Positions 1 to 43,706 of a stretch of DNA of 43,706 nucleotides are shown piece by piece. Source of the DNA: Pseudomonadota bacterium. Its GTDB lineage: Bacteria; Pseudomonadota; Alphaproteobacteria; Rickettsiales; UBA3002. Positions within the stretch are counted from its first letter, which is position 1. Every line of letters starts with the position of its first letter. The position numbers were made by a program, and so were the translations under genes. The notes beneath the pieces were generated by a model. The model worked only from the letters and a program-made list of their open reading frames with translations. It had not been told where the DNA came from and searched no databases. The stretch spans positions 1 through 43,706 of the forward strand of contig JBEHYI010000001.1 of assembly GCA_048498255.1 (NCBI GenBank), in the 5' to 3' direction.

Positions 1-7147: not shown

Positions 7148-9514
7148 TTAAGCCTTTTTCGGCTTCGCCGCTTTGCTGATCGGCGTCACCTTGCCGGATT
7201 TTTTCTCCGTTTTTGCGCCTGCAGCGTTGGCTTCCGCCTTCGTTTTCTGCGCAATCGCATCGATACAGCCAATCGCGGCGAGGTTGATAATATCCGCCAG
7301 GCTGGAGTTCATGGTGACGATCTGCACCGGCTTTTCGAGGCCGACCAGCACAGGGCCAACCACGGTGCCGACACCCAACTCCTCCAGCATATTCGCCGAA
7401 ATATGGGCCGAGTGGAGTGCTGGCATGACGAGCACATTCGCCGGGCCGGAGAGGCGGCAGAACGGATACAGCGCCATCAGTTCCGCATTCAGCGCCACAT
7501 CGGCGGACATTTCGCCGTCATACTCGAAATCGATATCCGTGCGGGCGTTGAGGATCTCCACCGCATCGCGAATGCGCTTGGATTTCTCCTTCATCGGGTT
7601 GCCGAAATTGGAGTAGGAGAGCAGCGCCACGCGCGGCTCATGCCCCATTTGCTGCACGATGCGCGCGGTGCGCACAGCAATATCCGCGAGCTCCTTCTCG
7701 TTCGGCAACTCCTGCACGGCGGTATCGGAAATGAACACGGTGCGGTTTTTGCTCACCAGCATTGACATGCCGAACAGGAACTGGCCCGGTTTGGTGTCGA
7801 TCACGCGACAAATATTCTCAAGCGCGCGATAGTAATTGCGGGTGAGGCCCGTCACCACCACATCGCCATGGCCGCAGGCAATCATGCAGCTCGCGAAGAT
7901 GTTACGATCGTTCTTCACCATGCGCTCGACATCGCGCGGCAGGAAGCCTTTGCGCTGCAGCTTGTTGTAGAGATAGTCGATATATTGCGGCAAATGCTTG
8001 GTGACCGCGGCATTCACCACCTCGAGATCGTCCGCGCATTTAATGCCCAGGCGCGAAATGGTTTGGCGAATGCGGTCCGGACGACCGACGAGAATCGGGT
8101 GGCCGTAGCCATTATCGCGCCAATGGATCGCGGCGCGGATGACTTTTTCTTCCTCACCCTCCGCGAAAATCACGCGCTGCGGATTCTGGCGCACGGCGTC
8201 GAAAATATTCGCCATGCTGTTCGCTGCCGGGTCGAGCCGCGCACCGAGCGCACGCTTATAGGCCACGAAATCCGTAATCGGTCGGCGGGCGACGCCCGTA
8301 TCCATCGCCGCTTGCGCAACCGCGAGCGGAATGGTGGTGATGAGGCGCGGGTCAAACGGCGTCGGGATGATATATTCCGGCCCGTATTTCAGCTCGCGGC
8401 CATAGGCGGCCAGCACCTCGTCCGGCACATCCTCGCGCGCCAGTGCGGCGAGCGCTTCGGCGCAGGCAACCTTCATCTCCACGTTGATTTCCTTCGCCCG
8501 CACATCCAACGCGCCGCGGAAGATGTAGGGGAAGCCCATCACGTTGTTCACTTGGTTATGGTAGTCCGAGCGGCCGGTCGCGATGATCGCATCCTTGCGC
8601 ACTTCGAGTACTTCCTCGGGCATGATTTCCGGCACCGGGTTCGCCATCGCGAAAATAATCGGCGCTTTCGCCATCGATTTCACCATGTCTTTCGTCACTG
8701 CACCGGCGGAGGAAAGACCCAGGAACACATCCGCGCCTTCCATCGCTTCCGCTAAAGTGCGGCGCTTGGTGGGCACGGCATGGGCGCTCTTCCACTGGTT
8801 CATGGAGCTATCGTTGCGGCCTTCGTAAATGACGCCGGAACGGTCGCACAGCAGCACGTTTTCGTGGCGCACACCCATATGTTTCAGCAGCTCGATGCAA
8901 GCAATCCCCGCCGAACCCGCACCATTCGCGACGATTTTGAGATCGCGCAACTCGCGCCCCGTGATATGTGCGGCGTTGATAATCCCCGCCGCCGTCACAA
9001 TCGCCGTGCCGTGCTGGTCGTCATGGAACACGGGAATATCGCACAGCTGTTTCAGCTTTTCTTCGATGATGAAGCAATCCGGCGCGCCGATATCCTCGAG
9101 GTTGATGCCGCCAAAGGTCGGCGAAATCGCCCGCACGGTTTCGATGATTTTATCGACATCGTTGCTATCCACTTCGATATCGATCGAGTCAATATCCGCG
9201 AATCGCTTGAAGAGGATCGACTTCCCCTCCATCACCGGCTTCGATGCGAGTGCGCCAAGATTCCCCAAGCCCAACACCGCCGTACCGTTCGAAATCACCG
9301 CAACCAGGTTGCCCTTGCTGGTGTAATCATAGGCCGAGTTTTTATCCTCATGAATCTTGATGCATGGCACCGCCACCCCCGGCGAATAACCAAGCGCGAG
9401 GTCGCGCTGCGTAATCAGCGGCTTCGTCGGTGTGATGGAGATTTTTCCCGGCTGGCCCTGGCTGTGATAGAGCAGGGCTTCTTCGTCGGTAATCTTCATA
9501 TTTTCACTGGCCAT
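7148..9514 (-). CDS. maeB: NADP-dependent malic enzyme (malic enzyme domain plus phosphate-acetyltransferase-like domain) with an extra Lys/Ala-rich C-terminal tail
   Basis: N-terminus EEALLYHSQGQPGKISITPTKP...GYSPGVA...NGTAVLGLGNLGA...KPVMEGK is typical of MaeB. The 788-aa length includes the PTA-like C-terminal half. Confidence 0.93.
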   Translation of the reverse strand: MASENMKITDEEALLYHSQGQPGKISITPTKPLITQRDLALGYSPGVAVPCIKIHEDKNSAYDYTSKGNLVAVISNGTAVLGLGNLGALASKPVMEGKSILFKRFADIDSIDIEVDSNDVDKIIETVRAISPTFGGINLEDIGAPDCFIIEEKLKQLCDIPVFHDDQHGTAIVTAAGIINAAHITGRELRDLKIVANGAGSAGIACIELLKHMGVRHENVLLCDRSGVIYEGRNDSSMNQWKSAHAVPTKRRTLAEAMEGADVFLGLSSAGAVTKDMVKSMAKAPIIFAMANPVPEIMPEEVLEVRKDAIIATGRSDYHNQVNNVMGFPYIFRGALDVRAKEINVEMKVACAEALAALAREDVPDEVLAAYGRELKYGPEYIIPTPFDPRLITTIPLAVAQAAMDTGVARRPITDFVAYKRALGARLDPAANSMANIFDAVRQNPQRVIFAEGEEEKVIRAAIHWRDNGYGHPILVGRPDRIRQTISRLGIKCADDLEVVNAAVTKHLPQYIDYLYNKLQRKGFLPRDVERMVKNDRNIFASCMIACGHGDVVVTGLTRNYYRALENICRVIDTKPGQFLFGMSMLVSKNRTVFISDTAVQELPNEKELADIAVRTARIVQQMGHEPRVALLSYSNFGNPMKEKSKRIRDAVEILNARTDIDFEYDGEMSADVALNAELMALYPFCRLSGPANVLVMPALHSAHISANMLEELGVGTVVGPVLVGLEKPVQIVTMNSSLADIINLAAIGCIDAIAQKTKAEANAAGAKTEKKSGKVTPISKAAKPKKA

Positions 9515-9584
9515 TGGTATTCCTAAATGCGTTGGGTGTTAATTTGAGGTCGTAGCATACGCAGCGCGAATCAAAACGAAAGGC

Positions 9585-9616
9585 AAAAAAATGCGAAAAA
9601 CACGCTGCGTTGCAGC
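9585..9616 (-). terminator. Possible rho-independent terminator of the 2OG-oxygenase gene
   Basis: On the minus strand, hairpin gctgc-aac-gcagc is followed by the T-rich tract gtgtttttcgcattttttt. The stem is short. Confidence 0.4.
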
Positions 9617-9619
9617 ATT

Positions 9620-10639
9620 TTAGCTGGTGAGCAATTCGCCCGTTCCTTTTTCGCGGAACCATTTGGTGATGATGAATTTCTCACCATCCTCCACTGGCAT
9701 GCCGCGATGCATGGTGTTGGGGTTGGGCGTCCCATCCGGCATCAAATTATTCCACGCCAAGGCGCGGCCCTTTTTGGGGTAAAATATGTTGCCGAGTTTC
9801 ACGAATTCTGTGCCGCCGCCTTTGGGCGTATCGTTCAAATAAATCATGCAGGTCCAGGTGCGGTTGCCCAGCGCACTCGCGAATTTGCCATATTCACGGG
9901 TATATTGCTCGAAATAATCGCAATGCTGTTTGAATTCTTGGCCGATTTCGTAGCGCTGCGCCTGGATTCCTTCCGAATAGCTCGGGTTAATTCCAAGCGT
10001 TGCCGCGATTTTCGTGTCGATCTCGCGCACGAACGGATCGTCGAAATACACCAGATCGCAGCTCGAGCTGGTACGGTAATATTTGTCGCCATTATCGAAC
10101 GCAACGGTGGAAGGGCGCAGCTTCGTGACAATCAGCTGCACCAGCTTGTCGCATTCCTCGGCAGTAAAAAAATCGTCAATTTCATAAAGCTGCACCGCGT
10201 CGGTTTCAATACGACGAACATTGCTTTGGGTAGATTTCGTGAGCGCGATATTCGCAAGCGCCGCATACTGCTCCGGCGCCATTTGGTAAAGCGGCGGCAC
10301 CTGCGCCAGCGTATCCTCCACCGAGCCGGGGTAAAAATGGCCCATCGCCGCAACAATCGCAGGCAAAGTAAAGTTATTTTTGATCAAAATATCGCGGATT
10401 TCAATCGGGCTACAGCCTTTTTTCAGCGCATCGGTGGTCCAACCCTCCCATGCTGCATTCATGGGCACGCTACCGTTTTTTATCTCTGGCGTCGGCGCAA
10501 TCAGGCTGCGGTAAAACTCCGCAATCGCAGTTTCCGGAGTTTTTCCCTGGCTCATGAGAATGCGTTCGGCATCCGCTTTCAGCTGCGCGGGCAGGGTGAT
10601 GGTGAGGGTGGCATTGGCGTCTTTGTGGGTTGCGTGCAT
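9620..10639 (-). CDS. Prolyl 4-hydroxylase-like 2OG-Fe(II) oxygenase with an N-terminal ribbon-helix-helix-like (RelB/DinJ-type) segment
   Basis: H-x-D in FKQHCDYF, distal His in NTMHRGMPV, and Lys in KFIITKW, with P4H-like spacing. N-terminal TLTITLPAQLKADAERILMSQGKTPETAIAEFYRSLI fits a strand-helix-helix pattern. Confidence 0.75.
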   Translation of the reverse strand: MHATHKDANATLTITLPAQLKADAERILMSQGKTPETAIAEFYRSLIAPTPEIKNGSVPMNAAWEGWTTDALKKGCSPIEIRDILIKNNFTLPAIVAAMGHFYPGSVEDTLAQVPPLYQMAPEQYAALANIALTKSTQSNVRRIETDAVQLYEIDDFFTAEECDKLVQLIVTKLRPSTVAFDNGDKYYRTSSSCDLVYFDDPFVREIDTKIAATLGINPSYSEGIQAQRYEIGQEFKQHCDYFEQYTREYGKFASALGNRTWTCMIYLNDTPKGGGTEFVKLGNIFYPKKGRALAWNNLMPDGTPNPNTMHRGMPVEDGEKFIITKWFREKGTGELLTS

Positions 10640-10682
10640 GTTTCGCTGGCTAGTAAGGAGTGATTTCGCTAGGGCTTAAATT

Positions 10683-13568
10683 ATGGCGCAAACCGCACAA
10701 ACGGCAAATAAAAACGTGATGGCAGAAGCACCCGCAGCTGATTTCTCAGCCGCTGTGCTCACGCCGTCGATGCGGCAATATTTCGAGGTGAAATCCCGCC
10801 ATCCGGAATGTTTGCTGTTCTACCGCATGGGCGATTTTTACGAGCTGTTCTTCGACGACGCGGTGAAAGCCAGCGCCATCCTCGATATCGCGCTGACCAA
10901 GCGCGGCAAAAACGCGGGCGAGGACATCCCCATGTGCGGCGTGCCGGTGCATGCGGCGGAGGCGTATTTGCCCAAACTCATTGCCAGCGGCCTCAAAATC
11001 GCAATTTGCGAACAGCTCGAAACACCGGAAGAGGCGAAGAAGCGCGGCTATAAAGAGGTGGTCCGCCGCGATGTGGTGCGCATTGTGACACCAGGCACGA
11101 TCACGGAAGAAACCCTGCTTACGCCAGGAAATGCGCAGTATTTGGCTTCGTTGGCGATCCAAAATGACAGCGCAGCCGCAGCCTGGCTCGACCTCACCAC
11201 CGGCGAATTCACCGTCGCGCCGCTCAGCTTCACCCAAATCGCCGCGCAACTTTCGCGCCTGCAGCCGAAGGAATTGCTGCTCACGCAAGCGAGTTACGAC
11301 CAGTTGAAAGACCAGCCCTGGTTCCTCGAATGGCGCGAAAGCGTCACCCTCCGCCCGGATGTGCAATTCACCCCCGCAAGCGGCGAAAGGCGAGTGACCG
11401 CGCATTTCAAGGTCAGCACCAGCGACGGTTTCGGCGAATTTAGCGCGCAGGAATTTGCGGCTTGCGGCGCGCTGATTGATTACGTGCAACTCACCCAACT
11501 CGATGCCTCGGCACGGCTCGACGTGCCCAAACGCGAGCAAGCGGGTGAGTTTTTGCAGATGGATGGGGCAACCCGGCGCAACCTCGAACTCATCACCACG
11601 CTCGCCGGTCAGCGCCGCGGCAGCTTGCTCCATTGCATCGATGAAACGGTGACCGCGAGCGGCAGCCGCACGCTGGCACAGTGGCTGGCCGCGCCCTCGC
11701 GCGATTTTGCCGCCATCACCGCGCGGCAGGATGGCGTGGCTTGGGCGCTAACCAATGACCGTTTGCGTGAAGGACTGCGCGCGAATCTCAAGACAATCGC
11801 GGATATGGAGCGCGCCGTCGGCCGCCTCGCGCTTGGCCGCGGTGGCCCGCGCGATTTGCTGCTGCTTGGCGCGAGTTTAATGCAGGCGAATGCGCTGCAC
11901 GAGCAATTGCGCACGCTCGAGATTCCCACCTTGTTGCGGGATGCGCGGGATGCGCTCGCAGGCCATCACCAACTCGCGGAACATCTCAGTTTTGCCCTCA
12001 AAAAAGAAGTCGGCATCTTCGCACGCGATGGTAATTTCATCGCCGATGGCTTCCGCGCCGATCTCGACGAATACCGCCGTCTGCGCGATGAATCGAAGCG
12101 CGTCATCGCCGCGATGGAAACGAAGTTAAAGGACGATACCGGCATTCCGTCGCTCAAAATCAAGCATAATAATGTGCTCGGCTATTTCATCGAAATCACG
12201 CCGATTCACGAGAAAAAAGTGCCGGTGGAATTCATCCATCGCCAGGGCTTGGCGGGTGCGCTGCGCTACAGCACGCCGGAGCTGGCGGAGACCGCGCGCA
12301 AGATCGACGAGGCGGCGGATAAGGCGCTGAAGCTGGAGCTCATGCTGTTCGATGAGCTGCGCGCGAGCGTGCTCGATCGTGGGAAAGAGATTGTGTCAGC
12401 GGCACGTGCACTCGCGATCATCGATTGCATCACCGCGCTTGCCGAACTTGCCCATGGCGGCCAATGGGTGCGCCCAACCATCACCACCGCGCGTGAATTT
12501 CGTGTCACCGCGGGCCGTCACCCGGTGGTGGAAGCGGCACTCCGGCGCGCGCATGAGGAATTCATCGCGAATGATTGTTTTATGGCGGAAGCCGCGCCAC
12601 GGGCCAACTCCCCCCTTGAGGGGGAGTCAAATCCGCCCTTCGCGGATTTGGTGGGGGGTAATTCTTTCGCGAATAATAAGTCTCAAGTACCCCCCCACCA
12701 AAATGCCCAAGCGCATTTTGGCTCCCCCTCAAGGGGGGAGCTGGCCCCAGCCGCAACGCTTGTGCCTCATTCCGGCGTGCCCGGCATGCTCCACCTCATC
12801 ACCGGCCCCAATATGGGCGGTAAATCGACCTTCCTGCGCCAGCAGGCGGTGCTCACCATCCTTGCGCAAATCGGCAGTTTTGTGCCGGCGAAAGCGGCGA
12901 CCATCGGCCTGGTCGATAAGCTCTTCTGCCGCGTCGGCGCAGCGGATGACCTCGCACGCGGGCAATCCACCTTCATGGTCGAGATGGTCGAAACCGCAAG
13001 CATCCTCCATCAAGCCACCAGCCAATCCTTGGTGGTGCTCGATGAAATCGGCCGCGGCACCGCGACCTATGATGGCGTGTCGATCGCCTGGGCCGTTGCC
13101 GAACATCTGCACAACCACACGCGCTGCCGCGCCTTGTTCGCGACCCATTACCACGAACTCACCGCGCTCGCGCAAACCTTGCCGCGCCTGAAGAACTACC
13201 ACGCCACGGCGAAAGAACATCAAGGCAAGCTCATTTTCCTCCACACCATCCGCGAAGGTTTCGCCGATAAATCTTACGGCATCCATGTCGCCGCGCTGGC
13301 GGGCTTGCCGAAATCCGTCCTCACCCGCGCAAAGGAGCTGCTCTCCACCCTCGAATCCGGCCACAGCTTAACGGAACGGGACCAATCCGCTGAACTGCCA
13401 CTCTTTGCAGCGGTTAAAGTAAATACTCTAAGTGAGCAAACAAGCGACAAATCAAAATATTATAAATTGTTGGCTGAACGGATAGAAAATATAGATGTGG
13501 ATGGAATCACCCCGCGCGAAGCCCTTGATTTGTTGGCCGAACTAAAGCACGCCGCCTCGGCCGAATAA
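10683..13568 (+). CDS. mutS: DNA mismatch repair protein MutS, carrying a roughly 55-aa insertion before the Walker A motif
   Basis: [66 protein letters not shown] and FATHYHEL are all present. The start may be the internal Met at codon 13. Confidence 0.95.
12608..12740. repeat. 133-bp structured palindromic element (MITE/RPE-like) embedded in frame in mutS
   Basis: The termini ctccccccttgagggggag (12608-12626) and ctccccctcaaggggggag (12722-12740) are exact reverse complements. Internal hairpins are caaatccgc-ccttc-gcggatttg and ccaaaatgc-ccaagc-gcattttgg. The long-range pair is tggtggggggta / tacccccccacca. Confidence 0.8.
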
Positions 13569-13641
13569 GCCAAATATGTCAGTTTGATGAAGATTGTCCG
13601 CGGTCACTGTTTATTAACAATGCCTGTGCTACATTCCGGGC

Positions 13642-13812
13642 ATGAAAATTCTCACCCCCCACGGTCACCAACGCCGCCAAGATTTTCAGCTGGAGCTGCG
13701 CGGCACACATTGCCGGCGTGATTTCGACGTGCATGTGCACGGCCATCAAATAGATATTATCTCTGGCAAAAACCACGACGCGCGCAATAATAACCATAGG
13801 GATTGGTTCTAA
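13642..13812 (+). other. 56-codon ATG-initiated ORF ending in TAA, in the same reading frame as the downstream deaminase-fold gene
   Basis: Codon-by-codon reading: ATG 13642 ... TAA 13810-13812. The frame then stays open from 13813 into the 13960-15132 ORF. Below the 60-aa cutoff of the ORF track. Confidence 0.4.
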
Positions 13813-13959
13813 GCATTAACGCAGAGAGAGCGCGCCGAGCTTTTTGAGCATATCGCCAAAAAAGCGGGTAGTGCCTCGCTGGACAGCGATCAGTTCAAAG
13901 CAGCGTCAATTGGTGTTATTGAAAACCCGTTAGCAGGTGCGCCGCTGGAACGCCGCCAT

Positions 13960-15132
13960 TTGGCATTTATTGGCGTAAACACAGATTTGGGCGCTAAGCT
14001 CTATTTCAAAGATTGCGCCGAACAGAATATGATCAATGCGGCGACGAACTGGGTCGCTCAGCAGCAAACGCATAAAGAAAAAAAAGACCCGAAGCCGATC
14101 CGTTTTAAAATGATCGCGACATATGCAACGCGCGACGCAAATCCACTGATACCGGGCGACAAGGGCGTACATGGCGCAGCACCTTGCGGAAAATGCGTCG
14201 ATGCGCTGGCGAAAGTTGCAGAAGAGGGATGTGAGGTGTTGATTTTTACGCGTCGCCCGCAAGCGATGCGGCTCGAGCTAGCATCGCATCCCACTTTCTC
14301 GCAAGTGAAGGAGGGGAAAACATGGAAAACCACCATGGAGCAGTTGAACAAAAATCGCCGAATTTCGCTACCCGAACCGCAAGCAGCCATGCAGCGTGCT
14401 GCAATGGACGAAGTGATTGCTGAAGCCTGCGGCGTGCATGAAACGCCGCTGACAGAAGAGCAAAAGGCAGTTAAGGCGAGGGCTGTTATACTGGCGGCAA
14501 AAAATGAAGAGGAGGAGCGCGAAAGTGTTGCCTATCTCGATGCTGCCAGTGAAACTCCACATTTCAACTACCACCTAAAATATTACATGCAGCGTCAGCT
14601 GATTCGTACTTTAAGAAATCGTATGGAAGCAGCGGGTGTGCTGGGTGACCTCGATGCCGCGCGCGCCTGGGTAAGCGAATACGCAAAATCGATCCGTTGC
14701 TGTGTCACCCAACTGGATGATGGCACATTCCATAAGAGCATCGAGTCGCAGGTGCAGCGAGTGATTGGCAAAACCAAAGGCGACAATGCCTACCCCAACC
14801 CAGAAGTAGGGGCCCTGGTGCAGGGTATGGGAAAGCTCGGCACGGGGCAGATTACACATTTATGGACACGCGAACTTAACCCGGAAGAATGCGCGGCAGG
14901 CCTTCTTTCTACTTCGCCGAAAGAAGGCCTCGAACGGCTTTTCAAGCGCGGGCCGGACATGAAATGCCATTTTCTGCCGCTTGGTGCAGCAGCGCTTAGC
15001 CCAGACCAAGCAGATAAAATTACAGAAAAACATACCTATAGCCGCGCGCAAGTCTATCCTGGCGCCTTTGGCGGTGCACCGGCCACCATGGTTGCCGTTG
15101 CGCCCCGCGGTGGCAAAGCCGAATTAGGGTAA
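13960..15132 (+). CDS. Cytidine/deoxycytidylate-deaminase-fold protein (CAE ... PCxxC zinc motif) with a second, degenerate deaminase-like half. True start unresolved and possibly interrupted
   Basis: DCAEQNMINAAT followed 53 residues later by APCGKCVDALAKV. The C-terminal half has NPEVGAL ... SPKEGLERL in the equivalent positions. The track start is a TTG. The frame is open from 13813 and that upstream part (ELFEHIAKKAGSA...FKAASIGVI) looks like the N-terminal helix and strand of the fold. Confidence 0.6.
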   Translation: MAFIGVNTDLGAKLYFKDCAEQNMINAATNWVAQQQTHKEKKDPKPIRFKMIATYATRDANPLIPGDKGVHGAAPCGKCVDALAKVAEEGCEVLIFTRRPQAMRLELASHPTFSQVKEGKTWKTTMEQLNKNRRISLPEPQAAMQRAAMDEVIAEACGVHETPLTEEQKAVKARAVILAAKNEEEERESVAYLDAASETPHFNYHLKYYMQRQLIRTLRNRMEAAGVLGDLDAARAWVSEYAKSIRCCVTQLDDGTFHKSIESQVQRVIGKTKGDNAYPNPEVGALVQGMGKLGTGQITHLWTRELNPEECAAGLLSTSPKEGLERLFKRGPDMKCHFLPLGAAALSPDQADKITEKHTYSRAQVYPGAFGGAPATMVAVAPRGGKAELG

Positions 15133-15236
15133 ATTTCCCCTTTATTTCCTGAAATTCATCGCTATAGTGCGCGGCCAATGCTTAGGGGTGCGCCATGCAG
15201 CCCAAAGGCGTAACCGATTCATTGAAGGATATTGTC

Positions 15237-15422
15237 ATGGCTGTTCCTAAGCGGAAAACCTCCCCCTCGCGCCGCGGTATGCGTCAATCGCACCTGTCGC
15301 TGAAAACCAACGCCGCCATCGTGGAAGACCAAACCACCGGCGAACTCAAGCGCTCGCACCATGTCTCGGCCGATGGCATGTATAAAGGCCGCAAGGTGAC
15401 CACCGCGAAGGTGAAGCGCTAG
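15237..15422 (+). CDS. rpmF: 50S ribosomal protein L32
   Basis: [27 protein letters not shown] 8 nt upstream of ATG 15237. The track ORF starts further upstream at 15195. Confidence 0.93.
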
Positions 15423-15423
15423 T

Positions 15424-15529
15424 AGCTGTTAGCGGTTAGCAGTTAGGTTTTAGCTTCTGTTGAGTTTGGGGCGCCGACCTGCTAAAACGCACGGTAGAGC
15501 TAAAACCTAACTGCTAACGGCTAAATGCT
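15424..15529. repeat. Long imperfect inverted repeat (31-nt arms, 44-nt spacer) filling the rpmF-plsX gap
   Basis: Left arm agctgttagcggttagcagttaggttttagc (15424-15454). Right arm gctaaaacctaactgctaacggctaaatgct (15499-15529). There are 3 mismatches in 31, and the core 23 nt has a single mismatch. The right arm ends 1 nt before the plsX ATG. Confidence 0.8.
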
Positions 15530-16588
15530 ATGGCTTTATCCCTACCAATCGCAATCGATGCCATGGGCGGCGACAAAGCGCCCGAGGCGGTGATCCAGGG
15601 CGCGCGCCGCGTGCTGAAGGAATTCCCCGCTACCCGTTTCATTTTTTATGGCCGCGCACCGGTCATTGCGCCGCTCATTGCGCGCAACCGCGTGCTGGCC
15701 CGCGCTTCCGAAGTAGTGCATGCCGCGACCGTGATTGCGATGGATGAGAAGCCCTCCGTTGCGCTGCGCCAGGGGCGTGATTCCAGCATGCGCGCGGCGA
15801 TCGATGCGGTAGCGAAAGGCAAAGCTTGCGCCATGGTTTCCGCCGGTAACACCGGCGCGCTGATGGCGACTGCGAAGATTGTTCTCAAAACCCTCCCCGG
15901 TATTTACCGCCCGGCGATTACGGCCACTGTGCCCTCGCGCCATCGCCCGGTGGTGCTGCTCGATATGGGCGCGAATTTGGAATGCACGCCGGAATATCTC
16001 GTGCAATTCGCGGTGATGGGCGACGCTTATGCCCGCGCGGTGCTCGGTATGGCGGCACCGAAAATCGGTTTGCTGAATGTCGGCTCAGAAGAAATGAAAG
16101 GCCATGACGAGGTGAAAGAAGCGCACCGCATGCTGCGCTCGGGCGCTTACCCGATCGAGTATCACGGCTTTGTCGAAGGCAACGATATTCTCGAAGGCAC
16201 GACGGATGTGGTGGTGACGGACGGCTTCACCGGCAACATCGCGCTCAAAACTGCGGAAGGGGCGAGCCGTCTGATTTACGGTGCGCTGAAGAGCGCGTTC
16301 GAGCGCTCGACGATGGCGAAATTAGGCTATCTGCTGGCGCGCCCGGCGCTGCGTTTGGCGCTGAAACAATTCGATCCACGCAAGCTCAATGGCGCAATTT
16401 TGCTTGGCCTTAACGGCATCGCGGTGAAAAGCCATGGCGGGGCGGATGCAAAAAGTTTCGCCAACGCCATCAAGGTCGCCATCGCGATGGCGGAAAATAA
16501 TGTGAATGAAAAAATTATTGCCGAGCTTGCGCGCGTGAAACCTGTTACTGGCAACGCAACTGTTGTTCCATTCACCGCGGAAACCTAA
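15530..16588 (+). CDS. plsX: Phosphate acyltransferase PlsX
   Basis: IAIDAMGGDKAPEAV, SAGNTGALMA and GFTGNIALKT motifs. Conserved position between rpmF and fabH. Confidence 0.95.
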   Translation: MALSLPIAIDAMGGDKAPEAVIQGARRVLKEFPATRFIFYGRAPVIAPLIARNRVLARASEVVHAATVIAMDEKPSVALRQGRDSSMRAAIDAVAKGKACAMVSAGNTGALMATAKIVLKTLPGIYRPAITATVPSRHRPVVLLDMGANLECTPEYLVQFAVMGDAYARAVLGMAAPKIGLLNVGSEEMKGHDEVKEAHRMLRSGAYPIEYHGFVEGNDILEGTTDVVVTDGFTGNIALKTAEGASRLIYGALKSAFERSTMAKLGYLLARPALRLALKQFDPRKLNGAILLGLNGIAVKSHGGADAKSFANAIKVAIAMAENNVNEKIIAELARVKPVTGNATVVPFTAET

Positions 16589-16591
16589 GGC

Positions 16592-17551
16592 ATGACCCAC
16601 TCTATCATCACCGCCACAGGCAGCTATTTGCCTGAGAAAATTCTGACGAACGAAGATCTCGCGCGCATGGTGGAAACTAACGATGAGTGGATTCGCGAGC
16701 GCACGGGCATCACGAAACGCCACATCGCTGCCGATGGGCAGTTCACCTCGCACCTCGCGATTGAGGCGGCGAAGCGCGCGCTGACGATGGCGGGTTACGG
16801 CGCGGATAAAATCGATGGCATTGTGGTGGCAACCAGCACGCCGGATACGACCATGCCTTCGGTGGCAGCAAAAGTGCAAGCCGCACTCGGCGTCACCCGC
16901 GGCCCGGCGGTGGATGCATCGGCGGCATGCACGGGTTTCATCTACGCGCTCAGCATCGCGCATGGGTGGATTCAAACCGGCATCGCTTCGCGCATTTTGG
17001 TGATCGGCGCAGAGACCATGTCGCGCATTATCGATTGGAAAGATCGCGGTACCTGCATCCTGTTTGGTGACGGGGCAGGGGCGGTGATTTTGGAGGCGAG
17101 CAACGATGCCTCGCGCGGCATCAAAGCTATCAGCCTCGAAGCCGCCGGTGAATTCGGCCCGCTGCTGGGCACCAATGGCGGCGTGGCGAGCACCCAAACC
17201 GCCGGGGTTTTGCACATGGAGGGCCAGGAAGTCTTCCGCCACGGGGTCGAAAAAATGGCGAATATCGCCTTATCCACCGTCGCCAAAGCGGGCCTCGAAA
17301 TGGGGCAGGTGGACTGGCTGATTCCCCACCAGGCCAACGCGCGAATGATTCGCATGATCGCCCGAACTCTGCGGGTTTCCGAGGATAAATGCGTGGTCAC
17401 CGTCACCCACCATGCCAACACGTCCGCAGCCACAATTCCCCTCGCGCTCGATGAAGCGAACCGTGATGGACGTTTGAAAAAGCAGCAAATTATCGCCATG
17501 CCTGCACTTGGCGCTGGACTTACATGGGGTTGTGCTGTAATTTCGTGGTAG
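16592..17551 (+). CDS. fabH: 3-oxoacyl-ACP synthase III
   Basis: TNDEWIRERTGI, active-site region ASAACTGFIYAL, HQAN and GAGLTWG. Confidence 0.95.
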   Translation: MTHSIITATGSYLPEKILTNEDLARMVETNDEWIRERTGITKRHIAADGQFTSHLAIEAAKRALTMAGYGADKIDGIVVATSTPDTTMPSVAAKVQAALGVTRGPAVDASAACTGFIYALSIAHGWIQTGIASRILVIGAETMSRIIDWKDRGTCILFGDGAGAVILEASNDASRGIKAISLEAAGEFGPLLGTNGGVASTQTAGVLHMEGQEVFRHGVEKMANIALSTVAKAGLEMGQVDWLIPHQANARMIRMIARTLRVSEDKCVVTVTHHANTSAATIPLALDEANRDGRLKKQQIIAMPALGAGLTWGCAVISW

Positions 17552-17577
17552 CTAAGCCTTTGAAATGAGGATGTACC

Positions 17578-17871
17578 ATGTCGCAAAAAACCTTGACCCG
17601 CGCTGATCTTTCGAACGCTGTTTACCGTGAAATCGGCCTGTCACTTTCCGAGTCAACCCAACTGGTCGATGCCGTGCTCGAAGAAGTTTCGGCCGCACTT
17701 GCCGAAGGTCACTCGGTGAAACTCTCCTCATTCGGCACCTTCAAACTCCGCCGCAAAAAAGAACGTGTCGGCCGTAACCCGAAGACGGGGGTCGAAGTGC
17801 CGATCACGCCGCGCACCGTGCTTTCCTTCAGCGCGAGCAACATTCTCAAGCAGGCTGTGAATAAGGCATAA
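17578..17871 (+). CDS. ihfA: Integration host factor subunit alpha
   Basis: [17 protein letters not shown]...GFGTF-like [27 protein letters not shown], a typical IHF/HU-fold sequence, 97 aa. Confidence 0.93.
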
Positions 17872-17953
17872 TTTTTTGTTCGCGTTTTGATGCGACTGCC
17901 CTATCAATGGTGATTATAAGTAATAAAAATCACCACCGACACACGGGGTATCC

Positions 17954-18505
17954 ATGGCAAGCACTGAGTTTTCGCTGTTTTTGCACGACCTAAGCGAACC
18001 GAAGAAAGAAAAATCCGCTACCGCACTACGCACCATCAGCGAAGCATCGGAGATGCTCGATGTGCCGCAACATGTGCTGCGTTTCTGGGAAACCAAATTC
18101 CCGCAGATCAAGCCGTTGAAGCGCAATGGCGGCCGCCGGTTCTACCGCCCGCAGGATTTGGATGTGCTGCAGCAAATCAAGCATTTGCTCTACAGCCAGG
18201 GCTACACCATCAAGGGTGCAAAAAAGGCGGTGGATGAGTTCATTCATGCGCGCGGCGAACGCATCGTCAGCCCCACCGAGTGGATCAGCGCACTGCCACC
18301 CGCGAACTCGAACGATAATTTCGTGATCGAAGAGCAGGTGGATGTCTTCGCCGAACTCGCGGAAGCGCTGAACGAGGAAGCGGTGCAGGAAATTGCGACA
18401 CCGATCATCCAAAGCTTCTTCCCGCGCGAAGAGCTGCAAGCCATGCGCGCCGAGCTCGCCGCGGGGCGGGATGCGTTGATGGCGGTGTTGCCGGTAAACG
18501 CGTAA
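17954..18505 (+). CDS. MerR-family transcriptional regulator (the type conserved downstream of ihfA in alphaproteobacteria)
   Basis: [47 protein letters not shown] is a MerR HTH. Confidence 0.85.
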
Positions 18506-18527
18506 ACCACCGAAACGAATCTACGAG

Positions 18528-18552
18528 AAAGCCACCGCAAGGTGGCTTTTTT
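18528..18552 (+). terminator. Rho-independent terminator after the MerR-family gene
   Basis: agccacc-gcaa-ggtggct is a perfect 7-bp stem followed by tttttt. Confidence 0.8.
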
Positions 18553-18559
18553 ATGCGTG

Positions 18560-20266
18560 TTACGCCGCTTCCGAAATCCGCCGAATGCACTGGTTCAGCG
18601 CATCCACATTGCTTGAGGCTTGCTGCATATTGGTCGAAATTTCCTTCGTCACCGAGCTTTGCTCCTCAATCGCGGAGGCCACCGCATTCACCGAATGGCT
18701 CACCGATTCCGTCGCCGCGTTAACACCGCTCGAGCTCTCCGCGGCTTTCGCTGCCATCGCCTGCAGGTCGGTGATTTTTCCGGCAATGTCATCCGTCGCC
18801 TTGTTTACCTCATTGGCCAGCGTCTTCACCTCGCTCGCCACCACGGCGAAACCCTTGCCGGCATCGCCCGCCCGCGCGGCCTCGATCGTCGCGTTGAGCG
18901 CCAGCAGATTCACCTGACTCGCAATGTTGCGAATCATATCGACCACGCTTTCCATCGATTTCGCGGTGCTTTGCAAATCCGCCGTGATCGCGGTGGATTG
19001 CTGAATTTTGCTCGCAATGTTGCTCACTTCCTGCGTCGAGTTCAGCATGTTGCGGCTAATTTCGCCGATGGATGCGGTCATCTCTTCCGCCGCCGCCGCC
19101 ACCGCCTGGATGGAGCCGTGCAAATCCTCCGTCAGCCCTTGCGAATTTTTGCGCGCGGCCACTTGCGCGGTGATGTCTGACGCATATTTCACCACTTTGA
19201 ACGGCTTGCCGCTCATATCGAAAATCGGGTTGTAGCTGGCTTGAATCCACACTTCTTTGCCGCCTTTGCCAAAACGCTGATACTCACCGGCGGAATATTC
19301 CCCACGGCGGAGTTTTTCCCAGAATTCCTTATATTCCACGCTTGTTGTGAACGCTGAGTCGGCGAACATACTGTGATGCTTGCCTTGAATTTCCGTGAGG
19401 CTATAGCCCATCGCGTTCAGGAAATTTTCGTTGGCAGTGATGATCGTGCCATCCATGTTAAACTCGATCACCGCCTGCGACTTCCCGATGGCGGAAATTT
19501 GGCCGGAATAGTCTGCATTTTTGAGCTTTTGCGCGGTGATGTCACTGGCGTATTTCACTACTTTAAACGGTGTGCCGCTCATATCGAAAATCGGGTTGTA
19601 GCTAGCTTGAATCCACACTTCTTTGCCGCCTTTGCCAAAGCGCTGATACTCGCCCGCAGAATATTCTCCACGGCCAAGCTTCTTCCAAAACTCCTTATAT
19701 TCCGCACTCGCGGCAAAAGCCGGATCCGCAAACATGCTGTGATGCTTGCCTTGAATTTCCGCGAGGCTGTAGCCCATCGCATTCAGGAAATTTTCGTTGG
19801 CGATGATGATCGTGCCATCCATGTTAAACTCGATCACCGCTTGCGACTTCCCGATGGCAGAAATCTGGCCGAGATAATCCGCATTGCGCAGCTTTTCAGC
19901 AGTGATGTCGGTTGCAATTTTTAGCACTTTGTAAGGCTTGCCCGATTTATCGAAGACGGGGTTGTAACTCGCCTCGATCCAGATTTCTTTACCGCCTTTG
20001 CCGTAGCGTTGAAACTGCCCTGCCTCATAAGCGCCGCTGCCGAGCTTCTGCCAGAATTCCTTATATTCCGTGCTTTCGGCGTAAGCGGGGTCGACAAACA
20101 TGCGGTGGTGCTTGCCCTGAATTTCTTTGAGCGTGTAGCCCATCGCGTTCAGAAAATTCTCGTTCGCGCTGATGATGGTGCCATCCAGTTCGAATTGAAT
20201 CGTTGCTTGGGATTTGTTGATCGCATGCAGGTCCGGCTCCGCACTGGCCTTACGTTTTGACAGCAT
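18560..20266 (-). CDS. Soluble methyl-accepting chemotaxis protein with three tandem PAS domains and a short MA signalling domain. No TM or HAMP seen
   Basis: Three copies of [32 protein letters not shown]...YNP(I/V)FD. C-terminal [32 protein letters not shown]. Confidence 0.9.
19163..20260. repeat. Three tandem 366-bp coding repeats (PAS modules). Units 2 and 3 are very similar at DNA level
   Basis: gccgctcatatcgaaaatcgggttgtagct occurs at 19208 and again at 19574 (offset 366). A more diverged copy starts at 19940. Protein period is 122 aa. Confidence 0.85.
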
Positions 20267-20402
20267 AAATTACCCTTTTTAGGTGTCGTTATGGGGCAAT
20301 TCATACACCAAAAAGGTGCAATAAGGAATGCGGAATGTAATTATATATGGTTCCCGAATATGAGAAATCATTCCTGATGCAGATTTACATGGGACGGGGC
20401 AA

Positions 20403-20431
20403 TAAAAAAGGCACCGCAAGGGCACCTTTTT
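20403..20431 (-). terminator. Likely terminator downstream of tRNA-Pro(GGG)
   Basis: Minus-strand RNA ggugcc-cuugc-ggugcc forms a stem of G-C, G-C, U-G, G-U, C-G, C-G, followed by uuuuuu. The wobble pairs work only on the minus-strand transcript. Confidence 0.55.
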
Positions 20432-20433
20432 AA

Positions 20434-20510
20434 TGGTCGGAACGACAGGATTTGAACCTGCGACCCCTAGTCCCCCAGACTAGTGCGCTACCGGGCTGCG
20501 CTACGCTCCG
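20434..20510 (-). tRNA. tRNA-Pro (anticodon GGG)
   Basis: Reverse complement CGGAGCG-TA-GCGC-AGCCCGGTA-GCGC-A-CTAGT-CTGGGGG-ACTAG-GGGTC-GCAGG-TTCAAAT-CCTGT-CGTTCCG-A-CCA folds as a cloverleaf, 77 nt with encoded CCA. Confidence 0.9.
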
Positions 20511-20562
20511 ACTCGGCTGGCATGGTTAGAGAGTTCGTCCCGATCATGCAAGCAGAAAGCCA

Positions 20563-21873
20563 CTATTCCGGCAGCGGCTCGCGCCATTTATCCTTGTAGG
20601 TCGAGATGAAGACGAACGAGACAACACCCGCGCCGATCATCAACCACACGATCGACATATTGCTGCCCGTATCCTTGATGAGATATTCCGCAAAGGATGG
20701 CGTAAACCCACCGATAATCGCGCAGAGGTTATAAGCGAGCGACATGCCGGTATAGCGCACGCTGGTTGGGAAAATCTCGACGAGCGTTGCCGGAATCGGC
20801 CCAAGATACCAGCCCAAAATCAGCGCGAGAATGCACTGGCCCGCAAGCACATGCATGAAGCTGGCCGGGGTTGCAATCGCGCCCGTATCGTCAAACGTCA
20901 GGCCCGTTTGCATGAGCGTGAAGGCCGGGAAAGCAAGCAAAATCATCGCCACAATCGCCATCAGCAGCACGCGTTTGCGGCCAATTTTATCGGCAAGTTT
21001 CGCTGCCGGGTAAATCAGGATGAACATGCACGCCATGGCGAGCGAGTTGACGAGCAGCGCGTCGCTCTCGGGCAGGCCGAGATGCTTCTTGCTATAAGCA
21101 ATCGTGTAAATCGCGATGATGTAGAACGGAATCGTCACGAAAATATAGGCCATGAATGCGCGCAGCATTTTGGTCGGGTATTTGCAGAACGTGTCGCGCA
21201 CCGGGTTGGGCGAAAGCGCGCCATCCTTTTTCGCTTGCTCATAGACCGGGCTCTCCTCGCCATGATGGCGGATGTAGTAGCCCACAAAGCCAATCCCCAC
21301 GCCGAAGAAGAAGGGGAGGCGCCAGCCCCAGGCATAAAACTGCTCTTCGGTCACGAGCGAAGCCACAACGGTCGACACCAGCGAGCCGAAGAGGAAGCCG
21401 ATGACCAAGCTCAGCTTGATCACGCTGCCGATGGTCGAGCGTTTATCCGCCGGGGCGTGCTCCACCACATAGGAGATCGAGCCCGAATAAGCACCGCCGA
21501 GCGAAAGGCCCTGCACAATGCGAATCAGCGTCAGCAAAATCGGTGCAGCAATGCCGATGGTTTCATAGCTTGGCAGCAGGCCGATACAGCCGGTCGGCAC
21601 CGCCATCATCATCATGGAGAGGGTGAGGGCCTTTTTGCGGCCGTAACGGTCGCCAATGCGGCCGAACACGATGGCCCCCAGCGGGCGGGCAATAAAGCCG
21701 GACGCGAAGATGAGCAGCGTCAAAATCAGGTTTTTGCTGTCATCGCCAGCCGGGAAAAACAGCTTCGAAAACACGATCGACATATGCCCATACAGCGCAT
21801 AATCGTACCACTCTAACCCGTTGCCGAGCATACCAGAAATGATTACTTTGCTCTTGCCACCAAACAATGCCAT
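20563..21873 (-). CDS. MFS transporter, metabolite:H+ symporter (MHS; ProP/KgtP-like) family
   Basis: GNGLEWYDYALYG, GRIGDRYGRKK, and about 12 hydrophobic segments. Start set at ATG 21873, which has a GGGGGA SD 4 nt upstream. The track start at 21933 is a TTG. Confidence 0.85.
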   Translation of the reverse strand: MALFGGKSKVIISGMLGNGLEWYDYALYGHMSIVFSKLFFPAGDDSKNLILTLLIFASGFIARPLGAIVFGRIGDRYGRKKALTLSMMMMAVPTGCIGLLPSYETIGIAAPILLTLIRIVQGLSLGGAYSGSISYVVEHAPADKRSTIGSVIKLSLVIGFLFGSLVSTVVASLVTEEQFYAWGWRLPFFFGVGIGFVGYYIRHHGEESPVYEQAKKDGALSPNPVRDTFCKYPTKMLRAFMAYIFVTIPFYIIAIYTIAYSKKHLGLPESDALLVNSLAMACMFILIYPAAKLADKIGRKRVLLMAIVAMILLAFPAFTLMQTGLTFDDTGAIATPASFMHVLAGQCILALILGWYLGPIPATLVEIFPTSVRYTGMSLAYNLCAIIGGFTPSFAEYLIKDTGSNMSIVWLMIGAGVVSFVFISTYKDKWREPLPE

Positions 21874-22083
21874 TGCGTCCCCCAGAGTATCTGTAACGGC
21901 TGGCGACATTAGCGATAGAAACGCGAATGCCAAGCAGAAACGATGTTGCAGTGCGGTAGTTCGGTGGACAACCTGTTCTTGAATCGTGAAAAAAATGCGT
22001 TCCTGACATCAAATTGTCACATTTCTTTGTTACATTGAAGGTTGAGAAACCCTTGGAATGCCATGGCATTTCATTAACAAAGG

Positions 22084-23607
22084 ATGATATTTTCGTTGGC
22101 GATTTACCGTTATCAAAATGAATCTTTGATCGACTCGCTCCATATTCTCACCAACGAGAAGGGCGGATTGCGCGCCTATTTATACGCGGAAAACGGCGCG
22201 CAAAGCGAAGCGCTGCGCATCCTGAAACAATCGCTGCGCACACAAAATTACAAATGCGTGCCGACCTTGTATGACGGCAAACCCGTGCTCGAGGTGCGCG
22301 GCTTCGATAAACCCGAGCAGCTGATTAGCCTACTTAGCGATTTGCATGCGATCAAAGGCACACCGGAAATGGTGATGGAGGAGGGAGACAAGCGCACGAA
22401 CAAGGAGAAGCTTGGCAATTCAACGCTCAAAATGGCCGGTGGTTTTTATAATATCGGCGATATCTCCTACATGTATTACAAAGGTGCGCCGCTGCTTGAG
22501 CAATGGAAACATTTCCCCAAAGGTGAAAAATTCGGCGGTAAATTCTTCGGCATTCTGGATGTCGTCGCGGGTGTGGGCTATGGGCTTGGCAGCTTAGTCC
22601 TCACTTTCTTCGGTTCGCGTGACCAATCGCTCAACACCATTCGCACCGCCACCGCGCAAATCGAGCGTTACGCACGCAAAGAGAATTACGAAATCACGCC
22701 AGAAAGCAGCATCGCTTTCGTGAATCAAGACCCCAAGCGCGGCTTCTTCGGCAGCATCAAACAAGCGCTCGAGCGCTACCCATCCGAGATTTTTAACTCG
22801 ATCTACGTCTTCGTGGGGCTCTTCCTTTCGGCCGCGGCGGTCTATCACTCCACTCGCCCAATTGATAAGGCGCTACCTGTAGCAGAGTTAAAAAAGGCTT
22901 TGAAAGCGCAGTTTTGGAACAGGGTTGATGTTGGGCTTGGTGTCGTTACTGCTACCTCCGCCATCACCGGCCTGGTGGTGAAGGAGCAAAAACCCGTCAA
23001 AGGCGACCCGAAGCGCGATGGCATTGGCGGCGTGATTGATTGGATCCGCGAAAAGCCCCTACGTGCGACCGGGATCGGCTATATGATCGCAACCGGCTTT
23101 CACGCATGGTCCACCACTGGAATGTGGGTAGACAAAACGGAAAAGCCCCAATACCTCATCGGTCGCGCAATCTTTATCGTGGCGAATGTGGCTTCTGAAT
23201 TTCTGCTCGCCGTTTCCTCGAAAGGTCACGGCGTTGGCGTTAAGCCTGATGCCAGCGTCGATAACAGCGTGATCGCCGCCACTTCGGAATTGATCCTGCG
23301 TCAGCCGCCGGAGAAGCACGAGGCGATGATTCAGCGCCTTGCGGGCTATATGGCCGTGCCGGAAGTGCTAGGCGGGGATGCGGAAACCATCGCCAAGGAG
23401 CTGCGCACGCACCTCGCTGCGCTGAAGCAAAACCCCTGGACCAAGCATTACGTGTTCGTGCCCAACGGCAGCGGCGAAAAAACGGCGGTGGAAACCGAGC
23501 TCGCCAACATGCCAGCGCAGGAAGCACCCGCGAAGCCCGCCAATATCGTCAGCGGTGGCATTGAATATGTCGCCAAGCAGCAAGCCCCTGAGCTTGCCCT
23601 TGCTTAA
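22084..23607 (+). CDS. Hypothetical integral membrane protein, 507 aa (soluble N-terminal domain of about 150 aa, about 5 TM segments, soluble C-terminal tail)
   Basis: Hydrophobic stretches FFGILDVVAGVGYGLGSLVLTFFG, IFNSIYVFVGLFLSAAAVY, VDVGLGVVTATSAITGLVV, GIGYMIATGFHAWSTTGMW and AIFIVANVASEFLLAVS. No family recognised. Confidence 0.6.
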   Translation: MIFSLAIYRYQNESLIDSLHILTNEKGGLRAYLYAENGAQSEALRILKQSLRTQNYKCVPTLYDGKPVLEVRGFDKPEQLISLLSDLHAIKGTPEMVMEEGDKRTNKEKLGNSTLKMAGGFYNIGDISYMYYKGAPLLEQWKHFPKGEKFGGKFFGILDVVAGVGYGLGSLVLTFFGSRDQSLNTIRTATAQIERYARKENYEITPESSIAFVNQDPKRGFFGSIKQALERYPSEIFNSIYVFVGLFLSAAAVYHSTRPIDKALPVAELKKALKAQFWNRVDVGLGVVTATSAITGLVVKEQKPVKGDPKRDGIGGVIDWIREKPLRATGIGYMIATGFHAWSTTGMWVDKTEKPQYLIGRAIFIVANVASEFLLAVSSKGHGVGVKPDASVDNSVIAATSELILRQPPEKHEAMIQRLAGYMAVPEVLGGDAETIAKELRTHLAALKQNPWTKHYVFVPNGSGEKTAVETELANMPAQEAPAKPANIVSGGIEYVAKQQAPELALA

Positions 23608-23735
23608 GCCGTCGGCAAAACAGCACACTGTATAATTATCTCATCGGCGATCACCCCAGCGCGACAATTTCTCATTGCCATCACTCTTCCTTTTGATTGA
23701 ATAGGCATAAGCAATATTCAATCCAAGGTAGTGTT

Positions 23736-24890
23736 ATGCCCTATCCATTGACCTTCCCCAAAACGGATACGCCGCTGCATGTGCTGGTGGTGGACGACCA
23801 GGAATTCGACCGCAAAATGATCGTCACCCGCCTGCGCGAGGTCGCCCCGCCGGAGACCATGATCGTTGAGGCCGATTGCGGCGAGGAGGCGATGACCGCG
23901 ATCGCGAGCACGCCCATGCCGTTCGATGCGGCGCTGATCGATATGAACCTGCCGGATGTGCATGGCCTGGACCTCACCACCATGATGCTTGGCGTGCGGC
24001 CGGACCTCAGCATTGTGATGATTACCGTCGAAACGGATATGGACAAGGCGCTCAAATGCCTCAAAGCCGGCGCGCAGGATTTCCTCATCAAAGGCGAATA
24101 CAGCAACATCAATCTTTACCGCTCCGTGCGCTACGCCATCGAGCGCCACCGCGCCGCGCGCGAGAATTACAAGCTGAGCCAGGACCTCGAGCGCGAGCGG
24201 GAGCTGAGCGCCGCGCAGAAGGAATTCATCCATCTCGTCAGCCATGAATTCCGCACGCCGATTGCGATTATTTCCGGCGCTACCCAATTGCTCGCCGCCA
24301 AAGCGCCGGAGCTTGCCGCCGGTGCGGGTGCCACGCAGTTCAAAAAAATCACCGGTGCGCTGGATCGCCTCGTTGGTCTGCTCGATAACGTGCTGCGCTT
24401 GAGTTTGGTGGAGGAGGGCAAGGAGGTCTTCACCCCCGCCATGTTCGATATGTGCGACGCGATTCGCCTCGTCGCCGAATGTTTCGACCAGCAGCGCATC
24501 GCCTGCGAGATTGGCGACAAGCCCATGCATTATTACGGCGACCAGCGCCTGGTGGAATATGCGCTGCATAACGTCATCAGCAATGCGATGAAATTTTCAC
24601 CCGCAGAAAGCCCGGTGCGCATCACGCTCACCCCATTACCCGCTGGCCTCGAAATCCGGGTGGTGGATCAGGGCGCGGGCATGTCCGCCGAGGCTATCGC
24701 CCGCGCCGGGGAGAAATTCCACCGCGACAAGCGCACCTCACACATCGAAGGCACGGGCCTTGGCATTCACCTCGCGCGGCGCTTTATGGAATACCATGCG
24801 GGCGAGCTTTCCTTCGAAAGCGAGCTGGGCAAAGGCACAACCGTGCGCCTGTTTTTCCCTTATTCCGCGGCGTTAGTGCAGGTGGATTAG
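23736..24890 (+). CDS. Hybrid sensor: N-terminal response-regulator receiver fused to HisKA and HATPase_c histidine kinase
   Basis: REC: VLVVDDQEFD...ALIDMNLPDVHG...KAGAQDFLIKG. H-box: HLVSHEFRTPIA. N/G boxes: NVISNAMKF, DQGAGM, GTGLGIHLAR. Start moved to ATG 23736; the track start is a TTG. Confidence 0.88.
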   Translation: MPYPLTFPKTDTPLHVLVVDDQEFDRKMIVTRLREVAPPETMIVEADCGEEAMTAIASTPMPFDAALIDMNLPDVHGLDLTTMMLGVRPDLSIVMITVETDMDKALKCLKAGAQDFLIKGEYSNINLYRSVRYAIERHRAARENYKLSQDLERERELSAAQKEFIHLVSHEFRTPIAIISGATQLLAAKAPELAAGAGATQFKKITGALDRLVGLLDNVLRLSLVEEGKEVFTPAMFDMCDAIRLVAECFDQQRIACEIGDKPMHYYGDQRLVEYALHNVISNAMKFSPAESPVRITLTPLPAGLEIRVVDQGAGMSAEAIARAGEKFHRDKRTSHIEGTGLGIHLARRFMEYHAGELSFESELGKGTTVRLFFPYSAALVQVD

Positions 24891-25153
24891 CGCATATCCT
24901 GAAATATTTTGCGGGTCACCACATCCGCCTGCAAACACAATTCATGCACGGCATTGTAAATTGCCTTGGCTTCCTCGACCGTGCTTTGGCCACCCAGCAC
25001 GCACTCATAATCCCGATACAGCTTGCGGGTGCTGCACGCCAGCAGCTCATCGCGCAGCCGGTGGATGGTATCAAGCAGTTGCATGGATTCTTGCTGGCGA
25101 TTTAAGCGCTTTAAGCGCCGCAAAACCGGTTCGCTCATTTGTTGCTCATCCAT
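24887..25153 (-). CDS. Hypothetical helical protein, 88 aa
   Basis: ATG start. Same strand as the XRE gene and 73 nt downstream of it. Its stop overlaps the kinase stop by 4 nt. No family recognised. Confidence 0.5.
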   Translation of the reverse strand: MDEQQMSEPVLRRLKRLNRQQESMQLLDTIHRLRDELLACSTRKLYRDYECVLGGQSTVEEAKAIYNAVHELCLQADVVTRKIFQDMR

Positions 25154-25163
25154 ACCATTCCCC

Positions 25164-25209
25164 CTGATAGCGCAGCACTATCAGTTTTGGTGGACAGAAT
25201 CAACCAAAA
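25164..25209. promoter_or_regulatory. Two adjacent perfect 7-bp inverted repeats between the XRE gene and the 88-aa gene (operator or terminator candidates)
   Basis: ctgatag-N7-ctatcag (25164-25184) and ttttggt-N11-accaaaa (25185-25209). The first lies 11 nt upstream of the 88-aa ATG on the minus strand. Confidence 0.35.
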
Positions 25210-25226
25210 TGAATAATAGAATAAAT

Positions 25227-25577
25227 CTAATTTTTCGGTTTGCCCTTGAAACCAGGTGTCGTTTTCTCAGCCAAATAATCCGCCATATTGGCAACGGTTT
25301 TTTGCTCCGTCGGCGAGAGCGCGCGGTAGGTTTGCAGTAGCTTCATTTCATCCGTACTGGCATTCGCTGAGGCCTCGACCAAATCCATGGGATGGCACTC
25401 TAACGCATTGGCAAGTAACTGTATCCACTCCCACGTGAGTCGGCGCTCACGGTTCTCCAAACGTCCGATTTGCTGGTTGGAAGTACCGGTTTTTTCTGCC
25501 AATTGCTCTTGGGTGAGGCCGCGATCTTCCCGAACATCTCGGATGCGGTTGGCCGGGTATTTTGAAGTACGTTTCAT
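25227..25577 (-). CDS. XRE-family helix-turn-helix transcriptional regulator
   Basis: IRDVREDRGLTQEQLAEKTGTSNQQIGRLENRERRLTWEWIQLLANAL is a Cro/C1-type HTH. Start set at ATG 25577. Confidence 0.85.
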   Translation of the reverse strand: MKRTSKYPANRIRDVREDRGLTQEQLAEKTGTSNQQIGRLENRERRLTWEWIQLLANALECHPMDLVEASANASTDEMKLLQTYRALSPTEQKTVANMADYLAEKTTPGFKGKPKN

Positions 25578-25700
25578 ACCGCGATGATCCACCAAAAAGG
25601 TGGATTTATCCAGCGCCAGAATGGTTGATTGCAGTCATCAAAAGAGGGATTTGTGCACTTCACATATGGCCTGCCACCCGAAGCCCTTTAGGGCGTAGGG

Positions 25701-25777
25701 TGGTCGGGGCGAGAGGATTCGAACCTCCGGCCTCCTGCTCCCGAAGCAGGCGCGCTACCAGGCTGCGCTACGCCCCG
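25701..25777 (-). tRNA. tRNA-Pro (anticodon CGG)
   Basis: Reverse complement CGGGGCG-TA-GCGC-AGCCTGGTA-GCGC-G-CCTGC-TTCGGGA-GCAGG-AGGCC-GGAGG-TTCGAAT-CCTCT-CGCCCCG-A-CCA. Confidence 0.9.
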
Positions 25778-25875
25778 ACATTTGGCGTGGACGGACGCTA
25801 TAGCGGTGGAGCCAGCGCTGGTCAAGCGCCGGATGGCGGCATGAAAATATTATCGGGAAAAAGGTGAGGGGAGGC

Positions 25876-26424
25876 CTACCGTCCCACAAACGCCACAAAC
25901 TGCCCAACCAGCTCCTTCAGCCGCGCGGCGGTTTTTTCATCGCTGAGCTTCCCATCCGCACCGAAAGCATTCGCCGCATTCGGCAGCGCCATCATATCCG
26001 GGTAGGTATGCACCTTCAGCACATCAAACGGCTGACGCGTGTGCCACAACGCGCGGATGCCGCCAAGCGCACCGGGCGATGCCGCGAGCAGCAACAAATG
26101 CTTCTCGGCGAGCGACATGTTGGGCTTATCGCGGCTCAGCCAATCCACCACATTTTTCAACACGCCGGGGATGCTGCCGTTATATTCCGGCGTCGCGATG
26201 ATGAGCCCATCCGCCGCACGGATTTTTGCACCGAGTTTTTTCGCACCCTCCGGGATGCCAGAGCTCGCCTCGATATCGCCGTCATACACCGGCATCGCAT
26301 ATTCGCGCAAATCCACGAACTCGCACTCCGCTCCGGCTTCGGTCGCGACCCGTGCCGCCTCACGGGCGAATTTTTTGTTCAACGAATCGGTGCGCAGCGA
26401 ACCGGCAAAGGCGATGAGTTTCAT
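25876..26424 (-). CDS. NADPH-dependent FMN reductase family protein
   Basis: MKLIAFAGSLRTDSLNKK...GLIIATPEYNGSIPGVLKNVVDWLSR is typical. Start at ATG 26424 with an AGGA SD. Confidence 0.85.
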   Translation of the reverse strand: MKLIAFAGSLRTDSLNKKFAREAARVATEAGAECEFVDLREYAMPVYDGDIEASSGIPEGAKKLGAKIRAADGLIIATPEYNGSIPGVLKNVVDWLSRDKPNMSLAEKHLLLLAASPGALGGIRALWHTRQPFDVLKVHTYPDMMALPNAANAFGADGKLSDEKTAARLKELVGQFVAFVGR

Positions 26425-26534
26425 GGAGAATCCTATCGAACGAAGTTGCAAAAACGGTGAAACGAACATAGAACCCCATCATAAATTTACAATAAGCTTA
26501 CTAGGCTGTCGTTTCATTCAACTAGGAGCGCCTT

Positions 26535-26969
26535 ATGAAAACCATCCTCACTGCCAAAGCAACCTCCACCGGCGGCCGCCAGGGCCAAAGTCAAACGCCG
26601 GACGGCAAGCTGAAATTCGAGATGGCCATGCCCGGCGGGCCGCAGAAAACCGGCACCACCACCAACCCGGAAGAGTTATTCGCCTGCGGCTACGCGGCTT
26701 GTTTCGGTGGCGCACTGGATTACATCGCCAAGCAGCAGAAGGTCGATGCATCCGGCGCGACGGTGAATGCAGAGGTGAGCCTGAACCAGGACGAGAGCGG
26801 CTTTTTCCTGAGCGCGGTAATGGATGTGTCGCTCCCGAACCTCGACGATGCCGCAGCGAAAAAGCTGGTCGAAGCCACGCACCAATTCTGCCCATACTCC
26901 AAAGCCACGCGGGGGAATGTGGAAGTGATACTAAAAGTGAACAGCCAGATGTTGCAGAAGGCTGCTTAA
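26535..26969 (+). CDS. ohr: Organic hydroperoxide resistance protein (Ohr/OsmC family)
   Basis: TNPEELFACGYAACF and the second Cys in HQFCPYSKATRGN, 144 aa. Confidence 0.9.
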   Translation: MKTILTAKATSTGGRQGQSQTPDGKLKFEMAMPGGPQKTGTTTNPEELFACGYAACFGGALDYIAKQQKVDASGATVNAEVSLNQDESGFFLSAVMDVSLPNLDDAAAKKLVEATHQFCPYSKATRGNVEVILKVNSQMLQKAA

Positions 26970-26980
26970 AATGTGACTGG

Positions 26981-27004
26981 CCAGCCCTTCGGGGCTGGTT
27001 TTTT
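26981..27004 (+). terminator. Rho-independent terminator after ohr
   Basis: ccagccc-ttcg-gggctgg followed by tttttt. It overlaps the stop codon of the convergent 27003-27878 gene. Confidence 0.8.
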
Positions 27005-27878
27005 ATAACTTCCGTCCTGATTTAGAGCCTGGCACGGTATTCCGCACTTTATCAACCGTGGTTTGCGCGCCCCGTGCCATCACCTGATCGACTGAATAGG
27101 TAGGCAAGCCAATAACGCCAGCCTCATCCACCAGCTTTTTCCCATCCGGCGTTTCGTAGCAGACATTGATATCATTCTTATGGATCGCTGAAACGACACC
27201 ATCTGTCCCGATATGAACCATCGCAGTATCTGGGAATGTTTGCTGGGTGCCAGTTTCGGTGTCACGACTAAAGCCGCCGCTAATGGCAAAGCCTTGTCCT
27301 TGGCTGCGTCGTTTTTGGTAATGCCCTTCGCGTATTTTATTATCGGGAATTTTGGTTAAATCTTCATCGGTACCATAAGGGTTATGGCGATGTTTGAATG
27401 TACCGCGATCTTGATTAAACACATCGCCATGAATGCCAATATTGTCGTTTACCGGATGAATGGACGGCGGCGTATGATCGTAGGCAATTCCGGTTGCCGT
27501 TTTAAAAAACTGGATCAACGTATTGCGATCCATCGTACCGCCATTTCCGAGCTTCATGTTCTCGTAAGTGAGCTCCATCGCAGCAGCTTGGCGTTCGGAG
27601 ATATTATTGATCAACACAACCTGTGTCCCATCCGTGGGCACGATTTGTGGAAAGCCCTCGAACTTCGAATCGGTAATTTCCATCCCCTCAGCGCCGGATT
27701 TCACAACGAGTGTCAATTCTTTCGCATTGGGCAGTTCCAAGTTACCCAAGCCATCATTTAACGCGGGAATCGGCACAACAAATCGTCCCGTTTTGGCGGG
27801 CATCACGGCTTGCGTGGAGTGCTTAGTGGCAAAAGCCTTCAGCATTCTATCCGATAAAATGGGTAGCGATTCCGTCAT
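27003..27878 (-). CDS. Hypothetical protein, 291 aa, no TM or signal peptide seen
   Basis: Single long ORF between ohr and tRNA-Ser. More AT-rich than neighbours by eye. No family recognised. Confidence 0.6.
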   Translation of the reverse strand: MTESLPILSDRMLKAFATKHSTQAVMPAKTGRFVVPIPALNDGLGNLELPNAKELTLVVKSGAEGMEITDSKFEGFPQIVPTDGTQVVLINNISERQAAAMELTYENMKLGNGGTMDRNTLIQFFKTATGIAYDHTPPSIHPVNDNIGIHGDVFNQDRGTFKHRHNPYGTDEDLTKIPDNKIREGHYQKRRSQGQGFAISGGFSRDTETGTQQTFPDTAMVHIGTDGVVSAIHKNDINVCYETPDGKKLVDEAGVIGLPTYSVDQVMARGAQTTVDKVRNTVPGSKSGRKL

Positions 27879-27967
27879 CGTAGTACCTCTCTATGGAGGT
27901 AGTATACACGCTAAATACTACAGAATTATTACGAAAAACCGGAAATTAGGTCGCTAACATGCTGTAA

Positions 27968-28057
27968 TGGAGGAGGGGAAGAGATTCGAACTCTCGATAC
28001 GCGTTAACGTATACACACTTTCCAGGCGTGCTCCTTAAACCACTCGGACACCCCTCC
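27968..28057 (-). tRNA. tRNA-Ser (anticodon GGA), long variable arm
   Basis: Reverse complement GGAGGGG-TG-TCCG-AGTGGTTTAA-GGAG-CACGC-CTGGAAA-GTGTG-TATACGTTAACGCGTATC-GAGAG-TTCGAAT-CTCTT-CCCCTCC-T-CCA, 90 nt. Confidence 0.88.
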
Positions 28058-28108
28058 GCCTTGCGAACAGCGTCTATAACGCGCAAGGCAGCCAACGGCA
28101 AGTTCAGA

Positions 28109-28483
28109 TTAGTCTTTCTTCGCCCGCTGTTCCTCTACCACATCGCAATGCGCCTGGCGGTGGGTGTGGTACATCATGCGCTGCAGCCACGGGGCGAGGA
28201 GCATGCCGGTGGTGGAAACCAGCGCGAGGCCGCTAAACAGCGCGTAACACGAGGCGAAAATTTTCACCGTATCGTTCGTGAGCGGTGAAACCGGCCCCAT
28301 GCCGCCCAAAATCATCGAGGCTTCAAGCAGCGCATCCACCCAATGAAGTCCGCCGAGATAATGGTAGCCGCTGACCCCAATCGCGAGCGACACGCTCACC
28401 ATCACGCCCGCCACCGCCAGCGAGCGGCGCACTTTGCTCCAATGGTTCGCGGGGTGGAAATGCTGCGCGCTCGTTTTCGTCAT
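28109..28483 (-). CDS. Small membrane protein with a 2TM/P-loop ion-channel-like layout and a non-canonical filter
   Basis: TM1 is LAVAGVMVSVSLAIGVSGYHYL. The pore-helix-like segment HWVDALLEASMILGGMGPVSPLT can be compared with K-channel W..DALYFS.VTLTTVGYGD..P.T. TM2 is IFASCYALFSGLALVSTTGMLLAPW. Confidence 0.5.
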   Translation of the reverse strand: MTKTSAQHFHPANHWSKVRRSLAVAGVMVSVSLAIGVSGYHYLGGLHWVDALLEASMILGGMGPVSPLTNDTVKIFASCYALFSGLALVSTTGMLLAPWLQRMMYHTHRQAHCDVVEEQRAKKD

Positions 28484-28552
28484 CCCCCATCGCTAGCACA
28501 CAGCCGCTAAAACACAAGTGACAGCGCACGCGCCAACTGCTACGACCAACCC

Positions 28553-29524
28553 ATGCTGGTCCTGAACGAACTCAACCACCATGTGGTCAAACACGAGAGC
28601 GATAACCCGCTTGCGATCGGCGAGCACGCCATCTGGATCGATTTATTAAACCCCACGCGCGAGGAAGAAATCGCGGTGGAGGAATTCCTCTGCATGCAAA
28701 TCCCCACGCGTGAGGAAATGCACGAGATCGAGCTCTCGAACCGCCTTTACAGCGAGCATGGCGCGATTTACATGACCGCGACGATGGTGACGAAAGTCGA
28801 CACCATGTCGCCGGAAACCCACGCCGTCACCTTCGTGCTCACCGACCGCGTGCTGGTGACGATCCGCTACACGGACGCCACCTCCTTCCGCCGCTTCATC
28901 GCCCATGCGCCGAAACTGCCGACCGGCGAGCATGACGGCATCAGCATGTTTCTCGGCCTGCTTGAATCCATCGTCGACCGCATGGCGGATATTCTCGAGC
29001 GGCTCGACCGCGATATCGATCGCATCACCAAGGATATTTTCCGAGACCAAACCAAATGCGCGGCGAGCGAGCGCACGGATTACCAAAAAGTGCTCCAACG
29101 TATTGGCCGCTGCGGGGATCTCTCGGCAAAAATCCACGAGAGCCTCGTCACCTATAGCCGTGTCGCGGCCTATGCGACGCACCACAAAAAAATGGCGCTG
29201 CCGGAGAACCGCGAGCTGCTCGAGGCCGTGCGCAAGGATTTATCGGGCCTAGGCGACCATGGCACCTACCTCACCGGCCGGGTGAATTTCCTGCTCGATG
29301 CCACGCTCGGCATGATCTCGATCGAGCAAAATGGCACGTTCAAGATCCTTTCCGTCGCCTCGCTAGTCTTCATGCCGCCGACCTTGGTGGCAGGGATCTA
29401 CGGCATGAATTTTAAACTCATGCCCGAGCTCGACTGGCATTGGGGTTACCCGATGGCCGTCGCGCTCATGGTGGTCGCGGGCATTTTGCCGTATCTCTAC
29501 CTCAAGCAACGGCGGATGTTGTAG
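28553..29524 (+). CDS. corA: Magnesium/cobalt transporter CorA
   Basis: C-terminal two TM segments with the YGMNF signature (GIYGMNFKLMPELDW), 323 aa. Confidence 0.9.
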   Translation: MLVLNELNHHVVKHESDNPLAIGEHAIWIDLLNPTREEEIAVEEFLCMQIPTREEMHEIELSNRLYSEHGAIYMTATMVTKVDTMSPETHAVTFVLTDRVLVTIRYTDATSFRRFIAHAPKLPTGEHDGISMFLGLLESIVDRMADILERLDRDIDRITKDIFRDQTKCAASERTDYQKVLQRIGRCGDLSAKIHESLVTYSRVAAYATHHKKMALPENRELLEAVRKDLSGLGDHGTYLTGRVNFLLDATLGMISIEQNGTFKILSVASLVFMPPTLVAGIYGMNFKLMPELDWHWGYPMAVALMVVAGILPYLYLKQRRML

Positions 29525-29526
29525 GG

Positions 29527-29979
29527 CTAGGTTTTGGCCCCATACAGCGCCTCAGCCCGCGCGGTAAACGCCGCAACCATTTTCGAACAGGCGCGCTCGA
29601 ACATGCCGCCAATCATTTTATCCAGCAGCTTCGATTTGAACTCGAATTCGAGCGCGAGGTGAATTTCACACCCATCGCCATGCGGCACAAACCGCCAATG
29701 GTTATCGAGGGTTTTGAACGGCCCCTCCACCAGGGCCACTTCGATGCGGCCTTCGCGGTTTGCGGTCGGCGCAACCGGCGTTACACGGCTGCTGTAGCGC
29801 TCGGTGAGATGGCTGAAGCTGACCATCACCTCGCCCACAAAACTATCTGCCCCGCGTTCGATAATGCGCACAGCGCGGCACCCGGGCAGAAATTCCGGGT
29901 ATTTCTCAATATCCACCACCAGTGCAAAAACTTGCTCGGGCGAGTAGGGCAGAACGCGGGTTTCGGTATAGGAATGCAT
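29527..29979 (-). CDS. SRPBCC-fold protein of the RatA / COQ10 (polyketide cyclase-dehydrase) family
   Basis: VLPYSPEQVFALVVDIEKYPEFLPGC...YSSRV...GPFKTLDNHWRF. Start set at ATG 29979. Confidence 0.8.
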   Translation of the reverse strand: MHSYTETRVLPYSPEQVFALVVDIEKYPEFLPGCRAVRIIERGADSFVGEVMVSFSHLTERYSSRVTPVAPTANREGRIEVALVEGPFKTLDNHWRFVPHGDGCEIHLALEFEFKSKLLDKMIGGMFERACSKMVAAFTARAEALYGAKT

Positions 29980-30077
29980 GGTTCGCTCATGACGTAAAAA
30001 GTGAAATTTGGCAAGCACGCGCCCACAAAAAAGGGCCACCCATCGCTGGGCGGCCCTCTCTTTTTCGAAACCGAAGC

Positions 30078-31364
30078 TTATTTGCTTTCGATCTGCTCGC
30101 CGTGCTGGCTGCCATCGAGGCCGCCTTGCTCTTCCGCATCCGTCACGCGCAGTGGGGTAATCACCGCCACGACTTTGATGATGATGAAGGTGGCAATCAT
30201 GCTGTAAAGCGCGACTGCAATCGCACCGGTCAGCTGAATGTTGAACAATGTTTGGCCGCCATTGAGCATACCATCATTGCCCGCAGCATTCACGGCTTTG
30301 GTCGCGAGCAAGCCCGTCCCCAAAATACCGATCGTACCGCCAATACCGTGGCAGGCGAACACATCGAGCGTATCGTCGATGTTGAATTTGCCCTTCACGG
30401 TGCGCGCAGCAAGGTTACAAATGATACCGGCAGCAACACCGAGAATCATCGCCGAACCGGCCGTCACGAAGCCAGCCGCCGGGGTAATGGCAACCAAACC
30501 CGCCACCACGCCGATGCAGCCGCCAACCGTGGTCGGCTTGCCATCCTTGATGGTGTCGATGAGCGTCCAAGCCAGCATCGCCGTTGCAGCAGCAAAGAAG
30601 CTGTTCACGAACGCTTGCGAAGCCAAACCGCCCGAGGTGAGCGCCGAGCCGCCGTTGAAGCCAAACCAGCCGAACCACAGCAACGCGGTACCGAGCACGA
30701 TCATGCCGACATTATACGGCTTGTGCGCCTGGCCGAAATCGCGGCGTTTGCCAAACAGGATCGCAGCCACGAGCGCGGAGTAACCCGCCGTCATATGCAC
30801 CACGTAACCACCGGCGAAATCGAGCGCGCCTTTTTTGAACAGCCAACCCGTGGACGACCACACCCAGTGGCACACCGGCGAGTAAACCGCGAGGCTCCAC
30901 AGCACGAGGATCAAAATCCAGGCCTTGAAGCGAATGCGCTCAGCGAACGCACCGGTCATCAGCGCCGGGGTGATGATCGCAAACATCATCTGGAACGCCA
31001 TGAATAGGATGTGCGGAATGGTCGCGTTCTTATCGACCGGCTCCTGACCAACGCCATTCAGCATCTGGTAGGCGCTATCGCCGATATAGTCCGACCCGCC
31101 GGAGAAGGCGAGGCTGTAGCCGATGACGGCCCACACCACACCGATAATGCCGAGCGGAATGAAGTTTTGATACAAGGTCGAAACGGCGTTTTTGCTGCGC
31201 ACCATGCCGCCGTAAAAGAAGGCGAGGCCCGGGGTCATCAGCAATACGAGGGCGGTCGAAACGAGCATCCACGCTGTGTCGCCGCTATTCACCGCGGCAA
31301 ACGCCGGGGCGGGCAGTAGAAGGAGCGGTAGCAACCGCGCCAGGGTTTTCGGGGAAAATGACAT
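30078..31364 (-). CDS. amtB: Ammonium transporter AmtB with signal peptide
   Basis: GDTAWMLVSTALVLLMTPGLAFFYGGMVR, DFAGGYVVHMTAG and DVFACHGIGGTIG. No glnK is adjacent. Confidence 0.93.
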   Translation of the reverse strand: MSFSPKTLARLLPLLLLPAPAFAAVNSGDTAWMLVSTALVLLMTPGLAFFYGGMVRSKNAVSTLYQNFIPLGIIGVVWAVIGYSLAFSGGSDYIGDSAYQMLNGVGQEPVDKNATIPHILFMAFQMMFAIITPALMTGAFAERIRFKAWILILVLWSLAVYSPVCHWVWSSTGWLFKKGALDFAGGYVVHMTAGYSALVAAILFGKRRDFGQAHKPYNVGMIVLGTALLWFGWFGFNGGSALTSGGLASQAFVNSFFAAATAMLAWTLIDTIKDGKPTTVGGCIGVVAGLVAITPAAGFVTAGSAMILGVAAGIICNLAARTVKGKFNIDDTLDVFACHGIGGTIGILGTGLLATKAVNAAGNDGMLNGGQTLFNIQLTGAIAVALYSMIATFIIIKVVAVITPLRVTDAEEQGGLDGSQHGEQIESK

Positions 31365-31597
31365 TCAGGCCTCCTGCAAATGGTTTCTCATAAACGCTTA
31401 AGTAACTTCAGCTACTTAGCGCGAAAATACAGGTAAACCGTGTGAATACTCAAAGTGAATGCGAATAATATGGCCAAGCACCTGTTTTTATTGCAGCGCG
31501 ATGTGGTATTTATGCGGCAATCTTCACGGGATTGTCATACTGCGATGCAATGGCAAATGCTATGATGTCCCATCATTAACTAACGGGAACCAAGCTT

Positions 31598-31960
31598 ATG
31601 ACGTTTAGACTTTCGGATGAGTTATATAAAGATTTGTCCACCCTATCCGCTGCTTTTAGTGAAGAACATTGGGGCAGCGAGTATCTTTCTAGACCTATTG
31701 TAAAGTACCTAGGTGATGTCGAGCAATTGAAGCGGCAGGAGTACATTCAACCAGGTCCCTTCTCGCACAGAAATGAATTCGATGTATTGCGCTCGGTCGA
31801 CGGAATTACCGAAGCTTTGACGGCGATTGCGGACCGAAATGAAGAGGAACGGGGTCAAGAGGCGGCAGCGCCTTATCGCTCACTTATTAGCCGTATCGCG
31901 GCCGAAAGAAGGCAAGCGCAGATTGCTAAAAAGGCTACAGAGGGTACTCCGGACCGCTAA
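31598..31960 (+). CDS. Hypothetical protein, 120 aa
   Basis: ATG start, AT-richer segment. It is the first gene of a tight two-gene pair. No family recognised. Confidence 0.5.
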   Translation: MTFRLSDELYKDLSTLSAAFSEEHWGSEYLSRPIVKYLGDVEQLKRQEYIQPGPFSHRNEFDVLRSVDGITEALTAIADRNEEERGQEAAAPYRSLISRIAAERRQAQIAKKATEGTPDR

Positions 31961-31979
31961 AGAATGAAGGAAACTAAAC

Positions 31980-32270
31980 ATGTTTACACCCAAATTAATG
32001 GATGACGTTAAAAAGATGCAAAGCGGCATGCAATTTTGCCCGGAGCGCAATGATTTATGGGATGCGATTCAGAAATATGATGCTGCAGCTGCAGCCTTAA
32101 GCGGAAAATACCCTGCGGCACAAAAAGGCAAACTCAAAAGAGATCTTACAGAATCTGCCGAAACTTTGAAGGAAGCAGTGACAAGCGCAGCTGAATACGC
32201 TGTGGGTACAGACTCTATTCGTGATGCGGTAACGGCTGCTTACAGTAGCGCAATTTCACCTAGGATCTAA
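31980..32270 (+). CDS. Hypothetical protein, 96 aa
   Basis: ATG preceded by aaggaaactaaac (SD AAGGA). Lies 19 nt after the previous stop. No family recognised. Confidence 0.5.
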   Translation: MFTPKLMDDVKKMQSGMQFCPERNDLWDAIQKYDAAAAALSGKYPAAQKGKLKRDLTESAETLKEAVTSAAEYAVGTDSIRDAVTAAYSSAISPRI

Positions 32271-32473
32271 GCGTTACTCGCAGTCCATAGCCACCACTTC
32301 CCGGTGCCTCGCCCCCATCCTAGGATAATCTCGCCACCCCTGCCGCTGCAACAAAACGCAACAAATAGCACGCGCAACGGGTCCCCAATCAGCGAATCAA
32401 TCGCTTACCATGGCACCGTGCAACGCCATGTTGCGAATCAGGCAACATAATCCAAAAAATTAAATGGGGTGGT

Positions 32474-33427
32474 TTAGGCGTTATCGTTCGCGGCGTTGAC
32501 CTTATTCGCTTCCGCCAACTTCGCATTCCGTGCGTCGCGCATGCGGGCAAAATCCGCATCCGCATGATACGAACTGCGGGTGAGGGGGCTGGCGGAAACC
32601 ATCAGGAAACCCTTGGTATAGGCCACGCGCTCGAGGTAGCGGAACTCATCCGGCGTGACGTAGCGATCCACCGGCGCATGCGCAGGGGTCGGCTGCAAAT
32701 ACTGGCCAATGGTCATGAAATCCACCTCCGCCGCGCGGAAATCATCCATCACTTGCAGCACCTCATCCATCGTCTCGCCAAGCCCCACCATAATGCCGGA
32801 TTTGGTAAAAACGCTCGGCTGCAGCTCCTTTACGGTCTTCAGCAAATGCAGCGAATTGAAGTAGCGCGCGCCGGGGCGAATGCGCTTATAGAGGCTCGGC
32901 ACGGTCTCGATATTATGGTTAAAAACATCCGGCCGCGCACCGGCGATCACCGGGATCGCATGTTCCTTACGCAGGAAATCTGGCGTTAAAATCTCAATCG
33001 TCGTCTCGGGCGACGTGGTGCGGATATATTCGATACATTGCGCGAAATGCGCTGCGCCGCCATCGTCCAGATCATCGCGATCCACACTCGTAATCACCAC
33101 ATGCTTCAGGCCCAGTTTGCCCACGGCCTCCGCCAAATTCTTCGGCTCCTCGGCATCGAGCTTCATCGGCACACCGGTCTTGATGTTACAAAACGCGCAG
33201 GCCCGCGTGCAGGTGTCGCCCATGATCATCACGGTCGCGTGCGCCTTGCTCCAGCATTCGCCGATATTCGGGCAGGCCGCTTCTTCGCACACCGTGTGCA
33301 GCTTGTTCTTGCGCATCAGCTCGCGCGTATCCTTATAGCCCTGCGATTGCGGCGCCTTAACGCGGATCCAATCGGGCTTGGGGAGTTTTTTGTCGGGGGC
33401 TAACGGGATGGGGTGGAGATCGGCCAT
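32474..33427 (-). CDS. lipA: Lipoyl synthase
   Basis: [25 protein letters not shown] and the radical-SAM motif [10 protein letters not shown]. Start set at ATG 33427 (MADLHPIPL); the track start at 33463 is a TTG. Confidence 0.95.
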
Positions 33428-33464
33428 GGGGGCGGGTTTAGACGAAAAACAAGGATTAGGCAAG
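33290..33464. repeat. Direct repeat copy 1: native lipA 5-prime end plus leader
   Basis: The core 33297-33427 matches 35371-35501 with 6 mismatches in 131 nt by hand alignment. Weaker similarity extends to ttaggcaag at 33456-33464. Confidence 0.85.
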
Positions 33465-33507
33465 CTTCAGCCCATTGGGTGCTTTTTAAGTTTACGCCGC
33501 TTTCGGA

Positions 33508-35205
33508 TTAAACAGCAGACAAACTACGGATCCGGCTAGCAATATCGTTGACCGCGACAGCCATACGCTGGGTATTGCTTGAAATATCCCGCGTGACGGC
33601 GCTTTGCTCTTCCACCGCCCCGGCAACACTGGTGACGTATTCGCTAACCTTTTCAGCCGAATGCGAAATATTTCTGATACTTCCTGCCACGGTAGTGGAA
33701 ATATTTTGTACACCTTCAATTTCCCTAGCGATATCTTCTGTGGCTTTTGTCGTTTGATTGGCTAGGTTTTTCACCTCAGCCGCAACGACGGCAAATCCGC
33801 GTCCCGCATCGCCAGCACGCGCCGCCTCGATCGTTGCATTGAGCGCAAGTAGATTGACTTGGGAAGCGATGTTGTTGATCAAGGTGACGACATTTTCCAT
33901 CGATTTCATACTATGAATCAAACGATCTGCCACTTCGCTGGAAACATGCGTAGTTCTAGTAATGTCTTGTGCCGCATCCTTCGATAAGGACATATTTTTG
34001 CTGATTTCAGTAACGGAGGCTGAAAGCTCTTCCACCGCAGCTGCCACACTTTGGACATTGGAATTCGTTTCATCCGCAATACCGCCCGTTTCAATCACTT
34101 TCGTGACATCCGTGGCAAACTTGACCACTTTAAAAGCCTTCCCATCTGCGTTAAAAATGGGATTATACGATGCTTGAATCCAAACGACCTTCCCGTCTTT
34201 GCCTACCCGTTTGTAAACGCGACTGTCGAATTCACCCCTGCGGAGCTTTTCCCAAAATGCCGAATAAGCTGGACTTTCAGCTTCCGTAGGCTCGACAAAC
34301 ATACGATGATGCCGGCCTTTAATTTCCTCAAGTGTATAACCCATAGTCTGAAGAAAATTGGTATTTGCATGGCGAATGCTGCCATCCATCTCGAATTCAA
34401 TCACTGCCTGCGCTTTACCGATAGCGGCGATTTGCCCGCTCGTATCCGCTGCTTTTAGCTGCTGTTCGGTTACATCCGCTGCATATTTCACAACCTTAAA
34501 GGGTTTGTTGTCCATATCAAAGATGGGATTGTAAGAAGCTTGAATCCACACTTCTTTTCCACCTTTGCCAATGCGTTTATACGTATCGGCAAAATACTCG
34601 CCCTGCCGTAGCCTTTCCCAGAAAGCGGTGTAATCGCGACTTTCTGCATATACTGGATCCACGAACATGCGATGATGCTTGCCTTGTATTTCGCTCAGCT
34701 GATAGCCAAGGGCATGCAAAAAATTATCATTGGCGGTAATAATCGTTCCGTCCAGTTCGAATTCAATGACTGCCTGCGCCCTGCCGATAGCATGAATTTG
34801 ACCCTCATAGTTCGCCGTTTGAAGCTTGGACTGAGTGATATCCGTCGCGTATTTGACCACACGAATAACGCGACCCGCCTGGTCAAGCATAGGGTTATAC
34901 GAAGCCTCAATCCACACGATGCGGCCATTTTTGCCAAAGCGCTTGAATTGGTGCGCCTGGAATTTTCCCTCCCTCAAAAGCGCCCAAAATTGTTGATAAG
35001 AGCTGCTCGCAGCGTCTTTGGGATCGACAAATAAACTATGATGTTTGCCTTGAATTTCTTCGAGCCTGTACCCCATCGCGCCCAGAAAATTTTGATTGGC
35101 GGAAATGATAGTTCCATCCGGCTCAAAATAAATGACGGCCTGGGATCGGCTCACAGCCTCAATTTCCGCCCTATCCATCTCCCTTTTTGCGCGACCCATA
35201 AACAT
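33508..35205 (-). CDS. Soluble triple-PAS methyl-accepting chemotaxis protein, paralog of 18560-20266
   Basis: Same architecture as the other chemoreceptor, with the signalling motif [33 protein letters not shown]. Start set at ATG 35205 (MFMGRAK), which has a GGGAGG SD 4 nt upstream. Confidence 0.88.
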
Positions 35206-35333
35206 AAAACCTCCCGTATAAGTTGCATTCAATAAAAGCAATTTTACTTGGGTTTATTCTATACGTCAACTTCCATAACATTGATGAATATTGAGTCTTA
35301 TTAGTAATTAAAATGAAGATTTTGATTAGAGGA

Positions 35334-35501
35334 TTAATAATGCGTACATCGGTTCGGATACACCACCGCATGCAGCTTGTTCTTGCGCATCAAATCGCGC
35401 GTATCCTTATAGCCATGCGATTGCGGCGCCTTAACGCGGATCCAATCGGGTTTGGGGAGCTTTTTGTCGGGGGCTAACGGGATGGGGAGGAGATCGGCCA
35501 T
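35334..35501 (-). pseudogene. Truncated lipA 5-prime fragment (44 lipA-derived codons, then 11 unrelated codons and TAA)
   Basis: Translates to [44 protein letters not shown], then AVVYPNRCTHY and stop. Homology ends just before the [13 protein letters not shown] cluster motif. Confidence 0.8.
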
Positions 35502-35538
35502 AGCTGTAGATTTAAATGAAGGCGATCAATTAGGCAAG
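35362..35538. repeat. Direct repeat copy 2 of the lipA 5-prime end plus leader
   Basis: See copy 1. It includes the stop region of the 77-aa gene (ttaggcaag, 35530-35538). Confidence 0.85.
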
Positions 35539-35763
35539 TGTTAGCCAATAAAGCGCTTTTCGCAATCTCGTAGCAGCGTTTTGGCTGCCTTCGCGCTCCG
35601 CCAATGTCCCGCCGCTCCATTCATAGGGATTTAATGCGACCTTTAAGCTGGCGATAATATTGGCGTCATCGCCTGCATCAAGAGCGCTGGAGAAGCGAAG
35701 CGCGCTTTCCGAGCCATAAACGTTTTCAATAAACTGAATTACTTTGTTCAAATTACGGTACAT
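35530..35763 (-). CDS. Hypothetical protein, 77 aa
   Basis: ATG start, AT-richer. Its last codons are part of the duplicated block. No family recognised. Confidence 0.45.
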   Translation of the reverse strand: MYRNLNKVIQFIENVYGSESALRFSSALDAGDDANIIASLKVALNPYEWSGGTLAEREGSQNAATRLRKALYWLTLA

Positions 35764-35890
35764 AAAACAAGCAATACACTAATCTTGAATACTGAAGTGT
35801 GAAGGTTTTATGAAATTACGCATAATCCTTGCATTCCACCCCCAAATCCCCTAAAAGCCCCCATCCAAACATAAAACCGCTGGAGAACCC

Positions 35891-36277
35891 ATGGCTCGCG
35901 TCACCGTTGAAGATTGCATCCTCGTCATCCCGAACCGCTTTGATCTCGTGGTCACCGCCGCCGCGCGCGCGAAGCAGATCAGCTCCGGCATGCCGCTAAC
36001 GATCGACCGCGACAACGACAAGGATTCCGTGGTTTCCCTGCGCGAAATCGCCGATAAAACCATCGATCCGTCGCTGGTAAAGGAAGAAGTGATCTCGAAC
36101 TTCATGAAAAAAGTCGGCTTCGACCCGTCGGATGTGATCGAGGAAGACAACCATGCGAGCTACACGCTCGACCACCATGGGGAAATCCAGGAAAACTTCA
36201 TGCACGAGCAGCAATTCACCGAGCAGCAAGCTGCCGGCATGAGCTTTGTCGAAGAGAATATCGAAGTTGAGGACTAG
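35891..36277 (+). CDS. rpoZ: DNA-directed RNA polymerase subunit omega
   Basis: [30 protein letters not shown] is the canonical omega N-terminus. Confidence 0.93.
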
Positions 36278-37113
36278 GCCTCGCGCCCATTAGCGGGCGG
36301 TTTAAATTCCTGACCTATAGCATCGAACAAGCGCGATTGTGCGTTGAGAAAAGCGTTTGCCATCACGGCCGCGGCTTGGCGTTTTTCCTCGCTCAACCCA
36401 GCAAAAGCTCGCAAAGCATCGGCCTCCGCGCGTTGCCCATGTTGAAATTCGATTCCCGCCACATCGAACCCAATGCGGAATGCTCCGTTCGCCTCGATGA
36501 CTTTATTATGCGCGCTGAAATACGGCAGCACGGTTTGGCGGAAGGTGTCATTCCCAATGCGGGCGCGGCTGGCTTCGAACACCGCGAATAAATCCGCCAT
36601 CATGCCCATGCGCGCTTTGCCATCGCCGCCGGAAGCGCGCTCCTGCAGCCAGGAAGCAATGGCTGGAAAATCATGGTAGCCCGCGAGCCACACCTGCTCC
36701 TGGGCATAGGAATCGGGCAGGGAAAGCGCCGCATGCGCCTCTGCAATGGTGATGGCGGGTAGATCGTAAGCCTGGCGTAGCGCGTTAAACGCGGATTCGG
36801 CAAGCTCCTGATGGGTTAGCGAATCGCCCATTTCCTCGGTGAGGTTCTGCATGGCGGTGCGCGCCAGCTCGCAGTCATTTTGCAGCAGCCCCGCTTGCAC
36901 AAGCCCCGCGATGTTGGGGATCGTGCGGTAAATCCGCGCCATCATGGCCCGCGTGAATTGGTCGATCTGTGCGGGCGTAAGGCTGCCGCGCTTGGCCGCA
37001 AGCGCCAATTGCCTGAACATGCCGTGATGGCAGGCCGGGTGGGCCATGACCCGTTGGCTTAAGGCCTGAAATTCGAGCCGGTCGCGCTGGGAAATGGCGG
37101 GTGCTGCTTCCAT
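36274..37113 (-). CDS. Hypothetical protein, possibly heme-oxygenase-like fold / iron-containing redox enzyme family
   Basis: All-helical, 279 aa. EEMGDSLTH has the E-x7-H spacing reminiscent of the first metal motif of CADD/PqqC-like diiron proteins. The later motifs ([19 protein letters not shown]) fit only loosely. Confidence 0.4.
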
Positions 37114-37157
37114 ACGCGTGAGCTATAGCATTGCCATTAATATTTATTAATTATATA

Positions 37158-37180
37158 CTATCAATAATTATTATTGATAG
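37158..37180. promoter_or_regulatory. Perfect 23-bp palindrome in the divergent promoter region; candidate LysR-type binding site
   Basis: ctatcaataat-t-attattgatag is a perfect 11-1-11 inverted repeat ending 6 nt before the LysR ATG at 37186. It contains T-N11-A type dyad symmetry. Confidence 0.55.
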
Positions 37181-37185
37181 AGCCA

Positions 37186-38133
37186 ATGAAAGACCTGAAC
37201 CAGCAATTCCATTACAAAAGCAACCGGCTGCAGCAATTGCGCGGCTTTTGCTATGCGGCACAGTTCGGCAATATCAGCCGCGCGGCGGAGCATATGGGGC
37301 TGACCCATTCGAGCGTCTCGCTGCAAATCAAAGCGCTGGAGGACGACCTCGATGTGCGGCTTTTCACCCGCAACGGCCCGCAAATCGCCCTGACGCGGGA
37401 AGGAGAAATGCTGCTCGATCTCGCGCTGCCGCATGTCGATGGCATCCGCGATATTCATACGCAATTCCACCGCGAGCTGAAGCAAGCGCGCAGCACGGAA
37501 CTGCGCATCGCCGCCAACAGCACCACGCTGAATTTCGTGCTGCCGGAGCTGGTAAAAGCCTATCTCGCGCAGCACCCGGATATTTTTATTACCATCCATT
37601 ATGCCGAGCATGAGGAGGCGATGAAAAAGCTGCAGCGCAAGGAGGTGGATTTCGCCCTGCTGCCGCGGCGCGAGCACAAGCCCTTCCCGAAATATGTCGA
37701 TTATCTGCCGCTTTTTTACTATGCGCCGGCGCTGATTACGCGGCCCGACCACCCGCTTGCCGGCCGCAAAAAACTTACCGTGGCCGAGATCAGTAAATAC
37801 GAGCTGACGCTTCCCGCCGAGGATTTACGTGTGTTGCCGAACCTTTACGATATTTTTCCCAAGCACCAAATCCAGAAAAAACTGCGCGTTAATTTCGTGA
37901 ACTGGGAGACCACCCGCAAATATATCGAAGCGGGGCTCGTTATCAGCATCTCCTCGGATGTCATTATCAGCGCGCAGGATACGCTGATGGCGACACCACT
38001 TTCGCATCTTTTCCCCATGGTGGATTACGGCTTTGTCACCCTCAAAACCCGCGACCTGCCGGGCAAAGTCACCCGCTTTATCGACACGGCGAAGCAACAA
38101 AGCGCCGCCGCCAGGCCAAAAACCCGCAAATAG
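37186..38133 (+). CDS. LysR-family transcriptional regulator
   Basis: LQQLRGFCYAAQFGNISRAAEHMGLTHSSVSLQIKALEDDLDVRLFTR is a LysR HTH. About 315 aa. Divergent from 36274-37113. Confidence 0.9.
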   Translation: MKDLNQQFHYKSNRLQQLRGFCYAAQFGNISRAAEHMGLTHSSVSLQIKALEDDLDVRLFTRNGPQIALTREGEMLLDLALPHVDGIRDIHTQFHRELKQARSTELRIAANSTTLNFVLPELVKAYLAQHPDIFITIHYAEHEEAMKKLQRKEVDFALLPRREHKPFPKYVDYLPLFYYAPALITRPDHPLAGRKKLTVAEISKYELTLPAEDLRVLPNLYDIFPKHQIQKKLRVNFVNWETTRKYIEAGLVISISSDVIISAQDTLMATPLSHLFPMVDYGFVTLKTRDLPGKVTRFIDTAKQQSAAARPKTRK

Positions 38134-38171
38134 GCTGGCAAAATGCACCCCCAACCTTTATATTGCACTGC

Positions 38172-40322
38172 ATGATACGCCAAATGGAACTGGTCGATAA
38201 AATCCGGGCCTATGACCCGGATGCGGATGAGGACGCGCTCAACCGCGCCTATGTCTATTCCATGCAGAAACACGGGGCGCAGAAGCGCGCGAGCGGCGAT
38301 CCGTATTTTTCGCATCCCGTCGAGGTGGCGTATAAACTGACGCAATATAAGCTCGATACGGCAAGCATTATCACCGCGCTATTGCACGATACAGTGGAGG
38401 ATACCGACGCCACGCTCGATGAGATCGAGCAGTTGTTCGGCGCGGAAATCCGCGGGCTGGTCGATGGGGTGACGAAGCTCAACCGCCTCGAGATCAAATC
38501 CGAATCCAGCAAACAGGCGGAGAATTTCCGCAAGCTCGTGCTCGCCATGGCGCAGGATTTGCGCGTGCTGATGGTGAAACTGGCCGACCGCCTGCATAAT
38601 ATGGAGACGCTGCATTACATCCCCAAGCCCGAAAAGCGCCAGCGCATCGCCCGCGAAACGCTCGAGATTTACGCGGCGCTTGCCGAACGCATCGGTATGC
38701 GGCGCATGAAGGAAGAGCTGCAGGATCTCTCCTTCAAAGAGCTGTTTCCTGAGGCACGCGAATCCATCCTGAAACGTCTCGAATTCCTGCGCAAGCAAGG
38801 CAAAACGCAGGTCCAGCGCGTCGAGGAAATTCTGCGCGAATTGGTGGAAGCGGGCGGGCTCAAAAACGTCAAAATCTATGGCCGCGAGAAAAAGCCCTAT
38901 TCGATCTGGAAGAAAATGGAGTCGAAGGGTGTCACTTTCGAGCAGCTGGCGGATATTGTGGGCTTCCGCGTCCTCGCACCCACGGTGGCGGATTGCTACC
39001 ATGTGCTTGGCCTCATTCACGAGAAATACCACACGATTCCCGGCCATTTTAAGGATTACATCAGCACGCCGAAAGCGAACGGCTACCAATCCATCCATAC
39101 CGCGGTGATCGGCCCGCAGCAGCAGCGCATCGAGGTGCAGATCCGCACCGAAGACATGCACGAAATCGCCGAATACGGGATCGCGGCGCATTGGGGCTAT
39201 AAGCAGGGGCAGGAGAAGGACAAGGTTTCGACCGAGGGCAAGCAATATCGCTGGGTGCGCGAGCTGCTTGAGATCATGGAACAGTCGGAAGGCGCGGAAG
39301 AATTCCTCGAGCACACCAAGCTCGAAATGTACCACGACCAGGTATTTTGCTTCACGCCCAAGGGCGATATCATCGCCCTGCCGCGCAGCTCCACGCCGGT
39401 GGATTTCGCGTTCGCGGTGCATTCGGGTGTGGGCTTCACTTGCGTGGGCGCGAAGGTGAACGGGCGCATTGTGCCCCTCAAACATGTGCTGAAAAACGGC
39501 GATCAGGTCGAAATCATCACCGCTAAAACTCAAACGCCAAGCCCAAGCTGGGAGCGATTTGTCGTTACCGGCAAGGCGAAATCCGAAATCCGCCGCTGGA
39601 TTCGCGACCAGCAGCGCGAGGAATATGTGACGCTGGGTAAGGCGATTTTGGCGAAGACCTTTAAGCAGGAAGGCCACGATATCAGCGAGAAAATGCTCGA
39701 TCCTGCGCTCGCCGTGTTCAAGAAGAAGCTGGTGGATGACCTTTACGCCGAGGTGGGCGAGGGGATTATCAACCGCAATCAGGTCTATGATGCGGTGTTC
39801 CACACCAAAAAATCTGAGTCGCATGGGGTAAAAAACCCGTTTGATATCGCGAACCTGAAAAAGAAATCGAAGAAGTCCGTGCCGATGCCGATCAAGGGCC
39901 TTGTGCCCGGCATGGCAATCCATTACGCGGGCTGCTGCCACCCCATTCCGGGCGATAAAATCGTCGGCATTGTGGCGACCGGCAAGGGCATTACCATCCA
40001 CACCATGGATTGCGATACGCTCGAGAATTTCGCGGATTCACCGGAGAAATGGATCGACGTGGCGTGGGATAGCAGCGGGCAGGACGATACTTACATTGGC
40101 CGCCTGAAGGTGAGTTTGAGCCACGAAACCGCAGCGCTCGCGAGTGTCGCGAACGTGATTGCGAAGGACGAGGGAAATATCAGTAACCTCAAAATCACTA
40201 ACCGCAGCACGGATTTCTTTGATCTGCTGATCGATGTGGAAGTGAAAAACGCGCGCCATCTCAATAATATTATTGCGAGTTTGCGGGCCAAAGGCGTCGT
40301 TCAGGCGGTGGAGCGGGTTTAG
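38172..40322 (+). CDS. spoT: Bifunctional (p)ppGpp synthetase/hydrolase (RelA/SpoT homolog)
   Basis: HD domain (GDPYFSHPVEVA, LLHDTVEDT), synthetase domain (YSIWKKM, GYQSIHT), TGS domain (VFCFTPKGD) and C-terminal ACT-like region. Confidence 0.95.
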   Translation: MIRQMELVDKIRAYDPDADEDALNRAYVYSMQKHGAQKRASGDPYFSHPVEVAYKLTQYKLDTASIITALLHDTVEDTDATLDEIEQLFGAEIRGLVDGVTKLNRLEIKSESSKQAENFRKLVLAMAQDLRVLMVKLADRLHNMETLHYIPKPEKRQRIARETLEIYAALAERIGMRRMKEELQDLSFKELFPEARESILKRLEFLRKQGKTQVQRVEEILRELVEAGGLKNVKIYGREKKPYSIWKKMESKGVTFEQLADIVGFRVLAPTVADCYHVLGLIHEKYHTIPGHFKDYISTPKANGYQSIHTAVIGPQQQRIEVQIRTEDMHEIAEYGIAAHWGYKQGQEKDKVSTEGKQYRWVRELLEIMEQSEGAEEFLEHTKLEMYHDQVFCFTPKGDIIALPRSSTPVDFAFAVHSGVGFTCVGAKVNGRIVPLKHVLKNGDQVEIITAKTQTPSPSWERFVVTGKAKSEIRRWIRDQQREEYVTLGKAILAKTFKQEGHDISEKMLDPALAVFKKKLVDDLYAEVGEGIINRNQVYDAVFHTKKSESHGVKNPFDIANLKKKSKKSVPMPIKGLVPGMAIHYAGCCHPIPGDKIVGIVATGKGITIHTMDCDTLENFADSPEKWIDVAWDSSGQDDTYIGRLKVSLSHETAALASVANVIAKDEGNISNLKITNRSTDFFDLLIDVEVKNARHLNNIIASLRAKGVVQAVERV

Positions 40323-40336
40323 CGTTAGGCGCTATT

Positions 40337-40369
40337 GCGCTGCGATTTTTACCCCCGCAAGCGCTTTTT
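40337..40369 (+). terminator. Possible terminator after spoT
   Basis: gcgctgcg ... cgcaagcgc forms an imperfect stem with one bulge, followed by ttttt. Confidence 0.35.
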
Positions 40370-40551
40370 ACGATCGTAATAAAACTGTCATAATTGAGTG
40401 CTATAAGCAAAAAACATGACCGTTTCTGCGGTTTTTATCCATATCGCACCCCGCTGCATTCCCTTAAGTCCCTATTGTCACACAATCTTCACACTACTGG
40501 TGGAGCGAATGGGTTAGATTGTACTCATAGAATTATTTTATGGAGTGCATC

Positions 40552-41268
40552 ATGAGCGAGGAAACCCAAACGGAAAATAACGGCATTGGCCTTAGTGGGA
40601 TTGTGGGCGGTGGAATAGGGCTAGCTGGCGGTGCGGTCGCCGGGAATCATATTGTCGCAAACCATGCACTTAAACATGTGATTCAGGATAGCGATAAGCA
40701 GCATGCAAAACTTACCCAAGCTACTGAGGAACTAATTACCAATAACCCTGAGCTAGGATATAGTGGAGAAGCTATTCATAATTTCAATGAAGTTGCCGCT
40801 GCCAATGTAAAAGGCTTTCATTTTAGGTCCGACCCAGAGATTAAAGGCTCGTATAATTTGCATTACAACACTCACGATATGGCTGAAGGTGTTGATGTCT
40901 TGAACCAGAAAACCACTATTTTTGGTCTAAAGAATCTGCCGGAAGGGGTCGAAGCCAACCAATGGATTGAAGATCCTTCTATTATTCAAAAAGTATTTAA
41001 AGGTACGGAGCAAGGTGACAAAGCTGCAGCTGCGATTATAAAAAAAGCGGAAAGCAATATCATCAATGATATCCGCAAAGTAGGCGGCAAAGGCTGGGCA
41101 TTTAAAAATATGGGTGTCGTTGGAAAAGGCGCTGTTATCGGCGTAGCACTTGCTGGTACCGCAGCGGGCGCAATGGCGGCAAACGCCATTTTTGGCGGCA
41201 AACATACTGATCAAGTTGCAGCTAATAACAATCGTGAGCAGGAACCCACAATGGGCCGTAGCGCATAA
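40552..41268 (+). CDS. Hypothetical protein with glycine-zipper hydrophobic segments at both ends
   Basis: N-terminal GLSGIVGGGIGLAGGAVAG and C-terminal GAVIGVALAGTAAGAMAANAIFGG. GGAG SD 6 nt upstream of ATG 40552. AT-richer than flanks. Confidence 0.6.
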   Translation: MSEETQTENNGIGLSGIVGGGIGLAGGAVAGNHIVANHALKHVIQDSDKQHAKLTQATEELITNNPELGYSGEAIHNFNEVAAANVKGFHFRSDPEIKGSYNLHYNTHDMAEGVDVLNQKTTIFGLKNLPEGVEANQWIEDPSIIQKVFKGTEQGDKAAAAIIKKAESNIINDIRKVGGKGWAFKNMGVVGKGAVIGVALAGTAAGAMAANAIFGGKHTDQVAANNNREQEPTMGRSA

Positions 41269-41281
41269 GGGGGATATTACA

Positions 41282-41800
41282 ATGGCTGACGATAAGCAGA
41301 TTGATACAGAAAAATACCAGGGGCCGGGCCATTTAGCTTCGTCTTTCGGGGATGCAGGTATTTATGGTGTAGGGGGTATGGTTGCTGGCACCGTAGGTGG
41401 CGCAATCGGTGGTTCCTTTTTAAAAGAAAGCAAGATCGCCTCGCGATTTGAGGATGCTTTTTACCATGTTGGAATTGATGCTTCGCCAAGAGTAGCTGCG
41501 ATTGTTGGCATTGCGGCAATAAGCGCGGTTACGCTTGCTACGATCGGAGCAATTACAGGTTCTATTGTTGGATGGGGCAAGGCAACCAAGGGCCAAAAGC
41601 AATTCGAAGCTCTCAAGACTAAAAACGATCAAGCCACCCAAGAACTCGACGCGATGAAACTTCAAGTCGAAGGCTTGAACCGCGAAGTGGACGGTCACCG
41701 TAAATTCACGGATAGCATTAAATCACGTACTGAAAATGGTCATTCAACAGCGCATGAAGCAGAAAAAACAGCGCATGAGCATAGCGGTCACGCTCTGTAA
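41282..41800 (+). CDS. Hypothetical protein with two glycine-zipper segments, a coiled-coil region and a His-rich tail
   Basis: GIYGVGGMVAGTVGGAIGG and IVGIAAISAVTLATIGAITGSIVGWG, then QKQFEALKTKNDQATQELDAMKLQVEGLNREV, then HSTAHEAEKTAHEHSGH. AAGGGGGA SD upstream of ATG 41282. Confidence 0.6.
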   Translation: MADDKQIDTEKYQGPGHLASSFGDAGIYGVGGMVAGTVGGAIGGSFLKESKIASRFEDAFYHVGIDASPRVAAIVGIAAISAVTLATIGAITGSIVGWGKATKGQKQFEALKTKNDQATQELDAMKLQVEGLNREVDGHRKFTDSIKSRTENGHSTAHEAEKTAHEHSGHAL

Positions 41801-41820
41801 TTACGTGTAAGACAAAAATG

Positions 41821-41851
41821 AAAGGCGGTTCCAATCAGAGCCGCCTTTTTT
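41821..41851 (+). terminator. Rho-independent terminator after the glycine-zipper gene pair
   Basis: aaggcgg-ttccaatcagag-ccgcctt followed by ttttt. Confidence 0.7.
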
Positions 41852-41887
41852 ATTGGTGTTTGAGGCTGGCTGCGGTATGTAAGCCGC

Positions 41888-42631
41888 ATGAAACCGGCAA
41901 AAAAACTCCGCCTTGGCGTGAATATTGATCATGTGGCGACGCTGCGCAATGCACGTGGTGGAGCGCATCCGTGCCCGGTCAAGGCAGCGCAAGTGGCGCG
42001 CGAAGCAGGGGCGGATGGGATTACGGCGCATCTGCGCGAGGACCGACGGCATATCCGCGATGACGACATGCGGCGGTTGAAAGCGGAGGTGGCCTTACCC
42101 CTCAATTTTGAAATGGCGGCGACGGCGGAAATGCTGGCCCTCGCGCTTGAGATTCGCCCCAACGCCTGCTGCCTGGTGCCGGAAAAGCGCGAGGAACGCA
42201 CCACCGAAGGCGGGCTGGATGTCGCGGGGCAGGCGGCCTACCTCACCGATTTTTGCGCGAAGCTGAAAGCGGCGGGCATTCACAGCTCGCTGTTTATTGA
42301 TCCGGATGTGCGCCAAGTCGAAGCCGCCGCGCGCGTGGGGGCGGAGATTGTGGAGCTGCATACGGGGACTTATGCGCAGGAGTCACCAGTCACCAGTCAC
42401 CAGTCGCCAGAATTGCTCAAACTTCAGCATGCCGCGAAACAGGCCCATTCCCTTGGCCTCGAGGTGCATGCGGGCCATGGGCTTACCTTCGCGAATGTTG
42501 GTGCCGTGGCGGCGATTGCCGAGCTGGTGGAGCTGAATATCGGCCATTTTTTAATTGGCGAAGCGGTGTTTATGGGCCTTGATGCCGCCATCAAAAAAAT
42601 GCGCGAAATCATGGATGAGGCCCGTGCATGA
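41888..42631 (+). CDS. pdxJ: Pyridoxine 5-phosphate synthase
   Basis: [33 protein letters not shown] and GHGLTFANV. Confidence 0.93.
42381..42408 (+). repeat. Heptanucleotide tandem repeat (AGTCACC x3 plus AGTCGCC) inside pdxJ
   Basis: agtcacc agtcacc agtcacc agtcgcc encodes SPVTSHQSP in a loop that varies between PdxJ proteins. Confidence 0.8.
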
Positions 42632-43050
42632 TCCTCGGCATCGGCTCCGATATCTGCGATATTACCCGCATCGAGCGCTCGCTCGCACGATTCGGCGCGC
42701 AGTTCGAGAACCGCGTGTTTACGGCGGGCGAGCAGGCGAAGGCGAAACGCCGCGCCGGGGGCGGCAAACGCAACGGAACGGCGAGCACCTACGCCAAACG
42801 CTTCGCCGCGAAAGAGGCACTCGGCAAGGCCCTTGGCACGGGTGTCGGCGCGGGCGGCGGCATTTTCTGGCGCGATATCGAGGTGGTGAATTTGCCGAGC
42901 GGCAAGCCCACGCTGAAACTCACCGCTGGCGCACTCGCGGCGCTGAATTACCTCACGCCCCAGGGCCATAAGGCGGTGATCCATGTCAGTTTGGTGGATG
43001 AATACCCGATGGCGCAGGCCTTCGTGATTATAGAGGCGTTGCCGCTTTGA
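42628..43050 (+). CDS. acpS: Holo-ACP synthase
   Basis: [29 protein letters not shown]. Its start overlaps the pdxJ stop (ATGA). Confidence 0.9.
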
Positions 43051-43390
43051 GATAATCCGCAATCGTCTCGCGCAGCAGCGCCAGCTCCTTATGCATATGG
43101 TACAGCACCGCCGCGGTTTGCTGGTTGGGCAGGCGGGTAATGCTCTCCGCCTCCAAACACAGGCTGGTCAGGCGTTTCGCGGTGATATTCTTGCACGCGC
43201 CTTTGAGGTGATGCGCCTGCTGCAGCCACAAAATCACGTTCGTGCCTGCTTCCGCCTGCGCCATAGTCTCAATCGACACCGCCGCGGATTTCAAAAACAG
43301 CTGCAGCAATTCTGCCAGCACTTTCTGATCACCGCCCAGATGGCTGTTGAGCCGCGCAAAATCGATCCGCTGTTGGAGAGATGCTTCCAT
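43028..43390 (-). CDS. Hpt (histidine phosphotransfer) domain protein
   Basis: [13 protein letters not shown] matches the HxxKG phosphorylation motif. 120 aa, helical. Start set at ATG 43390. Confidence 0.7.
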
Positions 43391-43391
43391 G

Positions 43392-43706
43392 TTATTCCTG
43401 TACCGGCAAGGGGGGTGAGAACATGGAGCCGCGCACCATATCGTGCGGTTGCAGCCCGCGTAAGCTGGCCTCGCCATTTTTCAAAAATAAAAATGCTTTG
43501 ATGGGCGCATGCGCGGCTAAATTTTGGGTAATTTCGCCCAGCACCACACCCGGCATAATCTGCAGAATCGTGCCATCTTCCGCCACGAACAGCACATCCA
43601 CCGGCGTGTAGACTTTCATCGCGGGCAAGGCCAGCATCGCCGGCGCATCGAGATGCAGCAGCACGCTGCTATTTTCATTCAGCGTGTGGAGGGTATGGAT
43701 ATATTC
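43392..43706 (-). CDS. DUF192-family protein, 5-prime end outside the window
   Basis: PVDVLFVAEDGTILQI ... FLFLKNGEASLRGLQPHDMV resembles the DUF192 (COG1430) pattern. The frame stays open to the window edge. Its stop lies 1 nt before the Hpt start. Confidence 0.55.
   Translation of the reverse strand, partial: EYIHTLHTLNENSSVLLHLDAPAMLALPAMKVYTPVDVLFVAEDGTILQIMPGVVLGEITQNLAAHAPIKAFLFLKNGEASLRGLQPHDMVRGSMFSPPLPVQE

Follow-up and report, generated by a model that had tools for sequence, protein, structure and literature searches.

How did a palindromic stretch of DNA come to lie inside an otherwise intact mutS gene, immediately ahead of the ATPase motif, and what kind of element is it? The gene, taken from the list of open reading frames, is located at 10683-13568 on the plus strand of the window, the single 43.7-kb contig that represents all visible DNA from the source organism, and it encodes a protein of 961 aa. 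The protein is identical to a database entry that contains the full set of MutS Pfam domains (I-V plus C), and the Walker A and other MutS motifs are invariant in an alignment of orthologs. The insert covers residues ~638-696 and is placed between positions corresponding to residues 601 and 610 of E. coli MutS, within the loop that immediately precedes the Walker A strand. The codons for the Walker A motif or P-loop (GPNMGGKST, residues 708-716) are located on the plus strand at 12804-12830, 33 nt downstream of the insert. A neighbouring 604-aa ORF was also checked for inserts and is simply a fast-evolving protein.

The first-pass annotation of this locus had described a 133-bp palindromic element inserted in frame into mutS just before the Walker A motif, adding about 55 residues. 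The reading frame is indeed open across the site, the peptide was quoted correctly, and the added length is a multiple of three. In a BLASTN comparison with the closest ortholog (L001), positions 10759-12589 and 12783-13551 of the window align at ~80.5%, while the gap between them is unaligned. Reading the junctions manually, we found them to be clean and the flanks on both sides collinear, which leaves a segment at 12590-12782 on the plus strand with no counterpart in the ortholog. This segment is 193 nt long, compared to 13 nt in the ortholog, which amounts to a net 180 nt, or 60 codons, more. The palindrome at 12608-12740 is thus real, but its 133 nt are the core of an element of ~178-180 nt, and the extra residues number 60 rather than 55 relative to the closest ortholog. 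The alignment of orthologs, proposed earlier as a means to delimit the insertion, breaks at 12589/12590 and resumes at 12783, and the relatives do not contain a palindrome-free equivalent of the segment. The insert is missing from the closest MutS protein (~82% identical) and from 20 other aligned orthologs. Judged from these sequences, the best explanation is that the element entered mutS after the source lineage split from its closest sequenced relative. Several alignments of the junctions gave no convincing direct repeat that could represent a target-site duplication, the closest empty site being only ~80% identical at the DNA level. The left end of one type of copy found elsewhere, ATGGCTGAAAAGG, weakly resembles the mutS target ATGGCGGAAGCC (z about 2), a resemblance that is not relied on here.

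The best estimate of the inserted element is 12594-12771, as defined by the inverted repeat and the likeness of its flank to other copies, and it consists of an outer imperfect inverted repeat, the 133-nt core and an asymmetric tail. The core is bounded by exact copies of the 19-nt sequence CTCCCCCCTTGAGGGGGAG at 12608-12626 on the plus strand and 12722-12740 on the minus strand, a match for which shuffling the window gives an expected count of 0.00, and each copy is an 8-bp hairpin in itself, as had been noted from the sequence at first sight. The inverted repeat extends imperfectly outward to arms of 38 nt that are 87% complementary (12594-12631 and 12717-12754), the outer parts of which are located at 12594-12607 and 12741-12754 and pair with each other. 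The left terminal hairpin (12607-12627) contains a pyrimidine arm ACTCCCCC, a CTTGA loop and a purine arm GGGGGAGT, and is followed by a left inner hairpin (12628-12650) of variable sequence with a perfect 9-bp stem (12628-36/12642-50). Next to it, at 12650-12658, is a G block, GGTGGGGGG, that is a mirror image of the purine arm GGGGGAG and, in addition, the pairing partner of the C block. The A+T-rich central loop (12659-12689) corresponds to the position at which other copies, such as L138, L047 and L156, contain a gene for a DUF559 endonuclease. The C block CCCCCCCACC (12690-12699) complements the G block in the right-hand module. It is followed by the right inner variable hairpin (12698-12721), with a second perfect 9-bp stem (12698-706/12713-21), and by the right terminal hairpin (12721-12741), which reads GCTCCCCC, TCAAG and GGGGGAGC. 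The two inner hairpins and the long-range pairing of the G-run with the C-run (12653-63 with 12685-95) had likewise been recognized in the first reading. A 17-nt tail, AACGCTTGTGCCTCATT, on the plus strand at 12755-12771 resembles the tails of other copies (which begin AACGCTTGAGCC), and the right flank as a whole is similar to those of copies L146 and L157 (z = 3.7-3.9).

The element, which has a G+C content of 57%, is short, has terminal inverted repeats and contains no ORF of its own. Its RNA fold has a free energy of -99.1 kcal/mol compared to -54.5 +/- 4.3 for shuffled sequences (z = -10.5). It can be described as two inverted modules, each with a C-arm/G-arm hairpin that has the conserved CTTGA loop, a second hairpin in which the sequence is free and the pairing is kept, and a G block in mirror image to the purine arm. 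On one strand, the blocks CTCCCCCC, GGGGGAG and GTGGGGGG are pyrimidine, purine and mirror-image purine, with T opposite A. The BoxC/PIT/TM intrastrand triplex repeats have this Y-R-R layout, to which the element adds a stem-loop in loop 2, and the G block at 12650-12658 takes the place of the third block of the triplex-type motif. Going by the sequence, we consider the module a candidate triplex only.

At the protein level, the insert adds a Pro/Gly/Ser-rich peptide of about 59-60 aa, with no stop in the frame that is used. In an AF2 model with a moderate mean pLDDT of 72 (based on an alignment of 22 sequences), the insert has a pLDDT of 26-35 and no predicted secondary structure. The modelling suggested in the first-pass annotation thus presents the peptide as a disordered loop, and the insert is probably translated as such, with a probably neutral effect on MutS. 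A phmmer search with the insert peptide against 1.84 billion representatives gave four matches only, the query being too short for a census. Two of these (P0125 and P0127) are short ORFs across similar short copies. The match to P0126 was rejected as a relative, since it is a multi-stretch match to an unrelated repeat protein, and the match to P0124 is likewise a multi-stretch match.

It had been left open whether the element is unique, with no homologs, and this is not the case, as homologous elements are located at other loci. Matches to the terminal 19-mer were found at at least 120 loci in contigs representing one genome per species, and a subfamily-specific 24-mer was found at 63 metagenome loci, including nine full symmetric copies, with several copies per sample; the loci were chosen by motif, and these counts are therefore not independent. 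The copies are present in many metagenomes and genomes, with host G+C contents from 30% to 68%, and the subfamilies have centres and extended arms in common. The modules begin with (A/G)CTCCCC, and in many copies one module is of the CTCCCCC type and the other of the CCCTCCC type. Among 833 C-arm hairpins, a perfect mirror block is located on the 3' side of 50%, compared to 8% on the 5' side and 20% in direct orientation, and many of the pairs co-vary. Some relatives lack the inner hairpin (for instance L126 at 3492-3589, L071 and L017). A literature search with the terminal hairpin as a literal string gave no match; the copies in Brucella, Mesorhizobium and Agrobacterium may correspond to Bru-RS1/2 and RIME.

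Pairing is maintained across the family. Of the cells, 98.4% are paired, compared to 84% in shuffles and 40-62% when the partners are slid, and six pairs and 117 cells have changes on both sides. The closing pair of the left terminal hairpin covaries (GC in 29 and AU in 17, none unpaired), and five pairs of the inner variable hairpin have changes on both sides across 46 distinct modules. The two halves of the mutS element score 73.6 and 70.8 bits with the covariance model R1, the latter at 12691-12743 on the minus strand, and the rest of the window is without a match, so that the contig contains a single copy.

The copies are intergenic as well as placed in frame in unrelated genes. According to the Pfam domains, one such copy is located in the E2 subunit of pyruvate dehydrogenase (PDH), between the lipoyl and the E3-binding domains, and another in PDH E1beta, between the lipoyl and the transketolase domains. 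Other in-frame copies are present in an Eco57I-type methylase, an N6_N4 methylase and an alpha/beta hydrolase, and there are further copies in E2 and E1beta, including in the cultured Mesorhizobium sophorae. In cultured Mesorhizobium hosts, proteomics could test the read-through directly.

The mutS gene itself has received palindromic elements more than once. Four related mutS genes (L123-L126) contain four other palindromic sequence types in the same loop as the element in the window, and two of these (L125 and L126) also contain an element at a second mutS loop, so that two loops in MutS have been found that tolerate 30-80 extra residues. We propose that disruptive insertions would be removed by selection and tolerated ones left, which would explain why other palindromic elements occupy the same mutS loop in related genomes. 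The recurrence across the clade at two loops can also be read to mean that the element is a contingency device, in which the triplex/hairpin modules together with the C6-C7 and G6 runs switch mutS on and off in a selected, reversible mutator state. Homopolymer runs of 5-7 are indeed present in the coding frame, TM and BoxC repeats have been tied to genomic instability, and PIT blocks DNA polymerase in vitro (Holder et al. 2015, PMC4666352). However, all six of the mutS alleles that were examined are intact and in frame, and runs of up to seven are short for efficient phase variation. The same family is moreover located in PDH linkers and methylases, where there is no switching logic, and tolerance is therefore the simpler explanation. 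We find a contingency device improbable. The insert raises the question of whether a triplex- or cruciform-prone sequence beside the ATPase motif destabilizes the gene.

The strong covariation of the hairpins would also be expected of a functional structured RNA, either a Whalefall-1-like ncRNA or a cis-acting structure in the mRNA, that controls the translation, mRNA stability or transcription of mutS. The halves of the element resemble Whalefall-1, which was rated as a certain RNA by its authors (Weinberg et al. 2010, PMC2864571), and there is one terminator-like site at 12635-12659. However, a single such match is within the shuffle expectation of 0.4 +/- 0.6, and no promoter-like site was found in a scan of the element for promoters and terminators. 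The modules are located on both strands as inverted pairs, in either orientation to the genes, in coding and non-coding sequence and at unrelated loci, and the third block mirrors the purine arm as in a purine-motif DNA triplex, a structure that cannot form in RNA (PMC4666352). Control of mutS by an RNA of this kind thus appears quite unlikely.

We attach very little probability to an assembly artefact, a hairpin or chimeric join in the contig. This MutS protein is recorded solely from the contig, itself part of a metagenome-derived assembly, and palindromes can be artefactual; however, the frame is kept exactly (+180 nt), both flanks are collinear with the ortholog, and the same architecture is present in many independent assemblies and finished genomes. 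That the insert is an ordinary lineage-specific surface loop whose DNA is palindromic by chance or by local duplication is hardly credible, for although loop length at this position varies in the alignment of MutS proteins from the source clade and the window contains one copy only, the fold energy and the exact terminal repeats, the near-identical modules at dozens of unrelated loci in other organisms, and the 13 nt in the closest ortholog against 193 nt all contradict it.

We thus consider it likely that the element is a gene-less copy, ~180 nt in length, of a widespread structured palindromic repeat that inserted into mutS and is tolerated there, and that may be propagated or maintained by a DUF559 protein. 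It may have persisted because it adds a multiple of three nucleotides, brings no stop in frame and lies in the loop that leads into the Walker A strand. The first-pass annotation had seen in it a selfish element that, like the Rickettsia palindromic elements (RPEs), can persist within a gene because it is translated. This behaviour is supported by the empty site in the ortholog and by the in-frame copies elsewhere, but the assignment to the RPEs themselves is not.

The proposed role of DUF559 (PF04480) is based on gene neighbourhoods. DUF559 proteins are Vsr-like PD-(D/E)XK endonucleases; they are widespread and, to our knowledge, have no assigned function and are not known as transposases. 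A DUF559 gene adjoins or is located inside the modules at seven of the retrieved loci (E = 1e-35 to 1e-40), and at three of these it is bracketed by modules. At all 13 independently chosen DUF559 loci, the gene likewise lies inside or beside such modules. These loci include ten DUF559 genes from PLSDB, all with modules nearby and six of them bracketed by inverted repeats of 24-114 nt, as well as E. coli ycjD and the loci in Picosynechococcus and Photobacterium. Three copies with modules of the type in the window (L138, L156 and L047) have the order module, DUF559 gene, module, and in L138 the insert peptide of the window can be aligned on either side of the DUF559 domain. The position of the gene relative to the modules varies, being between the G and C blocks, between the hairpins or beside the doublet, and roughly one in two of the inverted-repeat pairs that bracket a stretch of DNA have no recognizable gene between them. 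No DUF559 gene was found in the window or in the retrieved loci of its relatives. In E. coli, ycjD is fixed and single-copy (5145 of 5426 genomes), which is equally compatible with a gene that has been domesticated, one that is simply co-located and one that mobilizes.

With the gene at the centre of the larger copies, we infer that the endonuclease would propagate or maintain the family in trans, in a relation like that of RAYT to REP/REPIN, which makes DUF559 a concrete, testable candidate for what propagates or maintains such repeats. We put forward only tentatively the broader reading that the element in the window is the gene-less form of an unrecognized class of very small selfish elements, in which a DUF559/Vsr-like gene is flanked by inverted triplex-forming modules. 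If true, the BoxC/PIT/TM repeats, the Whalefall-1 "ncRNA" and the abundant "PLEGE...GG" repeats of Rhizobiales would form one superfamily, which DUF559 proteins would maintain much as RAYTs maintain REPINs and whose members could colonize coding sequences in frame across many phyla. It may also be that the module pair inside mutS is a local instability hotspot that can toggle mismatch repair.

In comparison with known systems, the element is similar to MITEs in its small size, its terminal inverted repeats and the absence of a gene of its own. MITEs that make in-frame fusions are known, such as QMITE1/2 of Coxiella, ERIC and Correia, which are both intergenic and intragenic (PMC5896051). However, the ends of the element are hairpins rather than plain inverted repeats, and no IS-type transposase relative was identified. 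The resemblance to REP/REPIN and RAYT is in the inverted doublets of short structured repeats, in the small nuclease-type gene flanked by its own repeats, and in a layout that is kept while the repeat sequence differs between taxa. The modules nevertheless lack the GTAG/CGTC head, and the recurrent neighbour encodes a PD-(D/E)XK DUF559 protein instead of a Y1 (HUH) transposase. Repeats of the family studied here are often intragenic, in contrast to the extragenic REPs.

In-frame palindromic repeats are a textbook feature of Rickettsia and are mostly regarded as peculiar to that genus. RPEs, like the element in the window, are palindromes in the range of ~100-180 nt that are located in frame in unrelated housekeeping genes at fold-compatible sites and are read through as peptides (PMC10969869). 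The element in the window similarly is a long-hairpin palindrome that lies in frame and leaves the host ORF intact. It is set apart from the RPEs by its composition of 57% G+C, its triplex-type modules and its hosts, the family being present in free-living Alphaproteobacteria and other phyla and the closest MutS relatives being uncultured alphaproteobacterial MAGs. With a host outside Rickettsia and this G+C content, it is therefore not filed as an RPE; judged by composition and motifs, it is closer to repeats of the BoxC/PIT/Whalefall-1 type. We know of no partner enzyme for the RPEs, whereas this family has a candidate in DUF559. RPE-like behaviour would thus extend, in a different repeat family, to free-living Alphaproteobacteria and beyond, and to core enzymes such as MutS, PDH E2 and PDH E1beta.

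The element also has much in common with BoxC/PIT/TM (TMECO), the intrastrand-triplex repeats that are known from E. coli and other bacteria (Holder et al. 2015, PMC4666352, which cites earlier work by Bergler, Bachellier and Hoyne/Maher). Both combine a G/C-rich arm of pyrimidines, an arm of purines and a purine block in mirror image, are arranged as inverted pairs, often of two module types, and are multi-copy and spread across phyla. In E. coli, the TM pairs always consist of a type A and a type B (PMC4666352), and the copies beside ycjD have the layout of the element in the window. Loop 2 is a covarying stem-loop of ~23 nt (12628-12650), compared to 1-6 nt in the ITxF search definition, and the element is therefore outside that definition, while the relatives without the inner hairpin (L126, L071 and L017) have a loop within it. 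TMECO repeats were described as "always intergenic" and without a link to mobile elements, and ycjD, DUF559 or any endonuclease are not mentioned in that study (PMC4666352); in contrast, the copy in the window and many of its relatives lie within genes and are probably translated.

Whalefall-1 was put forward as an ncRNA that stands by itself and is known from whale-fall metagenomes only (Weinberg et al. 2010, PMC2864571). As in half of the element, its two hairpins, the first of which has a UUG(A/G) loop, precede a G-rich tail. The halves score 22.2 and 20.6 bits with the Whalefall-1 model (Rfam RF01762), below its gathering score of 37. The Rfam scan of the window gave sub-threshold matches only, those to miRNA precursors reflecting the long hairpin. 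Matches above the threshold were obtained in L126 and L134 (49.2 and 37.1 bits), where they are halves of palindromic doublets; one such doublet is located directly after mutS in a related genome, and the match in L126 scores 35.2 bits with R1. These similarities suggest that Whalefall-1 is one half of a DNA repeat, and that one architecture ties together the BoxC/PIT triplex repeats, the Whalefall-1 RNA motif and RPE-like insertions in coding sequences.

The segment at 12608-12740 of the window is bounded at both ends by a perfectly matched terminal inverted repeat of 19 nt (CTCCCCCCTTGAGGGGGAG), each copy of which also forms an 8-bp hairpin. It contains two inner hairpins, both with perfect 9-bp stems, and an A+T-rich centre enclosed by the pairing of a G run with a C run. 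The chance expectation of the terminal 19-mer in the window was 0.00, as estimated from shuffles, and the predicted fold of the segment (-99.1 kcal/mol) was far more stable than those of dinucleotide-shuffled sequences (-54.5 +/- 4.3 kcal/mol; z = -10.5). The element is placed in frame within the mutS gene (ORF of 961 aa), and five of the six reading frames of the terminal hairpin are free of stop codons. Sequence, fold and shuffles confirmed the palindrome as described in the first-pass annotation, and the in-frame position and the quoted peptide agreed with the ORF and its translation.

The MutS protein of the window was the sole member of its protein cluster, and the next most similar protein (P0002, 902 aa) was 82% identical. 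In an alignment of 22 MutS sequences, FIANDC is separated from the following strand by just a few residues in most orthologs. The locus encoding P0002 (L001) aligns to positions 10759-12589 and 12783-13551 with about 80.5% DNA identity, and between these blocks there are 193 nt in the window versus 13 nt in the ortholog. The mutS segment is thus an insertion relative to the closest ortholog, with a net gain of 180 nt; the extra residues noted earlier are present but amount to 60 codons rather than about 55. The insertion is also larger than the 133 nt first proposed, since the inverted repeat extends outward in imperfect form (12594-12607/12741-12754) and the next 17 nt, AACGCTTGTGCCTCATT, are similar to the corresponding stretch of other copies (z = 3.7-3.9), which suggests that the element spans approximately 12594-12771. 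While the ortholog alignment delimited the insertion, no target-site duplication was definable at about 80.5% DNA identity to the closest ortholog.

A scan of one-genome-per-species contigs with the terminal 19-mer identified at least 120 loci, and a more specific 24-mer identified 63 metagenome loci. Among the matches listed, the 19-mer loci were mostly from Alphaproteobacteria, with other phyla also represented, and included Mesorhizobium, Agrobacterium, Brucella, Neorhizobium, Aminobacter, Stellaceae and lake metagenome-assembled genomes labelled Rickettsiales. The G+C content of the hosts of the family ranges from 30% to 68%. The common plan is a terminal hairpin, a variable stem-loop framed by YCAAA and TTTG, GTGGGGGG, a variable centre, CCCCCCAC, a second variable stem-loop and a terminal hairpin, such that the element consists of two inverted modules. 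Full symmetric copies were present at nine metagenome loci and at one further locus (L105), and many other copies pair a module of the window type with a second type, CCCTCCC TCAAG GGGAGGG followed by a GGGGAGGGG block. The centres and long outer arms are common within subfamilies, and some samples contributed several copies.

We built a covariance model from 46 distinct half-modules, and when it was run without filters, its sole matches within the 43.7-kb window were the two mutS halves (73.6 and 70.8 bits). Counting only columns left free by the selection pattern, 98.4% of the cells contained standard pairs, compared with 84.1% after shuffling and 40-62% with slid partners, and both sides had changed in six pairs (117 cells). 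The closing pair of the terminal hairpin was G-C in 29 half-modules, A-T in 17 and unpaired in none. The mutS element is a member of a structured repeat family, the hairpins of which covary and which is also found in frame in other genes.

Several variants of the modules were observed. Eight loci (L106, L022, L144, L152, L168, L177, L180 and L181) from genomes with 29-36% G+C contain the same G+C-rich modules with the exact 19-mer, which points to strong constraint on the sequence or to recent transfer. Outward-facing modules, in the order C block, hairpin, terminal hairpin ... terminal hairpin, hairpin, G block, were found in Mesorhizobium, Agrobacterium, Brucella and Aminobacter (L003, L010, L023, L029, L033, L056 and others); they may be equivalent to the Bru-RS or RIME repeats described in earlier literature. 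In L145 (~1-140 and 690-760), L155 (4991-5080) and L159 (2700-2816), truncated modules (repeated CCGCTGTCCCCCCTTGAGGGGGAGTCAAACGCCGTAGGCGTTTGGTGGGGGGG) are arrayed in tandem, which indicates that head-to-tail amplification also occurs.

Open frames also run across other copies, and Pfam searches placed these in the pyruvate dehydrogenase (PDH) E2 protein between the lipoyl and E3-binding domains, in PDH E1beta between the N-terminal lipoyl domain and the transketolase domain, in an Eco57I-type methylase before the TaqI_C domain, in an N6_N4 methylase after the methylase domain, and, as a full symmetric copy, inside an alpha/beta hydrolase. More E2 and E1beta cases were found in other contigs. 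The loci with in-frame copies in the flexible linkers of E2 or E1beta are L081 (~5000-5400), L132, L133, L160, L171, L178 and L185. The first of these is from the cultured strain Mesorhizobium sophorae ICMP 19535, in which both linkers of E2 contain an element. Translation of the left module usually gives ...SPLEGE...GG, in the same frame as in MutS.

In MutS, the insert falls between residues corresponding to 601 and 610 of the E. coli protein, immediately before the Walker A strand. The AlphaFold2 model (mean pLDDT 72) shows no secondary structure for the insert, whose pLDDT is 26-35; this is consistent with, but not proof of, a disordered loop. The loop is a recurrent site: four related mutS genes (L123-L126, from position 3001 onward) encode extra residues there, and the DNA is hairpin-forming and of four other sequence types, with a nested pair in L126. 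Further elements are located at a second loop in the N-terminal half of MutS in L125 and L126 (the two loops are at alignment columns 217-250 and 730-830). In L125, one and the same element occupies both loops, and the second-loop element in L126 belongs to the same superfamily as that of the window.

Other palindromes are located nearby. The space from the rpmF stop codon to the plsX start codon is taken up entirely by a 108-nt palindrome (15423-15530), with 33-nt arms of GTTAGCN-like heptads that are 91% complementary; heptad-built arms are also present in the mutS inserts of L123 and L124 and beside modules in L145, L155 and L159. Another palindrome at the start of the contig (1-71) has 24-nt arms resembling CCTGCGCGGGGATGACGG... 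and ...CCGTCATCCCCGCG that are 83% complementary, and the contig may end inside a repeat. About 1.6 kb between mutS and rpmF (13552-15131) has no counterpart in L001 and holds a 390-aa ORF (13960-15132), and unannotated ORFs of 472-490 aa occupy the same position in L124 and L126.

Clustering of the ORFs of all fetched loci yielded the PDH genes, a 13-locus cluster of putative ABC-type ATPases and a protein of about 110-130 aa. The latter adjoins modules in seven unrelated loci and matches Pfam DUF559 (PF04480; E = 1e-35 to 1e-40). Its gene is located between two inverted modules in L138 (346-826), L047 (4856-5378) and L156 (841-1403). L138 has window-type modules (73 bits), and the sequences on either side of its DUF559 domain align with the MutS insert peptide, with SPLEGE.NPP..ADLVGG before the domain and a 12-residue stretch after it, so that the window element looks like a module-DUF559-module unit without the gene. 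No DUF559 gene was found in the window or in the fetched loci of its relatives.

As a reciprocal test, PLSDB was searched with the DUF559 protein and 13 loci were fetched (L190-L202, gene at ~501-830 in each). The first ten were from Shinella, Sinorhizobium (two records), Azospirillum (two records), Sphingomonas, Methylobacterium, Deinococcus, Pseudanabaena and Neisseria; all ten had C-arm/G-arm hairpin modules within about 150 nt of the gene, which in six was bracketed by inverted repeats of 24-114 nt. The same association was seen in Picosynechococcus, Photobacterium and at E. coli ycjD, a multi-copy region with a median of four places per genome. Module sequences differ between taxa, but their layout is preserved. 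In 1.3 Mb of fetched DNA, half of all pairs of inverted repeats separated by 300-700 nt enclosed DUF559, and the others enclosed no recognisable gene. DUF559 genes and modules are associated, and our literature search retrieved no paper connecting the two. DUF559 is placed in the Vsr-like PD-(D/E)XK nuclease clade, together with a group I intron homing endonuclease (PMC3424549).

DUF559 may propagate or maintain the repeat family, as RAYT genes do for REPINs, and this link is the most interesting lead open to follow-up. The hairpins, or a triplex, would act in single-stranded DNA, and the mutS element may persist because a surface loop tolerates its presence. The mutator role suggested for the insert is possible, and it is not needed to explain the data.

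Like the Rickettsia palindromic elements, the window element is in frame and would be translated; it is not filed as one of them. An Rfam scan of the window gave no match above threshold. Each half can nevertheless be aligned end to end to Whalefall-1 (RF01762), with scores of 22.2 and 20.6 bits that are below the gathering score of 37. Matches above this score were found at L126 6010-6135, in a doublet right after the mutS stop codon of the related genome, and at L134 ~470-593. Each of the two matches covers one half of a palindromic doublet built on the plan of the window element, which suggests that Whalefall-1, proposed as a non-coding RNA, may be half of a DNA repeat.

Among described DNA families, the one most similar to the window element is the intrastrand-triplex repeat BoxC/PIT/TM, which is built from a pyrimidine, a purine and a mirror-image purine block and for which triplex formation was demonstrated in vitro (PMC4666352). 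E. coli MG1655 contains 23 copies, including five inverted pairs that each combine two types; they are reported to be always intergenic and not linked to mobile elements (PMC4666352). The window element differs in being located inside mutS and in having a 23-nt stem-loop as loop 2 rather than a short loop. Its module nevertheless follows the block plan (CTCCCCCC / GGGGGAG / GTGGGGGG, with T opposite A), and its layout is thus of the triplex type. Of the 833 C-arm hairpins in all fetched DNA, 50% were followed on their 3' side, within 70 nt, by a perfect mirror block; the control values were 8% for the 5' side and 20% for blocks in direct orientation. Arm and block co-vary in many of the pairs. 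Since RNA is reported to be unable to form a purine-motif triplex (PMC4666352), the mirror-block layout favours a role at the DNA level.

Follow-up and report, generated by a model that had tools for sequence, protein, structure and literature searches.

A single chemoreceptor gene (MCP2) lies between two direct copies of the start of the lipoyl synthase gene lipA in an uncultured alphaproteobacterium. We put the probability at roughly 0.7, for the explanation as a whole and for this one contig, that the receptor gene was gained lineage-specifically by an insertion with duplication at the lipA start. The structure was read from a single assembled contig, of which a stretch of 43,706 nucleotides was analysed (the window). 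As a trace of gene gain the locus is clear but ordinary, and it does not represent a new kind of system.

The direct repeats are located at 33290–33486 (proximal copy) and 35364–35560 (distal copy), both read on the reverse strand. In the repeat search they are 197 nt long, align without gaps at an offset of 2074 and are 84% identical; they are the sole long direct repeat within the 43.7-kb window other than those of PAS domains. The distal copy contains the last ~10 codons of a 77-aa gene (orf77), a 28-nt spacer in which promoter-like boxes are found, and lipA codons 1–46. In the proximal copy the orf77 tail is reduced to a decayed remnant; promoter-like boxes follow, and then lipA codons 1–46, which continue into the intact gene. 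On either side of the insert, and in one ungapped register, lies a direct copy of a single contiguous stretch of the target. A base-by-base count of the coding overlap (33290–33427 against the distal copy, codons 1–46) gives 130/138 identical positions. The 59 nt that precede the lipA ATG remain in the same register and are identical at 36/59; random pairs of this length from the window match at 14.9 ± 3.5 positions, with 35 or more reached by 5 of 100,000 pairs. Beyond the limits of the repeat, identity is that of the background (12/54 and 12/50). The upstream 59 nt include an exact 10-mer, CTTGCCTAAT, which is not enriched within the window. The initial annotation had counted six differences between the cores 33297–33427 and 35371–35501, and the recount agrees (125/131 identical). 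Its duplication of the lipA 5′ end stands, but the duplicated coding part is 46 codons rather than 44. The similarity it had followed out to ttaggcaag (covered by the 10-mer) is present in both copies, but the repeat extends ~22 nt farther and so takes in the last codons of the 77-aa gene.

Intact lipA (32474–33427, reverse strand) encodes a protein with Radical_SAM and LIAS_N domains, and its GC3 of 0.742 is typical for the genome. The radical-SAM core and the N-terminal auxiliary-cluster cysteines are present, with CTRACAFC visible in the translation. LipA is 84–90% identical to that of the nearest relatives, which rank in the same order by SpoT and RpoZ. The ORF of the distal copy (35334–35501, reverse strand) consists of 46 lipA codons and nine unrelated codons, followed by a stop. 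Its lipA-derived translation, MADLL...KLHAV, halts one codon before the first Fe–S cysteine; the stub lacks every Fe–S cysteine and the CTRACAFC motif, and it matches lipoyl-synthase models weakly in a profile search. One copy is truncated, and the other is continuous with the gene for a full Radical_SAM LipA. A decayed lipA running on into the spacer was looked for, and no lipA similarity was found beyond codon 46. The earlier description of the distal copy as a dead lipA fragment that ends before the Fe–S motif is therefore accurate, and this short lipA-like ORF should be annotated as a pseudogene fragment.

The inserted segment, delimited by comparing the register of the repeats, spans 33487–35363 (1,877 bp, 46% GC). 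Its upstream end is a spacer (35206–35363, reverse strand) with 30% GC, in line with the AT-rich spacer described earlier behind the distal fragment. The spacer contains a sigma-70-like candidate promoter (TTGACG-17-TAAAAT, 35241–35269, a consensus match alone) and a ribosome-binding site, GGGAGG (35210–35215), for MCP2. No other copy of the spacer is found in the window, and neither the spacer nor the leaders give an Rfam family or a significant fold. MCP2 (33508–35205, reverse strand) is the sole gene in the insert, as had been stated for the second triple-PAS receptor. It has three PAS domains, tandem and of PAS_3 type by Pfam and NCBIfam, and an MCPsignal domain (PF00015); no equivalog model comes anywhere near its cut-off. 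Its maximum Kyte–Doolittle hydropathy over 19 residues is only 1.22, which argues that it has no membrane segment. With an MCP signalling domain, PAS sensors and no transmembrane segment, MCP2 has the features of a soluble PAS chemoreceptor.

The composition of MCP2 is atypical. Its GC is 0.479 and its GC3 0.486, as compared to 0.536 and 0.677 for the paralogue MCP1, which lies outside the scar (18560–20266, reverse strand); GC3 of the core genes is 0.63–0.79. The receptor is indeed the more AT-rich of the pair. MCP2 is 57% identical to MCP1 overall, and in the signalling domain 47%, as compared to 62–66% to foreign homologues. Searched with the MCP2 signalling domain, MCP1 ranks 106th of 121, and over 100 proteins in the databases are nearer to MCP2. 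Even the nearest homologues reach just 61–67% identity, and no donor can be named for this reason. No lipA neighbourhood was found around the best full-length and signalling-domain homologues (L161–L167). The insert is probably foreign DNA, judging from sequence. The receptor is of odd composition and does not represent a recent duplicate of the in-window paralogue.

An internal origin, in which a tandem duplication reaching from lipA to MCP1 was followed by deletion and left MCP2 as an old MCP1 copy, is hardly credible. MCP1 is located 13 kb downstream of lipA on the same strand, and tandem duplications do occur at the rpoZ–lipA locus in a relative. The identity and GC3 values given above bring derivation of MCP2 from MCP1 by tandem duplication close to refutation; in addition, the spacer occurs only once in the window, and the two paralogues are far older than the flanking repeats.

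Genes and ends of mobile elements are missing. Pfam searches of 29 of the larger ORFs of the window gave no integrase, transposase or recombinase. The insert has no terminal inverted repeats, the best inverted match of its ends scoring 6, equal to the shuffle mean. No end motif of the insert is repeated elsewhere in the window, and the 7-mer ATCCGAA, present at both ends, is within chance. A transposon or IS element with target-site duplication was rejected, as there is no transposase, there are no inverted ends and the duplication measures 197 bp rather than 2–14 bp. A remnant of a site-specific island that targeted the lipA 5′ end and later lost its integrase and most of its cargo is quite improbable, even though its layout would equal that of the dusA-specific islands, in which a vestige of the old 5′ end persists at the outer edge of the element and the gene is fused to a replacement 5′ end (PMC4482086). 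The contig that encodes the closest homologue of the MCP2 signalling domain (66%) also carries genes for a serine recombinase and ParB/RepB as well as ars-like genes, which would suit an island. The insert is however only 1.9 kb with one gene, no island adjoins lipA in 160 relatives, and the flanking repeats are 138–197 bp long rather than a semi-conserved att core of ~21 bp, as reported for the dusA islands (PMC4482086); a short core could sit inside them. The literature search returned no paper joining lipoyl synthase, an integration site and a genomic island, and the full-text search for natural Campbell-type integrations gave nothing relevant.

The empty site is found in related genomes. 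The gene for RNA polymerase omega, rpoZ (35891–36277, forward strand; Pfam RNA_pol_Rpb6), is a conserved divergent neighbour of the lipA locus. Of the first 160 lipA loci examined, 12 have rpoZ upstream in divergent orientation, as do L168 and L170–L174, and the adjacency is maintained across the clade. The region between rpoZ and the 77-aa gene (35764–35890) aligns in register with L174 and L003, sharing GGATGGGGGCTTTTAGGGGATTT...TGCAAG with their rpoZ-proximal intergenic DNA; by this alignment it is orthologous to that of L174. In L174, whose LipA is 88% identical, the order is rpoZ(-), orf98(+), lipA(+), a COQ10-like gene and corA. In L168/L169 (LipA 78% identical) it is rpoZ, orf74, lipA, and a JGI contig has the same order of rpoZ, orf77 homologue and lipA; all are receptor-free. 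The initial annotation had predicted that the 77-aa gene should directly precede lipA in relatives, and these genomes have exactly this order, with lipA starting 19–41 nt 3′ of the orf77 homologue. An MCP gene adjoins lipA in none of the 160 related loci.

The 77-aa gene itself (orf77, 35530–35763, reverse strand) encodes a small protein, predicted to be all-helical, of a rare family seen only in the rpoZ–lipA slot. A full HMMER scan gave two homologues, P0243 (98 aa, E 1e-8) and P0246 (74 aa, E 2e-4), both encoded between rpoZ and lipA; all three proteins contain the motif L[DN]P[FY]xWxGGTLA[QE]RE. Matches to the very large proteins P0242, P0244 and P0245 look like unrelated repeat matches. 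Pfam, NCBIfam and PHROG gave no match, and a word-indexed search returned orf77 alone. These negative results had hinted at a false gene, a reading that was rejected once the homologues in the same genomic slot were known. The single-sequence AlphaFold2 model is helical (pLDDT 68) and has no significant match in the PDB. The GC3 of this native-looking gene is also low (0.50), and low GC3 in itself is not proof of foreignness. In most close relatives orf77 is absent and rpoZ is located directly beside lipA, as in L170, L171 and L003, the closest by LipA; the ancestral state of this exact lineage consequently rests on more distant genomes. From its distribution orf77 is a patchy occupant of the rpoZ–lipA slot. 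Other inserts occur in the slot among relatives as well, and a polymorphic 3.3-kb tandem duplication spans rpoZ–lipA in L171/L172 and not in L173. The rpoZ–lipA interval is a variable slot in this clade.

Both leaders retain promoter-like boxes, called as consensus matches alone. In the distal leader these are TTGCCTA (35531–35537) and TTTAAATC (35509–35516), and in the proximal leader TTGCCTA (33457–33463) and TCTAAACC (33435–33442), the latter 7 nt 5′ of the ATG. When proximal, distal, L174 and L003 leaders are aligned, CTTGCC and TA.A.C are invariant with fixed spacing, 6–7 nt before the ATG. The 10-base identical run in the leaders was set aside as an argument for conserved promoter blocks, since it is not significant (P about 0.10), and the four-lineage alignment was used instead. 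Over the whole 37-nt leader the two copies are about equally like the L174 orthologue; in the last 15 nt before the ATG, the ancestral base is preserved at four sites in the proximal leader and at two in the distal one.

Identity along the repeat is mosaic. Mismatches amount to 23/59 (39%) upstream of the lipA ATG and 8/138 (6%) downstream of it; for 23/59 against 6/131 the Fisher test gives p = 7e-9. The maximum-likelihood change-point falls between 33428 and 33427, the A of the ATG, with a log-likelihood of -70.0 as compared to -85.7 for one rate. For calibration, in 15 pairs of lipA orthologues whose first 138 nt are 92% identical or more, the upstream 60 nt are 85–100% identical. Compared with L174, the leaders and the coding parts behave differently. 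Proximal and distal leaders agree at 22/37 positions, no higher than proximal and L174 (25/38), whereas the coding parts agree at 130/138, far above the 109/138 between proximal and L174. The outgroup comparison places at least four derived substitutions on the stub and at least one on live lipA. Owing to the jump in mismatches at the ATG, a single duplication of one age cannot explain the repeat, and a later event is needed. Judging from the pattern of identity, gene conversion of the stub by intact lipA is the likeliest cause of the mosaic. A dead 46-codon stub that is 94% identical to the live gene, next to non-coding bases that are 39% diverged, would be a case of concerted evolution. That the boundary of identity lies exactly on the start codon is a coincidence that calls for explanation. 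A highly speculative idea is that the coding part of the stub was re-copied from RNA; if the lipA mRNA were leaderless, the ATG boundary would be the transcription start too.

The boundary at the ATG would be explained in one step by import from a related donor that already had the receptor directly upstream of lipA. Spacer, MCP2, donor leader and the donor lipA start would have recombined homologously near the ATG at one end, with an illegitimate or sister-chromatid join after codon 46 at the other. The proximal leader would then be donor DNA and both coding copies recipient DNA, and gene conversion would not be needed. The exchange of content in the rpoZ–lipA slot among relatives (patchy orf77, other inserts) is consistent with such an import, and transformation can give rise, by interchromatid pairing, to duplications through which a hit in an essential gene is survived (PMC3784515). 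We nevertheless regard it as unlikely. No MCP gene is found beside lipA in the 160 lipA loci or in the genomes of the nearest MCP2 homologues, and both leaders have derived states in common (CTTGCCTAAT, spacing) as compared to L174 and L003, so that they look like paralogues within the lineage and not orthologues from different lineages. In the stretch next to the ATG the L174 orthologue resembles the proximal leader more than the distal one, unlike what is expected if the proximal leader were foreign, and the import requires an illegitimate join as well as a crossover only a few bases from the ATG.

An assembly artefact, that is, a chimeric metagenomic contig with the lipA 5′ ends of two strains and unrelated DNA between them, is very improbable. 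The organism is uncultured and represented by one contig, the two copies differ like strain alleles and the proteins of the window are database singletons. No sequencing run containing the window was found. Exact look-ups of orf77, LipA and RpoZ gave no further contig, a 34-base pattern from the repeat core was matched exactly by none of the contigs in the metagenome collection, and a lipA scan of metagenome contigs returned only relatives at 78% or less. Against a chimera, the longest exact run common to both copies is at most 35 nt, which makes the copies distinct at usual assembly word sizes, and the stub departs from lipA at a point where nothing is shared (GGTG/GTGTATCC), whereas a chimeric join is expected inside the shared repeat. 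The leaders differ by 39%, far above strain variation, and the layout is coherent, with the MCP2 reading frame, promoter-like site and ribosome-binding site intact and lipA intact.

The explanation we prefer, insertion with duplication at the lipA start, would begin from an ancestral order of divergent rpoZ, a small gene of the orf77 family and lipA, with promoter-like boxes in the 20–40 nt that separate orf77 from the ATG. Probably foreign DNA of 1.9 kb, comprising the AT-rich promoter and ribosome-binding region and the MCP2 gene, would have been joined to lipA after codon 46, and a second copy of ~200 bp (orf77 tail, promoter, codons 1–46) placed on the far side of the insert. The product would be a promoter with the dead stub, the insert, and a promoter with intact and still functional lipA, which would owe its survival to the duplication of its promoter and first 46 codons. 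One possible route is a single reciprocal crossover with a circular DNA carrying a fragment of the promoter and lipA 5′ end (Campbell-type); an equal product would result if the DNA had entered one copy of a short-lived tandem duplication that was trimmed afterwards. We infer a circular or a duplicated intermediate, and homologous recombination is favoured over a dedicated recombinase. Later drift would have brought the leaders down to 59–61% identity with the -35-like and -10-like boxes retained, while the coding part of the stub stayed or became 94–95% identical to the live gene; conversion of the stub by intact lipA may have been limited to the stretch with usable homology left. Of the Campbell-type scar in the initial annotation, the duplication-insertion and its topology fit; a plain event of this type predicts uniform divergence along the two copies, which is not what is observed, and no replicon, recombinase or transposon ends were found.

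The predicted promoters suggest how the genes might be expressed. For MCP2, transcription probably starts at the promoter-like site in its spacer, and the old lipA promoter, still present upstream, possibly contributes by reading through the stub. The earlier proposal that the receptor sits behind the old lipA leader holds in so far as the distal leader is retained upstream of it; the receptor would not rely on that leader only, since the promoter-like site and GGGAGG in the spacer are its own. lipA is probably transcribed from the duplicated promoter abutting its ATG. As no convincing terminator was found after MCP2, read-through from MCP2 into lipA is possible.

The locus offers a natural case in which a gene was gained inside an essential housekeeping gene that was not lost, apparently without a dedicated recombinase. 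It suggests that single sensory genes can be acquired via homology with the target's own 5′ end, and that duplication of a promoter leaves one copy to serve lipA and the other free to drive the newcomer. A bolder idea, which we consider a long shot, is that the near-identical 131–138-bp coding repeats are attachment sites maintained by conversion in a recombinase-free "homology cassette". RecA-dependent crossover would then excise the receptor as a circle with one lipA 5′ copy and precisely restore lipA. The circle could re-enter any related genome at lipA, giving a reversible and transferable single-gene module that borrows the promoter of an essential gene.

The closest formal parallel in topology is Campbell-type integration of a non-replicating plasmid with a promoter-plus-5′ gene fragment. 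There too, the insert lies between two direct copies of a contiguous target segment, and the two products do not differ in topology; the upstream copy breaks off where the cloned fragment ends, the downstream copy has the promoter and the intact gene, and the event is in principle reversible by recombination between the repeats. The lipA case differs in being natural, without vector, replicon or marker, and is known from the sequence of one contig; its repeats are mosaic (94% and 61% identical), and at least one further step is needed. SXT integrates at the 5′ end of prfC and supplies a new 5′ end. Islands of the dusA/prfC type resemble the lipA locus in their insertion into the 5′ part of a conserved gene, the second 5′ end and the imperfect flanking direct repeats. 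They are however 10–100 kb long with a tyrosine integrase at the junction, whereas the lipA insert has 1.9 kb, one gene and no recombinase.

In merodiploids from natural transformation, a cassette hit in an essential gene is tolerated via an intact duplicate copy, and sister-chromatid recombination was proposed as the route (Johnston et al. 2013, PMC3784515). The disruption of lipA is likewise tolerated through a duplication that gives an intact copy. The merodiploid duplications are 100–900 kb, bounded by IS-derived repeats and unstable, whereas that of lipA is ~200 bp and has persisted while its leaders became 39% different. Among chemoreceptors, the Aer2/AerC-like proteins are soluble, contain PAS domains and serve energy or redox taxis. 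MCP2 matches the NCBIfam Aer2 model weakly. Like these proteins, it is predicted to be cytoplasmic, with N-terminal PAS sensors and a C-terminal MCP signalling domain, but it differs from them in having three tandem PAS_3-type domains.

The locus is arranged on the minus strand, with rpoZ (35891–36277) divergent from the lipA side. The 77-aa gene (35530–35763) adjoins a 28-nt spacer, which is followed by a lipA stub (35334–35501), an AT-rich spacer of 158 nt (30% GC), the receptor gene MCP2 (33508–35205), about 80 nt of spacer and intact lipA (32474–33427; Radical_SAM and LIAS_N domains). The 565-aa product of MCP2 combines three PAS domains with an MCP signalling domain; no hydrophobic segment was found in it, so we regard it as a soluble receptor. 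The stub consists of 46 lipA codons followed by 9 unrelated codons, and its translation bears out the initial annotation, in which the distal fragment ends just before the Fe-S motif (it is one codon short). No trace of lipA similarity past codon 46 is present in the AT-rich spacer, and no second copy of this spacer was found across the window.

The duplication of the lipA 5′ end in direct orientation, claimed by the initial annotation, is real. A repeat search of the window aligns 33290–33486 (proximal copy, P, running into intact lipA) with 35364–35560 (distal copy, D, ending in the stub) over 197 nt, ungapped, at an offset of 2074 and 84% identity; beyond both limits identity is at background level. 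MCP2 is indeed the sole gene between the copies, accompanied by spacers. Other than the PAS units inside the two receptors, the window has no other long direct repeat. Counted base by base in the repeat register, the coding overlap (33290–33427) is identical at 130/138 positions; the core 33297–33427 versus 35371–35501, originally counted by hand with six differences, gives 125/131. In the same register, 36 of the 59 nt upstream of the lipA ATG are identical (background 14.9 ± 3.5 matches, with at least 35 in 5 per 100,000 random pairs), including an exact 10-mer, CTTGCCTAAT. The longest exact run common to P and D is 35 nt. An assembly chimera, in which the second copy would be an artefact, is unlikely, as P and D are distinct at normal assembly word sizes and the stub departs from lipA where no sequence is common.

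A lipA-based scan with one genome per species identified L001–L004, labelled Rickettsiales or Alphaproteobacteria MAGs, as the nearest loci (LipA 84–89% identical). The gene order spoT-rpoZ / lipA-COQ10-like-corA is conserved between the window and its relatives. In L001, L003 and L004, rpoZ and lipA are divergent neighbours separated by 100–135 bp, and both the 77-aa gene and a receptor are missing. rpoZ lies upstream of lipA in 12 of 160 lipA loci, and all 160 lack both an MCP and the 77-aa gene. The 77-aa protein at first seemed an orphan; this was ruled out by a full HMMER scan, which found the homologues P0243 (98 aa, E 1e-8) and P0246 (74 aa, E 2e-4), all three having the motif L[DN]P[FY]xWxGGTLA[QE]RE. 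The genes for P0243 and P0246 are located exactly between divergent rpoZ and lipA and 19–41 nt upstream of the latter; no receptor is present. Loci with a homologue are L168/L169 (LipA 78% identical), a JGI contig and L174; the last, reached via the LipA 90% cluster, has a LipA 88% identical to that of the window, and on the rpoZ side its intergenic DNA can be aligned with window 35764–35890. The empty site predicted by the initial annotation, with the 77-aa gene followed directly by lipA, is therefore found in these loci, but not in the LipA-closest relatives. The distribution of the 77-aa gene is patchy, L170 and L171–L173 (LipA about 90% identical) being without it. The interpretation as a duplication-insertion scar that spared lipA draws its support from this empty site of the relatives.

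The 77-aa family (WxGGTLAxRE) was found in three lineages only (window 35530–35763, L174 2631–2927, L168 4715–4939), in each case in the rpoZ–lipA interval. The same HMMER scan gave a strong multi-stretch match to P0242, a protein of 3,678 aa with no Pfam domains (E 2e-18). In L001, L003, L004 and L081, which have no 77-aa gene, a palindrome-containing element, CTTGC-N5-GCAAG-AAAACTCT, is located in the rpoZ–lipA interval; at the matching place beside rpoZ, only TGCAAG is retained in the window and in L174. Between rpoZ and spoT, the window (36274–38133) carries a 279-aa protein with no family match and a LysR-type regulator; in relatives, rpoZ and spoT are adjacent or interrupted otherwise. 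As this interval differs among relatives, the whole segment spoT-rpoZ-lipA-COQ10 acts like a series of variable slots. On the other side of lipA, 30078–32270 forms part of about 2.5 kb that is extra compared with L001 and L170, in which lipA and the COQ10-like gene adjoin directly; it contains amtB (GC3 0.75) together with a convergent pair of ORFs, 120 and 96 aa long (GC3 0.46 and 0.37), that have no family match. Elsewhere in the window, mutS (10683–13568) contains an in-frame nested-palindrome element of about 170 bp (12590–12760) between MutS domains III/IV and V, with two inverted copies of CTCCCCCCTTGAGGGGGAG and two more hairpins, reminiscent of the Rickettsia palindromic elements inserted in coding genes. 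Three large consecutive ORFs (225–5949; 386, 854 and 604 aa) and a 242-aa ORF of very low GC3 (40540–41268; 0.395) have no Pfam match.

The GC3 of MCP2 is 0.486, compared with 0.63–0.79 for core genes, 0.742 for lipA and 0.677 for MCP1, the paralogue in the window (18560–20266). The 77-aa gene also has a GC3 of 0.50, so low GC3 alone is weak evidence of foreign origin. Sequence identity and base composition exclude that MCP2 arose internally from MCP1: the two are 57% identical overall but only 47% in the signalling domain, whereas the MCP2 signalling domain is 62–66% identical to proteins of unrelated contigs and MCP1 ranks 106th of 121 by similarity to it. No homologue of MCP2 exceeds 67% identity and none lies beside lipA, so no donor can be named. 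The contig of the best homologue carries a serine recombinase, ParB/RepB and ars-like genes. This closest signalling-domain homologue (L166, 52–1538) is divided between two ORFs, one with the PAS and the other with the MCP portion; its contig also encodes an ArsR-type regulator (HTH_20), a DUF6428 protein, a low-molecular-weight phosphatase and an MIP channel, and the recombinase is a large one. The L166 contig suggests that PAS receptors of the MCP2 type travel on plasmid-like elements. PAS units 2 and 3 of MCP1 are 86–96% identical in DNA, pointing to recent internal duplication or concerted evolution, and MCP1 directly adjoins tRNA-Pro(GGG) (20434–20510).

A single Campbell-type crossover with a circle carrying the promoter and a 5′ fragment of lipA would give the observed topology. 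DNA entering one copy of a transient tandem duplication, later trimmed, would give the same product. The Campbell-type or equivalent scar proposed initially thus fits in topology, but the specific mechanism is one we only infer, and a later homogenising step has to be added. Transposition is excluded: there is no transposase, there are no inverted ends and the duplication is 197 bp long. A tandem duplication of 3,323 bp (99.7% identical) is present in L171 (2317–8940; JGI 3300076529 contig), covering part of an M10 peptidase gene, rpoZ, lipA, the COQ10-like gene and a 48-aa ORF. It is polymorphic, being carried by L171/L172 and single copy in L173, the same species from another sample (LipA about 90% identical). 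Duplications therefore do arise at this locus.

The identity of the repeat is mosaic. Mismatches number 23/59 upstream of the ATG and 6/131 (8/138) downstream (Fisher p = 7e-9), with Jukes-Cantor distances of 0.55 and 0.05–0.06, respectively. A two-rate model (log-likelihood −70.0 versus −85.7 for one rate) places the change at the step from 33428 to 33427, the latter being the A of the ATG, with a 2-unit support interval of 33430–33424. Even fully neutral leaders combined with a constrained live-gene coding sequence would be expected to give a ratio below 2, compared with about 10 seen. As calibration, 15 orthologous lipA pairs whose first 138 nt are at least 92% identical retain 85–100% identity in the 60 nt upstream. 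The leaders of P and D agree at 22/37 positions, no better than the leader of P and its L174 orthologue (25/38); in the coding part, P and D agree at 130/138, well above the agreement of the copies with L174 (109 and 106 of 138). Polarising the eight coding differences with L174 as outgroup assigns at least four derived states to the stub and at least one (L5H) to the live gene. The stub's coding sequence was thus probably homogenised with that of intact lipA long after divergence of the leaders had set in. The main alternative is a one-step import with its crossover at the ATG, which would explain the mosaic without conversion. Both leaders have derived states in common (CTTGCCTAAT, same spacing) against L174 and L003, so they are paralogues that arose in this lineage, not a native and a foreign leader. 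The mosaic would be most simply accounted for if intact lipA had converted the stub, and only over the stretch with remaining homology.

In an alignment of four lineages (P, D, L174 and L003), CTTGCC and TA.A.C are invariant at fixed spacing, 6–7 nt before the lipA ATG. We take these boxes to resemble the −35/−10 pair of alphaproteobacterial promoters. If they are a promoter, the lipA mRNA would be leaderless or nearly so; no Shine-Dalgarno sequence is visible before the ATG. Both window leaders retain the boxes while the bases between them are scrambled, which suggests that both promoter copies are still under selection; the 10-base run between the leaders is by itself not significant. MCP2 does lie behind the original lipA upstream region, as annotated, but does not appear to depend on it solely: the AT-rich spacer contains consensus-type matches, TTGACG-17-TAAAAT (35269–35241) and GGGAGG (35215–35210), giving the receptor its own predicted signals. 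Transcription starting at the old lipA promoter might in addition run through the stub into MCP2. Behind MCP2 there is no convincing terminator, and the leader and spacer region has no Rfam match.

Site-specific islands of the dusA type, inserted at gene 5′ ends, have the same layout as the lipA locus (PMC4482086). Such islands are defined by a recombinase and a short att core, whereas no recombinase was found at the lipA insert or in Pfam scans of 29 of the larger ORFs of the window; the lipA repeats are 138–197 bp long, and a short core could lie within them. The duplication-insertion at lipA represents a further case of an already known type of event, and its instructive twist is the identity boundary at the start codon.
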